In this document: positions 1 to 64,000 of the stretch, piece after piece
How positions within the stretch are numbered: the stretch's first letter is position 1
Layout of the letters: each line of letters opens with the position of its first letter
Assembly: GCA_048887225.1 (NCBI GenBank)
Contig: JBHLJY010000003.1
Location: 64,001-128,000 of the forward strand
Length of the DNA: 64,000 bases
Reading direction: 5' to 3'
DNA from: Candidatus Hodarchaeota archaeon
Lineage (GTDB): Archaea > Asgardarchaeota > Lokiarchaeia > Sigyniarchaeales > SOKP01
Notes under the pieces: model-generated
Seen by the model: only the letters and a program-made list of their open reading frames with translations
The model's database searches: none
What the model was told of the DNA's origin: nothing
Translations under genes and position numbers: made by a program

Positions 1-20
1 AATACCACTATTATTCTATT

Positions 21-1136
21 ATGGAAAGCTGGAATATTTCTAAGAAGCTAAAAAGTGAGTTATTATCAAAAGCCAGTGGTATTGAAGATAATAGCAGAAG
101 GATATTATTTATTCTAAGAAATCTAGGACCACAAAGATTTACCAATTTAATAAAATATTCCAATTTAAGTAGATCTACAGTCTCAAAATACTTAAATCTC
201 CATAGTGAAAATAATTATATTGAACAGAAATTAATTCCCGATAAATTTTCCAATCAACGATATCGTGGATATGTCATAACAGATAAAGGCAAGGAAAAAC
301 TCGGTGCGGAACCTTTAAAGTTAAAGGAAGAATTATTTATGATAAATCAGCTTAAAGAAAACGTTAAAAAGCTTGAAAATTTAATTTCTTTTTATAAAGA
401 AATAGGTATTGAAGATTCTTTTATTTTTCATGTTGTACGAATTGTTTCAAAAATTGGAGAAAATTTCTTCGAAATTCAACAAGATAGAGATCTTTACCTT
501 GCATTGTTTTATGTTTTTTACAATTCTATTCTTGGTCAAGGTGCTTTTGCTAAAAAATATTGGAGGTTTGATGAGTCAAAAGTAGAACCTCAAGAGTTAG
601 ATAAAAATTTTCCTGGCTATAAATTGAATCTAGATCAATTTTGTGAAATTTACAATGTGGCACCAGAGGCTATTAATTACTTAGCAAGATTAAAATTAAT
701 GTCAAGTGAATTAGGATTTTATTTGATTAAACGTGAAAATGATGATTTCTTTTTTCACGAGGAAGATCTACTAGGAACAACAGCTTTACGCTTAATTAAA
801 GACCGACTAATTGAGGAAATTATATATATTAATTCCGGATTCCATACAGAACTCTATGATTTAGATAAAATGGCAGCAGAAATAACAGAGCAATTAAAGG
901 AAATGGGAATAATATGGGAGGCGATCCAAGAACAATTTGAAATATTAATTTTGAATCTTATTATAAAAAATTCTATCGATATGGGCTTTTTAGAAACGGA
1001 TAGAAAAAAACTAATGGAGAGAATTTCAGAATCAAAAAAATTAACTAACTCAATAGAAGGTAGAAAACTTAAAGAGAATATTTTGGAAGGATTTAATATA
1101 CAAAAAGATTTGAATATTCTTACAATCATAAAATAA
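21..1136 (+). CDS. Winged-helix DNA-binding protein (ArsR/MarR-like N-terminus) with an uncharacterised helical C-terminal domain
   Basis: N-terminal ILFILRNLGPQRFTNLIKYSNLSRSTVSKYLNL...GYVITDKG fits a wHTH plus wing. Confidence 0.7.
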   Translation: MESWNISKKLKSELLSKASGIEDNSRRILFILRNLGPQRFTNLIKYSNLSRSTVSKYLNLHSENNYIEQKLIPDKFSNQRYRGYVITDKGKEKLGAEPLKLKEELFMINQLKENVKKLENLISFYKEIGIEDSFIFHVVRIVSKIGENFFEIQQDRDLYLALFYVFYNSILGQGAFAKKYWRFDESKVEPQELDKNFPGYKLNLDQFCEIYNVAPEAINYLARLKLMSSELGFYLIKRENDDFFFHEEDLLGTTALRLIKDRLIEEIIYINSGFHTELYDLDKMAAEITEQLKEMGIIWEAIQEQFEILILNLIIKNSIDMGFLETDRKKLMERISESKKLTNSIEGRKLKENILEGFNIQKDLNILTIIK

Positions 1137-1184
1137 ATAAGAAAAAAAAAAATTAAATAGTTTAACCTTACTCTTTGAGTATGT

Positions 1185-2093
1185 CTATTTCCTTTTCTTT
1201 TTGATTACTATTATAAGTATAATTACCCCAATAATCGCAGCTACAACAATTAGAGTAATCCACCACCAATTTTCTAAGGTATAGACTAAACTTTGTCCTA
1301 ATATTGACAATTCAAATTTAGCGATTGTATCCCCGTCATATTCATATTCATAATAATAAAGAATTCCATCATCTGTGTATCTTGTTTCGGAATCAAAATC
1401 TTCAACACCCGCAGTTGTTGATTCTCTGTTTGTTTTTATACCAACGCCTTTATCTTGGAAAAAATAATTAACTTCCACATCATCGACAGCCCTCGTATCC
1501 TCCAAATTGTTGTCATCTAACCAATCATCGATCTCATTAACAATTTTATTCCATTTAAGATTTTTCGGAACAACAAATTGATAAAGCCCAATACCTAAGA
1601 TATCTTGAAGTCCGTGTAATGCGATTTCAGCATAGACTATTTCTTCGGCTTCATATATAGTGTATGATTCAAGTTTATCAAAGTCGTCCCAAGCTTCAGC
1701 ATCACTTAAATCTTCTGTTTCATACATATTGACTAGAATTTTTACATGTTTGACATCATCCTCATCATCAAGTCTATTAGTAATGTCATCCCAATCAGAT
1801 TCCTTCTCATCTCTAATGTCTTCTACATAAATTTTCCAAGCTTCTACATCATCATCCCAATCATACCAAGAAAAAAATGTATCTGCATTTTGTTCAGCTA
1901 CTAACTCAGATAAACCAATATCTTCGAAATAGTCCTCTAATGGTCCCTTATCGAATTCTGTCTTCCAAATAACCTCTTGCCCTTCGCTTACTCCTAGATA
2001 TCTAGGTTTATCCGCAGCGTAACCAACGGCAATATAGGGCATTAATAAAGATACCATCAACATTCCGTATACTAATATTTTTGATACTTTCAT
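1185..2093 (-). CDS. Acidic cell-surface protein with signal peptide and C-terminal TM anchor (paralogue of 2242..3105)
   Basis: Hydrophobic N-terminus, very D/E-rich body, C-terminal ENWWW-TM-KKKRK. Confidence 0.7.
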   Translation of the reverse strand: MKVSKILVYGMLMVSLLMPYIAVGYAADKPRYLGVSEGQEVIWKTEFDKGPLEDYFEDIGLSELVAEQNADTFFSWYDWDDDVEAWKIYVEDIRDEKESDWDDITNRLDDEDDVKHVKILVNMYETEDLSDAEAWDDFDKLESYTIYEAEEIVYAEIALHGLQDILGIGLYQFVVPKNLKWNKIVNEIDDWLDDNNLEDTRAVDDVEVNYFFQDKGVGIKTNRESTTAGVEDFDSETRYTDDGILYYYEYEYDGDTIAKFELSILGQSLVYTLENWWWITLIVVAAIIGVIILIIVIKKKRK

Positions 2094-2241
2094 TTTTCTA
2101 TCATTTTTTTTTGGAAATTAGCCTTAAGTTATTATTTTATTCTTTTATTTAAAAATATTATTTAAAATAGGGAGAAAATCATTTGAGATTACATAGTTTT
2201 GATATTATGTCATACAAAAAAGAGAAAAAATAAAGAAATTC

Positions 2242-3105
2242 TTATCGTTTTTTGACTTTTATTATGATAATAAGGATTATCATAACGATACATATTGCTC
2301 CAGCTAATAAAACCATCCACCACCAATTTTCGCGCAAATATGTACCTCCTATGGTATCCAATTCGAATCTAGCAATTACATCACCATCATAACTAAATTC
2401 ATAGTAATAAAGAATCCAATTAGTTGTATATTTGGAAATCGATCCGAAATCCTCCACTTCCGAACTATATTCGTTATTATATTCAGTAGTTATTCCTACT
2501 TCTTGTTGAGCGAAAAAATATGTTCTTTTTGTGGTATCAATGCTGAGTCTATCTTCATCACCAGTATCGTCAACACTGTCCTCAATCTCATTTACAATCT
2601 TATAAAATTTAAGATTCTTTGGAAGAAAAAACGCAGAGAGTCCCATAGTGTAAGGAATAAATGCTGAATAAAGTTCTTCATCGGGTTCAAAAATTTTCGA
2701 GGTTTCATATTTTTCCATTTTCTTCCAAGCTTCAGGATCATTGATATCTTTTGTTTTGTACATATTATAAATAAATTTAACTCGATCATATTCTTCTGTG
2801 CCAACAGAATCTTCTTTTTCTTCTCTAATGTCAACGATATATATTTTTCTCCCCTCATCCTTTTCATTCCAATCCATAAGATCAAAATCCTCGTCAGCTT
2901 CCAACTCTGCTTCAGTTTCAGTCTTTCCTAGATCTTCATAATAATCTTCTAATGGGCCTTTATCGAATTCTGTCTTCCATATATACGTTACGCCTTCATC
3001 GATTCCCACATATTCAGGCTTTTTTTCTGCTTTAGCGATAACTATATACGATACGAAGAAAGATGCAAGAAGTAAACCATATAATAAAATTCTACACTTT
3101 TGCAT
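2242..3105 (-). CDS. Acidic cell-surface protein with signal peptide and C-terminal TM anchor (tandem paralogue)
   Basis: Shares WKTEFDKGPLEDY, PKNLK, ILYYYE..YDGD.IA.FEL and ENWWW-TM-basic tail with the neighbouring gene. Confidence 0.7.
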   Translation of the reverse strand: MQKCRILLYGLLLASFFVSYIVIAKAEKKPEYVGIDEGVTYIWKTEFDKGPLEDYYEDLGKTETEAELEADEDFDLMDWNEKDEGRKIYIVDIREEKEDSVGTEEYDRVKFIYNMYKTKDINDPEAWKKMEKYETSKIFEPDEELYSAFIPYTMGLSAFFLPKNLKFYKIVNEIEDSVDDTGDEDRLSIDTTKRTYFFAQQEVGITTEYNNEYSSEVEDFGSISKYTTNWILYYYEFSYDGDVIARFELDTIGGTYLRENWWWMVLLAGAICIVMIILIIIIKVKKR

Positions 3106-3209
3106 TTGAACTCTTTTTTTTTGAATTAGTATTAAATATGTACCATCTTCACTAGTAAAAAAGTTTTTTTTAATTCCTTAAAAAACGAAAAAAAAGCGAT
3201 TTTCATACT

Positions 3210-4154
3210 TTAAGAATAATCTAACATTTTATTAATAGGGATTAGAGCTTTTTCGGCAATCGGTTTTGGAACTTTAATTTCAAAATTTTTATCATCCAAA
3301 TTTTCGAGGAGATATTTAATCAACTCAAGACTGTGTTTTTTCATATTATAACAAATCATCTTATCACTTGCTAAATAATAGTCATTATTCGGAAAATCCG
3401 CAGCCATACGTTCCATAAGACCTTTTTCAGTTCCTATTACAAATTCATTTATCTCAGGTGGACTTTCTTTAACGTATCTATACATATGTGACGTAGAACC
3501 AACGAAATCTGATAATTCTCTAACATTTCGAACGCATTCTGGATGTACTACCACTTTAGCATTAGGATACTCTTTTTTTTTTTGCTTAATATCATCTGCC
3601 GTCAATTGAGAATGAACATAACAATGCCCTTTTTCAGGCATTTTGATTGTTTTAATGCCTGATATTTGTTCAGTATAATCTGCCAAATTTGCATCAGGAC
3701 CAAATAGAATTGCTTCAGCATCAAATTCTTCCTTTATTTTTTGTACTATTTTTACGGCGTTGGAGGATGTACAACAAATGTCTGATTCTGCTTTTACAGC
3801 TGCGGTAGAATTAACATAAGTTACGACAGGTAAGCCGGGATAATTTTGTCTAAATTCTTTTACCAATTCTGGCGTAAGAAACGCTGCCATTGGGCAACAA
3901 GATTCATAATTAGGAATTAAAACATGCTTATCTTGATTCAATATTGATGCTGTTTCAGCCATAAAATCAACTCCAGCAAATATTATATATTCTGTATTTG
4001 CTTTTTCTTTGGCTGTACGAGATAATCCGAGTGAATCTCCTAAGAAGTCAGCGATCTCTTGAATTTCTATTATTTGATAATAATGAGCTAAAATAGTAAC
4101 ATCATTTTTCTTTTTTAAATCCAAAATTTCTTCTTGGAGTTGATTCATATTCAT
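3210..4154 (-). CDS. nadA: Quinolinate synthase
   Basis: ILAHYYQ, GDSLGLS, FMAETA, YVNSTA, CTSSNA, HPEC; three Fe-S Cys (CPMA, CYVH, CYNMK). Confidence 0.95.
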   Translation of the reverse strand: MNMNQLQEEILDLKKKNDVTILAHYYQIIEIQEIADFLGDSLGLSRTAKEKANTEYIIFAGVDFMAETASILNQDKHVLIPNYESCCPMAAFLTPELVKEFRQNYPGLPVVTYVNSTAAVKAESDICCTSSNAVKIVQKIKEEFDAEAILFGPDANLADYTEQISGIKTIKMPEKGHCYVHSQLTADDIKQKKKEYPNAKVVVHPECVRNVRELSDFVGSTSHMYRYVKESPPEINEFVIGTEKGLMERMAADFPNNDYYLASDKMICYNMKKHSLELIKYLLENLDDKNFEIKVPKPIAEKALIPINKMLDYS

Positions 4155-4255
4155 AAGTATTTGAAATCTAAAATGATTTTATTATTCAATATAAGTTTCA
4201 CAGACAATTAAATCATCTGATTATAAAAAAAATATCTTAAAATTTAAGTAATTAT

Positions 4256-6049
4256 ATGATAAAATCAATGGAGAAGAAAAAAATTTATTTAATTCTTAGT
4301 CTCTTTCTTATAATCTCTAGTATAATTTTAGCTGTTCTATCGATAATTTTTGCGTATTCCATATCAATACAAAGAAATTCATTTCTTGAGAAAGAAGAGA
4401 TTTATTTTGAGAAGTTTTCTGTAAAAGTGAAAGATGGGATTGAAATTAAAGGATTATTATATGTAGATGAAGATCTAGAGGAAAAAGAAGACAATTCTGT
4501 TCCATCTGTATTATTACTCCATGGATTAAATGGTCGTAAGGAACATAAAATGGATATTGTTTTTCAGTTTGTTAAATGTGGATTTGCCGTTTTTTCTGTG
4601 GAGCAGCGCGGACATGGAGATTCTGGTGGTTTTATCAGTTTTTTAGATAAAGAACCGGGCGATATGGAAGATGTAATTGATTATATTGAGGACCATTTTG
4701 ATTTTTCTAATGTATCACACATCGCCTTATTAGGCTTTTCATATGGAGGTGGAATTGGCGCAATCCTACAATCTTCTGATGATAGAATTTATGCCTCTGT
4801 TTTATATCACCCTCTAGTCTCAATAAAACATTTAACTGAATTAATGCCTTTCCAAAATCTCATTGGAGTTACTTATAGCGTAGGCCCTCTTGAAGATATT
4901 AAAGATGGATTCGATGTTTGTACTCCAACTAATACAGCTAATTTACTTTTAATTCATGGAGAAGATGACGAACTCATTTCCTCAGATGATAGTAAAGAAT
5001 TATATGAACAAGTTGATGGAAATTATCGAAATGATATTGGTTTGGAAATTCGACCAGACTTGAATCATTTTGAAACCGAAGTAGACGATGAATCCTTAAA
5101 ATATGCTATTGTATGGTTAGAGCATTTTTATCACGATAAGACTATCGATATTACTAATAGAGATTTTGAAATAAGCTCAATAAAATTAAAAGATTTTGAT
5201 TATCCTGAGAGTTTACTTCCAGAATATTTAATTTTGATTTCAGCAATAATTTTATTTCTCGGAATTAGTTTATTATTATTGCCAAGAAAAATATGGCCTC
5301 TTTCAAGCGACATTCCTTCAAATGAAACAATAGATGACGAGAGAGATCCCCAACTCTATAAAAAAATGGTGTTATCGCATATAGTAATTTATGTTATTCC
5401 CGTAATTATAGGCGCACCCTTATTTGCTATTTTTAATCCCTCTTATCTATTTGGATACTCCTTAATAATACCTATAGCAACGATAATTTTGTTTCTGTTA
5501 ATGCCAAGGTTTGGATATTCTGATTGGAAATCAAAATATAGCTCACATTTAAAAACGGAATGGAATGATTGGTATAACAATAATTTGAAATTACTTCTAT
5601 ATGGCTTATCCATAGTTATGGTTCCAGTATTATTTTACGTTATAATCTTTAATTTTAATGCTAATCTAATGACTAGCTTTCCCATTCCTTTTTTCAATAC
5701 TACAATGATTCTCTACCTCTCAATGGGTATTAGTACTTTTTATATGGATTATTTAATGATACGTGGCATAAAAACTCAACATTCTATTATATTAATTGGA
5801 CTAAGATCTTTAACTTTGATTATATTCTTCACATTTATACCAATTCCACCATTTGGTTTTACTGGGCTTCCCATAAGTGGTGAAATTGCTCAAATATTAA
5901 TTTTTTCATTGATGGGGCTTGTTTTTTGGGCAGCTCTTATGTTGATGAGATTACTTAAGAAGATCTACAAAAATATTATTCCAGTTATGCTGATCTTCTT
6001 TCTCCCCTTAACTATATTTTTATTATTTTTAGTTATCAGAATAGTATAG
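4256..6049 (+). CDS. Membrane-anchored alpha/beta hydrolase with multi-TM C-terminal domain
   Basis: LLHG, RGHGDS, GFSYGG nucleophile elbow, HGEDD, NH; N-terminal TM and about 8-9 C-terminal TM segments. Confidence 0.8.
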   Translation: MIKSMEKKKIYLILSLFLIISSIILAVLSIIFAYSISIQRNSFLEKEEIYFEKFSVKVKDGIEIKGLLYVDEDLEEKEDNSVPSVLLLHGLNGRKEHKMDIVFQFVKCGFAVFSVEQRGHGDSGGFISFLDKEPGDMEDVIDYIEDHFDFSNVSHIALLGFSYGGGIGAILQSSDDRIYASVLYHPLVSIKHLTELMPFQNLIGVTYSVGPLEDIKDGFDVCTPTNTANLLLIHGEDDELISSDDSKELYEQVDGNYRNDIGLEIRPDLNHFETEVDDESLKYAIVWLEHFYHDKTIDITNRDFEISSIKLKDFDYPESLLPEYLILISAIILFLGISLLLLPRKIWPLSSDIPSNETIDDERDPQLYKKMVLSHIVIYVIPVIIGAPLFAIFNPSYLFGYSLIIPIATIILFLLMPRFGYSDWKSKYSSHLKTEWNDWYNNNLKLLLYGLSIVMVPVLFYVIIFNFNANLMTSFPIPFFNTTMILYLSMGISTFYMDYLMIRGIKTQHSIILIGLRSLTLIIFFTFIPIPPFGFTGLPISGEIAQILIFSLMGLVFWAALMLMRLLKKIYKNIIPVMLIFFLPLTIFLLFLVIRIV

Positions 6050-6079
6050 GAACTTTACTCAATAATAAAAAAGATAAAA

Positions 6080-7297
6080 TTAAATGAGATTGTATTTTTT
6101 AGCAATCTCTAGAAAACTTTTTGTAAAATGCCTTACCTGTTCCCATGTAAGGCCATAAGTGCTATACTTCATATCTTTAGAAATACCAGGGAGCATGCCT
6201 ATAATCCCTCTTTCTTTAAATTCGTCTCTCACAAAGAACCCTTTTCGTGGATGTGTTTTAGCAACATTAGCAAAACCTTCTGTTGTTATATTAGTTAATG
6301 GATGAATCTTTGGTAATTTGCCATTAACATATAAACCTTTCACTTTTTTAATTTCATTAATGACGTAATTAGCTTTTTTAGCTTCTTCTTCTGTGAATTT
6401 CTTCTGTGTTCTTTTAACCACAGTAGGAAAGCTTGCCATAAGTGTAATTAACGGAGCTCCATAAACTGGTGGGCACCCCATAACATTACAAATTTTGCTT
6501 GGAAAAGATTTCGAAGAGATATTACCTTGTATTTTTGATAGATTGATGATATCTTCGTAGAAATCTTCTCCAAATCCTAAAATACCGATTGGACCCGACG
6601 CCGCCATTGATTTGTGTCCACTACAAGTTATGAAATCCACTTGAGAATCTTTACAATCAACAGGTAAGGTACCTACAGAATAAGCAGCGTTTAATAAGAA
6701 GGGCAGATTGTATTTCTGGCAAATCTCAGCGATAGGTTTAGGATCATTATAATTTCCAAATTTGTAATCGACATGAGTTAAAAGTACTAACAATGGTAAT
6801 TCGTTTTCTTGATCTTTTACCTCCTTAATAATGTTCTCGTAATCTGAAGGATCTATTTTAAATTCTGGATCTCCTGAATTGGGGACTTCACTCAGATTTA
6901 AATTATTTGATTCTATCGCGAGATATGTAGTATAATGTGCTAAACTATCAATTACAACAGTTTTTCGTTTTGGATATTTTTTAGCAAGAATTTGCATGAC
7001 CATATTCTTGGATTCTCTTGCTGAAGCAGTAATCAAAACATTATCTATATTCAGAAATCTAGCTAAATCTTTTATGAATTCAATAATTGGAGGATTTTCT
7101 ATTTTATCAATTCTCCCTTTCATACAATTGTCACATATACTATATCCATCCCCATAAGCTATTAATGCTTTATAAGCTTGTAGTGTTAAAATACCTCCTC
7201 TTTGAATCGGATGAATATTTATAAACTCTTCATTAACCGTACGAGAGAGATTTCCGTATTTTTGGACTAACTCGTTATTATATTCTAATTTTGACAT
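6080..7297 (-). CDS. pscS: O-phosphoseryl-tRNA:Cys-tRNA synthase (SepCysS)
   Basis: NIHPIQRGGIL, GDGYSICDNC, AHYTT, SGHKSMAASGPIG (PLP Lys), STYGL. Confidence 0.92.
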   Translation of the reverse strand: MSKLEYNNELVQKYGNLSRTVNEEFINIHPIQRGGILTLQAYKALIAYGDGYSICDNCMKGRIDKIENPPIIEFIKDLARFLNIDNVLITASARESKNMVMQILAKKYPKRKTVVIDSLAHYTTYLAIESNNLNLSEVPNSGDPEFKIDPSDYENIIKEVKDQENELPLLVLLTHVDYKFGNYNDPKPIAEICQKYNLPFLLNAAYSVGTLPVDCKDSQVDFITCSGHKSMAASGPIGILGFGEDFYEDIINLSKIQGNISSKSFPSKICNVMGCPPVYGAPLITLMASFPTVVKRTQKKFTEEEAKKANYVINEIKKVKGLYVNGKLPKIHPLTNITTEGFANVAKTHPRKGFFVRDEFKERGIIGMLPGISKDMKYSTYGLTWEQVRHFTKSFLEIAKKYNLI

Positions 7298-7424
7298 AAA
7301 TCTTACCGATAATCTTTTTTCTAATCTTTCTACATGATTAAATTTTTATAAATTTAAAAAGAATTTTTAAAAATTACGCCAAATTTACTATTGTATTATA
7401 TATTTAAAATTTAAGAGGAAAATT

Positions 7425-7973
7425 ATGCCGATTATTATGCCTAGTCCGAGAACAGGAAAAGAACCTCAGATTCACGAGAAAGCTTATATAGCACCAAGTG
7501 CAACAATCATTGGCGACATAGCAATTGAGGAAGGAGTTAATGTGTGGTTCGGAGCGGTTTTAAGAGGTGATTGGGGTACAATTAAAATTGGTAAAAACAC
7601 AAGTGTCCAAGAAAACGTTACGATTCATATAGAAATGGGATCAACAGTAGAGATTGGAGAGGATTGTATTATAGGACATCATGCGATGATCCATGGTCCA
7701 TGTGTTATTGAAAGAGGATGTCTTGTGGGAATAGGTGCGAATGTTTTACATAGATCCAAATTAGGAGAAGGTTCTGTACTAGCTGCTGGTGCTGTTTTAT
7801 TAAATAAGGAAATTCCTCCTAGAAGTTTAGCAGTAGGGATCCCCGCAAGCGTTAAAAAAGAAGGTATCTATAAAGGAAAACTGGAAGGCGCCAAAACATC
7901 AGGCGAATATGCTAAAAACGGTATTGCTTTTAAGGAATTTTTTAAAAAAAATCCTGAATATACGAAATATTAG
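7425..7973 (+). CDS. Gamma-class carbonic anhydrase family (YrdA/PaaY-like) hexapeptide-repeat protein
   Basis: AYIAPSATIIGD, AVLRGD, VQENVTIH, IGH, IHG metal His residues. Confidence 0.88.
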   Translation: MPIIMPSPRTGKEPQIHEKAYIAPSATIIGDIAIEEGVNVWFGAVLRGDWGTIKIGKNTSVQENVTIHIEMGSTVEIGEDCIIGHHAMIHGPCVIERGCLVGIGANVLHRSKLGEGSVLAAGAVLLNKEIPPRSLAVGIPASVKKEGIYKGKLEGAKTSGEYAKNGIAFKEFFKKNPEYTKY

Positions 7974-7997
7974 TTATTTTATTTTATCTTTTTTTAT

Positions 7998-8747
7998 TTA
8001 TTTTGAGCATAAGCAATTCTCGTCTTTAACAACTTGTATTTTATCAAATCTTAAATCTAATAGATTTACCATTAGTAAATGGTTATATAGATTTGGAAGC
8101 CCTAATGCTGTCTTAATAATTTCTAAAGCCTCTAATGTTCCTAATATTCCTGGAGTAACACCTATTACCGGTAAAGGACCTGCATTTGGATCTATCGAAT
8201 CTTTTTCAGGACCAGGAAAAACACATTGATAGCATGCGCTCTTTTTAGGGTTAATTGTAATGATTTGACCATAAAAGTCTTTTATTCCTGCAATTACACA
8301 TTTCATATTGTTTTCCACGGCAACTTTATTAACAAGAAATTTAGTTGGTAAATTGTCACTACAATCAACAATAAAATCTTGACCTTTTAAATACTTTTTA
8401 ATTGAAGTCTCGTCTATATGATCCTTATATGTGTTTACTTGAACTTCAGAATTGAGATTTGATAAAACTTCTTTTGTTAAATCAGCTTTATTTTTTCCAA
8501 TTTGCGTTTCGTTATATAAAATTTGCCTCTGTAAATTCGAAATGTCGAGAATATCGTTGTCTAATATTGTCAGTTCTTTTATTCCTGCAGCGGTTAGATA
8601 TAATGAGCAAGGAGACCCTAATCCCCCAGCTCCAATTTGCAAAATGCTAATTCTTGACAATTTTTTTTGCCCTTCCTCACCAATTAAGGGGGATATTATT
8701 TGTCGAGAATATCTCTTTTTTTGATCTTCAGTTAAAATTAAATTCAC
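7998..8747 (-). CDS. ThiF/MoeB/UbaA family E1-like adenylyltransferase
   Basis: RYSRQI, GAGGLGS, D..SNLQRQ, DCSDN, CYQC, C-terminal CLC. Confidence 0.9.
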   Translation of the reverse strand: MNLILTEDQKKRYSRQIISPLIGEEGQKKLSRISILQIGAGGLGSPCSLYLTAAGIKELTILDNDILDISNLQRQILYNETQIGKNKADLTKEVLSNLNSEVQVNTYKDHIDETSIKKYLKGQDFIVDCSDNLPTKFLVNKVAVENNMKCVIAGIKDFYGQIITINPKKSACYQCVFPGPEKDSIDPNAGPLPVIGVTPGILGTLEALEIIKTALGLPNLYNHLLMVNLLDLRFDKIQVVKDENCLCSK

Positions 8748-8748
8748 C

Positions 8749-9129
8749 TCAGAAATTTAATATAGCTTTAATTTTTTTAATAGTTTCTTCAATTTCTATA
8801 AGAATTAAGCCTAAATTAACGTTCAAATCCAGTAATGAGACAAGAATTATCTGGTCAGTTATTTTTAGTACAATTAATTGGTATTCTGTTCCTAATTCTA
8901 CTATAAGATTATTAAATTTAGTAGGTCCTAAAGTTTTTATAGCAGTTTCAATAGCCCCAAACATAGTAGCAGCCATTGCTCCAAATTTTCGATCATCTAT
9001 ATCTCTTGGTAATCTAGAAGTAATTAATAAACCATTACTTTTCACTATAGCAGTACCGATTATGCCGCTAATTACCTCTAAATTCATTAATAATCCGTGA
9101 AGGTCTTCACTTTTGCTTTCTGAACTCAT
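8749..9129 (-). CDS. Roadblock/LC7 (MglB-like) domain protein
   Basis: GIIGTAIVKSNGLLITS...KFGAMAATMFGAIE...NLGLILIEIE. Confidence 0.88.
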   Translation of the reverse strand: MSSESKSEDLHGLLMNLEVISGIIGTAIVKSNGLLITSRLPRDIDDRKFGAMAATMFGAIETAIKTLGPTKFNNLIVELGTEYQLIVLKITDQIILVSLLDLNVNLGLILIEIEETIKKIKAILNF

Positions 9130-9258
9130 TAATTCGTAAAATTGACTTAATTCTAAAATCTCACTAAAAATGTGATATAAAATAAACTCATTTATAAAAA
9201 TATATAATATTTTTGAATAAAATAAAGAAAACTTTAGATTTATAAATTACACAGGATA

Positions 9259-9459
9259 TCATCTATAAAATCCTTTATTACCATTAAACGGTCTATATCG
9301 GTTTCGCCAGCTAGGTTGCCTCAATTTGGCAGTTCTTCCGAAACCACAACTTGCGCAGTATCTCTTTCTCCTGTGAAAAGAATGTTTTCCACAACGCCTA
9401 CATGTCTTATGAGTAGCGGCCTTATTCTTCTTGCCTTTGCTAGGTGTTCCTTTACCCAT
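9259..9459 (-). CDS. rpl37e: 50S ribosomal protein L37e
   Basis: MGKGTPSKGK..THKTCRRCGKHSFH...CASCGFG. Confidence 0.97.
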   Translation of the reverse strand: MGKGTPSKGKKNKAATHKTCRRCGKHSFHRRKRYCASCGFGRTAKLRQPSWRNRYRPFNGNKGFYR

Positions 9460-9463
9460 ATTT

Positions 9464-9781
9464 TCACCCTTCCTCCTCTAATTCGTCTCTATGCATTAAC
9501 TCGTCGTGATCAAGTTCGGACTCCGAAAATAAAAGCTTTTCTCTTTCTTGACCAATAAAAATAATTGAAGCACCTCTAATCATAACTGTACCCAAGTTTT
9601 TAGATCTTTTTCCTCCCCTCCCAAAATAGATTTCTTTAGCGTTTTCAACTATTAAATTCATGTAATTATCAAATTTTATTAATTTTCCAGTTAAATATGT
9701 GTTCCAGATTTTTAACTTTATACGTATCTCTGGTTTTAATATCGCTTTACTAAGTGTCCTCGAAACTGTATGTTGAGACAT
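9464..9781 (-). CDS. Sm/LSm RNA-binding protein (SmAP)
   Basis: GKLIKFDNYMNLIVENA (Sm1), LGTVMIRG (Sm2); conserved position upstream of L37e. Confidence 0.9.
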   Translation of the reverse strand: MSQHTVSRTLSKAILKPEIRIKLKIWNTYLTGKLIKFDNYMNLIVENAKEIYFGRGGKRSKNLGTVMIRGASIIFIGQEREKLLFSESELDHDELMHRDELEEEG

Positions 9782-9915
9782 CGAAAAAAACTCTCTATGA
9801 AGTTATTTCTATTTAAGTTTGTAAATTATCCCAAATTATAAATATTTTTTTATTTAAGAAAGGATTTGCACTATTAACGCTCAAATTTAAACAATTGTAA
9901 TTGAGTTGAATAATA

Positions 9916-10953
9916 ATTAGTAAAATAGGATATTTTGATGCGGATGTCGTAAGCCCCGAAGAGATTTTTATAGCCGCTGGCTTTACTCCTATTAGACTTC
10001 TAGGAGATCCTATGATAGAACATGACAAAGTTAATGAACATATACCTCCTACTCATTGCGTCTGGGCAAAAAATGTCCTTGAACAAGCATTAAGAGGGCT
10101 TAATTCAGATATAAAAGGAGTAGTAACGAGCCATGGTTGCGATTGTACCAACCGGGAGTTTGATATTTGGAGGGAGACTGTTGATATAGATTTCTTGTTT
10201 TATTTGAATGTTCCTTTAAAGAGAGATAAGACCGCATTAAAGTTTTTTATAACAGATCTTAAAGAATTGGTGGTCCAACTAGAAGAGCAATTTAAGGTCA
10301 AGATTGAGTCTGAAAAAATTAAAAATGCCATTAAATTAACGAATCAGATTCGAAGATTGTTGAAAGAAATTTCCGAATATAGGAGCAAAATGATAATTAA
10401 AGGATCAGAATTTCATGAATTAGTTAAACTCTGTCAGACCAGTGAGAAGTTGTATGCTTTAGAAATCTTGAAAAAAAAATTAAAACAATTAAAAAATAAA
10501 ACACCCTTTATAGATAAAAAAATGAAACGGATTTTACTCACTGGTTCTGTTATTGATGACACAGAATTTTTAAAATTCTTAGAAGAAAAAGGATTTCAAG
10601 TAGTAGCAGACGATTTGTGTATTGGTTCAAGGTATTTTTGGAATAGTATTGATGAAGATAGGGATCCAATAGAAGCAATTGCTAAATATCATTTAAGTAA
10701 GCCATTATATTCTACCAAAATGCCCTCATACGATCGCTTTATATTCTTAAAAGAATTAGCCGAAAAATACGAAGTGGATGGAGTTTTAAATATCGTGCAA
10801 AAGTTCTGCGAACCTATGCTTTATGATCATCCATATCTTAACAAAAAATTTAAGGAATTAAAAATCCCTTACACTTTTATCGAAATGTTATATAATAGAG
10901 AACAATTTAAACAACTTTCAACAAGGTTCGAAGCCTTTGCTGAAATAATTTAG
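9916..10953 (+). CDS. 2-hydroxyacyl-CoA dehydratase / benzoyl-CoA-reductase-like subunit (HgdB/FldC family); start extended to ATT at 9916
   Basis: In-frame upstream KIGYF...PEEIFIAAGFTPIRL precedes the tracked ATG at 10012; HGCDC, DDLCIGSR, QKFCEP, TRFEAFAE. Confidence 0.85.
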   Translation: MSKIGYFDADVVSPEEIFIAAGFTPIRLLGDPMIEHDKVNEHIPPTHCVWAKNVLEQALRGLNSDIKGVVTSHGCDCTNREFDIWRETVDIDFLFYLNVPLKRDKTALKFFITDLKELVVQLEEQFKVKIESEKIKNAIKLTNQIRRLLKEISEYRSKMIIKGSEFHELVKLCQTSEKLYALEILKKKLKQLKNKTPFIDKKMKRILLTGSVIDDTEFLKFLEEKGFQVVADDLCIGSRYFWNSIDEDRDPIEAIAKYHLSKPLYSTKMPSYDRFIFLKELAEKYEVDGVLNIVQKFCEPMLYDHPYLNKKFKELKIPYTFIEMLYNREQFKQLSTRFEAFAEII

Positions 10954-10955
10954 AG

Positions 10956-12230
10956 GTGAGAGAGCTGTCAGAAAAGAAAAGTAAGATGTTAAAAGCTACT
11001 TTAGGATTAAAAAATGAAATGGGTAGGCATTACTTAGCTATTGAGCAAGCTTATCGTGATGGTACTCCTACTGCCTGGGCAACTTCAGGCACTCCCGTTG
11101 AGCTTTTATATGCGATGGATGTGCAACCAATGTTACCTGAAAATTCAGCCACAATATCAGCAGCACAAAAATATTCACAAGATTTTGTTGAAATTGCTGA
11201 GCAGGAAGGATTTTCTTATGATATGTGTAGCTATTTTAAAACTAATATTGGCGCTATAATGAGAGATGTAGATGTGTTTAAAGGAGGGATAAGAAAGCCT
11301 ACATTTATGTTATCGAGTGATGTCATTTGTGATACCCATGTTCATTGGTTCCAAGTTCAAGCTGAAAGATTAGGAGGTGTTCCACACTATACCATCGATG
11401 TTCCTCATGTTGTAAGTAATACAAATAGGCGACAATTAGGTTACTTTAAAAAATATGTCGAGGAACAAATATGGGAGCTTTTAGAATTTATAAAGAAACA
11501 CACAGGTAATGATATCGATATGGAAAAGGCAAAAAAAGTCGCAGCTAATTCTTATGAGTTAAGCGAAGTATGGAGAGATATTTACGAGTTAAGAAAGACC
11601 ATCCCTTGTCCCATTAGCACTAAAGATACTTTTGGAGGTTTATTTCCATTATTTACTATGCCTGGCTTAAGATCACCTATTAAATTATATAAGAAAATGT
11701 ATAAAGAAGCAAAGGCAAGGGTAGAAGTTGGACAAGGAGCTCTTGAAAAAGAGGAGTTTAGGCTTATGTTTGAAGGAATCCCTTTCTGGTATAATCTTAA
11801 GTATTTTGCTATGTTAGAAAAATTTAACGCGATTATAGTCTATGAGCCTTACACATTTGCCTTCTCGAAGTTTTTCTCCAATCCATTTGAGACTATTACT
11901 AAAGAACAACTTTTAAATGATCCTATAAAATGTATGAGTTCATTGATGTTAAGCTTCTGGTATATTTTTGATCTCGAAACTAGAGTAAAATGGTTTAAAG
12001 ATACAGTTAGTGCTTGGAAAATTGATGGCGTTTTAATGCATAATAATGTTTCTTGCAGACCAAATACATGTGCTTTCTATGATTTAAAACGACGCTTGAC
12101 GGAAGAAGCAGATATTCCCTGTCTAATCATTGATGGAGATCAAAATGATCCTAGAAAGCTAAATAAAGTTCAAACTGCTAATCAGATTGAAAGTTTTATT
12201 GAAGTTCTTAGAGAAAGGAAGAAAAATTAA
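10956..12230 (+). CDS. 2-hydroxyacyl-CoA dehydratase / benzoyl-CoA-reductase-like subunit (HgdA/BzdO-like)
   Basis: PVELLYAMD, PEN, DMCSY, ICD, SCRP, IDGDQND, IESFIE. Confidence 0.85.
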   Translation: MRELSEKKSKMLKATLGLKNEMGRHYLAIEQAYRDGTPTAWATSGTPVELLYAMDVQPMLPENSATISAAQKYSQDFVEIAEQEGFSYDMCSYFKTNIGAIMRDVDVFKGGIRKPTFMLSSDVICDTHVHWFQVQAERLGGVPHYTIDVPHVVSNTNRRQLGYFKKYVEEQIWELLEFIKKHTGNDIDMEKAKKVAANSYELSEVWRDIYELRKTIPCPISTKDTFGGLFPLFTMPGLRSPIKLYKKMYKEAKARVEVGQGALEKEEFRLMFEGIPFWYNLKYFAMLEKFNAIIVYEPYTFAFSKFFSNPFETITKEQLLNDPIKCMSSLMLSFWYIFDLETRVKWFKDTVSAWKIDGVLMHNNVSCRPNTCAFYDLKRRLTEEADIPCLIIDGDQNDPRKLNKVQTANQIESFIEVLRERKKN

Positions 12231-12283
12231 TATTAAATTCGTTTTTTATCATTTGATATATTTATAGGAGGTATTAACTTAAA

Positions 12284-13588
12284 TTGAGTGAAAAAAGTAA
12301 GAAGTTGTATGAAGATTTAAAGACAAAAATTAATAGATTAAGAGAACAAGGAACTAAGGAAAAACAATTTGTGGATTTTTGGAGGTTAGCTTGTACTGCT
12401 AAATACAAATCTCATGATATGAGGTATTTATATGATGATACAAGCCGAGAATTCATTGAAAAACACAGAAATCAATTAATAAAGATTAGAGAAGACTTCG
12501 TTGAAAATCTTGATTATTATGTGGAAAAATGTATAGAACGGATGAGACAAACTAATAAATTCAGAGTTTATTACGCAAAAACTAACGAAGAAGCTCATAA
12601 AATGTTTATGGAAGAGCTAGGAGATGAAACCAAAATTTATAAATCTGTTTCTAACGAAGCAAAAGATATCGGACTAATTGAATTTTTAAACAAAAACGAG
12701 ATTGAAATTAAAGAAACTGCAATAGGGGATATTCTTGCCCGTTTACTTGATTATAAATTACCAACATATCAATTAGGTTCCAGTGTTCATTTTAGCGTAG
12801 AGGAAATTGTTGCGAAAATTAAAAAGGAATATAACGTTGATATCGAACCAAAAAGTGAAGCTATATTAAAATATTATAGAGACAATTATCGTCCAGAAAT
12901 AGTTAATAATGTAAAGGTTTCGTTAACATCTGCTAATGCCATTGCTGCTGATGATGGGAGTATTTTTATTGGAGAAAACACTGGAAATATAAGTTTGATA
13001 ACAAGATTGGCCGAAAAGCATATCGTTGCAGTTGGAATCACTAAAATCGTTCCAACATCTTTTGATGCCTTTCTTGTAACAAAGACTCTATCTAGAATAA
13101 ATAAAACATCTATGGCATATCTTAGTATAATTTCAGCACCTTCAAATACGTCAAGCATTCAAGGTAAAACTACTCAAGGAGCCTTTGGTGCAAGAGATGT
13201 GGTTGTAATCTTTGTGGACGAATGGCGTAGGAATGCAGTCGAAAAAAACCTTATATATAAGGATTTTTTAAAATGTATCAGTTGTAAAAGCTGTAGCTTC
13301 GTTTGCACTGCCTCTCGAGCCTTTGGTAACATTTTTGCAAGCAAATATGGATTGGGTGCTACAGCGATTATTAGAGAATATATCCACAATGGAATCGAAG
13401 CTGCTGTGAATTCTGGATTATTTCTATGCACCGGCTGCGATAATTGTTATAAATGGTGCCCCGTTGGTGTAAATTTAAGAGAAATAATGACAAATATAAA
13501 GAAAGAAGCAATTGAAAAGGATTTATGTCCACCACCTTTAATGGACTATAGAAAAAATATTCTTGTAAACAAAAATCCATTTAAATAA
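12284..13588 (+). CDS. LUD-domain iron-sulfur protein (LutB/LldF-like)
   Basis: YYAKT.EEA, ETAIG, ANAIAADDG, ENTGN, KIVP; CISCKSCSFVC and CTGCDNCYKWCP. Confidence 0.85.
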   Translation: MSEKSKKLYEDLKTKINRLREQGTKEKQFVDFWRLACTAKYKSHDMRYLYDDTSREFIEKHRNQLIKIREDFVENLDYYVEKCIERMRQTNKFRVYYAKTNEEAHKMFMEELGDETKIYKSVSNEAKDIGLIEFLNKNEIEIKETAIGDILARLLDYKLPTYQLGSSVHFSVEEIVAKIKKEYNVDIEPKSEAILKYYRDNYRPEIVNNVKVSLTSANAIAADDGSIFIGENTGNISLITRLAEKHIVAVGITKIVPTSFDAFLVTKTLSRINKTSMAYLSIISAPSNTSSIQGKTTQGAFGARDVVVIFVDEWRRNAVEKNLIYKDFLKCISCKSCSFVCTASRAFGNIFASKYGLGATAIIREYIHNGIEAAVNSGLFLCTGCDNCYKWCPVGVNLREIMTNIKKEAIEKDLCPPPLMDYRKNILVNKNPFK

Positions 13589-13604
13589 GTTAAGAAAAAA
13601 GATT

Positions 13605-13622
13605 TAATTTTTTTTTCTTTTG
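13605..13622 (+). terminator. Oligo-U tract, probable archaeal terminator
   Basis: T-run immediately after the LutB-like stop codon. Confidence 0.35.
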
Positions 13623-13645
13623 AAATTCTTTCGATAGGAGGATAT

Positions 13646-13723
13646 ATGCTATATTTCACAACATGGGAAAAGAAAAAAGTTTTAAAAACTAGCATCAAAA
13701 AAAATGAAAAATTTATATACTAA
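13646..13723 (+). CDS. Candidate 25-aa small ORF (MLYFTTWEKKKVLKTSIKKNEKFIY)
   Basis: AGGAGG at 13636-13641 followed by ATG; not in the ORF track; may be spurious. Confidence 0.2.
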   Translation: MLYFTTWEKKKVLKTSIKKNEKFIY

Positions 13724-13803
13724 AAGATTGAAAGAAATCTAATAATTGATTAAATTTTTTGAAAAAATACAAAGAGATATGAAAAACAAGAGATGTTATT
13801 AAA

Positions 13804-15063
13804 ATGTCAAAGCTTGATGCGTTAGCTAAGAGAAAAGCGGAAAAAGGAGAAGAAACATTATTAAGATCTAAAGGATATCTTTTATTTATCATTATATATA
13901 TGGGATTAATCGGTTTAATGGATAATTATTTAGCTTTAATTGAGAATGTTGCCTTTTATTATGTTATGGAGGATTTCGGAGTATCACCAGCCGAACTCGC
14001 ATTCTGGCAAGGTATATATGGGATTATTTCGTTTGGAGTTTTCTTAATAGGTTGGTTCTCTGATTCTTTTGGGAGAAAAAAGGGAATGTTACTTTTAATT
14101 TTAGTGATGGGTATTCCTGCACTTTTAATTGGGTTGATCTCTATTACATTTCATTTGTTTATGCTCTTATACGCATTTGTTACATTTGGCACCATATCTA
14201 ATCTGTGGGAGGTACCCATAACAGAAGAAGCACCAGCTGAAAAGCGTGGAACTTATGGAGGATTGGTCACTCTCTTAAGTTTAATCCCATTATATGCATT
14301 TGTTGGAGTAGCCATCGCTACAAATTTAGGATGGCGATGGACTTATGGTATAATGTTTTTCTTCATGATAATCCTTTTGATTCCACTAATTTTTATGAAA
14401 GAACCAAAGAGATGGTTGGATGCTAAAGAGGAAAGAGGTCATAAATTTCTTAAACTAAAAACTGCTATAAAATCTTTAAATAGAAAAGATGTTATATATA
14501 TACTCCTCGCAACTTTGGTATATGGTACCTGGGGTGTGGTTTTCAAATTAAGTTCAACTTGGGGTATGCACTACTATGTGAATGTTGTTGGTTACTCAGA
14601 GGCAGACTATAGTAGAGTATTAATGGTTGCAGGGTTGTGTATATTAGGAGGCGCAATAACAGCAGGCATATTATTGGACAAAATAGGAAGAAAAATAACG
14701 CTGATTGTTGGATGTAGTGGTTCTGTGATAGGTTTTATCTTTCTTGGAATTACTGCTTTACCAATTTTCGTTTGGATGGTTTACTTTTTTATGGCTCTGA
14801 CATTTGTATGGATCATGGTTTATTTCGCAGAAATCTTCCCTAACGAAATTAGATCAACGGCCACTGGTATCACTGCGTCTACAGCTCGAGTTTCCTATGT
14901 AATGGGCCCTTTGTTAGCATCTGTTTTACTGTTAATATTTCCCACAATGGAGTGGTATTGGATAATAGCTGGCATGCTCATGCTTATTCCTTTGCTTTCT
15001 CTATTAGCAAAACCTTACGAAACAAAAGGTAAGACATTAGAAGAGATTCAAGAAAAGAGATAA
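13804..15063 (+). CDS. MFS transporter (SV2/aromatic acid-like)
   Basis: SDSFGRK, EEAPAEKRG, LDKIGRK, EIFPNEIRST, PYETKGKTLEEI. Confidence 0.9.
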   Translation: MSKLDALAKRKAEKGEETLLRSKGYLLFIIIYMGLIGLMDNYLALIENVAFYYVMEDFGVSPAELAFWQGIYGIISFGVFLIGWFSDSFGRKKGMLLLILVMGIPALLIGLISITFHLFMLLYAFVTFGTISNLWEVPITEEAPAEKRGTYGGLVTLLSLIPLYAFVGVAIATNLGWRWTYGIMFFFMIILLIPLIFMKEPKRWLDAKEERGHKFLKLKTAIKSLNRKDVIYILLATLVYGTWGVVFKLSSTWGMHYYVNVVGYSEADYSRVLMVAGLCILGGAITAGILLDKIGRKITLIVGCSGSVIGFIFLGITALPIFVWMVYFFMALTFVWIMVYFAEIFPNEIRSTATGITASTARVSYVMGPLLASVLLLIFPTMEWYWIIAGMLMLIPLLSLLAKPYETKGKTLEEIQEKR

Positions 15064-15089
15064 AAATTGTAACTTTTTTTTCATAATTA

Positions 15090-15464
15090 TTAAAAAAATT
15101 GGTTCGCAATTTTAACATGTGGGCTGGGTGTTAAAATTAGGTATTGATCGCCTATTCGACCAATAGATCCACCGCGCATTTCTAAGAATGATTTAATTTC
15201 CTCTATACAATATTTTAATTCTTGAATTGGAATTTTATTATTTTCGAGAAGTTCTTTTGCATTGATCACTAATATTTTTCTTCCCAAAAGTTGTTGTTTT
15301 ATATCTTCTAGCTGCTCAATTGACTGGAACTTATATTTTTTAATTAAGAATTTTTGAATCATATATGGAACTTGAAGATAGTTTCTCTCTTTCGCAAAAC
15401 CAAGTGTCTCATGAGGAGATCCATCTCCTAAAATGTCATCATATTCTTTTTTCCAAAATTTCAT
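15090..15464 (-). CDS. sepF: Archaeal cell division protein SepF (DUF552)
   Basis: KILVIN...LKYCIEEIK...GGSIGRIGDQYLILTPSPHVKI. Confidence 0.75.
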   Translation of the reverse strand: MKFWKKEYDDILGDGSPHETLGFAKERNYLQVPYMIQKFLIKKYKFQSIEQLEDIKQQLLGRKILVINAKELLENNKIPIQELKYCIEEIKSFLEMRGGSIGRIGDQYLILTPSPHVKIANQFF

Positions 15465-15856
15465 TTTTAACCTTCACACACCATAACCTTTATTTTAAAT
15501 TTTATTATTACAAGGATATTTTTAATTTAAAGATATTTAAAGGGATGAGTTATCGGGATGTATTCTTAAAAAGTATACATATATGATGTTGAAGATAATA
15601 AGAGTAATATTGAGATCTTATTAAAAGATAATCAATTATAATTTTTTTTCTAAAATCTATGGTTACAGTTAATATCGCTAATATTTTAAAAAATATAACA
15701 TCTAAATATTACAGATGAAGTTTTAATATTAATAAATAGAGCTTTAAATCAAATTAAAATGTATAAATAACCTTACGATAAATTTATCATTAACAATAAA
15801 TTTTATTAAAAGTCCTAAAAAGTCAATTAAAATTAAAAATTACGAATAAAAAGAAA

Positions 15857-16318
15857 ATGACCGAAAAAGTAATTATAACAAATAAAGGGATGGTACGAGC
15901 AGAATTTAATTTCTGGGTCGGAAAATATATGGATAAATTCTACGATAACTTAGAAAATAAGAAGATAATAGGAAATAAATGTACGAAATGCGGAGTTGTT
16001 TTTGTACCGCCGAGAAAAATCTGTGGTAATTGTAATTTAGTAATTTCACTCGACCAAAACTGGGTTGATTTACCTAATACTGGTACTTTAATGAATTATA
16101 CAATTACACCCTATAAAGTCACCGAAAGAGGTTCAAGAAACGTAAAAAAGGGGCAGATAATAGGGCTGATAAATATTGACGGGAGCAATACAGGGATAGT
16201 TTATAAGTTATTGAATATGGAACCTGGAGAGGTTAAAACAGGGATGAAAGTCAAAATAGAATGGGCTGAAAAAACAAAAGGGGCCCCTTCAGATATAAAA
16301 GGGTTCGTAAAGGCGTGA
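15857..16318 (+). CDS. DUF35 Zn-ribbon/OB-fold acyl-CoA-binding protein
   Basis: KIIGNKCTKCG.VFVPPR.ICGNC, GTLMNYT, GMKVKIEW. Confidence 0.9.
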   Translation: MTEKVIITNKGMVRAEFNFWVGKYMDKFYDNLENKKIIGNKCTKCGVVFVPPRKICGNCNLVISLDQNWVDLPNTGTLMNYTITPYKVTERGSRNVKKGQIIGLINIDGSNTGIVYKLLNMEPGEVKTGMKVKIEWAEKTKGAPSDIKGFVKA

Positions 16319-16332
16319 GGTGGTAAAGTCAA

Positions 16333-17475
16333 ATGGAAAAAGTAGGAATTGTAGGTTATAATCAAGTCAAATTATCATCAGACGCGAATTATGGTCGTTA
16401 TGAAATGATCTTTGAGGCTGTTAGAGGAGCAATTGACAAAGCAGGCTTAAAAAAGAAGGATATAACTACAGTTATCTCTTGTACAAATGATTATTACGAT
16501 GGGCGGACGATTTCAAATTGTTTTACAGTTGAAGTTGGAGGGGGCTACATGGCAGATGAGAGTAAAGTGGAGATGGATGGTGCACATGGTGTTTTATATG
16601 GATTAATGCGTATATTATCTGGTAATCATAAACTAGCTGTGGTGTGGGGTGGAAGCATGGCTTCTTGCTTTCCATATCACACGACAAAATTATATGAAAC
16701 AGATCCAACATGGGAACGACCAACACAATTAGTAAATGATATAACAGCCAGCGGATTTCAAATGAGGGCTTACATGGAAAAATTTGGTGTAAGTGCTGAA
16801 AATATAGCAAAGGTGGCTGTTAAAAATAGGAAAAACGCAGCTAAAAATATTTTAGCATTACCAGAAGCACAAAATCCTAATTTATCTGTTCAAGATGTAT
16901 TAAATTCTGATAATTACGCAGATCCTGTCACTGAATTAATGGTTGCTCAGCCTTGTGATGGCGTCGCTGCACTATTGTTAGCTCCTGAACAGCAAGCCCG
17001 AAAAATCACGGATAAGCCCGTATGGATTACTGGCGTAGGATGGTCTCAAGATACTTATTATTTAGGCGATCGAGATTTATCTACAATTAAATCAATGGAA
17101 ATTGCGGGCAAAAAAGCATTTGAAATGGCGGGGCTTAATAATCCTCGAAGTCAAATAGATGTAGCTGAATTATTTGAAGCATATGCGCATGAAGAATTAA
17201 TTATGGCCGAAGCTTTAGGTTTGGCCGAGAAAGGCAAAGGATCAAGTTTAAACTCTGAAATTGGCGGTGAATTTCCAATCAATCCTTCAGGTGGTGCAAT
17301 TGGTGGTAATCCTCTTTGTGCTACAGGAATAATCAGGATCATAGAAGCAGTTAAACAACTCAGGGGGGAAGCTAATGGTTATCAAGTAAGTGGTGTTAAA
17401 AGGGCAATAGCTTCGGGACAAATCGGTATGTGTGCTCAAAATAATATATTATATGTATTGGAGGGAGATAATTAA
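16333..17475 (+). CDS. SCP2-type thiolase-fold protein, Ltp4-like (no catalytic Cys)
   Basis: DYYDGRTIS, ESKVEMDG, CDGVAALLL, DVAEL, INPSGG. Confidence 0.82.
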   Translation: MEKVGIVGYNQVKLSSDANYGRYEMIFEAVRGAIDKAGLKKKDITTVISCTNDYYDGRTISNCFTVEVGGGYMADESKVEMDGAHGVLYGLMRILSGNHKLAVVWGGSMASCFPYHTTKLYETDPTWERPTQLVNDITASGFQMRAYMEKFGVSAENIAKVAVKNRKNAAKNILALPEAQNPNLSVQDVLNSDNYADPVTELMVAQPCDGVAALLLAPEQQARKITDKPVWITGVGWSQDTYYLGDRDLSTIKSMEIAGKKAFEMAGLNNPRSQIDVAELFEAYAHEELIMAEALGLAEKGKGSSLNSEIGGEFPINPSGGAIGGNPLCATGIIRIIEAVKQLRGEANGYQVSGVKRAIASGQIGMCAQNNILYVLEGDN

Positions 17476-17477
17476 TA

Positions 17478-18725
17478 ATGGGAAGACAAGTATGTTGTAT
17501 AAGTGCAGGTTTTTCAGAACATGCTTCTAAACGCTCTGATGTAAGTATGCCTGAATTAATCAATGAAGCTATTCAGGATTGCATGAAGAAAATTCCAAGC
17601 ATTGGTTTGGATGATATAGATGCTTTTGTTAATGGAAATATGCCCGCTTTTGAGGGTTCTAATATTCCTGAATTATGGATGACTGATTGGTTGGGAGCGA
17701 GAAATAAACCATTAATGCGAGTAACAACTGGAGGTACAACTGGGGGGACAGTCGCTATTTGTGGATATTATAATGTTGCCGCAGGAATACCTGGTGTTGA
17801 TACTGTGTTAGCTATCGCATTTGAACAGCAAAGTCAAGGTGATACAAGCTTAGGTCTTGCAAGTGTTGCACTAGGTGAAATATCAATACTTAACACTTTA
17901 GGGATAACTTATGAACAGCTTACACGTTTATTATCTGCTGGTGCAGCTATAGGAGTTGCTGCTTATCAAGCTACTACCTATATGAATAAAACAAGGATAA
18001 CTGAGGAAGATTTAGCAAGAGTTGTCGTTCAAAATAGGAGAAATGCTGCAAAAACGTGGTGGGCTCACTTAAGAATGCCAAATCTTACAATTGAAGATGT
18101 TTTAGATACTCCATATATTCAATATCCGTTGCGTTATGGGATGGTTTGTCCTTCGTCCGATGGAGCTTGCGCAATGTTATTTACAACGGAAGAAAAAGCT
18201 AAAGAATGGGCTGACATCCCTGTTTATGTAAATGGTGTGGCTAGTGTTGCTAATGAAACAGCTATACTTGGATATGATGGAGCAGGTTCAGCGCAAATTG
18301 ATCCTTCAACTCAATTAGGTGCCATGAAATCAGCAGAATTGGCTTATAATCAAGCTGGAATCTCATTTCCGAGAAAGGAAATTGATTACGCTGAAGTTTA
18401 TGCCCCTTTCCCAAATCAGGAACTCATGTGGGTAGAAAAATTAGGTTTATTCGAAGAAACTACGGCTCCACAAATGTATGAAACAGGTGTGACAGCTCTA
18501 AATGGTGAACTTCCAGTATGTTGTACAGGGGGTGTTGTTTCTACAAACGCAATCGGCGCTAGTGCTATGGAGCGACCCGCTGATGCAGCTTTGCAAATAA
18601 TGGGAAAATCAGCCAACCAAGTTCCAAAGACGGTACATACATCCATTGGACATGGATGGGGTGGATCGCTTAATTTATGTACACTTATGGTATTTTCGGA
18701 TGAACCAAAAAGAAAATGGAGGTAA
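17478..18725 (+). CDS. SCP2-type thiolase-fold protein, Ltp3-like
   Basis: KRSDVSMPELINEAI, FEG..PELW, KPLMRV.TGG..GG, CPSSDGACA, SNA/TNAIGASAM, HGWGG. Confidence 0.82.
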   Translation: MGRQVCCISAGFSEHASKRSDVSMPELINEAIQDCMKKIPSIGLDDIDAFVNGNMPAFEGSNIPELWMTDWLGARNKPLMRVTTGGTTGGTVAICGYYNVAAGIPGVDTVLAIAFEQQSQGDTSLGLASVALGEISILNTLGITYEQLTRLLSAGAAIGVAAYQATTYMNKTRITEEDLARVVVQNRRNAAKTWWAHLRMPNLTIEDVLDTPYIQYPLRYGMVCPSSDGACAMLFTTEEKAKEWADIPVYVNGVASVANETAILGYDGAGSAQIDPSTQLGAMKSAELAYNQAGISFPRKEIDYAEVYAPFPNQELMWVEKLGLFEETTAPQMYETGVTALNGELPVCCTGGVVSTNAIGASAMERPADAALQIMGKSANQVPKTVHTSIGHGWGGSLNLCTLMVFSDEPKRKWR

Positions 18726-18731
18726 AATGTA

Positions 18732-19265
18732 ATGTCAGAAAAGAAATTATCTAAAAGAACAGAAAGAAAAGCTTTAGATTATATTAAGAAGGATTATGTA
18801 AGAACAAGAGCAATGCCTGGCGCATGGTATTTATCAAGTTACAAATTTAAATTCAATATAACTCATATGCAACCTTTCTTAAAGAAATTGAAAGATAAGA
18901 AACTTGTTGGAAATCGATGTTCTGGATGCAATAGAATATTTTTCCCTCCAAGACAAGTGTGCGGAGAATGTCTATTAAAACCAGATAGATGGGTTGATAT
19001 CAGAGAAACTGCCAATGTTTCTACTTACGCTATTGCATATCTTAAGAATGCTGAAACAGGTGAGACTGAGGAAAAACCAATGGTCCTGATTCAGCATGAT
19101 GGCTCAGACACTTGCTCAGTAGCTGAATTAGCTCTCAATATTGATGTCAAGGATACTTATATAAATATGCCAATAAAGGTTCATTGGCGCGATGAAAGAA
19201 CAGGTGGATTAATGGATATCGAGTATTACGATAAGATAGAAGATGATTCGAAGGATATAGACTAA
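18732..19265 (+). CDS. DUF35 Zn-ribbon/OB-fold acyl-CoA-binding protein
   Basis: KLVGNRCSGC.RIFFPPRQVCGEC, VHWRDERTG. Confidence 0.88.
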   Translation: MSEKKLSKRTERKALDYIKKDYVRTRAMPGAWYLSSYKFKFNITHMQPFLKKLKDKKLVGNRCSGCNRIFFPPRQVCGECLLKPDRWVDIRETANVSTYAIAYLKNAETGETEEKPMVLIQHDGSDTCSVAELALNIDVKDTYINMPIKVHWRDERTGGLMDIEYYDKIEDDSKDID

Positions 19266-19314
19266 CATTAATAAAACTAAATTTATTCTTTTTTAATTAT
19301 CTTTTTTTAAATAA

Positions 19315-19959
19315 TTATCGCCAAAAGTGGATTATTGGAGAAAAAGTTTCACCTAACCAATAAAAAAAAGATATCCAATAAATACAAGTTAAACCTAGAT
19401 ATAAAAGTCCAAAAAGGGCTCCAAATAGAAATCCAAATAATACATCAGTTGGGAAGTGAGCACCCAATATCAATCGAGTTATTGCCACAATTACATCAAG
19501 TATAATAAAAATTAATAAAATTATCCAATTCTGGAAGAAAAAAGCAAATATTATCCCAAAAAACAATAAAAAAGTAACATGTCCAGAAGGAAATGATTTA
19601 TCTTCTCTAATTAATTCATCGTGCTGTTTGACTCCTTCTTCTTCTAATTTTACATAAGGTCGGTTTCTTTTTACAATTTTATAACGAATAATAATGTGAA
19701 GTATTATGCTTTGAATAAATCCGCCAGTAAATAAAACAAAAAGATAATAATCTTTAGTAATATAACCATAAATAGCCCAAATAAGCCAAATTAAACCCCA
19801 AAATTGCATATTGGCGATGAATGAGAAAATTTTAGCAAACAATATAATTCTTTTTCCTTTAAGAAATTTATTTTTATAAAGTTTAAGAAATGTTTTTTTA
19901 TCCCACTCATTAATTCTTTGAATTATCCCTCTTGAAGAAGTCTTTTCTGATAATATCAT
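19315..19959 (-). CDS. PAP2 family membrane phosphatase
   Basis: KRNRP, SFPSGH, TRLILGAHFPTDV. Confidence 0.92.
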   Translation of the reverse strand: MILSEKTSSRGIIQRINEWDKKTFLKLYKNKFLKGKRIILFAKIFSFIANMQFWGLIWLIWAIYGYITKDYYLFVLFTGGFIQSIILHIIIRYKIVKRNRPYVKLEEEGVKQHDELIREDKSFPSGHVTFLLFFGIIFAFFFQNWIILLIFIILDVIVAITRLILGAHFPTDVLFGFLFGALFGLLYLGLTCIYWISFFYWLGETFSPIIHFWR

Positions 19960-20219
19960 TATATTATTTATATAAAATAATATTAGCCTTAAATTTTGAA
20001 TATGTATAAAGGCAGATATTTATATTTTTTCCTAACTATAATCGTTTTACTAACTTTAATCATTTGAATATTTGTTTAATTTAATTACTATTTTGTAAAG
20101 CTGAATAATTGAATACAATTAAGTCAGTCTTCTTAAAGAAAATTATTATTTTTAATCTAATATTTAAAATTCTAGATAAAATTTTTCAAATTATAAAGAA
20201 TTTATAAGAAGTGTGTTTT

Positions 20220-21593
20220 ATGGTAGAAAGCGTAAGTATATATGAAAAATATTTTAAAGATCCGAAGCGTGAACCTGTCTTAATTGATTATGTCAGGACG
20301 CCTATCGGAAAGAGAAGAGGGACAGTAGTCCGACATCGTGGCGATGATTTGGTAATACATTGCTATGAAACGCTTTTAAATCGGAATGATTTTGATAAAA
20401 GTGTTCTTGGTGATTCGATTGTTTCATGTAATAGTCAGATAGGTGAATGTGCACTAGACATTGGTAGAAACGCCGCTATGGGAGCACATTTACCTGTTTC
20501 TGTCCCAGGTTTCAGTGTAAATAGGCATTGTGCGAGTGGCGCTCAAGCTGTTTTATCTGGCTGGCAAGCTATTGCATGCGGTGCAATGGATGCTGTAATT
20601 TGTGGCGGTATAGAACTTCAAAATAAATATCCTATTATGGCGGACGCGTATGTATTTAATGAAGAATTAGGAAAACCTCTAATGGTTGCCCCAAATAAAA
20701 AGATTTTAACAAATCCTGAAGTTGCTGCTAAGTTAAAAGAATTTAATACAACATTATCAGGGCAAATTAATTCAGCTCACGTTTTAGGTATTCATTATTA
20801 CAGTAAACATAAAGGGATCTCAATGAATGAATTTAAAGGTGAGTATCGAGATGAGTTTAAACAAGAATTGGATCAAATATCATTACTTTCTCATCAAAAA
20901 GCATGTAGCACATACGATGATAGAGCTAAAGAAATTGAACCAATATGGTGCCCTAAACTTGACGAAAACGGAAAACCTATGCTTGACGAAAATAATAATG
21001 TTGCTCAAGATGAAAGTCTTTCTGTATTAACGACTCAAGATGAAGGACCTCGCCCAACTACAAGTATAGAAGCATTATCAAAACTAAAAACAATAATAGG
21101 GCGTAAAAGTCAAGCATTTTTAACGGCTGGAAACAGTTGTCCTACAAGCGATGGTGCTGCCGCACAAATCTGGATGACGAGAGGATTAGCTGAAGATTTA
21201 GGTCTTAACCCTAGAGCCACCATTTTAAATTTTGCTATTGTCGGTACTGACCCTGTATTAATGCTAGATGGTCCAGTTAGAGCTATGCCTGAAGCATTAA
21301 AGCGCGCTAACTTATCATTTGATGATATGGCTTTTATTGAAATTAACGAAGCTTTTAGTTCTGTTGTGTGGTCTTGTTGTAAAGAATTAGGGATAGATTG
21401 GAACGATCCAAGATTTAATCCATGGGGCGGAGCAATCGCACTAGGGCACCCAACAGGAATGACGGGATGCCGACTAATAGGTACAAATTTACACCAATTA
21501 GAGAAGGCTGGAAAAGAATACGCAATTAGTTCTATGTGCGTTGGATTTGGGATGTCTATAGCAACAATTGTAAAAAACGAAAATCCTAAATAA
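20220..21593 (+). CDS. Acetyl-CoA C-acyltransferase (thiolase)
   Basis: RTPIG, NRHCASG (catalytic Cys), TAGNS, EINEAF, GGAIALGHP, CVGFG; ATG at 20220 preferred over GTG at 20211. Confidence 0.93.
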   Translation: MVESVSIYEKYFKDPKREPVLIDYVRTPIGKRRGTVVRHRGDDLVIHCYETLLNRNDFDKSVLGDSIVSCNSQIGECALDIGRNAAMGAHLPVSVPGFSVNRHCASGAQAVLSGWQAIACGAMDAVICGGIELQNKYPIMADAYVFNEELGKPLMVAPNKKILTNPEVAAKLKEFNTTLSGQINSAHVLGIHYYSKHKGISMNEFKGEYRDEFKQELDQISLLSHQKACSTYDDRAKEIEPIWCPKLDENGKPMLDENNNVAQDESLSVLTTQDEGPRPTTSIEALSKLKTIIGRKSQAFLTAGNSCPTSDGAAAQIWMTRGLAEDLGLNPRATILNFAIVGTDPVLMLDGPVRAMPEALKRANLSFDDMAFIEINEAFSSVVWSCCKELGIDWNDPRFNPWGGAIALGHPTGMTGCRLIGTNLHQLEKAGKEYAISSMCVGFGMSIATIVKNENPK

Positions 21594-21672
21594 GATTCTT
21601 ATTTTTTTTCTTTTTTTTTGATTAAAGAATTAATAAAAAATCATCTATTTGATAATTATTTTTTGAGAAATA

Positions 21673-21792
21673 CTAAAAATCAAAGAATAGATCTTCTAAT
21701 ATTGTTAAGATCTCATCCATCTGAGCTGTTTTTTTCTTTATTATTTCTATTTTCCTTAATTTCAAATGATTGTTGGATCTAACTGTATTCAT
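21673..21792 (-). CDS. Candidate 39-aa small protein (MNTVRSNNHLKLRKIEIIKKKTAQMDEILTILEDLFFDF)
   Basis: ATG-to-TAG frame in an otherwise empty gap downstream of tRNA-Leu; amphipathic helical pattern. Confidence 0.4.
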   Translation of the reverse strand: MNTVRSNNHLKLRKIEIIKKKTAQMDEILTILEDLFFDF

Positions 21793-21868
21793 TTTTAAAT
21801 ATAATTCCGAAATAAATTTAAATAATATTTCAATAAAACAAGAGTATTATAACCAGCTTTTACAAATA

Positions 21869-22013
21869 TGGAGGGAGTGGGAAATCCGAGAATCGAGGAG
21901 ATCTCGAAAGTTTTCGAACCCACGAAGGCCTATGCCACTGGATCTTAAGTCCAGCACCTCTAATCGGTCTTGACCCATATCAAGAGAGTTTGACCAGGCT
22001 CGGTAATCCCTCC
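21869..22013 (-). tRNA. tRNA-Leu(UAA) with two non-canonical introns (21960-21989 at position ~21/22; 21883-21912 at position 59/60)
   Basis: Exons join to GGAGGGAUUACCGAGCCUGGUCAA|AGGUGCUGGACUUAAGAUCCAGUGGCAUAGGCCUUCGUGGGUUCGAA|UCCCACUCCCUCCA, a full cloverleaf with long variable arm; anticodon at 21945-21947. Confidence 0.92.
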
Positions 22014-22241
22014 AGCTAAATTATAACAGATCGAAATCATATAGCGAATTTACTTTCTTAGCTGTTAAAGACAATAATTTAAAATAAAAATTTAGATTTA
22101 AAATTTATCTTTGCTATAGATTTAAATAATACCAAGATATTAAAATAGTGATAACAAGATAAGTTTTATATAAACTGAGATTCATTTCTAATTTAACTAT
22201 TATAAAAAAATTATTATTTAGATTAAAACGAGGTTAGTATT

Positions 22242-22619
22242 TTGCCTATTGGTATCTTAATAATTAGATGGGATAATGAAATAGGGCCTATAAACGAAGG
22301 ATTTTATCCTGATAATTTAAAAATTACAAACAACTTGTTGACACAAGTATATTCAAGTCATAGATATCAATCTTTAAAGCCTGGTTTTGCTTCAATCTCC
22401 CTCAAAAATAATAAAGTAGTATCGTTTTTCTCTGGAGTTGGTGAGGATCATATTTCTGTCGAAAACCATGTAATTGCGCTTTTATTACGTCGTGATGAAA
22501 AACCCAATAAATATAGGGAAATTTTAAAAAAAATTGCGGCAGAACTTCTTGATAAAATTCCCGATGGTACGTTTAAAGGCTCCCTACCTGATTTGTATCA
22601 AGAATTAGCAAAAGTGTAG
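22242..22619 (+). CDS. Small longin/uDENN-like domain protein (Asgard eukaryotic-signature type)
   Basis: N-terminal beta-strand-WDNEIGP...FYP motif, beta-sheet core and C-terminal helices; TTG start after GAGGT. Confidence 0.6.
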   Translation: MPIGILIIRWDNEIGPINEGFYPDNLKITNNLLTQVYSSHRYQSLKPGFASISLKNNKVVSFFSGVGEDHISVENHVIALLLRRDEKPNKYREILKKIAAELLDKIPDGTFKGSLPDLYQELAKV

Positions 22620-22720
22620 TGTTTAAGATATTTCTAATAATTTTCATGAAATATAGCTTTTTTTATTACAAAATAGACAAATATTATAAAGAACAATAAA
22701 ATAATAAGAAAATAAAGTCT

Positions 22721-23824
22721 CTATTCAAATTTTTTGGCCGTTATTTTTCCATCAGCGCTCATTTCGACAGCTCCGATTTTTTGCAATCGGTCAACATCTC
22801 TTTTCACTGTTACCATTGGCGTACCCACAGCACCTCTTAGATCTTCCAAAGAAATTGAACCGACATCTTGGATTATAAAAAAAGATTTAAAAATCGGATC
22901 CTCTTCCATTATTGGCCTTAATGTATCAAGGAAAAATATTTTTGAAAAATTCTCTTCCTTGAACTTCTTTAGGTCAACAATACTTTGTTCAAAATTTTTA
23001 ATTTTTTCATTAGCTTCATTGTTTTTATCGCTTAATTCGCTTAATGTGCTTTTCATCTCATTATACTTTTCAGCCATATCTTTCGCTTCAGCTATTTTTT
23101 CTTTATACTCTATATTTTGCTCTAATAATTGAGTTTCCAATTTTGATATTTCTTGCTTTAATTTTTGTTTTTCTTCTGAATGTTCTAATTTTAAATCTTC
23201 AACTACTTTTATTTTTTGATCTACCAATTGAGTTTCCAATTTTGATATTTCTTGTTTTAATTTTTGTCTTTCTTCTGAATGTTTGATTTTTAAATCGTCA
23301 ACTACTGTTTTAGGAATACCTGCTTTGAAATCCTCCAACTGTGCTTTTAAAGCTTCAGCTTCTGATTCTGCCTCTTTTATTCTATTTGATAAAGTTTTTA
23401 AAGTTTCATTTTTTGCATTAACTTCTGTATTTTTTCCTGCCAATTCTGCTTTTAGATCTCCAATCGTTTCAAGAGCAGCTTCTATTTTTATTTGAGTAGG
23501 ATTCATGCGTTTTATTGTTAATTCTAATTCTTTTTGAGCTTGAACCATTGAACCTTTAGTATGATCTAATTCTAAATCCTTTTCTCTAAGTTGGGCTCGT
23601 TGTTCGCCTATAATTCTTTTTAATTCTATTATATCATCTGGTATATCATCTATTTCGGCTAATTTTGATTTCTGCTCATCCAAGAGAGCTGTCTGTTCAC
23701 TTATAATTTTTTTCTGTCTCTCAACTAATTCAGTTAAACGCCCTATTTTTTCTTCCATGCGTGCTGTCATGTCTTGGCTTTTTTCGAGGTTATCAAGAGT
23801 TTTTCTTAAATCTTTTTTTGCCAT
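22721..23824 (-). CDS. Long coiled-coil protein with C-terminal winged-helix domain
   Basis: About 290 aa of heptad-rich E/K sequence, then GSISLEDLRGAVGTPMVTVKRDVDRLQKIGAVEM. Confidence 0.7.
   Translation of the reverse strand: MAKKDLRKTLDNLEKSQDMTARMEEKIGRLTELVERQKKIISEQTALLDEQKSKLAEIDDIPDDIIELKRIIGEQRAQLREKDLELDHTKGSMVQAQKELELTIKRMNPTQIKIEAALETIGDLKAELAGKNTEVNAKNETLKTLSNRIKEAESEAEALKAQLEDFKAGIPKTVVDDLKIKHSEERQKLKQEISKLETQLVDQKIKVVEDLKLEHSEEKQKLKQEISKLETQLLEQNIEYKEKIAEAKDMAEKYNEMKSTLSELSDKNNEANEKIKNFEQSIVDLKKFKEENFSKIFFLDTLRPIMEEDPIFKSFFIIQDVGSISLEDLRGAVGTPMVTVKRDVDRLQKIGAVEMSADGKITAKKFE
23110..23307. repeat. Two-copy 99-bp (33-aa) in-frame tandem repeat
   Basis: AATTGAGTTTCCAATTTTGATATTTCTTG recurs at 23127 and 23226. 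Confidence 0.9.
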
Positions 23825-24089
23825 CGTGATCTTTTCTTCTTTATATTAATTTTAAATCGTAAGTATTAAATGATAATGGAATTATTTATTTTTTTCCATC
23901 AAATATCTATAACTAATAATAGGGTAATCTTTTAAATTGTTATCAAATTATTTAAAATTTTAGTCGATTTACTTTAAATAATTTATTACGATTAAAAGGT
24001 GATTTCATTTTTCAGCTATATATTTTAAATCTAAAATATCTAATCTTTTTATCCTAATATCTTATAATTATAAAAATGAAACCGAGAGA

Positions 24090-24584
24090 TTGGTTTTAAA
24101 CTCTATTATTTTTTTTAAAAATAAAAAAGATATATTAGATTACATTGAAACTAATGATTTGAATTTAAAGAAAAATATTAGTCCAAATGAAGATATTTTA
24201 CTACAAAATCTATTTATTTTAATTAGCAATTATTTTTCAGGTAAAAAATTCAGTTTGTACCAAAAAATTAAAGATTTAAAAATAGATTTAAATCTAAAAG
24301 ATAAATTTTCAACAGAATTTGCTTTAAAGGTTATTAATCACATATTAAGCATTAAATATGGTGAAGTTACAACTTATTCAGATATAGGAAAAGAAATAGG
24401 TTCAAAAGCCTATAGAGCAATAGGAAATGTTTTAAAAAAGAATCCTTTACCTCTTATTATTCCTTGTCATCGGATTATAAGAAAAAATGGAAAAATCGGG
24501 GGTTTTATGGGAAAAATGAATAATACATGGCAACAGAATCTTAAGAAATATTTATTAAATTTGGAAAGGCAAAAATCTATTTAA
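24090..24584 (+). CDS. ogt: Methylated-DNA-protein-cysteine methyltransferase (frame open from 24003; true start uncertain)
   Basis: YGEVTTYSDI, RAIG, NPLPLIIPCHRI. Confidence 0.9.
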   Translation: MVLNSIIFFKNKKDILDYIETNDLNLKKNISPNEDILLQNLFILISNYFSGKKFSLYQKIKDLKIDLNLKDKFSTEFALKVINHILSIKYGEVTTYSDIGKEIGSKAYRAIGNVLKKNPLPLIIPCHRIIRKNGKIGGFMGKMNNTWQQNLKKYLLNLERQKSI

Positions 24585-24598
24585 ACATTAAGTCCTTT

Positions 24599-25636
24599 TT
24601 AAAACACACCCGTTCTAATATCAAAAACAGTTCCTACAGAACAATTAAAAGCTTTAGTGTTGAGAATTCTTGATGTATTTATTTCATGAATAAATCTCTC
24701 TCCAGTGCAATGAATAGGAAAAAGATATAAAAACTTGTAATTTTCTTGAAATGTTTTTAAGTATCTTATTGTAGCTCTAATTCTTTCCATCGGAGCGTTG
24801 GCCAAGTGAATTCCTCCTATAATATGAGTTATTAATTTATCAGTCGAATCTTTTACATAATCTATGGTATTCATAATTCCAGAATGACAACACCCTGTTA
24901 ACAATACCACATTTTCATTATACTCGAAAATTAAGCATTTATCATCTAAAATCTTATCTGCTTCAAGTGTTCCTTCTTGAAGTGAGAAAAAATTGTTAAA
25001 ATCTTCTTCCTCGTATTTTCTTGGTATTTCACCACTTACGGTGATTTTTAAATTTTCATCCTTAAATAGCTCGTAAGGATGTCTTGAAAAAAACATACTC
25101 CCACTTAAATCTTTAATTTTTTCTAAATCCACTGGCTCTTGATTTACTATCTTAGATGTATTTAATAAATGTAAAATTTCTTCCCGGGTTTTGCCTTCCA
25201 AATCATTATTTTTAATTTCTTCAGAGCGTCTAAAAAAGCGTTCATATTTTGCATCATTATGGCAAATAATTGTAATATCTCTTTCAATTCGTTTTAAAAT
25301 CTCATTTAATCCACCAATATGGTCGTGATGCCAGTGTGATAGAACAATATAGTCAACCTCATGAACACTGTAATTTCTAATATCTAAATTATGTAAGAAA
25401 GTTAAATTGGTTCCACCAGTATCAAAAATGATTTTTTTTTTCAATTTTGGCCCCCATTGATCGTCAAGGTCATCCATATCATAAATATTAATTAAAAATC
25501 CTAAACCATGCTCAGCCAACGACTTATTAGCAAAAAACTTATTCAAATCTATAAAATCTAAATTGTATATTTTTTGGAGTTGTTGAAATGGTAAAACAAC
25601 ATTGTTCGCTAGAAGAATTATTTCTGTTTTAATCAT
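24599..25636 (-). CDS. MBL-fold hydrolase (MJ0301 / dihydropteroate-synthase-like family)
   Basis: AEHGL, FDTG, SHWHHDHIGG, GCCHSG, GGIHL, HCTG. Confidence 0.85.
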   Translation of the reverse strand: MIKTEIILLANNVVLPFQQLQKIYNLDFIDLNKFFANKSLAEHGLGFLINIYDMDDLDDQWGPKLKKKIIFDTGGTNLTFLHNLDIRNYSVHEVDYIVLSHWHHDHIGGLNEILKRIERDITIICHNDAKYERFFRRSEEIKNNDLEGKTREEILHLLNTSKIVNQEPVDLEKIKDLSGSMFFSRHPYELFKDENLKITVSGEIPRKYEEEDFNNFFSLQEGTLEADKILDDKCLIFEYNENVVLLTGCCHSGIMNTIDYVKDSTDKLITHIIGGIHLANAPMERIRATIRYLKTFQENYKFLYLFPIHCTGERFIHEINTSRILNTKAFNCSVGTVFDIRTGVF

Positions 25637-25651
25637 TTGAAAATTAACTCC

Positions 25652-26605
25652 CTACAGAAATAATATTATATAATTTCCTAGAATAATTAAACCCACCGCG
25701 ATTATGAATCTTTTTCTAAATTTCTCCTTTAAAATAAGAATTGAAAAAATTTGTTGAACCATTGGTGTGTTTGCTGTTATTGTACTTGTCAGTACTAATC
25801 CATTTATTTCTGCAGCTTTATAAAATAACGAATCAGCAAAGCCTAAAGATAAAGATCCAGCAATTCCGATATAAGCGTAATACTTTAAATATTTTTTATT
25901 TTCCTTTTTAAAGCCAGAATAGTATTCTCTTTGAGATATACCTAATAAAGCTGTGCTAACTGTGGCAAAAGCGATTCGAATGAAATTAGTGACAAATACA
26001 TCACCACTAATAATTCTTGCTTGATGAAAAGAGACCATTGCAAGTGCCCAAAAGAATGCAGTTCCAATAGCAAAAATAATTCCTATAATAATCTTCTCAG
26101 ATTCCTTTTGTTTTAACTCATTTTCTTCAATTGAATGAGTATCATTTTGTTTTTCTACCTCTTTATCTTTTTTAATTAATAAAAAAACGCTTGAAAGGAT
26201 TAATATACCTCCTATAAAAATTGAGATTGTAATATTTTCACCAAATAAGAAATATGCAAAAGGATAAACAAAAACTAGTGAAATTTGCGTTAATGGATAT
26301 GCCCTGGAAGCATCAATTTTTTTTAATGAAGCAAAGTAAAATATATCACCAATTGTTACTGTAACTCCAGAGATTAAACAAGCAATTAAAAATATATATA
26401 ATTCCTCTTCATTTAATTCAGGAAAAAATTGATAATTTCCAAGAACTAAAGAGATAAGAAGAGTAAAAGCGCTAACACAACATAGTCTAAATAGTATTGT
26501 TCCCTTTGGATCCGTTTTTTCTAATCCTTTTTTATATACCAATGATGCAATAGCCCATGTAAAAATAGCGTCAAGGGCTAATATATATCCAATTAATTCT
26601 GGCAT
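25652..26605 (-). CDS. DMT/EamA family transporter
   Basis: 10 TM segments in two EamA repeats (ASRAYP, LFGE, LKEK). Confidence 0.88.
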   Translation of the reverse strand: MPELIGYILALDAIFTWAIASLVYKKGLEKTDPKGTILFRLCCVSAFTLLISLVLGNYQFFPELNEEELYIFLIACLISGVTVTIGDIFYFASLKKIDASRAYPLTQISLVFVYPFAYFLFGENITISIFIGGILILSSVFLLIKKDKEVEKQNDTHSIEENELKQKESEKIIIGIIFAIGTAFFWALAMVSFHQARIISGDVFVTNFIRIAFATVSTALLGISQREYYSGFKKENKKYLKYYAYIGIAGSLSLGFADSLFYKAAEINGLVLTSTITANTPMVQQIFSILILKEKFRKRFIIAVGLIILGNYIILFL

Positions 26606-26643
26606 TTAATTCGACTAACTAGTTATTTATTTTTATATATTAC

Positions 26644-27207
26644 TTATTTTAGAGAATCATCAATTATTTTTCCGATCAAAATTCTATTAATATATATACC
26701 CTCTTTTAATTTAGCTCCATATTTCCTTCTACCTTCGATTTGATATTTTAACTTCTCAACATATAACTTTTCTGCCATTAGATTGTTATTAAAATATTCA
26801 GTTTCCAGTTTTTTAAGTCCTCTTTCTTTTGCGATATTCTCTATTATTAAAAGTAATCTCGTTCCTAAACCCTTATTTTGAAACTCAGGATGGATTGCTA
26901 TACCCCATTTCCCGATATGACCCATTTTTTTATTTCTAAGGTTTAATTCCAAGTTAGCAGTAGCTATAATTTTTCCATTATATATGGCCCCTATCATAAT
27001 ATAATTGTCTTTATTTGACATTATTATTTCAAAATTTCTTCTATCTTGCTCTAAATTTTCCTTATCAAACTCTAAAGCTAGATATTTATTTACTTGATTA
27101 AGCCAACTGTGAACATATTCATAATTTTTATTGATTTTGTAATCATCCATCGTTAATCTTTTGATGATTACGACTCTTCCGTCTTTTATTTTAAACTCTT
27201 CAATCAT
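26644..27207 (-). CDS. GNAT family N-acetyltransferase
   Basis: IHPEFQNKGLGTRLL, N..AEKLY..F/YQIEG. Confidence 0.9.
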   Translation of the reverse strand: MIEEFKIKDGRVVIIKRLTMDDYKINKNYEYVHSWLNQVNKYLALEFDKENLEQDRRNFEIIMSNKDNYIMIGAIYNGKIIATANLELNLRNKKMGHIGKWGIAIHPEFQNKGLGTRLLLIIENIAKERGLKKLETEYFNNNLMAEKLYVEKLKYQIEGRRKYGAKLKEGIYINRILIGKIIDDSLK

Positions 27208-27345
27208 ATCTCTTTATTTAATCGATTTTAATTTTAACTAGTTTTAAATAATTTTAAAAGTATATTAAAAATAAGTTAAATGAATGCTTAGCCGTTTTAT
27301 AATCTTATTTGAATTTCTTCAATTTAGTAATGAAATGTGATTTAA

Positions 27346-27615
27346 TTGAATTTTATCGAATTAATAAAAGAATTGATTCTAATTCATTGCGCAAGAGGTC
27401 CACTGAGGTGTGACAAATGCAAAAAATTGGTCGCGAAAGGAAAAAAATTCTGTTTAATCAAAGCTTATTTAAAAGCAGGAAAAATTGCTCGACCTATGAC
27501 TCAAATTAATATCAACAATGAGGAAGTATTTTGTGAATACGACGTTGAAAAAGTGTTTGTAGACGAAAATAAAGCAAAGAAATATGCTATAAATAATGGG
27601 ATAGAAATTCAATAG
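27346..27615 (+). CDS. Hypothetical small Cys-containing protein
   Basis: HC...CDKC motif; TTG start after GTGA. Confidence 0.55.
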   Translation: MNFIELIKELILIHCARGPLRCDKCKKLVAKGKKFCLIKAYLKAGKIARPMTQININNEEVFCEYDVEKVFVDENKAKKYAINNGIEIQ

Positions 27616-27680
27616 TCCAATATGAGAATTTATTTTTAATTTGGAGAAATTTAATATATTTTAAGTTATTTTATGAAATT

Positions 27681-28385
27681 ATGAGAAAAGAAGATATATT
27701 AAGGTCTATAGATGCTAATGTCCTAAGGGACTCTAATATTCAAAAAATAGACCTAAGTAAAAATCAAAAGATAAATAAATCATTAACGTTTAGTTCAGGA
27801 ACGACCACTGTTGGCTTAAAATGTAAAGATGTAGTTGTCTTAGGCACTGATAAAAGAGCTACGATGGCATACTTTATTGCTAGTAAAATATCTGAAAAAT
27901 TATTCAAGATCCAAGATCATTTATGGATGACAACAGCGGGATCTGTGGCTGATTCTCAGTATATCATTGACATAATAAGGGCAGAAACAACGATATATCA
28001 ACTTCAAAAAGAAAAACCAGTTCCTATAAAATCAGCTGGAAAAATGTTGTCAAATCTTCTCTATAGATATAAATTATTTCCCTTTCAAGTTGGTCTTATT
28101 TTAGGAGGCGTGACCAGAGAAGAAGGCCCCGTATTATTGGATATAGGCGCTTATGGTTCAATTTTACCAGAAAAATACGTTGCTGTAGGGAGCGGACAGA
28201 ATTTTTCTTATGGTGTGTTAGAAGCTAAGTATAAAGAGGGATTATCAGTTGAAGAAGGGAAAAAAATCGTCAAGTCAGCTGTAACATCTTCAATAATCCG
28301 AGATATGGCAAGTGGGAATGGAATTGATATTGTTGTTGTTAAAGAGAAGGGTCCCGCAGAAAAGGAGTTTATTTCAATAAAATAA
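27681..28385 (+). CDS. psmB: Proteasome beta subunit
   Basis: Propeptide then SG/TTTVG, DKRAT, AGSVAD, GSG, RDMASG. Confidence 0.95.
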   Translation: MRKEDILRSIDANVLRDSNIQKIDLSKNQKINKSLTFSSGTTTVGLKCKDVVVLGTDKRATMAYFIASKISEKLFKIQDHLWMTTAGSVADSQYIIDIIRAETTIYQLQKEKPVPIKSAGKMLSNLLYRYKLFPFQVGLILGGVTREEGPVLLDIGAYGSILPEKYVAVGSGQNFSYGVLEAKYKEGLSVEEGKKIVKSAVTSSIIRDMASGNGIDIVVVKEKGPAEKEFISIK

Positions 28386-28638
28386 TGTGGATTCTGCATT
28401 CTTAAGAGTAATCCATAATTTTGCTTTGAATTTTGTATTTTCCCATTATTTTTCTTTTAATAATTACCCTCACTATTTATTAAGTTTTTTCTTTAAGAAT
28501 AAAGTTTAAAAATATAAAATTTTCTAATTTTAATGATTCTAGTAAATTTATTAATAATAGCATATCTTTATAAAGATAAATTACATAATTAAGTCAAAAT
28601 AGTAAACTAATAGATTAATATTGTTTTTGTGAAGAAAT

Positions 28639-29370
28639 TTGACACCTCTACGTGTAATCGTTGATTTATCACATAACGAAAAATTAGAAGATTTTCCGGA
28701 GTTTTCTTTAGGTGAAGACGATTACGATGTTGATTATATAGATAAAACTGATGCTTTCATTGATTTTGATTTAGAAGACTATGATCTTTTATTTATTGGA
28801 AATATTTCCCATTCAAAAAAAAAAAAATCTTCTTTTTTTATACCAGATGAATTAAAGCAAATAAAAAGATTTGTAGGTGAAGGTGGTGGTTTATTATTAA
28901 CATCTGGTGCAGGTGGAGATCAAGATATTCCTATGAAACAAGGTTCTATTAGAGTATTATATAAAGTAACAGGAGTTCGAAGATTTTGGAATGGCAGAAT
29001 ATTAGAATCGGGTACTAATTTCTTAGTAAAAAAAAAAAATGTTTTGATTACTGAATTGTTTTCCCATCCAATTACTAAAGGAATTACAGAATTAGTATTT
29101 CCTAATTGTACATTTTTTAATTTGACAGAAGAAGAAGTTGAAGATATAATAGTAACTTCAGAAAAAGCAGAATTTCAATATCACAACGATGATGATATTG
29201 ATGAAGTAGGACAAGTGCCTATATGTGTTGTTAGTGAATTCTTTAATGGAAGATGTGTAACGATTGGCTCCTCAGATTGGCTAATTGAAGATAGCGACTA
29301 CGGCTTAGACGCGGGGGATAATCTCAAGTTCTTGGAAAATATTATTAAATGGTTATCTTTTGAAATATAA
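28639..29370 (+). CDS. GIFT/GATase-like domain protein (IFT52-N/GldG/DUF4350-like)
   Basis: VIVDLSHNE, YDLLFI, ELKQIKRFVGEGGGLLL, GRCVTIGSS, DNLKFLENIIKWL. Confidence 0.65.
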   Translation: MTPLRVIVDLSHNEKLEDFPEFSLGEDDYDVDYIDKTDAFIDFDLEDYDLLFIGNISHSKKKKSSFFIPDELKQIKRFVGEGGGLLLTSGAGGDQDIPMKQGSIRVLYKVTGVRRFWNGRILESGTNFLVKKKNVLITELFSHPITKGITELVFPNCTFFNLTEEEVEDIIVTSEKAEFQYHNDDDIDEVGQVPICVVSEFFNGRCVTIGSSDWLIEDSDYGLDAGDNLKFLENIIKWLSFEI

Positions 29371-29384
29371 AAATTTTTTCTACT

Positions 29385-30500
29385 ATGGTTTTTAGAATTT
29401 TACGTCCAGACTCGCATTCAGTTTGGCAAAACGAAGATATTCTTAAACGTTTTTCTAAATATAGAGGTATCTTAGATGGAAAGCAAATAGCAAGATATTT
29501 AATAGCTAAAAGCTTAGAATGCAACTTTAACTCCAAGACCGATTCTTTAGAGAATTTAGAGATGTTATTAAAAGAAAAATCTATTGAATTTAACGAGTTA
29601 TTGAAAAATATACCTGAAGAACTTAAAAATCGTGAGATTAAATCAAGTTCTTACGTTGATTTAGCTGAAGATATCGCAAGAAAATATCTTGAAAATTGTA
29701 TTTTTTGCGAAAGAAAATGCGGGGTTAATAGAATTCAAGATGAAAAAGGGTATTGCTTATTAACAAAGGACTCATACGTTTCCTCAGCTTTTTTACATTT
29801 TGGAGAAGAATCTGTTCTCGTTCCATCTGGAACAATATTTTTTCAATCTTGTAATTTTGGGTGTGTATTTTGCCAAAATTATGATATCTCTCAAGCTTGG
29901 AAAGGTAGAAAAAATATTGAGGATATAGCTCAAAAAATTGATAAAGAAAAATTAGCAGCTATAGCAAAAAGACTGGTTGAGAAAGGAGCATTAAATATAA
30001 ATTATGTTGGAGGTGATCCTATACCAAATTTACACACGATTGTTGGTAGTTTAAAATATCAAACATCGAACATTTGTCAGTTATGGAATTCAAATTTCTA
30101 TTTAACTAATGAATCATTGTCATTAATTATTGATTTTATGGATTTTTGGTTACCTGATTTTAAATATGGGAATAATATATGCGCTGAAAAATATTCTGGT
30201 ATTAAAAATTATTTCGATGTTGTATCTCGTAATCATAAGAGAATACATGACGAGGGTAGTGCCGAAATTATAATTCGCCATCTTGTATTACCGAATCATA
30301 TTGAATGTTGTTCTAAACCGATCTTAGATTATGTAGCAAAAGAGATACCCAAATGTGTTGTCAACATTATGGGACAATATAGACCGCAATACAAAGCCCA
30401 TAAATATAAAGAAATTAATAGACATCCCTCAACAAGAGAAATGATAGATGTAAAGAATTACGCTGATGAATTAGGAATATTATATACCCCTGTCTCATGA
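29385..30500 (+). CDS. Radical SAM protein, PflX (PFL-activase-like) family
   Basis: CIFCERKCGVNR, HFGEE, SGTIFF, CNFGCVFCQN, PDFKYG, IIRHLVLP. Confidence 0.9.
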   Translation: MVFRILRPDSHSVWQNEDILKRFSKYRGILDGKQIARYLIAKSLECNFNSKTDSLENLEMLLKEKSIEFNELLKNIPEELKNREIKSSSYVDLAEDIARKYLENCIFCERKCGVNRIQDEKGYCLLTKDSYVSSAFLHFGEESVLVPSGTIFFQSCNFGCVFCQNYDISQAWKGRKNIEDIAQKIDKEKLAAIAKRLVEKGALNINYVGGDPIPNLHTIVGSLKYQTSNICQLWNSNFYLTNESLSLIIDFMDFWLPDFKYGNNICAEKYSGIKNYFDVVSRNHKRIHDEGSAEIIIRHLVLPNHIECCSKPILDYVAKEIPKCVVNIMGQYRPQYKAHKYKEINRHPSTREMIDVKNYADELGILYTPVS

Positions 30501-30634
30501 ATCGTTTTAAGTTTTAATTCTGCCATTTAAAATTTATCATCTTTCAATCTCTTTTTAGAAAAATCTATAAGGAATCTAATATTTTTAATTTTACCTAATT
30601 ATCAATAATAATGTTCAACTTTTATCAATTTATT

Positions 30635-31744
30635 ATGAGTTTTAAATTGGAAGACGTTAAAGGTTTAGGCAAAAAAGCGGGAAATCTTAAGGATGCCGGA
30701 ATAGATTCAGTTGAAAATTTAGCAAATGCTAAAGAAGATGATTTAATAAAGATTAAAGGTATTGGTAAAGCATCTGCCCAAAAGTTTATCAATAATGCAA
30801 AAAAATTATTGAAAAGTAAAACTAGCGAAGATATGTATGAAGAAAAGGTAGTTTCCGAAGAAATTAATGAGGAAGAAAAAAAAGTTCAAGAAGAACATAA
30901 AAGATTAGAGGAAAAGAAAAGGAATTTAGAAGGAAATACGGTTGAGAAAAATGATTTCATTCTTGTAAAGGTAACAGGGAGAACACAAAAGGGAAAAATC
31001 TTTCAAGTTTCTTCTGTAGACGATGCAAAGAAAGCTGGTATCTATGACGAGAAAAAAGAACATCTTTATACACCTGAATTTGTAATTGTAGGAACACCTG
31101 GATTTTTAAATGAGGGTCTTATGGAAACCATTGAGAATATGAATTATTTTGAAAAAAAATCGGTGCGAATTCCGCCAACAAAAGCTTTTGGTAAACGGGA
31201 TCCCACAAAAATTGAAAGAATTGGTATTGCTAAATTTAGGAGAATGAATGATGGGAAGAAACCAGAAATCGGACAAGATTTTACAAGGAAGGATGGTCAG
31301 AGAGGTACGGTAACTAATATTTTACAAGGTAGGGTTATCATAGATTATAATCATCCTTTAGCTGGGCAATCACTTGATTACAATATTGAAGTAATTGATA
31401 AAATCGAAGATTTTAACAAAAAGATTGAACATTTTATGATATCAAAAGGAATTCCTAAACAAAATGTTTCAGACTTTAATATAAATTACAATAAGGATGA
31501 TCAATCAATTGAATTTACAATCCCGAAACAGTTCTTGTTCCAAAATTTGGCATTATTAAAATTTAGTCTAGCAATAGATTTACAAACTCATATGACAGAT
31601 GAAATCAATGATGTAAAGTTTATCGAAATTTACGAAAAAATGCCAATACCACCAACGCCGTCAGAATCAGTAATGGAAAAAATTGAAGAATATGATAAAG
31701 AACATGAAGAACAAAAAAAAGATCAGACAGATAATAAAAAATAA
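30635..31744 (+). CDS. FKBP-type peptidyl-prolyl isomerase (archaeal long type) with N-terminal helix-hairpin-helix domain
   Basis: LEDVKGLG..LIKIKGIGKASA (HhH2); IPPTKAFGKRD, DYNHPLAG; ATG at 30635 preferred over 30611. Confidence 0.85.
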   Translation: MSFKLEDVKGLGKKAGNLKDAGIDSVENLANAKEDDLIKIKGIGKASAQKFINNAKKLLKSKTSEDMYEEKVVSEEINEEEKKVQEEHKRLEEKKRNLEGNTVEKNDFILVKVTGRTQKGKIFQVSSVDDAKKAGIYDEKKEHLYTPEFVIVGTPGFLNEGLMETIENMNYFEKKSVRIPPTKAFGKRDPTKIERIGIAKFRRMNDGKKPEIGQDFTRKDGQRGTVTNILQGRVIIDYNHPLAGQSLDYNIEVIDKIEDFNKKIEHFMISKGIPKQNVSDFNINYNKDDQSIEFTIPKQFLFQNLALLKFSLAIDLQTHMTDEINDVKFIEIYEKMPIPPTPSESVMEKIEEYDKEHEEQKKDQTDNKK

Positions 31745-31750
31745 TTATAT

Positions 31751-32755
31751 TTAATCTAATTCACACTTAAGTATTAATTCGTGCTTTTTAATTTCCTTCT
31801 CTTTTTTAAATTCTAATTTTATTTTATAAAATTCTTCTCGTTTTTGTTCAAGTTCAGTTGAGATTTTTGCTGATTTACCTTTTTTTTTTAAAAGTTTCTT
31901 TTTTGCTTTCTTGTACGCTTTTTTAGCCTTCTTATATTGTTTGTTCTTCATCTTATAAACTTTGTATTTCTCATTGATTTCCTGTCTATAGCTTTTAGAT
32001 ATCTCTTTAAGTCCAATACAGTCTAATTGTTGCTTAAATTTTTTGAATGACTCGAAATTAACTACAATCATACCTAATTTTCTGGCAGGTACCAAGTTTT
32101 GAATCTTATCATCGATATATATAACCTGTTTAGCTTTAGCATCTAATTTTTTCAAAACATATTTATATTTATCTATCTTAGGCTTGATAAGACCAATCTC
32201 ATTCGAGAGAAACACGTAATCAAATGAATCATAAAATCCTCTTAATTCATTCGATTTAGCATATACATCATAAACGTTAGACATTAAGCTCACAGTATAT
32301 CCAGCACTATGAAAAGTTTCAACAATATTCTTCATATCAGAGGATAATTTTGTTAATTTAGTATGTAATTCGAACCATAATTCTAGATAATAGTCCAAGT
32401 TAACTTTTTTGGCTGGTAAGGCTCCATTATGTTTTTGATAAGGATAATAATATCTATCACTTATTTTTTCTAGAAATTCTCGTGAAGTTAATCGTCCAGA
32501 GCTTAATTTTCGTTTAAGTTTTTTAATGTAAGGATTATCTATTCTAGGTATTTTAATCTTTAAATCGCTTTCAATACTATCTAGTAGATTCTTTAAAACG
32601 AATGATCTCTCAGACATTACACCACCAAAATCAAATATTATATGCCTAATCTTATATAACTTAACTTTTTGGCGTCCAAACATTTTTGATGAAGAATTCT
32701 TATAAGATTTATTGCTATTTTGAAGACTCATTCTCTTTATATAATAATTACTCAA
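31751..32755 (-). CDS. HAD-IA phosphatase (YihX-like) with Lys-rich C-terminal extension
   Basis: IFDFGGV, LMSN, SNEIGLIKP, YIDD; about 80-aa poly-Lys helix. Confidence 0.85.
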   Translation of the reverse strand: MSNYYIKRMSLQNSNKSYKNSSSKMFGRQKVKLYKIRHIIFDFGGVMSERSFVLKNLLDSIESDLKIKIPRIDNPYIKKLKRKLSSGRLTSREFLEKISDRYYYPYQKHNGALPAKKVNLDYYLELWFELHTKLTKLSSDMKNIVETFHSAGYTVSLMSNVYDVYAKSNELRGFYDSFDYVFLSNEIGLIKPKIDKYKYVLKKLDAKAKQVIYIDDKIQNLVPARKLGMIVVNFESFKKFKQQLDCIGLKEISKSYRQEINEKYKVYKMKNKQYKKAKKAYKKAKKKLLKKKGKSAKISTELEQKREEFYKIKLEFKKEKEIKKHELILKCELD

Positions 32756-33726
32756 TATATTTTAATTCTTGAAACTAATTCTTTCTTTTTCAATTTTGCT
32801 TTTTTATATTCAGCTTTTTTAATCATATAATCTTCATATTTTATTTCAAGATTAGTTTTCTTTTTTGAGGAGTCCTTTTTATTTTTTAAATAGTAGTTTT
32901 TTGCCTTCTTATATGCTCTTTTAGCCTTACGAAATTCTCTCTTTATTTCTTTATATAGTTTGTATTTGTTTTTAATTTCACGTCGAGATAACGAGCTTAT
33001 ATCTTTTATGCCAAGTTCTTTTAATTGCTCTTTAAATTTATCTATAGACTCAAATTTTAGGACATTCATACCCAATTGTTTAGCAGGAATGAGATTTTTG
33101 AGTTTATTGTCAATAAAAATGCAATATTTGGGTTTTGTTTTCAATTTTTTTATTACATATTTATATTTTTCTAAATCTGGTTTCCTAAATCCAATTTCGT
33201 TTGATAAAAAAATAAAATCAAATAAATTATAAAATCCTTTAAGCTTATTTGATTTTACATGAACATCAAAAGTATTTGACATTAAGCTAACCGTATATCC
33301 TGCTTTATGTAGTTTTAGGACAATTTCTTCCATGTCCATAGATAAATGGGAAAATTTAGAATATAATTGAAACCATAATTCTAAATAATAGTCCAAGTTA
33401 ACTTTTTTGGCTGGTAAGGGTCCATCATTTTTCTTATTTGGATAATAATATCTCTTAAGAACTTTCTCTATAAAATCACGTGATGTGATTATACCCGCGC
33501 CTAATTGCCTAAACAATTTTCTATAATAAGAATCTTCTGATCGAGGGATTATTATATTTAAATCGTTTTCTATTATATCAAATAGATTCTTAATACTATG
33601 AGTCGGTTTTATGAGTACACCTCCAAAATCAAAAATGAAGTGTTCAATTTCATATAATTTAACTTTTTGAAACCCGAATACTTTTCGAATAATATCTTCT
33701 TCTTGGTCTTGAAAGCTCATTATCAT
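32752..33726 (-). CDS. HAD-IA phosphatase (YihX-like) with Lys-rich C-terminal extension; tandem paralogue
   Basis: IFDFGGV, LMSN, SNEIGFRKP, FIDN; near-identical DNA block (LPAKKVNLDYYLELWF) shared with the neighbour. Confidence 0.85.
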   Translation of the reverse strand: MIMSFQDQEEDIIRKVFGFQKVKLYEIEHFIFDFGGVLIKPTHSIKNLFDIIENDLNIIIPRSEDSYYRKLFRQLGAGIITSRDFIEKVLKRYYYPNKKNDGPLPAKKVNLDYYLELWFQLYSKFSHLSMDMEEIVLKLHKAGYTVSLMSNTFDVHVKSNKLKGFYNLFDFIFLSNEIGFRKPDLEKYKYVIKKLKTKPKYCIFIDNKLKNLIPAKQLGMNVLKFESIDKFKEQLKELGIKDISSLSRREIKNKYKLYKEIKREFRKAKRAYKKAKNYYLKNKKDSSKKKTNLEIKYEDYMIKKAEYKKAKLKKKELVSRIKIY

Positions 33727-33759
33727 CTTAAACTAAATCAATTATTTAATAAATATATT

Positions 33760-34551
33760 TTAAATTTCCTTTTTTAATTTTTTAAACTCTCTCAAAATCA
33801 GATTCCCAATTTTAGAAACAGGATCTCCTCCACATTTCCAATTTGTAAACTCTGGAAATGATCCCGGATCAACAACAAACAATTTACCAGTATTTTTTTC
33901 TTTAACAATGTCTAAATGTCCGAATAATAGATTATAACTATTTTTCCATTTTAAAATAATTTCTAGGATATCATTAGGCGTATCTCTTTTTATCATATCA
34001 GAATGTTCATTTTTTAAAGGAAGTTTTTCTAAAGTACATATTTCATTATCAATAAAATAAACAGTATAATGTATGCCTTCAATAAATTTTTCTAAATATA
34101 AAATTTCATCTGAATTTGCTTCAAAATCTCTGAAGGTGTTTATAATTTTAACGCCTCTGCTTCCAGAACTCGTAATTGGCTTTAAAAGTAATGGAAAGTC
34201 GTTTTCTGTAAGATTTTTTATCAGAGCCTTTAATGCTCCGTAATAAATATGTGGATATAATAAACCGGCATTTTTTATTAGTAAATAAGCTTCTAATCTG
34301 TTTCTGTGTTTATAACTAATTTCTGGATTTGGTATAACTGGAATATTATTTGCCTCAATATAATATCCCGCATAGATAAAAGGTATTTGATGTTTAGATT
34401 TTAATATGTATAAATCATTCTCAAGTAATGACTCATCTATGCATAGATTTTCCTTTGTATAGATTTTAACACGATATCCTTTACTTTCATAAAATATTTT
34501 TAATTTCCCGGTAAAATATCCTGTTCTTTTAGATAATATTCCTATTTTCAT
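33760..34551 (-). CDS. ATP-grasp protein, ITPK1-like (degenerate C-terminal motif)
   Basis: FPLLLKP..SSGSRGV, EKFIEG, FGHLDIV...FVVDPGSFPEF. Confidence 0.7.
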   Translation of the reverse strand: MKIGILSKRTGYFTGKLKIFYESKGYRVKIYTKENLCIDESLLENDLYILKSKHQIPFIYAGYYIEANNIPVIPNPEISYKHRNRLEAYLLIKNAGLLYPHIYYGALKALIKNLTENDFPLLLKPITSSGSRGVKIINTFRDFEANSDEILYLEKFIEGIHYTVYFIDNEICTLEKLPLKNEHSDMIKRDTPNDILEIILKWKNSYNLLFGHLDIVKEKNTGKLFVVDPGSFPEFTNWKCGGDPVSKIGNLILREFKKLKKEI

Positions 34552-34564
34552 GTTATAATTCTAT

Positions 34565-35392
34565 TTATTGTTTTTTAGCTTGTTCTATTAAAAATTCCGC
34601 AAATATTTTTGGTCCATTTTCAATATAATTAAAATTTGGCATGGAATTTATGTCTGTTAGATAATAAGTCCCATCTTTTGATTTTAAAAAGTCTAAAGAT
34701 GAAGCCTTAAGGTCTAGAATTTTTATTGCTTTTAATGCGATTTCTTTTAATTCAGAAATCTCTTGGATTTTTCTTCTGGTTTCCATTTTATCTGGGTTTA
34801 CTAAAAATGGAATTTGTTTATAGAAAAACAATTTATCTCCAAAACCATATATTTTATATTCCCACTTACTTTTAACGAATTTCTGGTAATAATAATATTG
34901 ATAATCCTCCTCTCCTCCATTAACTTCTTTAATTGCTCTCTCATCACTGATCTTTAGATGTCCATTTTCTTTTAAAATATTTGGCTTAAAAGTGTATGTT
35001 TTTTCGTCAACTATATTCTTTATAATATAATCTTTAAATGGGGCTTGACAAGTTGAGGGAAATAATGAAAAATCAGGTACACAGATACCAACTTTTCTTA
35101 ATAAAATACTATTTAAAAATCTATGTGATGCTAGCCAAATTGCTTTTGAAGGATTAATTACGGGGATTGAAGTTTCGTTTTCAATCATTCGAGCAAGAGA
35201 AACCAAAAATTTTCCTTTACCCTTAACAAAAAATAGATCTTCGTCAAATTCTAAATTTTTATTTTTAAGTAAGTAAGAATCTTCTACATATAGTTTTACA
35301 TTAGATTTAGATTTTAAATATTTTAATAAATCTGATATTTTATATTTCAAATGAAATTTATCAATAATGATTCCAATTTTTGGTTTTTTCAT
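34565..35392 (-). CDS. ATP-grasp protein, ITPK1-like inositol phosphate kinase
   Basis: PVINP, QKFV..EYKIYGFG, SLDFL...YLTDINSMPNF. Confidence 0.72.
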   Translation of the reverse strand: MKKPKIGIIIDKFHLKYKISDLLKYLKSKSNVKLYVEDSYLLKNKNLEFDEDLFFVKGKGKFLVSLARMIENETSIPVINPSKAIWLASHRFLNSILLRKVGICVPDFSLFPSTCQAPFKDYIIKNIVDEKTYTFKPNILKENGHLKISDERAIKEVNGGEEDYQYYYYQKFVKSKWEYKIYGFGDKLFFYKQIPFLVNPDKMETRRKIQEISELKEIALKAIKILDLKASSLDFLKSKDGTYYLTDINSMPNFNYIENGPKIFAEFLIEQAKKQ

Positions 35393-35597
35393 AAATATCT
35401 AAATTATAATCTGATATTAAATACATGAGATTTATTCGATTTAAATGAATATATAATGATTTATATATTATAATTTAGATTAAAAAATTATTTAAGTAAA
35501 GCTGTTTGGCGATTCCCTATATAGATCCCATATATAAATAATAAATAGATTTATAAAGAATGTTTTTTATAAGAAACCAAACTGATGAGATTTTTTT

Positions 35598-36515
35598 ATG
35601 TCTAAAAAAATCATTGTTGGTTCGATCTGTAATCGAGATCTCGAAGTTTTTAACGAGATCAAGAGATTTTCTAAGATTCATTATAGAATAAAGTTTGTTA
35701 ATCTCATAAAAAACGATTCTTCTTTTTCTATCAAATATTTCAAAAAAAAATTGAAAAAATACAATATAGATTTCTTAATTGTTAAATTATATTCAGAGGA
35801 ATCAAATCATAAAGTATATGACGCAATTAAATCATATGCATCTAATATCCCCCGATTGAATAGTTTAAAATCTGTTCAAACATGCGAGAGCCGAAAGGAA
35901 ACATTTAAATTAGTAGAGGAAAAATGCAAAAAACTAAAGATTCCTAAATCTTTTTATTCAATAAACGCTGCGTTTGAAGCAGTATCGAATGGAACGCCTT
36001 TAATTATAAAATTAGATACACATAATATAAGAAATTTATCTAAATATGATCGAATTCTTGGTGTCGCGAAATCTAATGATGATTTCGTTAAGTTAATTAG
36101 AAAATATGATGTAGAGAATAACACTTTATTTTTCCAAGAATATTTAGGTAAACATGATGATATTTATAAAGTGTATGTAATTGATCGTTATGTACAAACA
36201 ATCACATCTCAAAATCTTTTATTACAACATAAGTTTTCCCCTTTAGAATTAGTACACCTTAGAGCACCGATAGAAAAAGAATTTAAAAGACAAATTTTAA
36301 GATTAGGGCGAAAATTTGGTATGACAATCTTCGGTGTTGATTATGTCTTAAAAGATGACATTCCCTATATAGTAGATATTAATGATTTTCCTAGTTTTAG
36401 ATATATCCCCGAGGCTATAAGCATGATATCTGATTATATATACAAGTTCTGTGTTGCGAGACAAACTCTTACTAAGATTCCAATGAGATTAAAAGTAAAA
36501 ACTTATACTATGTAA
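35598..36515 (+). CDS. ATP-grasp protein, ITPK1-like inositol phosphate kinase
   Basis: PLIIK, FQEYL, IYKVYVI, IFGVDYV...IVDINDFPSF. Confidence 0.8.
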   Translation: MSKKIIVGSICNRDLEVFNEIKRFSKIHYRIKFVNLIKNDSSFSIKYFKKKLKKYNIDFLIVKLYSEESNHKVYDAIKSYASNIPRLNSLKSVQTCESRKETFKLVEEKCKKLKIPKSFYSINAAFEAVSNGTPLIIKLDTHNIRNLSKYDRILGVAKSNDDFVKLIRKYDVENNTLFFQEYLGKHDDIYKVYVIDRYVQTITSQNLLLQHKFSPLELVHLRAPIEKEFKRQILRLGRKFGMTIFGVDYVLKDDIPYIVDINDFPSFRYIPEAISMISDYIYKFCVARQTLTKIPMRLKVKTYTM

Positions 36516-36542
36516 GAATAGCAATACAATTAAATTCTTATA

Positions 36543-37634
36543 TTATCGCGATCTTTTTCCTTGGATAAATCTTACAAGGCGTCGTTTCGCCCTAAAATCT
36601 TGGAGCTGTTTTGGAGGGTGTTTCATAAAAAAAGAACTTGCTGAATGTAATACGCCTCCAATCTGTCGATCTTTAGCTATTTTTGATATTCGAATGCAAT
36701 CTGCAATAATACCTGCTGAATTATTCCCGTCTTCAACAAACATGGTGATATCTACTCTGACAGGAGCGCCTCCAAAAATACGTCCTTCTAATCTCATATA
36801 TGCTTCTTTTTGATTTTTTAAGAATGGAATATAATCAACAGCAGAAATTTGACATTCAACAGTATCTTTATTTTGTAACTTAGCAACGACTGCCTCAGTT
36901 TTGGATTGGCGTTTTCCTTCTTCATAAATTAGCTCCCCGTTCGGTTTAGGTGTTAGAAGGTTCAAGAAATCGCTACATCCGCCCCAATCAAGCTGTATTG
37001 TTCTATCCAATATCGCTCCACGCATTGGAAAAAGATTTGCTAAAGCTCTATGAATAATTGTCGCACCAACCTGAGATTTCACATCGTCTCCAATTAAAGA
37101 AAGTCTTAATTCTTCTGCTTTTTGGACTATTTCTGGATCTTTCGCTACATTTGATGGTATTCCACACACAATACAGGCTCCTGCATCAAGAGCAGCCATT
37201 GCATAAAATTTCACAGCTCTATGGGCCCCAGTTGGTAGAAGAATTACAGCGACATCAACACTTCGTTCTCTTATTTCTCTAGCAATATCAGCTTCTTTTT
37301 GGTTATTATCAACAGGCACAATATTCTTTATGTTGCTATCCAAACCATCCATTATAGGACCTTTAATGACTGGAGCATTTAGAAAATCTGGACGATATAG
37401 TTCCATATTACAATTTGGTTCAGCAAATATGGCTTCACTAAGATCTTTTCCAACTTTGTTTGCGTTGACTTCTATGCCCAATACAAAACTTATATCATTG
37501 ATGCTATATTGTATTATTTCTGGTAGAATTCCTATAATTTTATCTGGATTTCTTTTATAGTTTTCGATTCCTTGGACAAGAGCAGATGCAACATCTCCAA
37601 TCCCTATCAGACAAACATTAATTTTATTTGTCAT
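36543..37634 (-). CDS. ino1: myo-inositol-1-phosphate synthase
   Basis: GIGDVASALVQG, LPTG, GDDVKSQVGAT, DFLNL, SKT, NSAG, FMKHPP. Confidence 0.93.
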   Translation of the reverse strand: MTNKINVCLIGIGDVASALVQGIENYKRNPDKIIGILPEIIQYSINDISFVLGIEVNANKVGKDLSEAIFAEPNCNMELYRPDFLNAPVIKGPIMDGLDSNIKNIVPVDNNQKEADIAREIRERSVDVAVILLPTGAHRAVKFYAMAALDAGACIVCGIPSNVAKDPEIVQKAEELRLSLIGDDVKSQVGATIIHRALANLFPMRGAILDRTIQLDWGGCSDFLNLLTPKPNGELIYEEGKRQSKTEAVVAKLQNKDTVECQISAVDYIPFLKNQKEAYMRLEGRIFGGAPVRVDITMFVEDGNNSAGIIADCIRISKIAKDRQIGGVLHSASSFFMKHPPKQLQDFRAKRRLVRFIQGKRSR

Positions 37635-37842
37635 GATAATGGGTATAATTAAATTATTATATTTAAATCATTACGAATAAGAATAAGATCTTTAAATCTT
37701 TCACAAAGTATCTTCAATTCTTTTTCCTTTAAATATGGTAAAAAATCATAATTCAATATGTATTAAATCGTAATCTATAAGTATAAAAAATTATAATTCA
37801 AGATAAGCAAACTATCAAACAATAAAAGACTGTTTTACTAAA

Positions 37843-39120
37843 ATGGAAAAAATAGAAAAATTACCTCGAAAAGTAAAGAGAACTGCCATCCTAGTAGGAA
37901 TCTTATTCGCTGGAGCGACTATATTCGGTTATTTCGAAGCCACTTTCTTCAATACTTACTTAGATCATCAATTAAATTTACCATATTATTACATCTCCAT
38001 AATGGTATCGTTATCAGCCACAATGGGATTAATAATGATGGTCGTTTGGGGAATAAAAAGTGACAATACGAGATCGAAATTTGGTAGACGAAGTCCATAC
38101 CTTCTATTGGGTTTTATAGCAGGATTTGCAATGATAGCTTTCGCTTTTGCTGAAGATTTTCTAATGTGTATAATTTTAGATGTGATTATTATTGGAATTG
38201 CGTCTAATGCATATTATGTAGCTCAAAGATCGTTTATTCCAGATTTAGTCGAATCTGAACATCGAGGGCGAGCTAATGGAATTACTAATGCTATAGGAAA
38301 TCTCGGATTATTAATTGCGATTGGTTTAACTTTAGTCGCAAATGAATTATTTACGGTTAAAAGAGGCACTGGAAACATTTTAACTCGCGAAGGTCATTTA
38401 TTTTTGTTCATTATGGGGGGTGGGGCAATTATACTATGTAGTATGATTGGTTTTATATTCATAAAAGAATTACCTCAATCGGAGTTGCCTCCAAAAAAAG
38501 CATTTATGCTTGAACTAAAAGAAATCTTTGATATTGAAGAATTCAGAAAACAAAACCAATTTTTTAGAATTGTTTTAGCAGAAACAATTTTTAGAGCACA
38601 TATCTATGTAGTATTACCATTTTTGTTTAGCTATTTATTCTCTTTAGCATTGACTACATTTGAGTTTATTTTAATCATTGCGGTGTCTACTCCGGTTATT
38701 GTTGTAGTAATGGTGATTTTAGGTAAAATGGCAGATAAATTTGGCCGAAAAACTTCATTAGCACCTGGAATCATTATTGCCAGTATAGGATTATTCATGA
38801 TGCCATTTGCTATATTCTTTCCTCAATATAAGATAATAATCTTACTTCTTGCATTTCCCTTGGTTTTAATCGGGCTTTTAGGGCTTGAAGTACCTCTTAA
38901 CGCTTGGTCCCAAGATCTTCTTCCAGAAGATAGAAGAGGTAAATTCTTGGGAATATTAAATGTAGTTAGAACAATATCACAAATTATAGGGGTAACCGTA
39001 GGAGGTATTGTTGCCACGATTTACGGTCTTGAATGGGTTTTTATTTTCGCTCCAATATTTCTAATTGGATCTATCTTCTTTTTCAGAAGAGTAAAAGAAA
39101 CACTAACATTTGAAGAATAA
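37843..39120 (+). CDS. MFS transporter (GPH/sugar-glycoside-like)
   Basis: SDNTRSKFGRRSPY, PDLV..HRGRAN, ADKFGRK, DLLPEDRRG. Confidence 0.9.
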   Translation: MEKIEKLPRKVKRTAILVGILFAGATIFGYFEATFFNTYLDHQLNLPYYYISIMVSLSATMGLIMMVVWGIKSDNTRSKFGRRSPYLLLGFIAGFAMIAFAFAEDFLMCIILDVIIIGIASNAYYVAQRSFIPDLVESEHRGRANGITNAIGNLGLLIAIGLTLVANELFTVKRGTGNILTREGHLFLFIMGGGAIILCSMIGFIFIKELPQSELPPKKAFMLELKEIFDIEEFRKQNQFFRIVLAETIFRAHIYVVLPFLFSYLFSLALTTFEFILIIAVSTPVIVVVMVILGKMADKFGRKTSLAPGIIIASIGLFMMPFAIFFPQYKIIILLLAFPLVLIGLLGLEVPLNAWSQDLLPEDRRGKFLGILNVVRTISQIIGVTVGGIVATIYGLEWVFIFAPIFLIGSIFFFRRVKETLTFEE

Positions 39121-39168
39121 CAAATATGATATTTTATTATTTATGCCTTAATTATGATTTTTTCATCT

Positions 39169-40878
39169 CTAAGATTTTTTCCATAATTTACGAAGCACAT
39201 GTGCTGCCATTTTTGGTCGGCGATCTCTTGTAAATACTCCTTTATAATTCAAACCTCCCGCCCTCAATATACCTTGTGCAGTTTTGAAATCACACAAGTT
39301 CCAGACATGTTGTCCTACAACATAATCTTTAGTATTTAAAAGCTCAATATATCTCCTTATGAATTCCATTTGATACTCTTCGCTAAACATTTCTGGAGGT
39401 TGAGCATGACATCCTGGAATGGTATCGGTTCCAAATTCAGATAAGATTATTGGTTTAGAGTATTTTTTATATAATTTGTCCAATTCTTCAGATAGTAATT
39501 CGATACCTTCTTCAATTCTTCCTGGTTGAGTATACCATCCATAATAACGATTTAAACAGATAATATCTAAGAATTTGAAAGTGTTTTCTCCTGTACCCAT
39601 CATATTAGCTATAGTAACTGGTCGAGTTGCATCTTTTTTCTTCGCAATTTCATATAATTTACGGAAAAAATCTCTTGCTCTAATACTCCTATGGGGTTCA
39701 TTAGCTAAACTCCACATTATTACGCTTGGATGATTTTTATCTCTTTCGATTAATTTTTGAATATATTGCTGGCATAATTCGAAATGACGATCAATAATTT
39801 TGAGATCAAATGTGAGCCCTACTGCTGGTGTTTCATCAATAACTAAAAAGCCTAGACGGTCAGCTAAGTCCATCATCTGTTCTGAATAAGGATAATGAGA
39901 TGTGCGAAAGGAATTGGCACCTATCCAACTTAATAAGGCGAAATCTTTAATCAAAATCACTGGAAAATAACCCTTTCCAATTATCGGAAAATCTTCATGA
40001 CGTCCAAATCCAGTCAATTTTATTGGTTTTCCATTTAGGAGTAATTGATTACCTTTAACTTCAATTGTTCGAATTCCTATTGATAAAGAGTACGAATCAA
40101 AAATAATGCCATCATGAGAGAGCTCTACAATCATATCGTATAAGTTTGGGGATTCTGGAGACCATAGTGCTGCATTATCCACTGATAAAGTGGTTTTTGC
40201 TAATTCTCCAGTAAGCGGAACTTCAGAAATAATATTTGCACTATGTCCGCTCAATTTAATCAATACATTTTCTCCATAGTTGCCAGTTCTCTGAATTTTA
40301 ATATTAATATATCCATTAGTACCTTCAATGGTAGTTATAACTGTCAGATCTTTAATCCCCTCTTTAGGCATTGTATAAATTAACACTGGGCGATGTATTC
40401 CACAGAAAGGAAAAAAATCAAAATTTGTATTAGGATAATTTAAAGGTCTACCACTAGGAGGAACATGTTCTTTGGCTAAATTCCCATCCACTCGCACAAT
40501 TAATCGATTTTTTTCTGTTTTTATTAAAGATGTAATATCATATTCGAAAGGCAAGTGGCCACCTTCGTGCTGACCAAGATTTTCACCATTTAACCAAACA
40601 TTTGCCACGTAGTTGACAGAGCCAAATCTCAAAAATATACGATGATTTTCCCAACTCCACGGCAGATTAAAAAAAGTCTGGTACCATGCGGGACCTAAAA
40701 AATCACGATTACCAGCGAATTGTTCGTTCCAACTAGCTGGTACTGCTATTGGGTGAGCATCATTAAGACCATTTTGCCAATTATTTATCAGACCTTCATC
40801 ATTAAAATCAAAACGAAAATCCCACAAACCAGATAAATCAATGCATTGGCGATATTTATTTATTTGAGGATAAAGCAT
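39169..40878 (-). CDS. uidA: Beta-glucuronidase (GH2)
   Basis: MLYP, VPASWN, FGRHED, NSFRTSHYPY, WSLANE, NRYYGWY, SEFG, N.KGVFTRDRRPK. Confidence 0.92.
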   Translation of the reverse strand: MLYPQINKYRQCIDLSGLWDFRFDFNDEGLINNWQNGLNDAHPIAVPASWNEQFAGNRDFLGPAWYQTFFNLPWSWENHRIFLRFGSVNYVANVWLNGENLGQHEGGHLPFEYDITSLIKTEKNRLIVRVDGNLAKEHVPPSGRPLNYPNTNFDFFPFCGIHRPVLIYTMPKEGIKDLTVITTIEGTNGYINIKIQRTGNYGENVLIKLSGHSANIISEVPLTGELAKTTLSVDNAALWSPESPNLYDMIVELSHDGIIFDSYSLSIGIRTIEVKGNQLLLNGKPIKLTGFGRHEDFPIIGKGYFPVILIKDFALLSWIGANSFRTSHYPYSEQMMDLADRLGFLVIDETPAVGLTFDLKIIDRHFELCQQYIQKLIERDKNHPSVIMWSLANEPHRSIRARDFFRKLYEIAKKKDATRPVTIANMMGTGENTFKFLDIICLNRYYGWYTQPGRIEEGIELLSEELDKLYKKYSKPIILSEFGTDTIPGCHAQPPEMFSEEYQMEFIRRYIELLNTKDYVVGQHVWNLCDFKTAQGILRAGGLNYKGVFTRDRRPKMAAHVLRKLWKKS

Positions 40879-40957
40879 ATTATTAAATATTAATAAAAGT
40901 TTTTATGCTTTTTTAGAATTTGAATAATTAAATAAAACGGCTTTAATCAGAGTTTAT

Positions 40958-42106
40958 ATGAATAGTAGAGAGAGAGTAAAAAAGGCGTTCCATTTCGATA
41001 AACCCGATAGAGTACCTATGTCTCAAATGAACTTAAAAACAGATTTTTTTCCAGTCCATCAATATCATCCTAAATCTTGGCAACCACAAAATTATCCTCC
41101 TCACGTAAGAGGGGGTGTTGAAAAAATAACTAAAATAACTTATAGAAAATTCGTATATAATTGGAAAAATACAATGAGAAAAGAAGCAGGATATTCTAAG
41201 AAGTGGTGGAAAAATCCTCATGAGAGTATTGATGAATGGAATACTATTTGGAAATCTTCAGGAACAGAAAGTGCTGATGTAACAAAAGGTCATCCCTTTA
41301 AAGGTTTTCTTCAAGATGATTGGGATAAAATTAATGATTACAAAATCCCTGACGCATCAAATCCGGAGCGATATAGGATGATAAAAACAAAAATATGGAA
41401 ATTATTAGGTAAGAATAGATATACGGTTGGCGAAATGGGAGCTAATGGTCTATTCAATCAATGTAGTCAAATTAGGGGTTTTACTAATCTTCTTATTGAC
41501 TTTGCTAGACATTCACAAGAAGTAGATCAATTAATCAATAAAATACTTCCTTTTTACCTGATTCAAATTGAAAAATTTAAAGGATATTATCCAACACTAG
41601 ATTCAATTATTATCGCAGATGATTTAGGAACTCAAAAATCGCCGTTCATCAGCCCAAGAATTTTTCAAAAATTTTTTAAAGAACCTTATAAAGAAATCAT
41701 AGATTTAACTCATGAATTAGGAATGGATTTTATTCTACATTCTTGCGGCCAAATTTTCGAATTAATGCCAGATATAATTGATATTAATGTTGACGTGTTT
41801 GAATTTGACAGCCCCCATATGACTGGAGTCGAAAATTTTAAAAAATTTGCAAAGGAACGAAAGGTGGCATTCTGGCTTTCATCAAATATTCAGAGTACAT
41901 ATCCTCTTGGAACACCTGAAGAAGTAGAAGAAGAAATAAAACATTACATTAAAGAAGTGGGTAATAATGAAGGAGGATTAGCTATTTATGAATATATGTC
42001 AAATAAGGTTTTAAGGACACCAAAAGGAAATATTATATCACAAAGAGAAGCTACTCTTAAATGGGGTAATTACAATGAAAATGGTTTTATTGATTGGTTA
42101 GCTTAG
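40958..42106 (+). CDS. Uroporphyrinogen decarboxylase / MtaA-like methyltransferase family protein
   Basis: MNSRERV...PDRVP, DEW, RGF, ADDLGTQ, LHSCG. Confidence 0.8.
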   Translation: MNSRERVKKAFHFDKPDRVPMSQMNLKTDFFPVHQYHPKSWQPQNYPPHVRGGVEKITKITYRKFVYNWKNTMRKEAGYSKKWWKNPHESIDEWNTIWKSSGTESADVTKGHPFKGFLQDDWDKINDYKIPDASNPERYRMIKTKIWKLLGKNRYTVGEMGANGLFNQCSQIRGFTNLLIDFARHSQEVDQLINKILPFYLIQIEKFKGYYPTLDSIIIADDLGTQKSPFISPRIFQKFFKEPYKEIIDLTHELGMDFILHSCGQIFELMPDIIDINVDVFEFDSPHMTGVENFKKFAKERKVAFWLSSNIQSTYPLGTPEEVEEEIKHYIKEVGNNEGGLAIYEYMSNKVLRTPKGNIISQREATLKWGNYNENGFIDWLA

Positions 42107-42159
42107 AATCGTTATTCTATCAAAACCTTAAGAAGTTAAATAATATTTTATTCCTTAAT

Positions 42160-43050
42160 ATGGCAAAAAAAATAGTTCTTTCCGCCAAAAAAGAACATGA
42201 TGTTATTATAAATGTTATAAAGAAGCTAAAAGAAATCCAAAATATTGATTTAATTTTACATGATCCAACTGAAGATTTTCTTAACTTAGAAGATATGCAT
42301 AATCAATTTGGAGATGCTGATTTTATAATAGCAAAAGTCGCAAGCGATTGTTCTATTGATTTACTCCATTTTGCTAAACTTTACAAAATTCCTACATTGC
42401 ATGATATTGACACAGTTCTAATGTGTAAAAATAGAGTTGCTCTTGACCATGTTTTAAGAAGAATTTTTAATAAATATTCGAAAGAGTTAGATAAATTTTT
42501 ATTACCAAAATCTTGGACGCATTCCTTATTAAATATAAATAGATTTAAGGAATGGGCTTCTTCACGATTGCCAATAGTTATTAAAAGTCATTATCAACAC
42601 GATAAATACAATCGATTTAATTTCTTGGTTCGGGAAATAGAAGAAGTTAATAAATTTTGTAAATTATATTCAAATTTTTTATACTATGATGTATATATTC
42701 AAGAATTTGTGGAATGTGATGGAATAGAGCTAAAAGTATATGTGGTTGGAGATAAAGTATTTGGAATTAAAAGAGAAAATCCAATTTACATTTTTTTAAG
42801 AGATAAACTCATTTCTATTGATGTTGAGACTATAGAAAGAGTCAAATTTAAAGTCCCAGATGATATGAAAAATTTAGCTAAAGTTCTTGCAAAAGAACTA
42901 AATTTAAAACTATTTGGGTTTGATTTAGTTAAACCTCTTAATCAAGAGGGATATTTTCTAATTGATTTAAACGATTTTCCTGGTTTTAGGGGTATTAACA
43001 ATATTGATAAAGTAATAGCTGACTTTATTAAAAAATATTTAAATCGATGA
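42160..43050 (+). CDS. ATP-grasp protein, ITPK1-like inositol phosphate kinase (best-conserved copy)
   Basis: LPIVIK, QEFV, LKVYVVGD, LKLFGFDLV...FLIDLNDFPGF; ATG at 42160 preferred over TTG at 42094, which overlaps the upstream gene. Confidence 0.85.
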   Translation: MAKKIVLSAKKEHDVIINVIKKLKEIQNIDLILHDPTEDFLNLEDMHNQFGDADFIIAKVASDCSIDLLHFAKLYKIPTLHDIDTVLMCKNRVALDHVLRRIFNKYSKELDKFLLPKSWTHSLLNINRFKEWASSRLPIVIKSHYQHDKYNRFNFLVREIEEVNKFCKLYSNFLYYDVYIQEFVECDGIELKVYVVGDKVFGIKRENPIYIFLRDKLISIDVETIERVKFKVPDDMKNLAKVLAKELNLKLFGFDLVKPLNQEGYFLIDLNDFPGFRGINNIDKVIADFIKKYLNR

Positions 43051-43149
43051 GAAGCATAATCTATAAATTTTTATTCAAATTTATTGAGTAAATTCATATC
43101 AAATTTTTTTATATTTTTAAATAACTAAGTTCTATTATTAATAGTAAAA

Positions 43150-44655
43150 ATGTCTCAAAGTGAAGTTTTATTAGATTGGACTTCTCCCCTACAATCGCCT
43201 CCACTTTTTAATTACCTTCGACAAGAAATACCGATTGAAGATCTTCGTGATTATGCTAGTCCTAGAAGGATTAAATCGATAGATTTCGTAAAGGGCTTAG
43301 CAATAATTTTAATTATGATGGCGCACATATCCGAAGCATGGTTAGATTCAGATTGGGTATATATTTACGCAATGATTTTTTGTATAATGGATGTCTTTGG
43401 TCCATCATTATTTATCTTCCTTTCAGCACTCAGCGTAGTTTTTAGTATAAAAAAAAAACAAGGAAAAGTCCACCCTAAAATTATTAGAAACCAAATTCTT
43501 TCGCGTGGAGCGTCAATCGCAGTAATTGGAATGATAATAAATCTAGCATGGTTAAATCAAGGACCTACAGATTATCGCCCAATATTTCCTCTAAGTTTAT
43601 GGGGTTGGAATATTCTTATGTTTTTAGGCTTTTCTCAAGTATTTTCATATTATGCATTAAAATTAACTAAAAAATGGCGGATCATTATCGGCTTAATAAT
43701 TATCTTTATTTCTATGCCCCTTAGACAATTTCTTATATATTACAGAGAAGATTATTTAATGGTTTGGATATTACATTTCATTATAACTTCGCCTGCTCCT
43801 CAATTGCCGCTTTTTCCTTGGCTTTCAATATGTTTTTTATCTACAATATTCGGTGAATATCTGTACGAGGCAATGATTGAAGGAACTGAAGATGCTTATG
43901 TAGGACTCATTCGGATTTTTCTATTCTGGGGGGTAATATTTATAATTTTTGGAGTTATTGCTCCCTCTATAAATTTGGGATTACCCCCTAAAATATCTTG
44001 GGGATGGGAACTACAAACCACCGAAACGATGAATATGAATGAATATCCCCATTTATACGTCTTGGGTATTATGAACCAGCAAAAATATTATAAATTTCAT
44101 GGAATTCCTCTATTTTTAATAAGGAGTACAACAGCAAATATGATTTATAATTTAGGCGCAGCTCTGTTAATCATTGGAATTTTCTTCTATATTATTGATT
44201 TAAAGAAGAAAGAAAATAATTTTACCTCAATGTTAATATATTACGGAAAAGTGTCGTTAAGTCTATTTCTCATACATTTTATTTTTATTCTGATTTTCGT
44301 TAGTCAATTTAGTATAGTAGTATTTCCGTTTGTTATTCTCGCTTATGTGGGATTAATGGGCTTTTCTATGTATATATGGAATGAGTATGGTAATGGGGTA
44401 GGTTCTCCAGAATGGGTGATGATACAAATCAGCAGAATCGGTCAAAAGACAGGAGAACAAGTCAAAAGAGAACTTAGAAAAACGGAGGATTTAATTAAAA
44501 ACTTTACAAAAATGATAATGCCTAAAAAGACTTTACAAAAGATGGAGGACTTTATAGCGGAGAGAAAAGAAAAGAGATTAGAAAAAATAAGGAAACAAGA
44601 ATTAAGAAAAAAGAGAAAAAAGCTTGAAGATAGAGTTGGTCATATAGAAGATTAA
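43150..44655 (+). CDS. Membrane acyltransferase, HGSNAT/DUF1624-like
   Basis: RIKSIDFVKGLAIILIMMAH, FIFLS, PLFPW, YGKVSLSLFLIH; multi-TM. Confidence 0.75.
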   Translation: MSQSEVLLDWTSPLQSPPLFNYLRQEIPIEDLRDYASPRRIKSIDFVKGLAIILIMMAHISEAWLDSDWVYIYAMIFCIMDVFGPSLFIFLSALSVVFSIKKKQGKVHPKIIRNQILSRGASIAVIGMIINLAWLNQGPTDYRPIFPLSLWGWNILMFLGFSQVFSYYALKLTKKWRIIIGLIIIFISMPLRQFLIYYREDYLMVWILHFIITSPAPQLPLFPWLSICFLSTIFGEYLYEAMIEGTEDAYVGLIRIFLFWGVIFIIFGVIAPSINLGLPPKISWGWELQTTETMNMNEYPHLYVLGIMNQQKYYKFHGIPLFLIRSTTANMIYNLGAALLIIGIFFYIIDLKKKENNFTSMLIYYGKVSLSLFLIHFIFILIFVSQFSIVVFPFVILAYVGLMGFSMYIWNEYGNGVGSPEWVMIQISRIGQKTGEQVKRELRKTEDLIKNFTKMIMPKKTLQKMEDFIAERKEKRLEKIRKQELRKKRKKLEDRVGHIED

Positions 44656-44706
44656 TTTCTTTTAACAATTCAAAATTCTTTTTATTTATCTTAAAATTCT
44701 TTAATT

Positions 44707-45186
44707 TTAACAAGAAAATTTTTCTAAACCTTTCATTAAACATTCTGTAATTTCGTCCCGAGCAATTCTAAATCCTTCTATTCCTTTCATAGAGGGATCT
44801 GCAATATCACCGTATTCACCTGCGAATTCTTTTATTGTAAAGACCTCTTTATTATCAACTTCTTCATATTTCAGTATTTCTTCTTTATGCTCCTTAGTAA
44901 GGGTTAATATTAAATCTGCCTTTTTAATTAATCCTTTATGTCTTTTTAAATCGAAAGACTTAGATTTATCAGATAAATTAATTCCAATTTCTTCCATTGC
45001 TAATTTAGCATCCATTGAAATCAACATTCCGTCCCTTGCATTTGAAGCAATACCTCCTGAATTAACCTTAACCTCTAAATTATTTTTTAAGAAATAGTCT
45101 TTTAATAAACCCTCAGCCATACAACTTCTCGCAGTATTAACACTACAGACAACTAAAATAGATTTGTATGGAAAATCATTAACCAT
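44707..45186 (-). CDS. Low-molecular-weight protein (Tyr/Arg) phosphatase
   Basis: VCSVNTARSCMAE (CX5R P-loop), ADLIL, DIADP. Confidence 0.9.
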   Translation of the reverse strand: MVNDFPYKSILVVCSVNTARSCMAEGLLKDYFLKNNLEVKVNSGGIASNARDGMLISMDAKLAMEEIGINLSDKSKSFDLKRHKGLIKKADLILTLTKEHKEEILKYEEVDNKEVFTIKEFAGEYGDIADPSMKGIEGFRIARDEITECLMKGLEKFSC

Positions 45187-45233
45187 GATTTAGAAAAAGA
45201 TAACTATCATTAATTTTTTATCTATGAAAATAA

Positions 45234-45911
45234 TTAGTTTTTGAAACTGTCTTTATTCGCAAATTTAATACTTTTATTAACCATATTTTCTAAGGAGTTT
45301 GAAATGTTTCCAGGAGGGAGATCAATTCCTTTTGTCAAATCAACTAAGAAATATACTTCAAATCCTAAATCAACACCATCTATGGCAGTAAAATAACAAC
45401 AATAATCTAATGCTAATCCACACACAAAAATCTTGTCAATTCCTAAAGATCTTAATTTATTAGCTAAGCCTGTTTCTGATTTCTTATCATTTTCGATGAA
45501 TCCTGAATAACTGTCAATTTCAGGATTCATTCCTTTTTGGATAATTGCATCCGCCAAATTTTTTTTTAAATCCTTATGAAAGTCTGCACCTATAGAATCT
45601 TGTACACAATGGTCTGGCCATAATATGGGGCCAATTCCCTCTGATTGAAATTCATCGCCCGCATTTTTATTTAGATGTTGACTTGCAAAAGACTTATGAT
45701 TTTTCGGGTGCCAATCTTGAGTTAAAACCACTTTTCCATTTTTTTTTTTGAAAAAATCTGCAACTTTATTTATCCCATCTACTATTAGATCGCCTTCTTC
45801 TACAGGCAAAGCACCATTAGGCATAAAATCATTTTGCATATCAACTATGATTAGAGCATCTTTAATGTTAATCTCAATTTCTTTATCAATCTTTAAATCT
45901 TCAATATTCAT
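45234..45911 (-). CDS. pncA: Nicotinamidase/pyrazinamidase
   Basis: DMQNDF, QDWHP, WPDHC, KG...DSYSGF, GLALDYC. Confidence 0.93.
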   Translation of the reverse strand: MNIEDLKIDKEIEINIKDALIIVDMQNDFMPNGALPVEEGDLIVDGINKVADFFKKKNGKVVLTQDWHPKNHKSFASQHLNKNAGDEFQSEGIGPILWPDHCVQDSIGADFHKDLKKNLADAIIQKGMNPEIDSYSGFIENDKKSETGLANKLRSLGIDKIFVCGLALDYCCYFTAIDGVDLGFEVYFLVDLTKGIDLPPGNISNSLENMVNKSIKFANKDSFKN

Positions 45912-46004
45912 TTTTATCCTGAAATTTGCTTTTCTTAATTATTACAAAATATTTTTTTTAATAAATAAACCTAGTTCCTATGAAATGAAATAGAAAGACA
46001 ATTT

Positions 46005-46634
46005 CTACACTTTCAATCTTTTATAAAGAGTGTATATACTAATTTCTATAGTCCAAGCGCCTAAAACGAAAAAAACGATCCATTCTACTATAGACCATCT
46101 TACTGCTATATAAAAAATAATTAATCCAGCAGTGATAAATCCGAAATATGCATGCATCTTTGAAAATTTATTTTCTCTTAACATTATTAAACTAAAATAG
46201 ATAAGTGATAAACATTCACCTACAAAAAATATAACTGCTAACATAGCATGAATTACAATCATAACTAAATTTATTACTGGGAAAAAGGCTATTAATGATA
46301 AAGCTATACAACTCGTTATAGATATTTTTACAGCTCGCTTTGTTAATTTCTTATTCTCGTTTTCTTGCTGTAAAATTCGTCCAAGAAAAATAACAAATGG
46401 TATAGCAAAAACACCTATCAAAATTAAACCTATTGCAAAAAATATCGCTGCTAACCCAGGACCTATTCCTAAAACACTAACATCATTATTTATCATGTCA
46501 TAACCAGGAAAATTTGAATATGAAAGAAATACGAATAGGGAACCAAAGCAGGTTGATAATAATCCATAAATCCCCCCTGGAATCTTTAGCAGTTTATCTA
46601 CAAATTTATTTAATTTTTCTATATTTTTCACCAA
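46005..46634 (-). CDS. DUF998 / Frag1-DRAM-Sfk1-like membrane protein
   Basis: FPGY...VSVLG, H..A.IFF, EW; 6 TM; tandem paralogue. Confidence 0.65.
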   Translation of the reverse strand: MVKNIEKLNKFVDKLLKIPGGIYGLLSTCFGSLFVFLSYSNFPGYDMINNDVSVLGIGPGLAAIFFAIGLILIGVFAIPFVIFLGRILQQENENKKLTKRAVKISITSCIALSLIAFFPVINLVMIVIHAMLAVIFFVGECLSLIYFSLIMLRENKFSKMHAYFGFITAGLIIFYIAVRWSIVEWIVFFVLGAWTIEISIYTLYKRLKV

Positions 46635-46637
46635 ATC

Positions 46638-47249
46638 TTAAAGCTTATAATATAGCAGATATAGTGAATTAACAGCTATCCATGATATTATGGCAAAAGT
46701 CGCGATCCATTCTGTTATTGGTCGCCATGTAAGTAAAAATAAAATATATGTCCCAGCGACAATAAATCCATAGTAAGCTTGCAAGTTCATATATTTACTA
46801 TCCCTTAACATTAGAATACTAAATAATGTTAAATAAATTGCTCCGCTTGCCAAAGATATAAACGCAAACGTTCCATGAGTGATAAAAATAATGTAATTTT
46901 CTTCAATAGATGGGAAAACACCAACTAAGACATATGCAATAATCGAAATGAGCGAGAAAATTATTGCACTTTTTCTCAGAATTGGATTTACACGTTCTAC
47001 ATCGAAAGATCTGTAAAGAGAAATATAATATGGAATAGAAACGATGCCCGAAATTACTAATCCGAGATTAAAAAATATCCCGTAAGGCCCACGTCCTAGT
47101 TCTGATATCATATTTTCAAAGAAGCTATAACCTCCTGGAAATAAAACGATCGATATTATGTCTCCGCTTAATACTATAACAACCGATATAAGTCCAAATA
47201 TTCCTCCCGGGAATATTTTGAAGAACTGATCCATTTTTGTGTTTTCCAT
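46638..47249 (-). CDS. DUF998 / Frag1-DRAM-Sfk1-like membrane protein
   Basis: ISELG..FFN, GVFP, HG..A, EW; 6 TM. Confidence 0.7.
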   Translation of the reverse strand: MENTKMDQFFKIFPGGIFGLISVVIVLSGDIISIVLFPGGYSFFENMISELGRGPYGIFFNLGLVISGIVSIPYYISLYRSFDVERVNPILRKSAIIFSLISIIAYVLVGVFPSIEENYIIFITHGTFAFISLASGAIYLTLFSILMLRDSKYMNLQAYYGFIVAGTYILFLLTWRPITEWIATFAIISWIAVNSLYLLYYKL

Positions 47250-47338
47250 ATCAATAATATATTTTACCTTAATTTTTAAAAATTTTTTTATAATTCATTT
47301 AACATTAAAAATATCAAATTAATTGAATCAAGAAATAA

Positions 47339-48496
47339 TTAATAAATTGTAAATCTATGTTTCGCTTGTTCCTGACTTTTTAATGTTTTCTTTCTGATTT
47401 CTTTATTAATTAGCCCTTCGATATGGCATAAATATTCATATTCATCCTTTAAAACTAAGGTAATTGCATATCCTTTTTTACTCATTCGCGAAGTTCTCCC
47501 AATACGATGTATATAAACCTCTGGGAATTTGGGGATATCATAATTAATTACATGAGAAATATTATCTATGTCTAGGCCTCTTGCTGCAACGTCGGTTGCT
47601 ATTAACATGTTAACTTTATATTCTCTGAATTCTTTTAAGATTTCTTCACGTTGAAATTGTGATAATTTACCTGATATTAATCCAACTTTGTAACCTGTTT
47701 TTTTTGAAGTTAACCTATTATATAACCAATTTGCAGTTTTTTTCGTATTAACAAATATAAGGGCATGTGTGGGTTTCTCTTTTCTCAAGATTTCAAGAAA
47801 ATTTCTAAATTTTTCTTCATAGAAATCAATTAAGTAATAATATTGTTGAGTACTCCTTACTGTTAAATCATCCCTACTCAAATTGAGAAATTTAAATCTG
47901 TTTCCTGAGTATTTTTTGACTAATTGCCTAATATCGTAATCTAAAGTTGCTGAAAATAGCATAAATTGATAATTTGTTTTAATTTGGTTTAAGATATATT
48001 TAACATCGGGTGCAAAACCCATATCCCAGAGCCGATCTGCCTCATCGAGAACGACAAATCTAATATTATTAAATCTTAAATTTCTTCTTTTCCATAAATC
48101 AATGAGTCTTCCAGGAGTTCCAACAATAACATGTACACCTTTCTCCAATTTTTTGATTTGATTATTAATTGAGACTCCACCGTAAATGGTCATAGATTTA
48201 ACTCTCTTATCTCCCATATCTTCAATAACTTGATTAATCTGTTTTGCGAGTTCACGCGTTGGAACTATAATAAGAGCTTCGACATCTTTGAATGTTAATT
48301 TTTCTTTAATTGGAACTATAAATGCTAATGTTTTACCTGTACCCGTCTTCGATTGAGCCATAATATTATATCCTTGCAAAATAAGCGGTACTGCCTTTTT
48401 TTGTACAGGAGTGGGGACAGTAATATTCAAATTTTTTAAAGCGTTAACATTTTTAGCGCTAATACCTAAATCCTCGAAATTCAAATCAAAATTCAC
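47339..48496 (-). CDS. DEAD-box RNA helicase
   Basis: PTPVQ, SKTGTGKT, PTRELA, TPGR, DEAD, SAT, ARGLD, HRIGRT. Confidence 0.95.
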   Translation of the reverse strand: MNFDLNFEDLGISAKNVNALKNLNITVPTPVQKKAVPLILQGYNIMAQSKTGTGKTLAFIVPIKEKLTFKDVEALIIVPTRELAKQINQVIEDMGDKRVKSMTIYGGVSINNQIKKLEKGVHVIVGTPGRLIDLWKRRNLRFNNIRFVVLDEADRLWDMGFAPDVKYILNQIKTNYQFMLFSATLDYDIRQLVKKYSGNRFKFLNLSRDDLTVRSTQQYYYLIDFYEEKFRNFLEILRKEKPTHALIFVNTKKTANWLYNRLTSKKTGYKVGLISGKLSQFQREEILKEFREYKVNMLIATDVAARGLDIDNISHVINYDIPKFPEVYIHRIGRTSRMSKKGYAITLVLKDEYEYLCHIEGLINKEIRKKTLKSQEQAKHRFTIY

Positions 48497-48709
48497 AATA
48501 TTTCCTTGTTTTTAACACACTTTTTCAATTATTTGAAATCATTTAAAACAATTAAACTTATTCAAAACCATAAAGCGAAAAATTTAGTTCGTGAAATTTA
48601 GTTTTTAAATTAATTTAATTTTTCTAGAGAATTTTAGTAATCTTTTTACGCAAATTATTATTATTTTCTCTTAATATAAGGAAAATTTCTTGATTTAGTA
48701 TAATATAAA

Positions 48710-49069
48710 GTGAAAAGTATGAGATCAAAAGTAAAATTTTTTCTATTAATTGCTATATTTCAAGTGTTTCTACTCATTGTAGTGCTTTCAAGCGTAAATG
48801 GATTAATAATATTTGTTGCTGCACAGCAAGCTGGTACTGTCACCAATCCCGTTACGGCTGGTGTACTGGCTATTGCAGCAGCAATCGCAGTGGGAGCATC
48901 TGTGATGGCTAGTGCTTGGGCAATAAGAACGGTTGGTACCGCTGCGATATCTTCTCTGACAGAACGCGAAGAAACATTTTTTAAAGCATTCTTAATTGTA
49001 GCACTTGCTGAAGCGCTGGCAGTCTATGGCTTAATCGTTGCGATACTTTTATGGACAAAAATCGGTTAA
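48710..49069 (+). CDS. atpK: A/V-type ATPase proteolipid subunit K (c)
   Basis: ALAEALAVYGLIVA with ion-binding Glu; extra N-terminal TM segment. Confidence 0.9.
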   Translation: MKSMRSKVKFFLLIAIFQVFLLIVVLSSVNGLIIFVAAQQAGTVTNPVTAGVLAIAAAIAVGASVMASAWAIRTVGTAAISSLTEREETFFKAFLIVALAEALAVYGLIVAILLWTKIG

Positions 49070-49120
49070 ACAACGTTTCAATTAATTAAATTAATAATCT
49101 CTATTTTTGGTGATTAACTA

Positions 49121-50179
49121 ACGAGTATTATTGTTCCTTCTTATACTTATACATATATTAAACTGGATTTTTTAAAACAGTTAATAATGGATGACGATAT
49201 GTTAAAAAAACTGAGAGAGATTGATGATATAAAAGAATTTATTGATTTTATAAGTCCATATTACCCTAATATAAAAGTTAAGAATTATACAATAGAAGAA
49301 ATCGAAAAATCACTCTATAATACGTTTATTAAGTTGATTGGAAAACTTATTTTTTATTCACCTAAAAATATGAGACGCTTTTTAAGAGATTATTTATTGC
49401 AATTTGAAATTATGAATATTAAACAAATCATTCTTGGATCAATAATAGGTTTGAATAAAAAAGCTATATCAGAAAAAGTCAATTTTTTGACCGAGAAATT
49501 ATTAGGTAATGTAGAATTTGTAAATAACTTGCTTGAAATTTCTTCTTTAGACGAAATTCAATTGTTTATGAAAGGTACTAAATATTATAAAGTAATAAGA
49601 GAAGGTTTGCTTTACTTTAAAAATTATAATGAAGTTTTCGTATTAGAGGCTTTTTTAGATCAACTATATTATATAAACATGATAAGGGAGGAAAAAACCT
49701 TTTCTAGAAAAGAAAGAAAAATAATAAATTTATATATAGACAGTATAACTGAGATTTATAACTTAAATGTAATTTATAGAGGCATACTAAATAAAATCGA
49801 TAAAAAATTATTATCTCAATTCTTAGTTGAAAATTACCTTTTTTTGGATAAGAGTAAAATTGAGAATCTATTAAATCAAGAAAATTTTAACGAGTTTATT
49901 TCTAATATTAAAGAGATTTTTAGTAATGTTAAAGGTATAAAGAAATTCTATGATATACGTGGTATTAATATAGAGCATCTATATTGGTGGATTGAGGGAT
50001 TGTATATAAATTATTTTTTTAATAAATTTAAACCAAAATTCGATGATATTGATTATTCGACGATACTTAAAGTTATTGAGATTTTAATAAAAAAACAAAA
50101 AGAGATTCAATTTGATATATTACCTAATGCCATTAAAATTATTCACAAAAAATTTGAAATATTAGAGGAAAGCGGTTGA
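49121..50179 (+). CDS. atpC: A/V-type ATPase subunit C (d); start extended to ACG at 49121
   Basis: EIMNIK.II, LEAFLDQLYY, EIYNL..IYRG; in-frame upstream SYTYTYIKLDFLK; position in operon. Confidence 0.8.
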   Translation, partial: TSIIVPSYTYTYIKLDFLKQLIMDDDMLKKLREIDDIKEFIDFISPYYPNIKVKNYTIEEIEKSLYNTFIKLIGKLIFYSPKNMRRFLRDYLLQFEIMNIKQIILGSIIGLNKKAISEKVNFLTEKLLGNVEFVNNLLEISSLDEIQLFMKGTKYYKVIREGLLYFKNYNEVFVLEAFLDQLYYINMIREEKTFSRKERKIINLYIDSITEIYNLNVIYRGILNKIDKKLLSQFLVENYLFLDKSKIENLLNQENFNEFISNIKEIFSNVKGIKKFYDIRGINIEHLYWWIEGLYINYFFNKFKPKFDDIDYSTILKVIEILIKKQKEIQFDILPNAIKIIHKKFEILEESG

Positions 50180-50186
50180 ATAAATA

Positions 50187-50498
50187 ATGGAAATATTTAA
50201 ATGGGCTAGTGAAATAGAGAAAGTCTACAAGGACTTAATTGATGATGCTAAAGAAGCAAGTTTTGCTGAACTTCAAGCTTTAAGAAATAATCAAGAAAAG
50301 ATGACAGAATATGCGATTAACCAAAAAAGAGAACTTGTAAATTTAGCTTTAAAAAACCTTTCAGAAGAAGTAGATAAAAGAATTAACAAATATAAAAATG
50401 AACTAAATAATGTTATAAAAAATATTGAAGAAAAATATCAAAAAAATAAAAAGAACTTGCAAAAATTAATTATTGAAGATTTAGGATTAGATTTTTAA
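50187..50498 (+). CDS. A/V-type ATPase peripheral stalk subunit H/G (probable)
   Basis: 103-aa charged helix within the ATPase operon. Confidence 0.6.
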   Translation: MEIFKWASEIEKVYKDLIDDAKEASFAELQALRNNQEKMTEYAINQKRELVNLALKNLSEEVDKRINKYKNELNNVIKNIEEKYQKNKKNLQKLIIEDLGLDF

Positions 50499-50818
50499 TG
50501 GCTGATAATGAAATTTTTGTTATAGGTTATGATGAAATCGTTTTATTATTAGGGCTACTAGGAATAGAAGGCATAGTTCTTGAAAATCAAGATAAGTTTT
50601 TAAAAACCTTTAATGATATAATAAAAAAACCTTCAATAGGGATGGTGATTGTTGCTTTGGATTTGCCTGACAATATTATTGATTTTTTAATAGATTTTAA
50701 ATTAAATAATAGAAGGCCTTTTATATTTTATTTGCCAGACATTTTCAAACCAAATATTGAAAACGAAAATATTTTTTTGAAAAGAATTAGTGAATTGTTA
50801 AGTGAAATTCTATCATAG
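50498..50818 (+). CDS. atpF: A/V-type ATPase subunit F
   Basis: IFVIG..E....LLGIEG, IGMVIV, P...LPD. Confidence 0.85.
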   Translation: MADNEIFVIGYDEIVLLLGLLGIEGIVLENQDKFLKTFNDIIKKPSIGMVIVALDLPDNIIDFLIDFKLNNRRPFIFYLPDIFKPNIENENIFLKRISELLSEILS

Positions 50819-50868
50819 GGGAAAAATAAATCGAAGGAAGATGGATTAATATTTCAGAAGAGAAAGAT

Positions 50869-51573
50869 TTGAAGGAAAGATTTGGAAATCTTGGATTATA
50901 TCTAATTGAAAAAGCTAAAGAAGAGATCAGAGCGGTAAACCGCCAAGCTCTATTTCAAAAGGCAGAAATCAGAAAAAGATACATAGAAAGAGCCAACGAA
51001 AATTCATTAAAAATAAGAAAGCAATTTATTAAGACGTATAATCAATACCTAAATAATATATTGTCAGAAACACTCCTCAAATCCAAAGAAAAAATTTTAG
51101 ATTTAAAAAATAGAATTTTAGAAGATTTAAAAAACTCTATAAATCACTTTATAAAGGAAAAAATAAATAAAAATTACACAAATTACATAAATTTCTTATT
51201 AAATATATTTAGAAGCTACAAGAGTTTTATTGATAAATCATCCAAAATAATTATACTATTTAACTCTAAAGATTTCGATTATTTTAGCAAATCTTCTGTA
51301 AAAATAAAAAATCTGTTTAAAAATGACATTGAAATACAGAAATATTCAGAAGAACTTATTGGAGGTTTTAAAGTTAAGTTATTTAAAGGAACAATATACT
51401 ACGATTATTCAATAGATAATTTAATAAATGAAAGTTCGTCGCATATTCAAAAAAATTTTTCAACATTAGTTACTGATCCTGAGATCAAAGATATTGAGCA
51501 TAATTTTGAGGAATTCATTCAAAATAAAAAATTAGGTATAAAGGATTATTTAAAAGATTATGACCGAATCTGA
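50869..51573 (+). CDS. atpE: A/V-type ATPase subunit E
   Basis: N-terminal coiled coil, IGGFKV...YDYSIDNL. Confidence 0.8.
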   Translation: MKERFGNLGLYLIEKAKEEIRAVNRQALFQKAEIRKRYIERANENSLKIRKQFIKTYNQYLNNILSETLLKSKEKILDLKNRILEDLKNSINHFIKEKINKNYTNYINFLLNIFRSYKSFIDKSSKIIILFNSKDFDYFSKSSVKIKNLFKNDIEIQKYSEELIGGFKVKLFKGTIYYDYSIDNLINESSSHIQKNFSTLVTDPEIKDIEHNFEEFIQNKKLGIKDYLKDYDRI

Positions 51574-53398
51574 AAAGGATTCAAATACTGGGTATATTTC
51601 AAGAATTCGTGGTTCGCTGATTGAAGTAAAAGGATTAGAAAATGAAATACGCCTTAATGATTTAATTAGAATCTCTAAACATAATATTAAGGGTCAAGTT
51701 ATTCAAATTTACTCAGATCATATTATTGCGCAGTGTTTTGAAAGTACTTCAAATTTAGAATTAAGAGAGAAAGTTGAAAATCTCCATAAACCATTATCTA
51801 TGGAATTGGCTCCTGGATTATTATCTAACATTTTTGATGGTATTCAACGACCTTTAAAAGAGGCTTTTGCATATTCTAAAAATGAAGGCTTTTTAGAGAG
51901 AGGTCTAAATTTGCCCCCTTTATCAAGAACGAAAAAATGGTTTTTTAAACCTCTAAAAAAGCAAAACGATTATGTTATTGGTGGAGATATATTAGGAACT
52001 GTACAAGAAACAGATTTAATTGAACATAGAATAATGGTACCTCTAGGTGGAGATGGAAAACTAATAAGTATTGTTAAAGAAGGAGAATTTACAATCATAG
52101 ATGAAATATATAGAATAAAACAAAAAAATAAGGAAAAATCTTATAGTATGCTTCAAAGTTGGCCAATTACAAAAAGTAGACCATATACTAAACGAGTTTC
52201 ACCTAAAGAACCTTTAATTACGGGAATTCGAGTAATAGATCTATTATTTCCTGTAGTAAAAGGAGGTACAGTCGCAGTTCCTGGTGGATTTGGAACAGGT
52301 AAGACAGTTATTCAACAATCTTTAGCTAAATGGTGTAATGCAGATGTTATTCTTTTTATTGGATGTGGAGAACGAGGAAATGAAATTGCAGACGTATTAA
52401 AACAATTTTCAGAAATTATTGATCCTCAAAGTGGTCATCCTTTATTGGAACGTATAGTACTAATAGCAAATACCTCAAATATGCCTGTTTCTGCTCGTGG
52501 GGCAAGTATTTTTTCTGGAGTTACAATAGCAGAATATTATAGAGATATGGGATATGATGTCGCGGTTTTAGCAGATAGTACTTCAAGATACGCAGAGTCT
52601 TTAAGAGAAATTTCTGGTTTGCTGGAAGAAATGCCTGCAGAAGAAGGATATCCCGCATATTTTCCCTCAAAACTTTCAAATTTTTATGAAAGAGCAGGTG
52701 TAATAAAAACTTTAGGGAATTATGCTTCTGGCGAAGAAAAATTTGGTTCTTTGACTATAATTGGTACAATATCCCCCCCATCAGGAGATTTTAGTGAACC
52801 TATTACATCAACAACCAAACGTTTTGTGCAAGCTTTCTGGGCATTAGATGCAAACTTGGCCTATAGCAAGCATTATCCTGCTATTAATTGGCTTGAATCA
52901 TATTCAAATTATCCTGAATATATTGAAGATTGGTGGTTTGAAAGAGATATTGATTGGTCAGAAATAGATATTGATTGGTTAGAATGCCGAAAACAAGTTA
53001 ATGAAATTTTATCTATAGAAAATGATTTAAAAAATGTAGTACAATTAATAGGAGAAGAAAACCTACCAGAGTCTCAACAATTAGATCTATTTATTGCGAA
53101 AATTATTAAAAACGGATTTTTAATTCAGAATGCTTTTGATACTATTGATAATTATACAAATATTCAGAAATTATTAGGACTCATAAAAATAATTCTTTTA
53201 TTGTATCACCAAGGTAAGGATCTTTTGAAACAAGGATTTATTGTTGAAGATATTAAAGATTTAGAGATACTTAACGATATCTTAAGAATCAGCCATACAA
53301 TTCCGAATAATAATTTTACCAATATAGTCAAAGTAAGAAATAAATTATTAAATGAAATTGAGACATTAAAATTATCGTCGCGGGCGATTAGAAAATAA
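51560..53398 (+). CDS. atpA: A/V-type ATPase catalytic subunit A
   Basis: [48 protein letters not shown]. Confidence 0.95.
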
Positions 53399-54790
53399 AT
53401 GAGTGTGATATATAAAAAAATACAAGATATCGTTGGACCTTTGTTATTTTTAAAAAACGAGCATAATGTTAAATATGGTGAAATCATTAGAATTTATTCA
53501 GATGGAGGAAATGTACGTACGGGTCAAGTTGTAGAAATAAGTGAAGAGATAATTATAGTAGAAGTTTTTGAAGATACAAGCGGAATATCTTCAGAAAATT
53601 CTGAAATATTCTTTACAAACGATACCTTTAAAATAAAAATATCGGTTGATATGGCTGGTCGAACTTTTAATTCATTAGGCCAATCGATTGATCTTAAAAC
53701 TAAATCCATTTTAAAATCAGATATTTTAACTGATGTGGAAAGAGATATTAATAGTAAACCAATTAATCCTTTTGCAAGAGAATATCCATCAGATGTTATT
53801 CAAACTGGTATATCCACAATAGACGGTTTATTTACTTTGATAAGAGGTCAGAAGCTTCCTATTTTTAGCGGACAAGGCTTACCACATGATAAATTAGCGG
53901 CTCAAATTGCCACTCAAGCAAAAGTATTGACAGAAGAGCCATTTTTAATTATTTTTTGTGGAATTGGAATTCTTCAAGATGAGGCAATTTATTTCATAAA
54001 TCGATTCAAGGAGAGTGGAAACATTCAGAATATTATTTCTTTTATTAATTTTTCTGACGATCCAATAATGGAAAGATTAATTATTCCAAGAGTAGCCTTA
54101 ACAACTGCAGAATACTTCGCGTTTGAACAAGAAATGCATGTTTTAGTAATTTTAATAAATATGACAAATTATGCAGAAGCTCTTAGAGAATTAAGCGCAG
54201 CCAAAGAAGAAGTACCGAGTAGAAAAGGATTTCCTGGATACCTTTATTCTGATTTCGCCTCTTTATTCGAAAGAACGGGAAAAATAAAAGGCAGGAATGG
54301 ATCAATAACTCAGATCGCTATTTTAACCATGCCAAACGATGATATTTCACACCCTATACCTGATACAACTGGTTATATTACCGAAGGGCAATTAGTTCTC
54401 AATAGAAATCTTCATAAGAAGGGGATTTATCCTCCTTTTGATGTTCTGGCATCTATATCCCGCCTAATGAAAGATTCCATTGGTAGGGAAACCACAAGGG
54501 AAGATCATGCTAGCATTAGCTCACAATTATTAGCGTCTTATGCAAAAGCCATTGAAATGAGAGATTTAATCTCTATAATTGGAGAAGATGGTTTAAATAT
54601 AGAACAATTAGATTTATTAAAATTTGGAGACGATTTTGAACAGAAAATTATGAATCAAGGAGCAAGCGAGAATAGAAATTTCTCAGACACATTTAAGATT
54701 ATATGGGAAGTATTATCTAGATTATCAAAAAATCAATTATTCAGAATCAATCAAAAATTTATAGAAAAATATTATCTTGAAGAGGTGTAA
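53399..54790 (+). CDS. atpB: A/V-type ATPase subunit B
   Basis: TGISTID, RGQKLPIFSG, MTNYAEALRE, HPIPD.TGYITEGQ, SRLM. Confidence 0.95.
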   Translation: MSVIYKKIQDIVGPLLFLKNEHNVKYGEIIRIYSDGGNVRTGQVVEISEEIIIVEVFEDTSGISSENSEIFFTNDTFKIKISVDMAGRTFNSLGQSIDLKTKSILKSDILTDVERDINSKPINPFAREYPSDVIQTGISTIDGLFTLIRGQKLPIFSGQGLPHDKLAAQIATQAKVLTEEPFLIIFCGIGILQDEAIYFINRFKESGNIQNIISFINFSDDPIMERLIIPRVALTTAEYFAFEQEMHVLVILINMTNYAEALRELSAAKEEVPSRKGFPGYLYSDFASLFERTGKIKGRNGSITQIAILTMPNDDISHPIPDTTGYITEGQLVLNRNLHKKGIYPPFDVLASISRLMKDSIGRETTREDHASISSQLLASYAKAIEMRDLISIIGEDGLNIEQLDLLKFGDDFEQKIMNQGASENRNFSDTFKIIWEVLSRLSKNQLFRINQKFIEKYYLEEV

Positions 54791-54796
54791 ACCACA

Positions 54797-55447
54797 ATAA
54801 GTTTTAAAAAAATTAAGCCCACAAAAACTAATTTAATTACTTTACAGAGGAAATTAGATTTTGCGAATCGGGGCAAGAATTTTTTGGAGTTTAAACGAGA
54901 ACAATTAATTTTTCAGATAAAAAATTACTTCTCTAATTATAGAATACATCAAAAAAAATTCTTCTCAATATATAGAAACGCTTTGATTAAATTGAATCAA
55001 ACATATAGAGAAATGGGCAAATTTAATTTAGGCTTCATTAATGACTTGAGTAAGATTAGATTTAAACCCCTGGTTAATATAAATTATAAAAAAAAAGCTG
55101 GTATGATTATACCGCTAATTGATTATGAATTATTATTAGAAAAGCAACTCCCTTCATATTCTTTTGAAAATACGAGTCATTATCTTGATGAGTTAATTGA
55201 TATTTCAAAGAAATTTTTTGAAAAACTTATTGTCTTAGCAGAACTGGAAGATTTAATGTTAAAATTTACATATACTTTTAAAAAAATCAACAGAAGAATA
55301 AATAGCTTAGATAACATAATTATTCCCACTCTTCAATTAGATATAAAAAAAATTAAAGATATTATAGAAGAAAGCGAAAGAGAAGAATATGTTAGATTAA
55401 AAATTACAAAAGAAACAATATATAAAAAAAAATCCGTTAGGTTCTAG
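54797..55447 (+). CDS. atpD: A/V-type ATPase subunit D; start extended to ATA at 54797
   Basis: In-frame IKPTKTNL..L.RKL.FA.RG..FLE.KR lies upstream of the tracked TTG at 54884; RRINSL..IIP, EREE..RLK. Confidence 0.88.
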   Translation: MSFKKIKPTKTNLITLQRKLDFANRGKNFLEFKREQLIFQIKNYFSNYRIHQKKFFSIYRNALIKLNQTYREMGKFNLGFINDLSKIRFKPLVNINYKKKAGMIIPLIDYELLLEKQLPSYSFENTSHYLDELIDISKKFFEKLIVLAELEDLMLKFTYTFKKINRRINSLDNIIIPTLQLDIKKIKDIIEESEREEYVRLKITKETIYKKKSVRF

Positions 55448-55452
55448 CCAAT

Positions 55453-57747
55453 ATGACAATTAAGAATCAGATGAGTTTAATCAATGTTGTTATTAAAAGA
55501 AATTATAAAAATCAACTTCTAACTCTGCTGTCTAGTTTAAATGCTGTTCATATAAAATCAAAATCTGAAGTTAAAAAAGAAATTGAAGGAGATAGAGCTT
55601 TTTCAGAGAAATTAAAAAATTTAAGACAAAATCTCGATTTATTATTTAAGAAAATTAGAATTAGCGATTCAGATTTTCAAGAATTAAAGATTAGTAGAAC
55701 CGAGCGCGTCGAATTTTTAGTAAAAGATTTACAAGAGTTATTAAATCATACTTTAGAAGAAATTAATTTTTTCTATAACCGTGTGGATGAATTAGAAAGA
55801 TATACTGTAAGAGCGAAAATAGAGTTAGAAAATTTAAATACGATTAATAGCTGTTATAATTTTTTAGATAAATTCAATTTGACGCGGGAAAGCTTATCCG
55901 CTTTAGATCAGTTTGGATTTAAGGTTTATACATCTTTTTCTAAAAATTTGCCTAATTTAAAAAATCTGTTTGAATTCACAGTATTTCCAAACATTTATCA
56001 ATATAATTTTATTTCTGATGACCGAATTGTTTTTTATGTAATGTATCCACAAGATAGAGAAAACGATTTAAAAGAACGAATAAGTATTATACATGCAGAA
56101 GAAATCCCAATTTTAAAAAAATATTTAACTCCTGAAGGAATTAACTTTACTAGAATTTCTAAAGAAATTGATTTAATAAAAAATTCCCTTTCAAAATACG
56201 CAAAAGAACTTCATCGCATCATAGAAAATAACTTACTTAAATTCGCTGCTATTAATGAAGTTGTTGAAAATATCGAAGAATATTCGTGGGCTTCCAAACA
56301 ATTTGAAGAATTATCATCAGGTCGTTTAGTTCTTAAATTCTTTGTTCCTATTGAAAAAAAACAGGAAGTCATTCTATATTTAAAGAAAAATTTGAAAAAA
56401 AATATAATAATCAACTCAATAGATATATCTAAAAAACGCATAATCAGCGATACTGGGGAATTTAAAGAAAAATACGAAGAATTAGAAGGAAGATACCCAT
56501 TGAATACTAGAACTTTGGATGAGAGTGGAAGAGAAATATCTAAAAGTGATACTGAAGAGGAAGATTTGCGGGAAAAAACTCCAACAGTTATGCATAATTT
56601 CTTTTTGTTTAGACCATTTGAGACATTAACAAAATTGTACGGAACTCCTTCTTATTCTGAAGTTGATCCAACTCCAGTTTTATTCTTTACCTTTCCTCTA
56701 TTATTTGGATTAATGTTTGGAGATATTGGTCATGGTATGTGTTTAATAATAGCAGGATTAATTGGAGCAATTACTTTTAGAAAACGAAAAAGAAATGATT
56801 TATATAATTTATGTTGGATTATATTCTGGTGTGGCTGGGGTGCTGTTTTAATTGGATTTTTATATGGAGAATTTTTTGGAATGCAAGAGATTCCGATTTT
56901 AGGACTTAAACTGCAGCCTGTTCCAATTTATGTCCCATTAATGGGATTCATTACTCTACATAATCCTTTAGATAATATAATGACTCTTTTTATCTTTGTG
57001 TTATTAGTTGGTGTATTTCATATTAACTTAGGATGGTTTATACAATTCTTAAATTATTGGAAGCAAAAACGTAAATATCTTGCTTTTACAGATTCATTAT
57101 GTAAAATTGCATTTTTAACTGGAGGTACTTGCTTAATTTTTATATTTGGACTAAATATTAACGTCTGGTTTGCTTTTCCATACCCTATTCTATTACCTTT
57201 AGTGCCAGGATTGTTATTAATAATATTAAAACCTCTAGGTAAAGTAATAAATATATCTTATTTAAGAGAAGATTCTTACGGCGAATTGTTAGGGGAAGGA
57301 TCGCTAGAAACATTCGAAACAGTTTTATCTGTTTTAAGTAATGTTGCCTCTTATATAAGACTATTAGCTTTAGCGTTAGCACATATTGCTTTGATGGTTG
57401 CGATTCAAGCAATGATAGGATTAATTCAAGGTGAAGGAATAGTATTTCAAATTCTAATTGTAATTGGATTAATTCTTGGAAACTTAGTTGTCATTTTAAT
57501 AGAAGGAATCCTTGTTTTCATTAACACAATAAGACTCCATTTTTACGAATTTTTCTTTAAATTTTATCAAGGGAAGGGTATTTTCTTTTTTCCTTTCTTT
57601 TTAGATGAAGATTATTCACATATATCCTTTAAAGTTGAGCTGGAAACGGATGTAATTTCTGAAGAAATAGAAAAAGAAATTGATACAAAGGAAACTAAAG
57701 AGGTAATTGACAAAGCCGTAAAATACATCTCTGATAAATTTTTTTAA
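55453..57747 (+). CDS. atpI: A/V-type ATPase subunit I (a)
   Basis: PFE.L..YGTP.Y.EVDPT, FGLMFGDIGHG, SYIRLLAL (essential Arg), RLHFYEFF. Confidence 0.95.
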   Translation: MTIKNQMSLINVVIKRNYKNQLLTLLSSLNAVHIKSKSEVKKEIEGDRAFSEKLKNLRQNLDLLFKKIRISDSDFQELKISRTERVEFLVKDLQELLNHTLEEINFFYNRVDELERYTVRAKIELENLNTINSCYNFLDKFNLTRESLSALDQFGFKVYTSFSKNLPNLKNLFEFTVFPNIYQYNFISDDRIVFYVMYPQDRENDLKERISIIHAEEIPILKKYLTPEGINFTRISKEIDLIKNSLSKYAKELHRIIENNLLKFAAINEVVENIEEYSWASKQFEELSSGRLVLKFFVPIEKKQEVILYLKKNLKKNIIINSIDISKKRIISDTGEFKEKYEELEGRYPLNTRTLDESGREISKSDTEEEDLREKTPTVMHNFFLFRPFETLTKLYGTPSYSEVDPTPVLFFTFPLLFGLMFGDIGHGMCLIIAGLIGAITFRKRKRNDLYNLCWIIFWCGWGAVLIGFLYGEFFGMQEIPILGLKLQPVPIYVPLMGFITLHNPLDNIMTLFIFVLLVGVFHINLGWFIQFLNYWKQKRKYLAFTDSLCKIAFLTGGTCLIFIFGLNINVWFAFPYPILLPLVPGLLLIILKPLGKVINISYLREDSYGELLGEGSLETFETVLSVLSNVASYIRLLALALAHIALMVAIQAMIGLIQGEGIVFQILIVIGLILGNLVVILIEGILVFINTIRLHFYEFFFKFYQGKGIFFFPFFLDEDYSHISFKVELETDVISEEIEKEIDTKETKEVIDKAVKYISDKFF

Positions 57748-57774
57748 TTTAGATTTATCCCTATTGACTAAAAA

Positions 57775-58191
57775 ATGGAAACTATAAAAAGAAAGAATTC
57801 TAGAAAATGGTTTCAAAAAAAGATTATTTTAAAAACAATATTTTTATTCATTAGTGTTATTATTATTCTTTTTTTATTTGTGCTATTAAATGAATTGGGG
57901 GCTACTTCTCTTATTATTGTCTTAATATTTTTATTTGTGTTTGTAGTCTTTCTAGGTCCTTTTTTCATTAAGAAAAATAAAGGAAAATTTAAATTACAAC
58001 CACATTATTCCCGAATTTTTCCTTCAAAAATTAATACTGAAGTAAGACAAAAGGAAAATAGAGTAATAGATCTTGATACTAAATATCGAGAACCTTCAAA
58101 ACCACTAATCCTAAAATGTAATAAATGTAGAATGATTTTGCCTAGTTTTGTAAAAAAGTGTCCGCAGTGTGGTAAACCTGTTATAGAATAA
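57775..58191 (+). CDS. Two-TM membrane protein with C-terminal zinc ribbon
   Basis: Two hydrophobic helices; CNKC...CPQCG. Confidence 0.7.
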   Translation: METIKRKNSRKWFQKKIILKTIFLFISVIIILFLFVLLNELGATSLIIVLIFLFVFVVFLGPFFIKKNKGKFKLQPHYSRIFPSKINTEVRQKENRVIDLDTKYREPSKPLILKCNKCRMILPSFVKKCPQCGKPVIE

Positions 58192-58235
58192 ATTTAAATT
58201 TAATGAGAAAAAATTTTAAATTAATTATTAATCAA

Positions 58236-58307
58236 GCGCTCGTAGTATAGTGGTTAGTATGCTGGGTTCCCAACCCCGCGACCCGGGTTCAATTCCCGGC
58301 GGGCGCA
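58236..58307 (+). tRNA. tRNA-Gly(CCC), intron-less
   Basis: GCGCUCG/CGGGCGC acceptor stem, anticodon loop UU-CCC-AA, CCGGG-UUCAAUU-CCCGG T-arm. Confidence 0.92.
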
Positions 58308-58320
58308 CCTTTTTATTTAC

Positions 58321-60510
58321 TTACCACGATAATCCTTTAATAAATCGTAAATCACTTATTAATGCTCTTGATTCTTGTGGAGGGACTTCCAAAAAGGCAT
58401 AAAACTCATTCTGCCAAAAGGCCTTGCCTGAAGTTGTTGACCGTATATCTTCTGTAAACCTAATTGAATTTCTAACAGGTAATAAAATTTCAATAATAGC
58501 TTGAAAATCATTTTCTTGATTTATTTCTTTTATTTTTGCCGAATATTTTGTTAATATAGAAACGACATTTTTAATATATTCAGGAGGAAGTTGAATAATA
58601 GTATGATAAATTGGCTCCATTAGGATAAGTTCTGCTTCATTTAGCGCTTTTTTAATTGCATCATAAAACATCGCAGATAATTCAGTAAAGGCTGTGGATT
58701 CATCGAATCTAATCATATTTAAATCTTTAATAATAATTTTAAGTTCTGTTAGTTTTTCTCCACATAACGGGCCATTCAGACTGATCTTTTCCACTATCTC
58801 AATTATATGATTTTTAAAAATGTCATCTAATTCCGTGGTTCCTTGATAAATCAATATATTTTGATGGTCATCGCATTTCCAAAAATTCTCAATTTCCTCG
58901 TTTGAAAGATTAGTATTTTGTGCTAATGCATCCTTTAATCTATCGACTGGTTTAAATGCTTTATAATCATGTGTTTGAAAAAATTTTAAAGATTTATTGT
59001 CTAATCTCTCAATTTTAAGTATTAAATTATTATCATTATTAGGAGATAATACTTTTATCTCTGATGATTGAGTTCTACATGACTCCTTAAAAACTGGTCT
59101 TGGTTCCGAAGTCGTAACTTTTACGCCTCTTTTCTCAATATCATTTGCTGTAATTTCAAGATGCAGCGGACCCATTCCAGATAGTAAGAATTCTCCATTT
59201 TCTTCATTAATTTCAAATTTGAGATTTGGATCTTCTATTAAAAAATTCTCAATTAACTCCTTCAATTTATCTAAATCTCTTAAATATTCTGGTTCTATGG
59301 AGACTGTAACTACCGGTGTGGTTACATATTTTACGTTTTCAAAAGGTATCATCTTGTCAATGTAATTGGGATCTACTATTGTTTCACCACTCCGAATCTC
59401 TTTAAGTCCTTCAAGAGCCACAATATTCCCAACTGGAATTGCATCAACTTGTTCTCTCCTTTGTCCCATAAATATTGCTATTCGTTGAATTGTCTCAAAA
59501 TTATTTTCTCTTAACAGAAAAACTTCTTTTTTATTGGTACATTGACCGGAAAAAATTCTTCCGGTTGCTACTAATCTATTCTTATCAGCCTGAACCTTGC
59601 TCAAACAAATAATTAATGGTCCACTACGATCACAAGATGTCATTGCATTTCCTACTTCTGAATTAATATCTCCTTCATAGATTTTCTCAATTCTATATTT
59701 TTGGGCTTCCTTTGGATTAGGAAGATGATTTACGACCATTTCTAATATAGCTTTATATATAGGAAAATAAATAGCTAAATCAGCATGTTTTTCTTTAGTG
59801 TATGTTTCTTTTTTATATCGTTCTTTAATATCCTTAAATTTTATATTACTCTTATCTAAAATTTTTGAGGTAAATCCCCATTTGTGAAGTGCTGACCCAA
59901 AAGCTACATTCCCAGTCGCAGGGGACACTTTCCATTCTTCATTAAAAGGCGGATCAGCATATCTTTCTAAAAGAGTATTGAAATCTTTAATAATTCTTAC
60001 ATATTTTTTTCTAATTGCCTCATCTGATAGTTTTAATTCTCGTATCAGGCGATCTACTTTATTAATAAAAAGCACAGGTTTGACACCCTCTTGTAAGGCT
60101 TGTCTTATTACCGTTTCTGACTGAGTTATTATTTCTTCGACAGCATCAACAACGACGACTACACCATCTACTAATCTTAAGGCACGAGTAACCTTACCAC
60201 TAAAATCTAGGTGTCCTGGTGTATCCACTAAATTTATTAAAAATGGCTCTCGCTCTTCTAACGTTTTCTCATAGTAAAGGGAAATATTGGTCGATTTCAT
60301 TGTAATACCGCGCTTTTGTTCTTCTTCGAGATAATCTAAAGCTCGAGCCTCTCCTGCTAAATCCGGACTCAATAATCCAGCTTCACTGAGAAGTGAATCT
60401 GTTAATGTAGTCTTTCCATGATCTATATGGCCAACAAAACCGATATTTCTAATATTGTGAGTTTTTTCCATTAAATTCAAAATTTCTGAAATCTCCTTAC
60501 GACGAGGCAT
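58321..60510 (-). CDS. Elongation factor 2 paralogue (aEF-2p type, lacking the diphthamide motif)
   Basis: GHIDHGKTT, RGIT, DTPGH, NKVD, GMGPLHLE intact; domain-IV HRG loop replaced by IRFDESTAF. Confidence 0.88.
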   Translation of the reverse strand: MPRRKEISEILNLMEKTHNIRNIGFVGHIDHGKTTLTDSLLSEAGLLSPDLAGEARALDYLEEEQKRGITMKSTNISLYYEKTLEEREPFLINLVDTPGHLDFSGKVTRALRLVDGVVVVVDAVEEIITQSETVIRQALQEGVKPVLFINKVDRLIRELKLSDEAIRKKYVRIIKDFNTLLERYADPPFNEEWKVSPATGNVAFGSALHKWGFTSKILDKSNIKFKDIKERYKKETYTKEKHADLAIYFPIYKAILEMVVNHLPNPKEAQKYRIEKIYEGDINSEVGNAMTSCDRSGPLIICLSKVQADKNRLVATGRIFSGQCTNKKEVFLLRENNFETIQRIAIFMGQRREQVDAIPVGNIVALEGLKEIRSGETIVDPNYIDKMIPFENVKYVTTPVVTVSIEPEYLRDLDKLKELIENFLIEDPNLKFEINEENGEFLLSGMGPLHLEITANDIEKRGVKVTTSEPRPVFKESCRTQSSEIKVLSPNNDNNLILKIERLDNKSLKFFQTHDYKAFKPVDRLKDALAQNTNLSNEEIENFWKCDDHQNILIYQGTTELDDIFKNHIIEIVEKISLNGPLCGEKLTELKIIIKDLNMIRFDESTAFTELSAMFYDAIKKALNEAELILMEPIYHTIIQLPPEYIKNVVSILTKYSAKIKEINQENDFQAIIEILLPVRNSIRFTEDIRSTTSGKAFWQNEFYAFLEVPPQESRALISDLRFIKGLSW

Positions 60511-60589
60511 ATTCTTTTATAAAATTATAACAAGGTTTATGTTTTAATCTAATTCTCCATGAGATTAAAGTTTTGGTATTAAAATAGGA

Positions 60590-60683
60590 GGGAAATGATT
60601 TTCAATTCACCACTCAAGATCTTCTACATTTATCGAAATCGATTTCAGATGGGTCAGAGAGTACATTTTAAAAATCATTTCCC
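60590..60683. repeat. 13-bp perfect inverted repeat enclosing a 12-bp palindrome (candidate structured RNA or regulatory element)
   Basis: GGGAAATGATTTT (60590-60602) / AAAATCATTTCCC (60671-60683); GAAATCGATTTC at 60635-60646. Confidence 0.7.
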
Positions 60684-60702
60684 ATGGATAAATAAATAAA
60701 AA

Positions 60703-61335
60703 TTATAATTTAACCTCACCATCAATACGGACAATTCTTCCATCAATATGCAATCGATTATCACAAAATAATTCTATAGCTTTTGGAAATGCTTTATGCT
60801 CCCATTTTAATATTCTAGGTCCTAAAGTTTCTTTAGTATCCGTATCATAAACAGGTACGCATTTTTGAATAATAATAGGGCCATGGTCCGCATGGACGTC
60901 TACAAAATGGACTGTAACTCCTGAAACTTTTACACCATAAGCTAATGCATCTTCATGACCATGCATTCCTCGGAAAGATGGCAAAAGAGCTGGGTGAATG
61001 TTCATTACATTCCCGTTAAAATGTTTTATAAACAACTGACTTACTAACCGCATATATCCAACAAGTACAATAAGCTCGCATTCATATTCATCTAGTACTT
61101 TAATCATCTTTTGGTCAAATTCCTCTCTAGTACCTTTATGTTTGTCTGATTCTATCAGGAAATAAGGAATATTATGATTCTTAGCGCGTTCCAGACTATA
61201 TGCTCCAGCTTTATTGCATATTAATACCTCTACTGAAGCTTTGTCTTTTAAAATTCCAGTTTCGGTTGCTTGAACTATTGCTTCAAAATTTGAGCCACTA
61301 CCCGAAGCTATTGCACCAATTTTTAAAGTTGCCAT
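60703..61335 (-). CDS. purN: Phosphoribosylglycinamide formyltransferase
   Basis: ASGSGSNFEAI, GYMR, NIHPALLPSF.G, GVTVHFVD..DHGPII.Q. Confidence 0.95.
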   Translation of the reverse strand: MATLKIGAIASGSGSNFEAIVQATETGILKDKASVEVLICNKAGAYSLERAKNHNIPYFLIESDKHKGTREEFDQKMIKVLDEYECELIVLVGYMRLVSQLFIKHFNGNVMNIHPALLPSFRGMHGHEDALAYGVKVSGVTVHFVDVHADHGPIIIQKCVPVYDTDTKETLGPRILKWEHKAFPKAIELFCDNRLHIDGRIVRIDGEVKL

Positions 61336-61653
61336 AATAGTATTTAATATTCAATTTAAAAAAAAATTGTATAAATTAATGCAGAAATGAAAATATAGCT
61401 TCTATTTAAATATAATCAAAAGATTTTTATTTGACAAGTATATATTTTACTTAGAAATTTAGAAATTGTTTTTTTAAATTTAATTCTCTTATAAAATAAG
61501 ATCCAAGAGAATTGTAAATTGTTTGTTCCGAAAATACCATTAACATATAATCAAAACATATTCACATATAAATGAACTTTATAGTGAAATAAATAATAAT
61601 TTCAATACATAATATCATGTTTAATTGTTTAATTTAAAATAGAGTGATGAAAT

Positions 61654-63564
61654 TTGAGTTATGAAAGTGAATTACAAAGAATCAAGCAAGAAATAATTCA
61701 AAACCTACCTAAGGAAATAAACGTTAAAAATATTGAATTTGAGGGCCCTGAAATCGCAGTGTACTCCGAGAATTCAGATTTAAGCATTACTGATAACTCA
61801 AATGTTTTAAAAGATTTAGCAAAGTTAATGAGAAAAAGAGTTGTTTTTCGCTGGAATGTTGATAAAAGAATGGAACCAAGCGAAACTGAAGAATATATAA
61901 GAAGTCTTGTTGGAGAGGAAGCAGAAATTTCTGCTATTGAATTCGATCATACGAGAGGTGAAGTCATAATAGAGTCTTTAAAACCTGGGTTAGTTATCGG
62001 TAAAAAAGGAGTTAATTTAAAAGAAATACGGGCTAATACATTTTGGCAACCAAAAACAATTCGAACGCCTCCATTAACGTCAAGGACTATTCAGTTGATT
62101 AGAGGCATGCTTAAGAAGGAGCGTGGTCATCAGAAGGAAGTTCTTCTTAAGATTGGGAAAAGAATACATCGTCCAACACTTTTTAACGATTTAAGCATAA
62201 GAATGACTTCTTTAGGAGGATTTAGAGAAGTCGGTAGATCATGTATATTGATGCAAACAAAAGATAGTGACGTCTTAATTGATTGTGGATTAAATGTCGG
62301 CAATCCTAACGAAAGTTTCCCGTTCTTCGATATTCGAGAGTTTTCATTAAGAGATTTAGATGCTGTAATTATATCTCATGCACATTTAGATCACTGTGGA
62401 CTAGTTCCATTTCTCTTCAAATATGGTTATAAAGGCCCCGTATATTCTACATTGCCTACAAGGAATTTATCTACTATGTTACAATTGGATTATATTCAAA
62501 TTTGCGAAAAGGAAGGAATCTACCCTCCATATTCAAAAAGGGATGTGAAGACAACAGTCTTACATACCATCCCTCTATCATGGGGAAAAGTAACTGATAT
62601 AGCTCCAGATATTAAATTAACACTTCACAATTCTGGACATATATTAGGTTCTTCTTTAGTACATTTACATTTTGGAAAGGGAGGATATAATTTTGTTTAT
62701 ACAGGTGATTTTAAATTTCAGAAAACAAGACTCCTTGAAAAAGCTGCGGTTAAATTCCCTAGAGTTGAAAGCTTGCTTATTGAAGCCACTTATGGTGGCC
62801 CACAAGATCGAATCCCAAGTCGACATGAATCAGAGAAAGAACTTAAACAAATCTTAACTACAACGATTAAAAAAGGAGGGAAAATTTTAATACCAGTTTT
62901 AGCTGTAGGCAGAGCTCAAGAATTAATTATAATTTTAGAAGAATTAATATCTAAAGGTATTATAGAAAAAGTCCCAATATTTCTTGATGGATTAATTAGT
63001 GAAGCTACAGCAATACATACTGCTAATCCTGATTTTCTTAGTAGTGATCTCAGAGAAAAGATTTTACATCAAGGAAAAAATCCATTTTTATCTGATTTTT
63101 TCACTACTGTAGCTTCCCACGAAGAAAGGTTAGATATTATTAAGGGCGGACCGTGTATTATCATGGCAACAAGTGGAATGCTCATTGGAGGGCCTTCAGT
63201 TCAGTACCTAAAAGGGCTCGCAAACGATAACACTAATTCGCTAATTTTTGTATCTTATCAAGTAGCTGGCACGCTAGGAAATAGAATTCAAAGAGGTTTT
63301 AAAGAATTTCAATATGTAGATGCAAAAGGAAGAACTCAACTAGTAAAATTAAATTTAAAGGTATTCACACTCGAGGGATTCAGTGGTCATAGTTCACGTA
63401 GTCAAATTTCTCAATTTTTAAGAAGGATTCAGCCTAGGCCGAAATTAGTTATCACAAATCACGGAGAAGCTACAAAGTGTGTAAGTCTATCAACCATGAT
63501 TCACAAGAAACTAAGGAAAGCAACCAAGGCTCCACAAAACCGAGAGACGATTCTATTGAAATAA
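61654..63564 (+). CDS. fttA: Beta-CASP ribonuclease aCPSF1 / transcription termination factor FttA
   Basis: EFEGPEI, KH motif PGLVIGKKG, EVGRSC, SHAHLDHCG, GHILGS, AVGRAQE, GFSGHS. Confidence 0.95.
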   Translation: MSYESELQRIKQEIIQNLPKEINVKNIEFEGPEIAVYSENSDLSITDNSNVLKDLAKLMRKRVVFRWNVDKRMEPSETEEYIRSLVGEEAEISAIEFDHTRGEVIIESLKPGLVIGKKGVNLKEIRANTFWQPKTIRTPPLTSRTIQLIRGMLKKERGHQKEVLLKIGKRIHRPTLFNDLSIRMTSLGGFREVGRSCILMQTKDSDVLIDCGLNVGNPNESFPFFDIREFSLRDLDAVIISHAHLDHCGLVPFLFKYGYKGPVYSTLPTRNLSTMLQLDYIQICEKEGIYPPYSKRDVKTTVLHTIPLSWGKVTDIAPDIKLTLHNSGHILGSSLVHLHFGKGGYNFVYTGDFKFQKTRLLEKAAVKFPRVESLLIEATYGGPQDRIPSRHESEKELKQILTTTIKKGGKILIPVLAVGRAQELIIILEELISKGIIEKVPIFLDGLISEATAIHTANPDFLSSDLREKILHQGKNPFLSDFFTTVASHEERLDIIKGGPCIIMATSGMLIGGPSVQYLKGLANDNTNSLIFVSYQVAGTLGNRIQRGFKEFQYVDAKGRTQLVKLNLKVFTLEGFSGHSSRSQISQFLRRIQPRPKLVITNHGEATKCVSLSTMIHKKLRKATKAPQNRETILLK

Positions 63565-63652
63565 ATACTCTATTTCTTTTTAGAAAACTAATTTTTTTTA
63601 AAAAGCAATTATTTTTAGAATTATCAAAAAGACTATCCCTAAGTGGTATTTT

Positions 63653-64000
63653 TTGAGTAAAATAGTATCTAAACTAGCATCTAATAAAACTACTATAGTT
63701 AGGCGAATCGTTCAGATTTCTGCATTTCTTTTTATAAATTATGTTATAATTGAGATCATTTTTTCAATTAATTTGAAAAGTTTTGAAGTTTTAGTAAAAG
63801 CTCTTCCGATTTTAAACTCACCCCGTAACCCACTTTCAAAAGGAGCAGGACTTGTAGAATACTTATTCCATTCTTTTGCGGAAGGAAAATTTCCATTTTT
63901 AATTTTGGCTATATTTATATTATTTATTTTGTTTACAAGTAGATTTTTTTGTGGGTGGATTTGCCCTGTGGGAACTATCCAAGATGGTTTATCCACACTT
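63653..64000 (+). CDS. Membrane 4Fe-4S-binding protein (NapH/MauN/YccM-like), 5' part, runs off the window
   Basis: Open frame from TTG at 63653: RRIVQ...TM...RFFCGWICPVGTIQD; absent from the ORF track because it is incomplete. Confidence 0.85.
   Translation, partial: MSKIVSKLASNKTTIVRRIVQISAFLFINYVIIEIIFSINLKSFEVLVKALPILNSPRNPLSKGAGLVEYLFHSFAEGKFPFLILAIFILFILFTSRFFCGWICPVGTIQDGLSTL

Follow-up and report, generated by a model that had tools for sequence, protein, structure and literature searches.

A myo-inositol-phosphate synthase locus with ITPK1-like and divergent ATP-grasp proteins in one Lokiarchaeia lineage

Known systems and layout of the locus

Desfougeres et al. (2019; PMC6900528) have already described MIPS beside ITPK1-like ATP-grasp kinases in Lokiarchaeia. 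According to the main text of that report, two kinase pairs (LcIKA-LcIKD) flank two inositol-3-phosphate synthase (IPS) genes in Lokiarchaeum, single Loki kinases were tested in yeast with partial rescue only, and LcIKC partially restored IP6 in plc1-delta yeast (PMC6900528). The locus described here resembles these LcIK/IPS loci in that ITPK1-like ATP-grasp genes adjoin the synthase, and the same route, from glucose-6-phosphate (G6P) through Ins(3)P to higher inositol phosphates (InsP), has been proposed for both. The main text of the 2019 work describes no HAD, degenerate subunit, heterodimer or MIPS variant; LcIKA-D may correspond to K1-K4 or to two copies of K3/K4.

The window, that is, the whole stretch of 64,000 nucleotides analysed from a Candidatus Hodarchaeota archaeon, contains the following genes.

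HAD1: 31751-32755, minus strand; HAD phosphatase with a C1 cap, YihX / soluble-epoxide-hydrolase (sEH) N-domain type
HAD2: 32752-33726, minus strand; HAD1 paralogue, 58% identity
K1: 33760-34551, minus strand; degenerate ATP-grasp protein, predicted K2 partner
K2: 34565-35392, minus strand; D-x-N ATP-grasp protein, distant from ITPK1
K3: 35598-36515, plus strand; ITPK1-like kinase (by homology)
MIPS/Ino1: 36543-37634, minus strand; member of a locus-specific clade
MFS transporter: 37843-39120, plus strand; variable cargo
GH2 beta-glucuronidase-like gene: 39169-40878, minus strand; variable cargo
URO-D/MtaA-like gene: 40958-42106, plus strand; variable cargo
K4: 42094-43050, plus strand; clearest ITPK1 homologue of the locus

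The coordinates that an earlier note on this DNA gave for the seven HAD, kinase and MIPS genes were correct, as were its motifs (EYKIY/DINSMP in K2, KVY/DINDFP in K3, KVY/DLNDFP in K4 and a degenerate HYTVY/DPGSFP in K1). Gaps of 13 bp and 33 bp separate K2 from K1 and K1 from HAD2, the HAD2 and HAD1 ORFs overlap by 4 bp as called, and K3 is divergent from K2 and convergent with MIPS. HAD1 probably starts at an ATG 8 codons in, and K4 probably at the ATG at 42160, its orthologues being about 297 aa long. Between MIPS and K4, 4,459 bp are occupied by the MFS, GH2 and URO-D-like genes; comparison of loci found this interval empty in about 15 and filled with changing genes elsewhere, so the cargo (37843 to 42106, about 4.4 kb) was rejected as part of the pathway. 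K3 adjoins MIPS in 67/74 loci, a linkage far beyond chance that favors a synthesis module and bears out the association of MIPS with ITPK1-like kinases proposed in the earlier note and already published (PMC6900528). The wider neighbourhood (proteasome beta, FKBP) is syntenic across loci too. Within the locus, no receptor or regulator gene was found; neither a LysW carrier gene nor genes of the lysine/arginine pathway were seen. With fair rather than strong confidence, the locus is read as a synthesis module of a single Lokiarchaeia lineage that makes inositol phosphates by a soluble, lipid-independent route, with an optional phosphatase; it is of the same kind as the LcIK/IPS loci.

The four ATP-grasp proteins

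K1-K4 are long-diverged paralogues with 22-26% identity. Judged by sequence, only K3 and K4 among them are clearly ITPK1-like, and the earlier note's proposal of four ITPK1-like kinases is not supported. Against PF05770 (Ins134_P3_kin; gathering cut-off 23 bits), K4 passed with 53.4 bits and K3 fell just under with 20.8, whereas K1 and K2 gave no match and went to generic ATP-grasp/RimK models. In a PDB profile search ITPK1 structures ranked first for K4 (E 5e-15) and K3 (1e-6), which together with K4 passing PF05770 supports a synthesis module. K3 and K4 share with eukaryotic ITPK1 (PF05770; 2QB5, 1Z2N, 7TN6, 8OXE) the ATP-grasp fold, the K-V-Y lysine (K199), FG-x-D and D-x-N-x-FP. The residues kept are R99, K138, R152, K191, D248, D260 and N262 in K3 and R114, K164, K214, R227, D277, D291 and N293 in K4 (318-aa ORF numbering). 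The K199-equivalent lysine is invariant in K2 (K180), K3 (K191) and K4 (K192, 297-aa numbering), and D-x-N is kept in 63 K2, 72 K3 and 45 K4 orthologues; D-x-N had been taken as an ITPK1 hallmark, but many other prokaryotic ATP-grasp proteins carry it. Two features of K3 and K4 count against a synthesis module: unlike eukaryotic ITPK1, both have Arg at the position of HsITPK1 H167, an inositol-phosphate contact, a change that may be functionally conservative, and an Arg near R212 is absent from this K3 copy although K4 has the R212 equivalent. K4 is also found in genera without K1-K3 and without the locus-type MIPS.

K2 lies next to K1 in 67/67 loci, those of Thermoplasmatota included, and the two appear, as modelled, to make up a constant pair, one subunit intact and the other degenerate. 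K2, which carries R91, K125, E178-Y-K180, R206, D234, D247 and N249, aligns with K4 over its full length (profile probability 99.2) and is only distantly similar to ITPK1; its best profile match in the PDB is ArgX (5e-5), with Entamoeba ITPK1 at 0.04, which speaks against a synthesis module. K1 keeps R85, K124, D214 and D228 but has no equivalents of K199 and N297 of ITPK1: Thr163 occupies the former position (Thr, Leu, Asn or Ile in orthologues), and Gly230 replaces the Asn of D-x-N (D-x-G in 65/65 orthologues). Invariant in K1 are K51-S-K53, H161, K176, E182-H183 and H212, and a LysX-like SGSxG loop is present. The K1 model matched LysX/ArgX (Z 25.4, rmsd 2.5, 252 aligned), again contrary to a synthesis module, and human ITPK1 more weakly (Z 19.4, rmsd 3.6, 253 aligned). 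The LysX/ArgX/RimK ligases (5K2M, 3VPB, 4IWX), K1's best structural match, are likewise compact and have a glycine-rich ATP lid loop; unlike them, K1 and K2 have neither E-x-N nor the D-x-R motif, and NCBIfam scores are far under cut-off. E-x-N is absent from all of K1-K4 (best TIGR00768 score 46.7 vs a cut-off of 143.4). A maximum-likelihood tree placed all four outside the branch with all 22 E-x-N (RimK/LysX-type) sequences (SH-aLRT 97) and grouped K1 with K2 (support 94, below the starred level); an AU test did not reject grouping of K1 with the E-x-N ligases (p 0.425), a point against a synthesis module.

Prediction of the K2-K1 complex gave a score of 0.90 with the best control at 0.00, which could stem from resemblance to solved LysX/RimK-type oligomers; the mark for this score was reached by 58/80 solved complexes and 2/110 mismatched pairs. 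Model runs shared at least 98% of contacts, with partner pLDDT of at least 89. LysX/ArgX/RimK ligases are habitually oligomeric, and we know of no ITPK1 heterodimer. The pair also occurs without nearby MIPS, beside a GHMP kinase or CNNM gene, which counts against a synthesis module. A search of the ESM Atlas returned solely generic ATP-grasp and HAD clusters.

MIPS variant, HAD phosphatase and distribution

The locus MIPS scores 75.8 bits against PF01658 (cut-off 27), matches M. tuberculosis 1GR0 (E 5e-79) and keeps the equivalents of K198, D235, K248, K252, K284, D310 and K346, retaining DDVKSQ, K241/K245, K276, D302 and K338. It reads QLDWGG(C/S)SDF and L-K-N-Q-K, with N229 changed to D, N233 to C/S and D282 to N in M. 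tuberculosis numbering; the invariant N-x-x-G-N-x-D and L-x-D-x-K are lost in locus copies (D-W-GG-(S/C)-S-D and L-x-N-x-K), whereas the other paralogue is canonical. Aligned by motif, Asp stands at the position of AfMIPS Asn255, which was reported to be important for substrate interaction (PMC5614600), and tandem MIPS pairs show the same N-to-D/D-to-N pattern in their degenerate member; both observations count against a synthesis module. Among 61 genomes searched, this clade (74-98% identity) occurs only in genera with K1-K3, other MIPS paralogues aside. Because the clade is distinct and its active-site changes are conserved, the product of the locus MIPS is not certain.

The HAD proteins belong to the HAD-IA phosphatases related to YihX glucose-1-phosphatase and the sEH N-terminal phosphatase (TIGR02247-like, 67-75 bits, under the cut-off of 125), with motifs I-IV (D-x-G, S-N, K-P, D-D) and the helical C1 cap; unlike these they carry an additional helical hairpin, basic and about 75 aa long. 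The motifs read D42-FGGV, S159-N, K191-P and D215-D-K in HAD1, which ends in a helical, lysine-rich tail of about 78 aa, and D33-FGGV, S150-N, K182-P and D206-N-K in HAD2, whose hairpin spans 248-317 with 32 K+R in 77 aa. Preservation of the catalytic motifs, with DFGGV intact in 48/48 HADs, favors a synthesis module; the nearest relatives of solved structure, whose substrates are glucose-1-phosphate or lipid phosphates, count against it. An SPX-like tail was considered from the YKKAKK repeat, and fold-search matches covered the HAD core (residues 23-245) and barely the tail. Plant ITPK4 (7PUP) likewise couples a HAD-like domain to an ITPK kinase, but there the domain is fused, capless and without catalytic motifs, and it showed no activity (PMC7614388). 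7PUP was absent among the 60 HAD profile matches listed and the top 50 fold matches, an absence that does not exclude a link; the two pairings are probably independent. No paper dealing with the HAD, the K1/K2 pair or the MIPS variant turned up in searches of the literature.

Synteny of HAD and kinase genes held for a single HAD, which with its lysine-rich tail lies downstream of K1 in 48/64 loci, and failed for the tandem pair, present in only 2/64 informative loci. The tandem was rejected as a conserved design, HAD1 and HAD2 clades being confined to genus g1, and by sequence the second copy, HAD1, is a duplication within that genus. In G035, a 552-aa open frame that suggested a fusion of K1 and HAD proved not to be one.

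With few exceptions the kinases are limited to a single Lokiarchaeia order: they occur in 122/134 genomes of the host family and 5/19 in the rest of the order and are absent from three single-contig Lokiarchaeia genomes. The only two matches outside the order (G068, G161) were rejected as ITPK1-like genes of other Asgard classes, both being E-x-N proteins; a search of other Asgard classes yielded none, with five candidates scored per genome, so that distant copies may have escaped. MIPS-K1-K2/K3 recurs intact in one Thermoplasmatota lineage, in favor of a synthesis module, and some other Promethearchaeota have K2-K1-MIPS without K3 or K4 nearby. This narrow distribution suggests that the module moved horizontally, and it weakens the case for the locus as an ancestral state of the eukaryotic host.

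Readings of the locus and their meaning

In the synthesis module as we read it, MIPS would cyclise glucose-6-phosphate to Ins(3)P, and K3 and K4 would use ATP to form higher inositol phosphates, as homology indicates and as activity in yeast has shown for the relative LcIKC. K2 and K1 would act as a heterodimer, with K2 supplying the intact catalytic site for the MIPS product or a derivative and K1 serving as a non-canonical subunit that binds nucleotide or ligand. The tailed HAD might be an optional Mg-dependent phosphatase that trims or turns over phosphorylated inositol or a pathway sugar. For the product, a role as second messenger is less likely than one as a cofactor or as a store of phosphate or solute.

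There is a substantial chance, though short of even, that the HAD is a sugar-phosphate phosphatase of general function with no part in inositol-phosphate turnover, which came to lie between FKBP and K1 by insertion and was kept by inertia. Its YihX/sEH family fits this, as does synteny of the proteasome beta/FKBP neighbourhood regardless of it; about half of genus g2 has lost it (20/42 genomes vs K1 in 38/42), and in G015, G018, G025, G027 and G032 its gene lies at a distance from the kinase genes. Such inertia is harder to reconcile with its co-orientation after K1 at a median gap of 26 bp in 48 loci, with the presence of K1 in 82/84 HAD-bearing genomes (kin, so the counts are not independent), or with the tail's basicity, the net charge of +22 over 70 aa in HAD2 being matched by only 7/2,407 ORFs of the genome. 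A different chemistry, rather unlikely in our estimate, would have K2-K1 act not as an inositol kinase but as an ATP-grasp ligase or another transferase, attaching an amino acid or some other moiety to what MIPS makes, and the variant MIPS may make a cyclitol phosphate other than myo-inositol-3-phosphate; the result would be a modified cyclitol (solute or envelope precursor) whose final phosphate the HAD would take off, as happens in other solute pathways. The LysX/RimK-like fold and SGSxG loop of K1, the weak resemblance of K2 to ITPK1, the minimal K2-K1-MIPS unit, the conserved MIPS substitutions and a nucleotidyltransferase adjoining a distant K2 relative all fit. Set against these are the D-x-N and D-x-G orthologue counts where a ligase has E-x-N, the ITPK1-type Lys of K2 and its alignment with K4, the position of both proteins outside the E-x-N branch, and invariant basic residues that fit a phosphorylated acceptor.

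The earlier note had proposed four position-specialised kinases and two matched phosphatases as a make/break signalling circuit inherited by eukaryotes, which is very improbable. Conserved synteny of a HAD, three ATP-grasp genes and MIPS, the long divergence of the paralogues, Asgard sister sequences reported for eukaryotic ITPK1 (bioRxiv 10.64898/2026.05.08.723234) and the plant ITPK4 fusion (PMC7614388) lend it some appeal. It meets a K1 devoid of two ITPK1 residues, a HAD pair that is a one-genus duplication, and a HAD that 21 genomes with K1 lack (several of them 98-100% complete), that lies elsewhere in others and that is absent from the Thermoplasmatota genome searched; the ITPK4 domain showed no activity, the kinases are narrowly distributed with Thermoplasmatota also possessing the module, and the locus lacks a receptor or regulator. 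Position-specific kinases, matched erasers and signalling are unsupported.

A bolder reading is doubtful: an obligate K2-K1 enzyme/pseudo-enzyme ATP-grasp heterodimer and a dedicated variant MIPS would constitute a mobile module of archaea, present in Lokiarchaeia and Thermoplasmatota, whose products are polyphosphates of inositol or another cyclitol, formed by chemistry undescribed for ITPK1. K1 would then sense a nucleotide or an inositol phosphate, and the polybasic HAD would be the first cytosolic eraser of the product in a prokaryote. What is new here is the apparently fixed K2-K1 pair, together with a HAD that stands usually, not always, beside the kinases; without these and the MIPS additions the finding repeats the published result. 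If K2 needs K1, single-gene yeast tests would miss the activity of the pair. If borne out, a variant MIPS and an inositol-phosphate phosphatase in a prokaryote would widen the inositol chemistry known from archaea.

Gene content and published precedent

Ten open reading frames were confirmed between 31751 and 43050 of the window, arranged as follows.

31751-43050, left part, minus strand: two tandem HAD phosphatase genes (HAD1, HAD2) and the ATP-grasp genes K1 and K2
Between K2 and MIPS, plus strand: the ATP-grasp gene K3
After K3, minus strand: MIPS (IPS), myo-inositol-1-P synthase
Beyond MIPS, in this order: MFS transporter, GH2 beta-glucuronidase-like and URO-D-like genes, then the ATP-grasp gene K4

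The identities of the HADs and MIPS are supported by Pfam and NCBIfam; in the same scoring the ITPK1 family cut-off is passed by K4 only, with K3 marginally under it and K1 and K2 found as generic ATP-grasp matches, under the cut-off or unspecific. The host genome (3.27 Mb, 98% complete) contains no additional close copies of K1-K4 and two extra MIPS genes, both on its contig C2, and related loci are labelled Promethearchaeota for the most part. Across the family the left border is an FKBP-type PPIase-like gene (window 30611-31744), whose product is extended at the N-terminus by a helix-hairpin-helix-like region. A BacA undecaprenyl-diphosphatase-like gene is usually convergent after K4, followed by LMW phosphatase-like and nicotinamidase-like genes (L038:16121-16966, from a related genome), and is absent from that place in the window genome (window 44707-45911).

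The locus is real and strongly conserved, and its core is already known. Two IPS genes flanked by four ITPK1 homologues were reported in Lokiarchaeum, a route G6P -> Ins(3)P -> IP6 was proposed, and LcIKC partly rescued IP6 when tested in yeast (Desfougeres et al. 2019, PMC6900528), so the central inference of the earlier note was in print. A literature search found no paper on the HADs, the K1/K2 pair or the other added features of the locus.

Four non-equivalent ATP-grasp proteins

K1-K4, proposed earlier as four ITPK1-like kinases, are not equivalent to one another, and that description suits K4 and K3 best. Profiles of both rank ITPK1 structures first, and both retain the ATP-binding Arg and Lys, the Lys equivalent to K199 (the catalytic Lys of human ITPK1; numbering in part from PMC6900528), FG-x-D and D-x-N. 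K2 retains Lys180, Asp234 and D-x-N and aligns with K4 over its full length, its top PDB match being ArgX. K1 carries D-x-G in 65/65 orthologues, without Lys at the K199 position, together with an invariant set of its own: K51, K53, H161, K176, E182, H183 and H212. Its confident model (pLDDT 92.9) fits LysX/ArgX at Z 25, whereas ITPK1 is fitted at Z 17-19.

In a tree that contained no eukaryotic sequences, all 22 sequences with E-x-N, the RimK/LysX counterpart of D-x-N, fell on one side of a branch excluding K1-K4 (SH-aLRT 97), and K1 clustered with K2 (support 94); placement of K1 with the E-x-N ligases was nevertheless not rejected by the AU test. The D-x-N motif, taken earlier as an ITPK1 hallmark, is present in many other prokaryotic ATP-grasp proteins and is therefore not diagnostic alone.

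The proposed K2-K1 unit and an optional predicted phosphatase

Among 74 loci retrieved with the K3 profile, K3 adjoins MIPS in 67, K2 adjoins K1 in 67/67, separated by a median of 14 bp, and K4 lies inside the fetched stretch in 46; the usual order is FKBP, HAD, K1, K2, K3, MIPS, variable insert, K4, BacA. The K2-K1 pair recurs with MIPS as sole companion in other Promethearchaeota, and a Thermoplasmatota lineage has the arrangement MIPS-K1-K2/K3, with no tailed HAD (the same phosphatase family with a lysine-rich helical C-terminal tail) found in the one genome searched. In relatives of that lineage no MIPS lies close to K2-K1, whose neighbour is a GHMP kinase or CNNM gene. Since the degenerate motifs of K1 are retained in these other copies, function is argued for and decay argued against. 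Complex prediction scored K2-K1 at 0.90, against 0.00 for the best control, a level reached by 58/80 solved complexes and 2/110 mismatched pairs, with contact agreement of at least 98% and partner pLDDT of at least 89 across runs. The prediction, which covers the heterodimer only, supports a putative K2-K1 binding; because equivalent regions of each chain form the predicted interface, the pass may instead reflect likeness to solved LysX/RimK-type oligomers.

A co-oriented GHMP kinase precedes K2-K1 at two loci without MIPS (L162:3035-5530, L177:3631-6126) and could substitute for MIPS as a source of phosphorylated substrate. A major vault protein homologue lies near the K2-K1-MIPS locus of one Promethearchaeota genome (L173:15353-16780). 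In many genomes the stretch between MIPS and K4 holds recurrent 811-aa and 936-aa proteins without Pfam match (L038:12775-15210, L039:12682-15492), the 936-aa protein being accompanied by a Zn-dehydrogenase and an MFS transporter.

The synteny of HADs, kinases and MIPS that the earlier note proposed to check was found mostly with one HAD rather than two: the gene after K1 is a single HAD in 46 loci, a HAD pair in 2 and a non-HAD in 16. Of the 135 family genomes, 103 have K1, 84 the tailed HAD and 82 both; K1 lacks the tailed HAD in 21 genomes, several of them 98-100% complete, and five genomes have the tailed HAD away from the kinases. As the genomes are kin, these counts are descriptive. HAD1 and HAD2 form two clades limited to one genus. 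From these counts and clades, the single HAD is a frequent but dispensable companion and the pair a local duplication, which speaks against two matched erasers.

HAD motifs I-IV are intact, and among solved structures YihX, BT2542 and the phosphatase domain of sEH are closest. What distinguishes the family is a helical hairpin rich in basic residues (in HAD2, 32 of 77 residues are K or R), whose ligand could be a polyanion, membrane or nucleic acid. Plant ITPK4 likewise has a HAD-like domain, but that domain is capless and showed no activity, and no link between it and the tailed HAD was detected. In one genus, g1, three genomes have a CotH-family kinase gene inserted directly behind the HAD (L034:2182-3462, L037:13344-14630). 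In another, g6, the tailed HAD adjoins a DUF47/PhoU-like gene and a PiT phosphate transporter (L044:5289-8016, L045:5534-8305), a possible link to phosphate homeostasis. Seven loci of family f2 and genus g8 (L050-L056; e.g. L050:7959-11376) carry a different, tail-less HAD of about 245 aa, divergent to a 390-448 aa protein without Pfam match and then a canonical-type MIPS.

MIPS, distribution and meaning

The locus MIPS forms a separate clade that retains the catalytic lysines and two key aspartates and carries N229D, N233S/C and D282N (M. tuberculosis numbering), the other paralogue being canonical. The first Asn of the altered block was reported to strengthen G6P binding (PMC5614600); judged from sequence, the reciprocal exchange of N and D may have no effect or may alter substrate or product. 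The second MIPS locus of the window genome (L049:8684-19864; contig C2, about 263700-274900) has canonical and degenerate MIPS in tandem, the latter with DDLQDQ, without the Lys of DDxKSQ. Neighbours of the tandem are a nucleotidyltransferase and an 814-aa TagF-like CDP-glycerol glycerophosphotransferase, the latter accompanied by another ORF resembling it; this suggests a surface polymer containing inositol. Other genomes have such a tandem too, and it may represent a further pairing of enzyme with pseudo-enzyme.

PF05770 matches were found in 49/54 genomes of the family, in 1/5 of a sister family and in no other family sampled. The K4 profile matched 122/134 genomes in the family and 5/19 others in the order; outside the order its two matches were both E-x-N proteins, and three single-contig Lokiarchaeia genomes gave none. 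K4 stands alone beside or near FKBP in genera without K1-K3, this MIPS clade or the tailed HAD (L064, L065, L066, L068, L168), and may be the older resident of the FKBP-side site.

Given these family- and order-limited matches and the absence from the three single-contig genomes, the locus is lineage-restricted and apparently mobile. The earlier reading was partly right, in that it linked MIPS with ITPK1-like kinases; its pre-eukaryotic circuit, taken as a conserved one, is not favoured by this distribution, which may be compatible with an Asgard origin of eukaryotic ITPK1. In conclusion, the locus is somewhat more probably than otherwise a soluble module for inositol-phosphate synthesis, in which two predicted ITPK1-like kinases are accompanied by a probable heterodimer of K2 and K1 and by an optional predicted phosphatase.

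Follow-up and report, generated by a model that had tools for sequence, protein, structure and literature searches.

Tandem HAD phosphatases with a conserved basic helical arm at an archaeal inositol locus, candidate enzymes for a polyanionic locus product

Introduction

In eukaryotes, inositol phosphates and pyrophosphates (InsP/PP-InsP) are sensed by SPX domains, whose helices offer Lys and Tyr to the polyphosphate ligand and which are tied to phosphate homeostasis. Inositol polyphosphates have long been regarded as a eukaryotic invention, and the ino1/ITPK1 locus of Loki-archaea is the main prokaryotic counter-example. A kinase pathway requires a phosphatase to become a cycle or a signal. 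According to the text passages of the study that described the lokiarchaeal ITPK1/IPS cluster (Desfougeres et al. 2019, PMC6900528), ITPK1 homologues of Lokiarchaea flank IPS genes, and a Lokiarchaeum homologue produced IP6 in yeast; where these passages mention a phosphatase, they concern enzymes other than those described below. The closest described phosphatases by fold are E. coli YihX, an alpha-D-glucose-1-phosphate phosphatase (2b0c, 8pne, 8pno), and the N-terminal lipid-phosphate phosphatase domain of EPHX2.

Here we analyse a 64,000-nucleotide stretch of DNA from a Candidatus Hodarchaeota archaeon (the window), which holds a locus of the same kind, ino1 flanked by ITPK1-like ATP-grasp genes, together with two adjacent HAD phosphatases that carry long basic tails. 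No description of a tailed HAD was found in the literature searched, which was covered as text passages; the supplements of PMC6900528 (e.g. Fig. S1, locus maps) could mention the gene.

Results

The two tailed HAD genes follow one another head to tail, both on the minus strand. The upstream gene, HADup (32752..33726, minus strand), encodes 324 aa from an ATG start and was assigned from its open reading frame, Pfam HAD_2/Hydrolase matches, catalytic motifs, an AF2 model and Foldseek matches to sEH-N and YihX. The database copy of this protein begins at Met3. The downstream gene, HADdown (31751..32731, minus strand), was recognised by its open reading frame, Pfam matches, motifs and the starts of its orthologues. 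The two proteins are 58% identical across 286 residues, tails counted, and in both the Pfam match is confined to residues ~30-230. The original prediction had the two frames overlapping by 4 nt. They do overlap when HADdown is read from TTG 32755 (open frame 31751..32755, minus strand, 334 aa), but the overlap is doubtful because it needs this TTG start while the orthologues start at ATG. In L001 and L002 (n = 2) that ATG lies 17-19 residues ahead of the conserved FGxQKV, and the matching ATG in the window, 24 nt downstream of the TTG, is 32731, preceded by AAAGAGA. HADdown thus probably starts at ATG 32731, which would give a 326-aa protein and leave a 20-nt spacer after HADup.

Both proteins carry the four HAD motifs, which read FDFGGV (I), SLMSNT (II), RKPD (III) and FIDNK (IV) in HADup and FDFGGV, SLMSNV, IKPK and YIDDK in HADdown; all four are intact in both window copies and in every genomic context. 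The nucleophile Asp of HAD enzymes, at the end of strand 1, is present in both; in HADup it is Asp33 (codon at 33628..33630, minus strand), invariant in 41 sequences. The pattern [IL]FDFGGV[LMI] was found in 120 of 122 family sequences, with one other truncated at that point. Motif II (SLMSN[TV]) and the K182-P183 pair of motif III are invariant in the family. The motif IV difference named in the original prediction, IDD against IDN, was seen as described: the acidic pair is DD in 116 of the 122 sequences and DN in six, HADup among them (Asn207, codon AAT at 33106..33108, minus strand). The Asp+2 general acid/base of the DxD motif is missing, with Gly at +2 family-wide (Gly35 in HADup), and two members of context C (L087, L092) read FDFAGV, with Ala at the following position. 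Asp+2 is likewise missing in 7/7 tail-less relatives. On this sequence comparison, its absence characterises the subgroup and is not a sign of decay. HAD enzymes without this general acid are better suited to activated phosphates than to plain inositol monoesters.

The AF2 model of HADup (pLDDT 82) showed a Rossmannoid core with a C1 cap, matched by Foldseek with probability 1.00 to sEH-N, YihX and BT2542. The EPHX2 N-terminal domain was both the best single-sequence match (E 5e-10) and the best Foldseek match (E 4.5e-11). With the family profile as query, the top-scoring solved structure was YihX (E 8.7e-14, aligned across motifs II-IV), which has the same C1-capped HAD-IA fold, in keeping with the YihX-like core originally proposed. 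Among NCBIfam models, the two proteins passed TIGR01509 (HAD-IA variant 3; 40.7 and 36.5 bits, cut-off 29.4). They did not reach the YihX equivalog NF006991 (50.2 and 43.5 bits, cut-off 295) or TIGR02247, 'epoxide hydrolase N-terminal domain-like phosphatase' (74.6 and 67.3 bits, cut-off 125.4), the latter aligning end to end with the HAD core. A Pfam scan of both proteins gave no match to the inositol monophosphatase family PF00459. Judged from these motifs and the model, HADup and HADdown are Mg-dependent HAD phosphatases with a C1 cap, of the YihX/epoxide-hydrolase-N-terminal subgroup.

Compared with ordinary YihX/sEH-N-like HADs of ~200 residues, the family has three additions: an N-terminal extension of ~25 residues (a helix plus a strand), an insert in the cap, and the basic arm. 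In HADup the insert region spans residues 94-122 (YYPNKKNDGPLPAKKVNLDYYLELWFQLY; 33361..33447, minus strand); it is rich in Lys, Tyr and Trp, conserved through the family and gapped in tail-less relatives. Both features that the original prediction read from the two proteins were recovered: the shared insert appears in each as the string G[PA]LPAKKVNLDYYLELWF, where tail-less relatives lack 6-14 residues, and the quoted Lys-rich strings are present in both tails. The basic arm of HADup comprises residues 245-324 (32755..32994, minus strand; charge +23), delimited by AF2 secondary structure with a block pLDDT of about 73-97, and that of HADdown comprises 82 residues (31754..31999, minus strand; charge +19), delimited by paralogue and tail alignment and a charge count. 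The 80- and 82-residue tails contain 26 and 29 Lys, far above the AT-rich background (8.0% Lys among 10,791 residues sampled from other proteins of the window). In the model, the HADup arm runs as a helix (248-281), a turn, a second helix (287-315) and a terminal strand (318-322), with a heptad seam formed by I251/Y255/Y258/Y265/A268/Y272/A275/Y279-L280 and F293/Y300/Y307. The arm is thus predicted to be an antiparallel helical hairpin with a Tyr/Ala/Phe seam, Lys/Arg on its other faces and a last beta-strand returning to the core.

Across the family, the median net charge of the arm is +28 (81 residues, 48% Lys+Arg), and the arm is conserved position by position in 31/31 tails and also across 122 sequences. 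Homologue length is near-constant, 314-334 aa in 117/120 and exactly 322 aa in 72, and the tail-less relatives (n = 7) stop within about 5 residues of 'LGI', the string that precedes the tail. Searching 1.84 billion representative proteins with the tail profile returned 10 matches, nine of which were the same family or fragments of it; none of the 10 placed the tail on any other domain type, and an ESM Atlas look-up with the tail gave no usable match. Pfam scans matched the tail to no SPX-like or other known polyanion-binding family; SPX (PF03105) was neither among the whole-protein matches (E<=0.01) nor among the 25 families shown for the 31 tails (E<=1). Weak matches to OmpH (PF03938) occurred in 23/31 tails (best E 0.0006) and are probably compositional. 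The sequence alignments and the model indicate that the tail is genuine, a helical and strongly basic module that is conserved and marks the family. We also considered low-complexity drift in a lineage of 27-33% GC, in which no GC-rich family member exists, and rejected it: the Tyr/Ala seam is position-specific, some residues are invariant, the length barely varies and the model is confident.

The tailed HAD was present in 84 of 400 Asgard genomes and in none of 265 genomes outside Asgard. An Asgard-wide family, as the NCBI names of the carriers (Thor-, Hod-, Heimdall-, Hermod- and Odinarchaeota) would have it, was ruled out because all 84 carriers belong to one GTDB family of Loki-type Asgard archaea. 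Tandem pairs are confined to four of the nine genomes of a single genus, with a single copy nearly everywhere else. In the nearest relative (G172) the DN-type gene stands alone between an ATP-grasp gene and an FKBP gene, in G169 only the HADup-type gene is present, with DD, and three genomes have kept both paralogue clades with matching branching order. Ancestrally, a single gene closed the operon AG2-AG1-HAD, next to the genes for ino1 and ITPK1-like kinases; the window pair arose by duplication within the genus, and either copy could then be lost.

In the window, this operon opens with the ATP-grasp gene AG2 (34565..35392, minus strand, 275 aa), followed by AG1 (33760..34551, minus strand, 263 aa) directly upstream of HADup, with intergenic gaps of 13, 33 and about 20 nt. 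Divergent from it lies AG3 (35598..36515, plus strand, 305 aa), an ITPK1-like ATP-grasp gene with a weak PF05770 match and an hhalign match of 98.6% to the window's ITPK1-like kinase (42094..43050, plus strand, 318 aa), which itself matches PF05770 above the cut-off (E 3e-14). The myo-inositol-1-phosphate synthase gene, ino1 (PF01658, E 3.5e-21), occupies 36543..37634 on the minus strand. The original prediction asked whether tailed HADs co-occur only with ITPK1-like genes, and the related loci speak in its favour: in 25/27 the tailed HAD lies directly behind AG2-AG1 as a single copy ending the operon, next to ino1 and ITPK1-like genes, ino1 lies within the locus in 21 of those 25 (the remaining four contigs end first), and AG1 is present in 82/84 carrier genomes. 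Operon position and AG1 co-occurrence support the link to inositol. The evidence consists of gene order in related, non-independent genomes, and part of its conservation may be inertia because a block of ~10 genes stays syntenic as a whole, unrelated FKBP, radical-SAM and ThuA genes included.

No other phosphatase is consistently encoded in the inositol-locus operon, and the tailed HAD family is a plausible candidate for the missing phosphatase of a pathway that makes and phosphorylates inositol. It is not the housekeeping inositol monophosphatase because the one canonical IMPase (PF00459) of the genome sits on another contig. In profile comparisons against the PDB, AG1 and AG2 best matched ArgX/LysX/PurK/RimK (E 1e-6 to 3e-5), against E 0.14-0.6 for ITPK1, and the AF2 fold of AG2 gave Foldseek TM scores of 0.70 to LysX/ArgX, 0.72 to PPIP5K2 and 0.67 to ITPK1. 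NCBIfam RimK names do not discriminate here because the clear ITPK1-like gene matches RimK models too. From sequence and fold, AG1 and AG2 could be inositol kinases or LysX/RimK-type ligases, and they may not be inositol kinases.

There are 21 genomes that carry AG1 without a tailed HAD, and in 6/6 examined the HAD was cleanly absent with the rest of the inositol locus intact; one subclade has deleted the gene cleanly, and it is dispensable in some genomes with the locus. Family members are also found outside inositol contexts, with the same catalytic and cap residues. In one genus (4 loci) a paralogue immediately precedes PhoU_div and a PHO4/PiT phosphate transporter, and in four genera another paralogue clade adjoins membrane proteins of the GtrA-like and EMC3/TMCO1-like kinds. 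Neither PPK1 nor PPK2 was found in the source genome (98% complete).

Discussion

Our reading, to which we give somewhat less than an even chance, is that the tailed HAD is a phosphatase acting on a product of the locus, with the arm as a polyanion dock. The enzyme would dephosphorylate a small locus product of high negative charge, with an inositol polyphosphate or pyrophosphate as the likeliest candidate. The arm would work electrostatically, either as an antenna or dock for the polyanion or as a tether that keeps the enzyme on a polyanionic surface, and phosphate would thereby be given back to the cell. Counting against this reading are the lack of Asp+2 in motif I, the ArgX/LysX/PurK/RimK matches of the operon partners, the clean absence of the HAD from genomes whose locus is otherwise intact, and the family members in contexts without inositol genes. 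By analogy, the arm might further be an independently evolved prokaryotic counterpart of the SPX-type Lys/Tyr surface, binding the InsP/PP-InsP made by the neighbouring kinases and gating the phosphatase, which we consider distinctly unlikely. If this were true, inositol-phosphate levels and phosphate supply would already be coupled in a Loki-type archaeon, a coupling at which the PhoU-PiT-linked paralogue hints. The signalling of phosphate status by inositol phosphates would then have a functioning forerunner in archaeal relatives of the eukaryotic ancestor.

The same arm could instead lie on an anionic membrane. A peripheral-membrane phosphatase acting on archaetidylinositol phosphate, derived from the ino1 product, or on polyprenyl phosphate would fit the closest solved relatives, which include the sEH lipid-phosphate phosphatase domain and the isoprenoid-diphosphate HAD domains of AstC and drimenol synthase, as well as the paralogue clade beside membrane proteins. 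Inositol-1-phosphate is the head-group donor of inositol lipids, and the PIP/AIP phosphatase is termed 'unidentified' in passages of a 2022 review (PMC9385802); those passages also describe inositol lipids as widespread in archaea, whereas the tailed HAD is restricted to one GTDB family. Moreover, the hydrophobic residues of the arm make up the inter-helix seam and leave no hydrophobic face free (mean hydrophobicity -0.5 to -0.7), the genome's four CDP-alcohol transferases all lie on other contigs, and the HAD gene was deleted in genomes that retain ino1. We regard a lipid substrate as unlikely. A phosphate-salvage nucleotidase or nucleic-acid-associated phosphatase, with the arm on RNA, DNA or ribosomes and phosphate freed from nucleotides or nucleic-acid ends, seems to us rather unlikely. 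Basic coiled-coil arms bind RNA, and the arm, a rod dense in Lys and Arg, resembles them; the PhoU_div-PiT context points to phosphate supply, and NCBIfam models of pyrimidine 5'-nucleotidases match weakly (E 1e-9 to 1e-8, far under the cut-offs). No known nucleic-acid-binding family matches the tail, however, and the dominant position behind the ATP-grasp pair by ino1 would be left unexplained.

That position, together with the ArgX/LysX/RimK matches of AG1 and AG2 and the tight gene linkage, would also suit an arm that serves as a docking or substrate element for AG1/AG2, were these LysX/RimK-type ligases, within a three-protein complex or modification system. We consider this very unlikely: the arm is kept in contexts without AG1/AG2, it has no conserved acidic C-terminus such as LysX and RimK act on, and AG1 and AG2 are themselves basic (pI 8.9 and 9.3). 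Still less probable is the heterodimer of an active (DD) and a regulatory (DN) subunit put forward in the original prediction. Although the two genes adjoin and are probably co-transcribed, differ in motif IV and have both been retained with matching phylogenies in three genomes, a single copy is the rule, each type occurs alone in some genome (only the DN form in G172), and the remaining catalytic residues of the DN copy are all intact; the comparison does not support this proposal.

Under the reading of a locus-product phosphatase, the arm, which is among the most highly charged structured modules attachable to an enzyme, would be a direct handle toward identifying which polyanion these archaea make. 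Were the substrate unrelated to inositol, the family would be a clean case of a generic HAD core acquiring a docking module within one lineage.

Set beside the known systems, the window proteins combine familiar parts in a different way. Solved YihX chains have 199-207 residues, as the original prediction said of stand-alone YihX-like HADs, and have none of the family's three additions; their identity to the window proteins is about 20%. Relative to EPHX2 and TIGR02247, the window HADs are without an epoxide hydrolase domain, and the arm has no counterpart there. The arm is like the 'tentacles' of Skp/OmpH, long basic helical hairpins, but the tailed HAD has no trimerisation core and there is no periplasm. 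The likeness to SPX is one of working principle only, a two-helix hairpin against a helical bundle, with no sequence match. Plant ITPK4 (PMC7614388; 7pup), a kinase with an N-terminal HAD-like domain, is another, independent case of a HAD fold physically joined to an ITPK-type kinase. As described in passages of that report, its HAD-like domain is capless (C0), is without catalytic motifs and has no phosphatase activity, whereas the tailed HAD stands alone as a C1-capped protein, keeps its motifs intact and carries a basic arm.

Tandem HAD genes and their start codons

Two open frames are arranged head to tail on the minus strand: the upstream tailed HAD gene, HADup (32752..33726, 324 aa, ATG start), and the downstream one, HADdown (31751..32755, 334 aa if counted from a TTG). 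Their products are 58% identical over 286 residues without gaps, and the similarity continues through the C-terminal tail. Pfam HAD_2/Hydrolase matches are restricted to residues ~30-230 of each protein, and the ~85-95 C-terminal residues fall outside any Pfam match. The strings quoted in the original prediction are all present, and the difference it noted in motif IV was confirmed (FIDNK in HADup, YIDDK in HADdown). The 4-nt overlap that it assigned to the two frames exists with the TTG start of HADdown and disappears if an ATG at 32731 is used. In two compared loci (L001 and L002), the HADdown orthologue has an ATG start 17-19 residues ahead of a conserved FGxQKV; the ATG at 32731, with AAAGAGA ahead of it, matches this orthologue start, suggesting that HADdown is likely a 326-aa protein whose gene follows HADup after a 20-nt spacer. 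The ATP-grasp genes AG2 (34565..35392, minus strand) and AG1 (33760..34551, minus strand) lie upstream, with gaps of 13 nt between AG2 and AG1, 33 nt between AG1 and HADup, and about 20 nt between the HAD genes. The convergent neighbour (30611-31744) encodes an HhH and FKBP-type isomerase containing a long linker of acidic/basic character. The stop codons of this gene and HADdown are 6 nt apart, and the gene is syntenic in nearly all loci.

The catalytic core

Both proteins contain the four HAD motifs (FDFGGV, SLMSN[TV], K-P and D-[DN]). The best solved relative by single sequence was the N-terminal phosphatase domain of soluble epoxide hydrolase (sEH-N, E 5e-10), with AstC and YihX next; by family profile, YihX came first (E 8.7e-14) and sEH-N second. 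An AlphaFold2 model of HADup, with 41 family sequences as input (pLDDT 82, pTM 0.73), retrieved the same sEH-N, AstC and YihX group in Foldseek with probability 1.00, spanning only ~210-240 columns; no solved chain in this search extended over the tail. The only NCBIfam model passed by both proteins was TIGR01509 (broad HAD-IA). HADup and HADdown scored 74.6 and 67.3 bits against TIGR02247 (cut-off 125.4 bits) and 50 and 43 bits against the YihX equivalog (cut-off 295 bits). The core, originally described as YihX-like, is thus so in fold and subgroup, not as a member of the YihX family.

Motif I of the tailed HADs is without the second Asp, as in 7/7 aligned tail-less relatives. Absence of this general acid would favour activated phosphates, e.g. 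anhydrides or anomeric phosphates. Alignment with the seven tail-less relatives revealed three additions in the tailed family: an N-terminal extension, extra residues in a cap string, and the tail. The cap string, YYYP.QKKDGALPPKKVN, is longer by 6-14 residues, and the AlphaFold2 model contains an N-terminal helix (5-17) and strand (19-23), neither of which ordinary relatives have.

The basic C-terminal arm

The tails of HADup and HADdown comprise 80 and 82 residues with net charges of +23 and +19, and contain 26 and 29 lysines; other proteins of the window, sampled over 10,791 residues, contain 8.0% Lys. Across the family, the median net charge is +28 over 81 residues, and Lys+Arg make up 48%; tail-less relatives (n = 7) end at most about five residues from 'LGI'. 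Searching 5.8 billion clustered proteins with a tailed HAD returned 379 matches; among the best 120 of these, 117 were 314-334 aa long and 72 exactly 322 aa. Tail conservation holds at the level of single columns (consensus LR.EIKKKYKKYKK.KKEYKKAKKEYKKAKKEYLKKK.KSLKRR.EFQ.KR..Y.KKK.EYKKEK.KKK.EL..KI) and is known from an AT-rich background only, since the family loci are all AT-rich (27-33% GC).

AlphaFold2 placed a helix at 248-281, a short turn, a second helix at 287-315 and a last strand at 318-322, with pLDDT mostly 89-97 over this block. Hydrophobic residues in the first helix follow 4-3 heptad spacing (I251, Y255, Y258, Y265, A268, Y272, A275, Y279/L280), the second has a single one per heptad (F293, Y300, Y307), and the remaining positions are nearly all Lys/Arg plus one Glu per heptad. 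The modelled arm is thus a hairpin whose two helices are held together along a narrow seam of Tyr/Ala/Phe, with every exposed face basic. The last strand presumably pairs with the N-terminal strand (19-23). The tail is a structured hallmark of the family; the Lys-rich helical tail originally noted is borne out by column-wise conservation, modelled helices and median charge.

A profile built from 31 tails and searched against 1.84 billion representative proteins (E<=0.001) gave ten matches: four with the HAD core, one tail-only fragment, one unrelated repeat protein and four tail pieces after short unrelated N-termini. The last four are probably fragmentary or chimeric gene calls (P0122, P0126, P0127 and P0129; 113-135 aa, one N-terminus resembling a winged helix). 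The arm thus does not represent a mobile module already recorded elsewhere. Weak OmpH/Skp matches in Pfam were obtained for 23 of the 31 tails (best E 0.0006), which we read as compositional.

Distribution, duplication and the DN variant

Of 400 genomes scanned from the phylum, 84 carried a tailed HAD. All 84 belong to a single GTDB family (83/134 plus the window's genome); the same scan gave 0/265 for genomes from 32 other GTDB families. Family matches carry the NCBI names Prometh-, Thor-, Hod-, Heimdall-, Hermod- and Odinarchaeota; these deposited names are unreliable for judging the spread of the family. Identity was 54-70% for 27 loci in a species-representative collection and fell to <=35% for the next ones, which come from other archaea and from bacteria and have no tail.

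By match coordinates, tandem pairs are present in 4/9 genomes of the window's genus (G000, G167, G168, G174). On a tree, the upstream-type and downstream-type copies of three genomes (the window's, L001 and L002) split into two clades, each with 99-100% SH-aLRT, that branch in the same order; the duplication is therefore older than these genomes. The DN variant of motif IV was found in 6/122 sequences, all near HADup; by general HAD chemistry, Asn should still ligate Mg. The original suggestion that the pair may form a heterodimer of an active (DD) and a regulatory (DN) paralogue was not supported, pairs being confined to those four genomes of one genus. In the nearest relative, G172 (AG1 93% identical), a single gene, of the upstream type and reading FIDNK, lies between AG1 and FKBP; a DN copy serving alone fits poorly with the idea of a regulatory subunit dependent on an active DD partner. 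G169 likewise has only an upstream-type gene, reading FIDDK. We consider the heterodimer highly improbable.

Gene order at the inositol locus

In 25/27 loci the HAD gene lies directly downstream, on the same strand, of AG2 (275 aa) and AG1 (263 aa) homologues. The locus order is ITPK1-like / (MFS) / ino1 / AG3 (opposite strand) / AG2 / AG1 / HAD / FKBP (opposite) / radical SAM / ThuA; in the window, the clear ITPK1-like kinase gene is at 42094..43050 (plus strand), the myo-inositol-1-phosphate synthase gene ino1 at 36543..37634 (minus strand), and the divergent ITPK1-like ATP-grasp gene AG3 at 35598..36515 (plus strand). The ino1 gene is within the locus in 21/25, and the remaining four contigs end before reaching its position. 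A URO-D-like gene (40958-42106) extends 13 nt into the beginning of the ITPK1-like gene, counted from TTG, and GH2 and MFS genes lie between this stretch (40958-43050) and ino1. At L005:3618-7105, three successive ino1-like genes (34%, 41% and 80% identity to the window's ino1) precede the ATP-grasp genes.

The outcome that would have refuted the original prediction, tailed HADs widespread in genomes lacking inositol/ITPK genes, was not observed: 82/84 carriers have AG1, and the two without it are 69% and 83% complete. AG1 is present in 103/135 genomes of the family, 21 of them without a tailed HAD. The distribution by genus agrees with this: both genes are missing from genera g6, g8-g10 and g13; in genus g2, AG1 was found in 0/5 genomes and the tailed HAD in one. 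The compared genomes are kin, and the unrelated FKBP, radical-SAM and ThuA genes are equally syntenic, so part of the linkage signal is inheritance.

The hhalign probabilities to the ITPK1-like gene were 98.6% for AG3, 96.5% for AG2 and 87% for AG1. Searched against the PDB, the AG1 and AG2 profiles reached E 1e-6 to 3e-5 with ArgX/LysX, PurK and RimK but only E 0.14-0.6 with ITPK1. The AlphaFold2 model of AG2 (pLDDT 88) was about equally similar to LysX/ArgX (TM 0.70), PPIP5K2 (0.72) and maize ITPK1 (0.67). NCBIfam RimK models also match the clear ITPK1-like gene, making RimK names non-discriminating. On these profiles, AG1 and AG2 are not clearly inositol kinases.

Losses and other neighbourhoods

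The HAD gene was cleanly missing in 6/6 examined AG1-positive, HAD-less genomes, all from a subclade of genus g12 (loci L094-L099; G249, G268, G267, G233, G270, G258): AG1 abuts the convergent FKBP gene, with ITPK1-like, MFS, ino1, AG3 and AG2 all in place. One in-frame stop (TAA, TAG or TGA) interrupts the AG1 match in G174, G189, G235, G242, G243, G247, G253 and G267; six of these eight are HAD-less g12 genomes, and the stops may reflect operon decay or sequencing artefact.

The family has at least two homes besides the inositol locus. In genus g5 (L021:1666-4393, L085:5534-8302, L086:732-2523, L091:5580-8497), a paralogue is immediately followed, on its own strand, by PhoU_div (DUF47) and a PHO4/PiT phosphate transporter; the copies from these loci group in one clade (100% SH-aLRT). 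Another paralogue clade, from four genera (L087:5156-11755, L088:5826-11392, L092:2984-9049, L093:2210-8743), sits in the order radical SAM / EMC3-TMCO1-like / zinc ribbon / GtrA-like / HAD / long coiled-coil / gelsolin, with two HAD copies in the L093 block. One further locus has a tailed HAD after pyruvate phosphate dikinase. Members in all these contexts retain the catalytic motifs, cap insert and arm, and tailed HADs probably perform the same chemistry in every context.

Proposed role

The tailed HAD combines an intact core of the YihX/sEH-N subgroup with a conserved, structured, super-basic hairpin arm and a conserved basic/aromatic cap insert; its gene predominantly closes the ATP-grasp operon, with ino1 and ITPK1-like genes as neighbours. 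We tentatively propose, as a possibility falling somewhat short of probable, that it acts on one of the phosphorylated products of this locus, a small and highly anionic one that is most likely an inositol poly- or pyrophosphate; the arm would capture the polyanion or dock the enzyme on a polyanionic surface, and phosphate would be released. Pyrophosphates are included partly because motif I has no general acid. A canonical housekeeping IMPase is encoded elsewhere in the genome, so the tailed HAD cannot simply be equated with that enzyme. Searches of the genome (98% complete) found neither PPK1 nor PPK2, and polyP is accordingly a less probable ligand. The PhoU-PiT setting of one paralogue is also in keeping with this proposal, through a role in supplying phosphate.

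The clean HAD losses and the other neighbourhoods count against a strict inositol reading, as does the uncertain kinase identity of AG1 and AG2. A lipid-phosphate phosphatase working at the membrane surface is unlikely, and a nucleic-acid-associated or nucleotide phosphatase serving phosphate salvage is quite unlikely; that the protein is instead a docking partner of the AG1/AG2 pair seems very unlikely. This genome offers a further candidate for lipid-phosphate chemistry in a PAP2-family lipid phosphatase gene (19315-19959) located 12 kb away.

Comparison with known systems

Neither the fold nor the chemistry of the tailed HAD is unusual, and the ino1/ITPK1 locus was published in 2019: PMC6900528 describes four ITPK1 homologues in Lokiarchaeum, two pairs of these flanking two IPS genes, and IP6 made in yeast by a Lokiarchaeum homologue. 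No discussion of a phosphatase of this locus was found in the passages of that paper searched, and no description of a lineage-restricted HAD family with this arm, cap insert, N-terminal extension or operon place was found in the portion of the literature searched. The likeness to SPX domains is a functional analogy only. Plant ITPK4 (PMC7614388) shows independently that a HAD fold can be joined to an ITPK kinase. Its HAD domain is capless, is without the motifs and had no phosphatase activity. Set beside these systems, the tailed HAD is a concrete and testable candidate for a part in archaeal inositol-phosphate metabolism, either as its missing phosphatase or as a component that handles polyanions.
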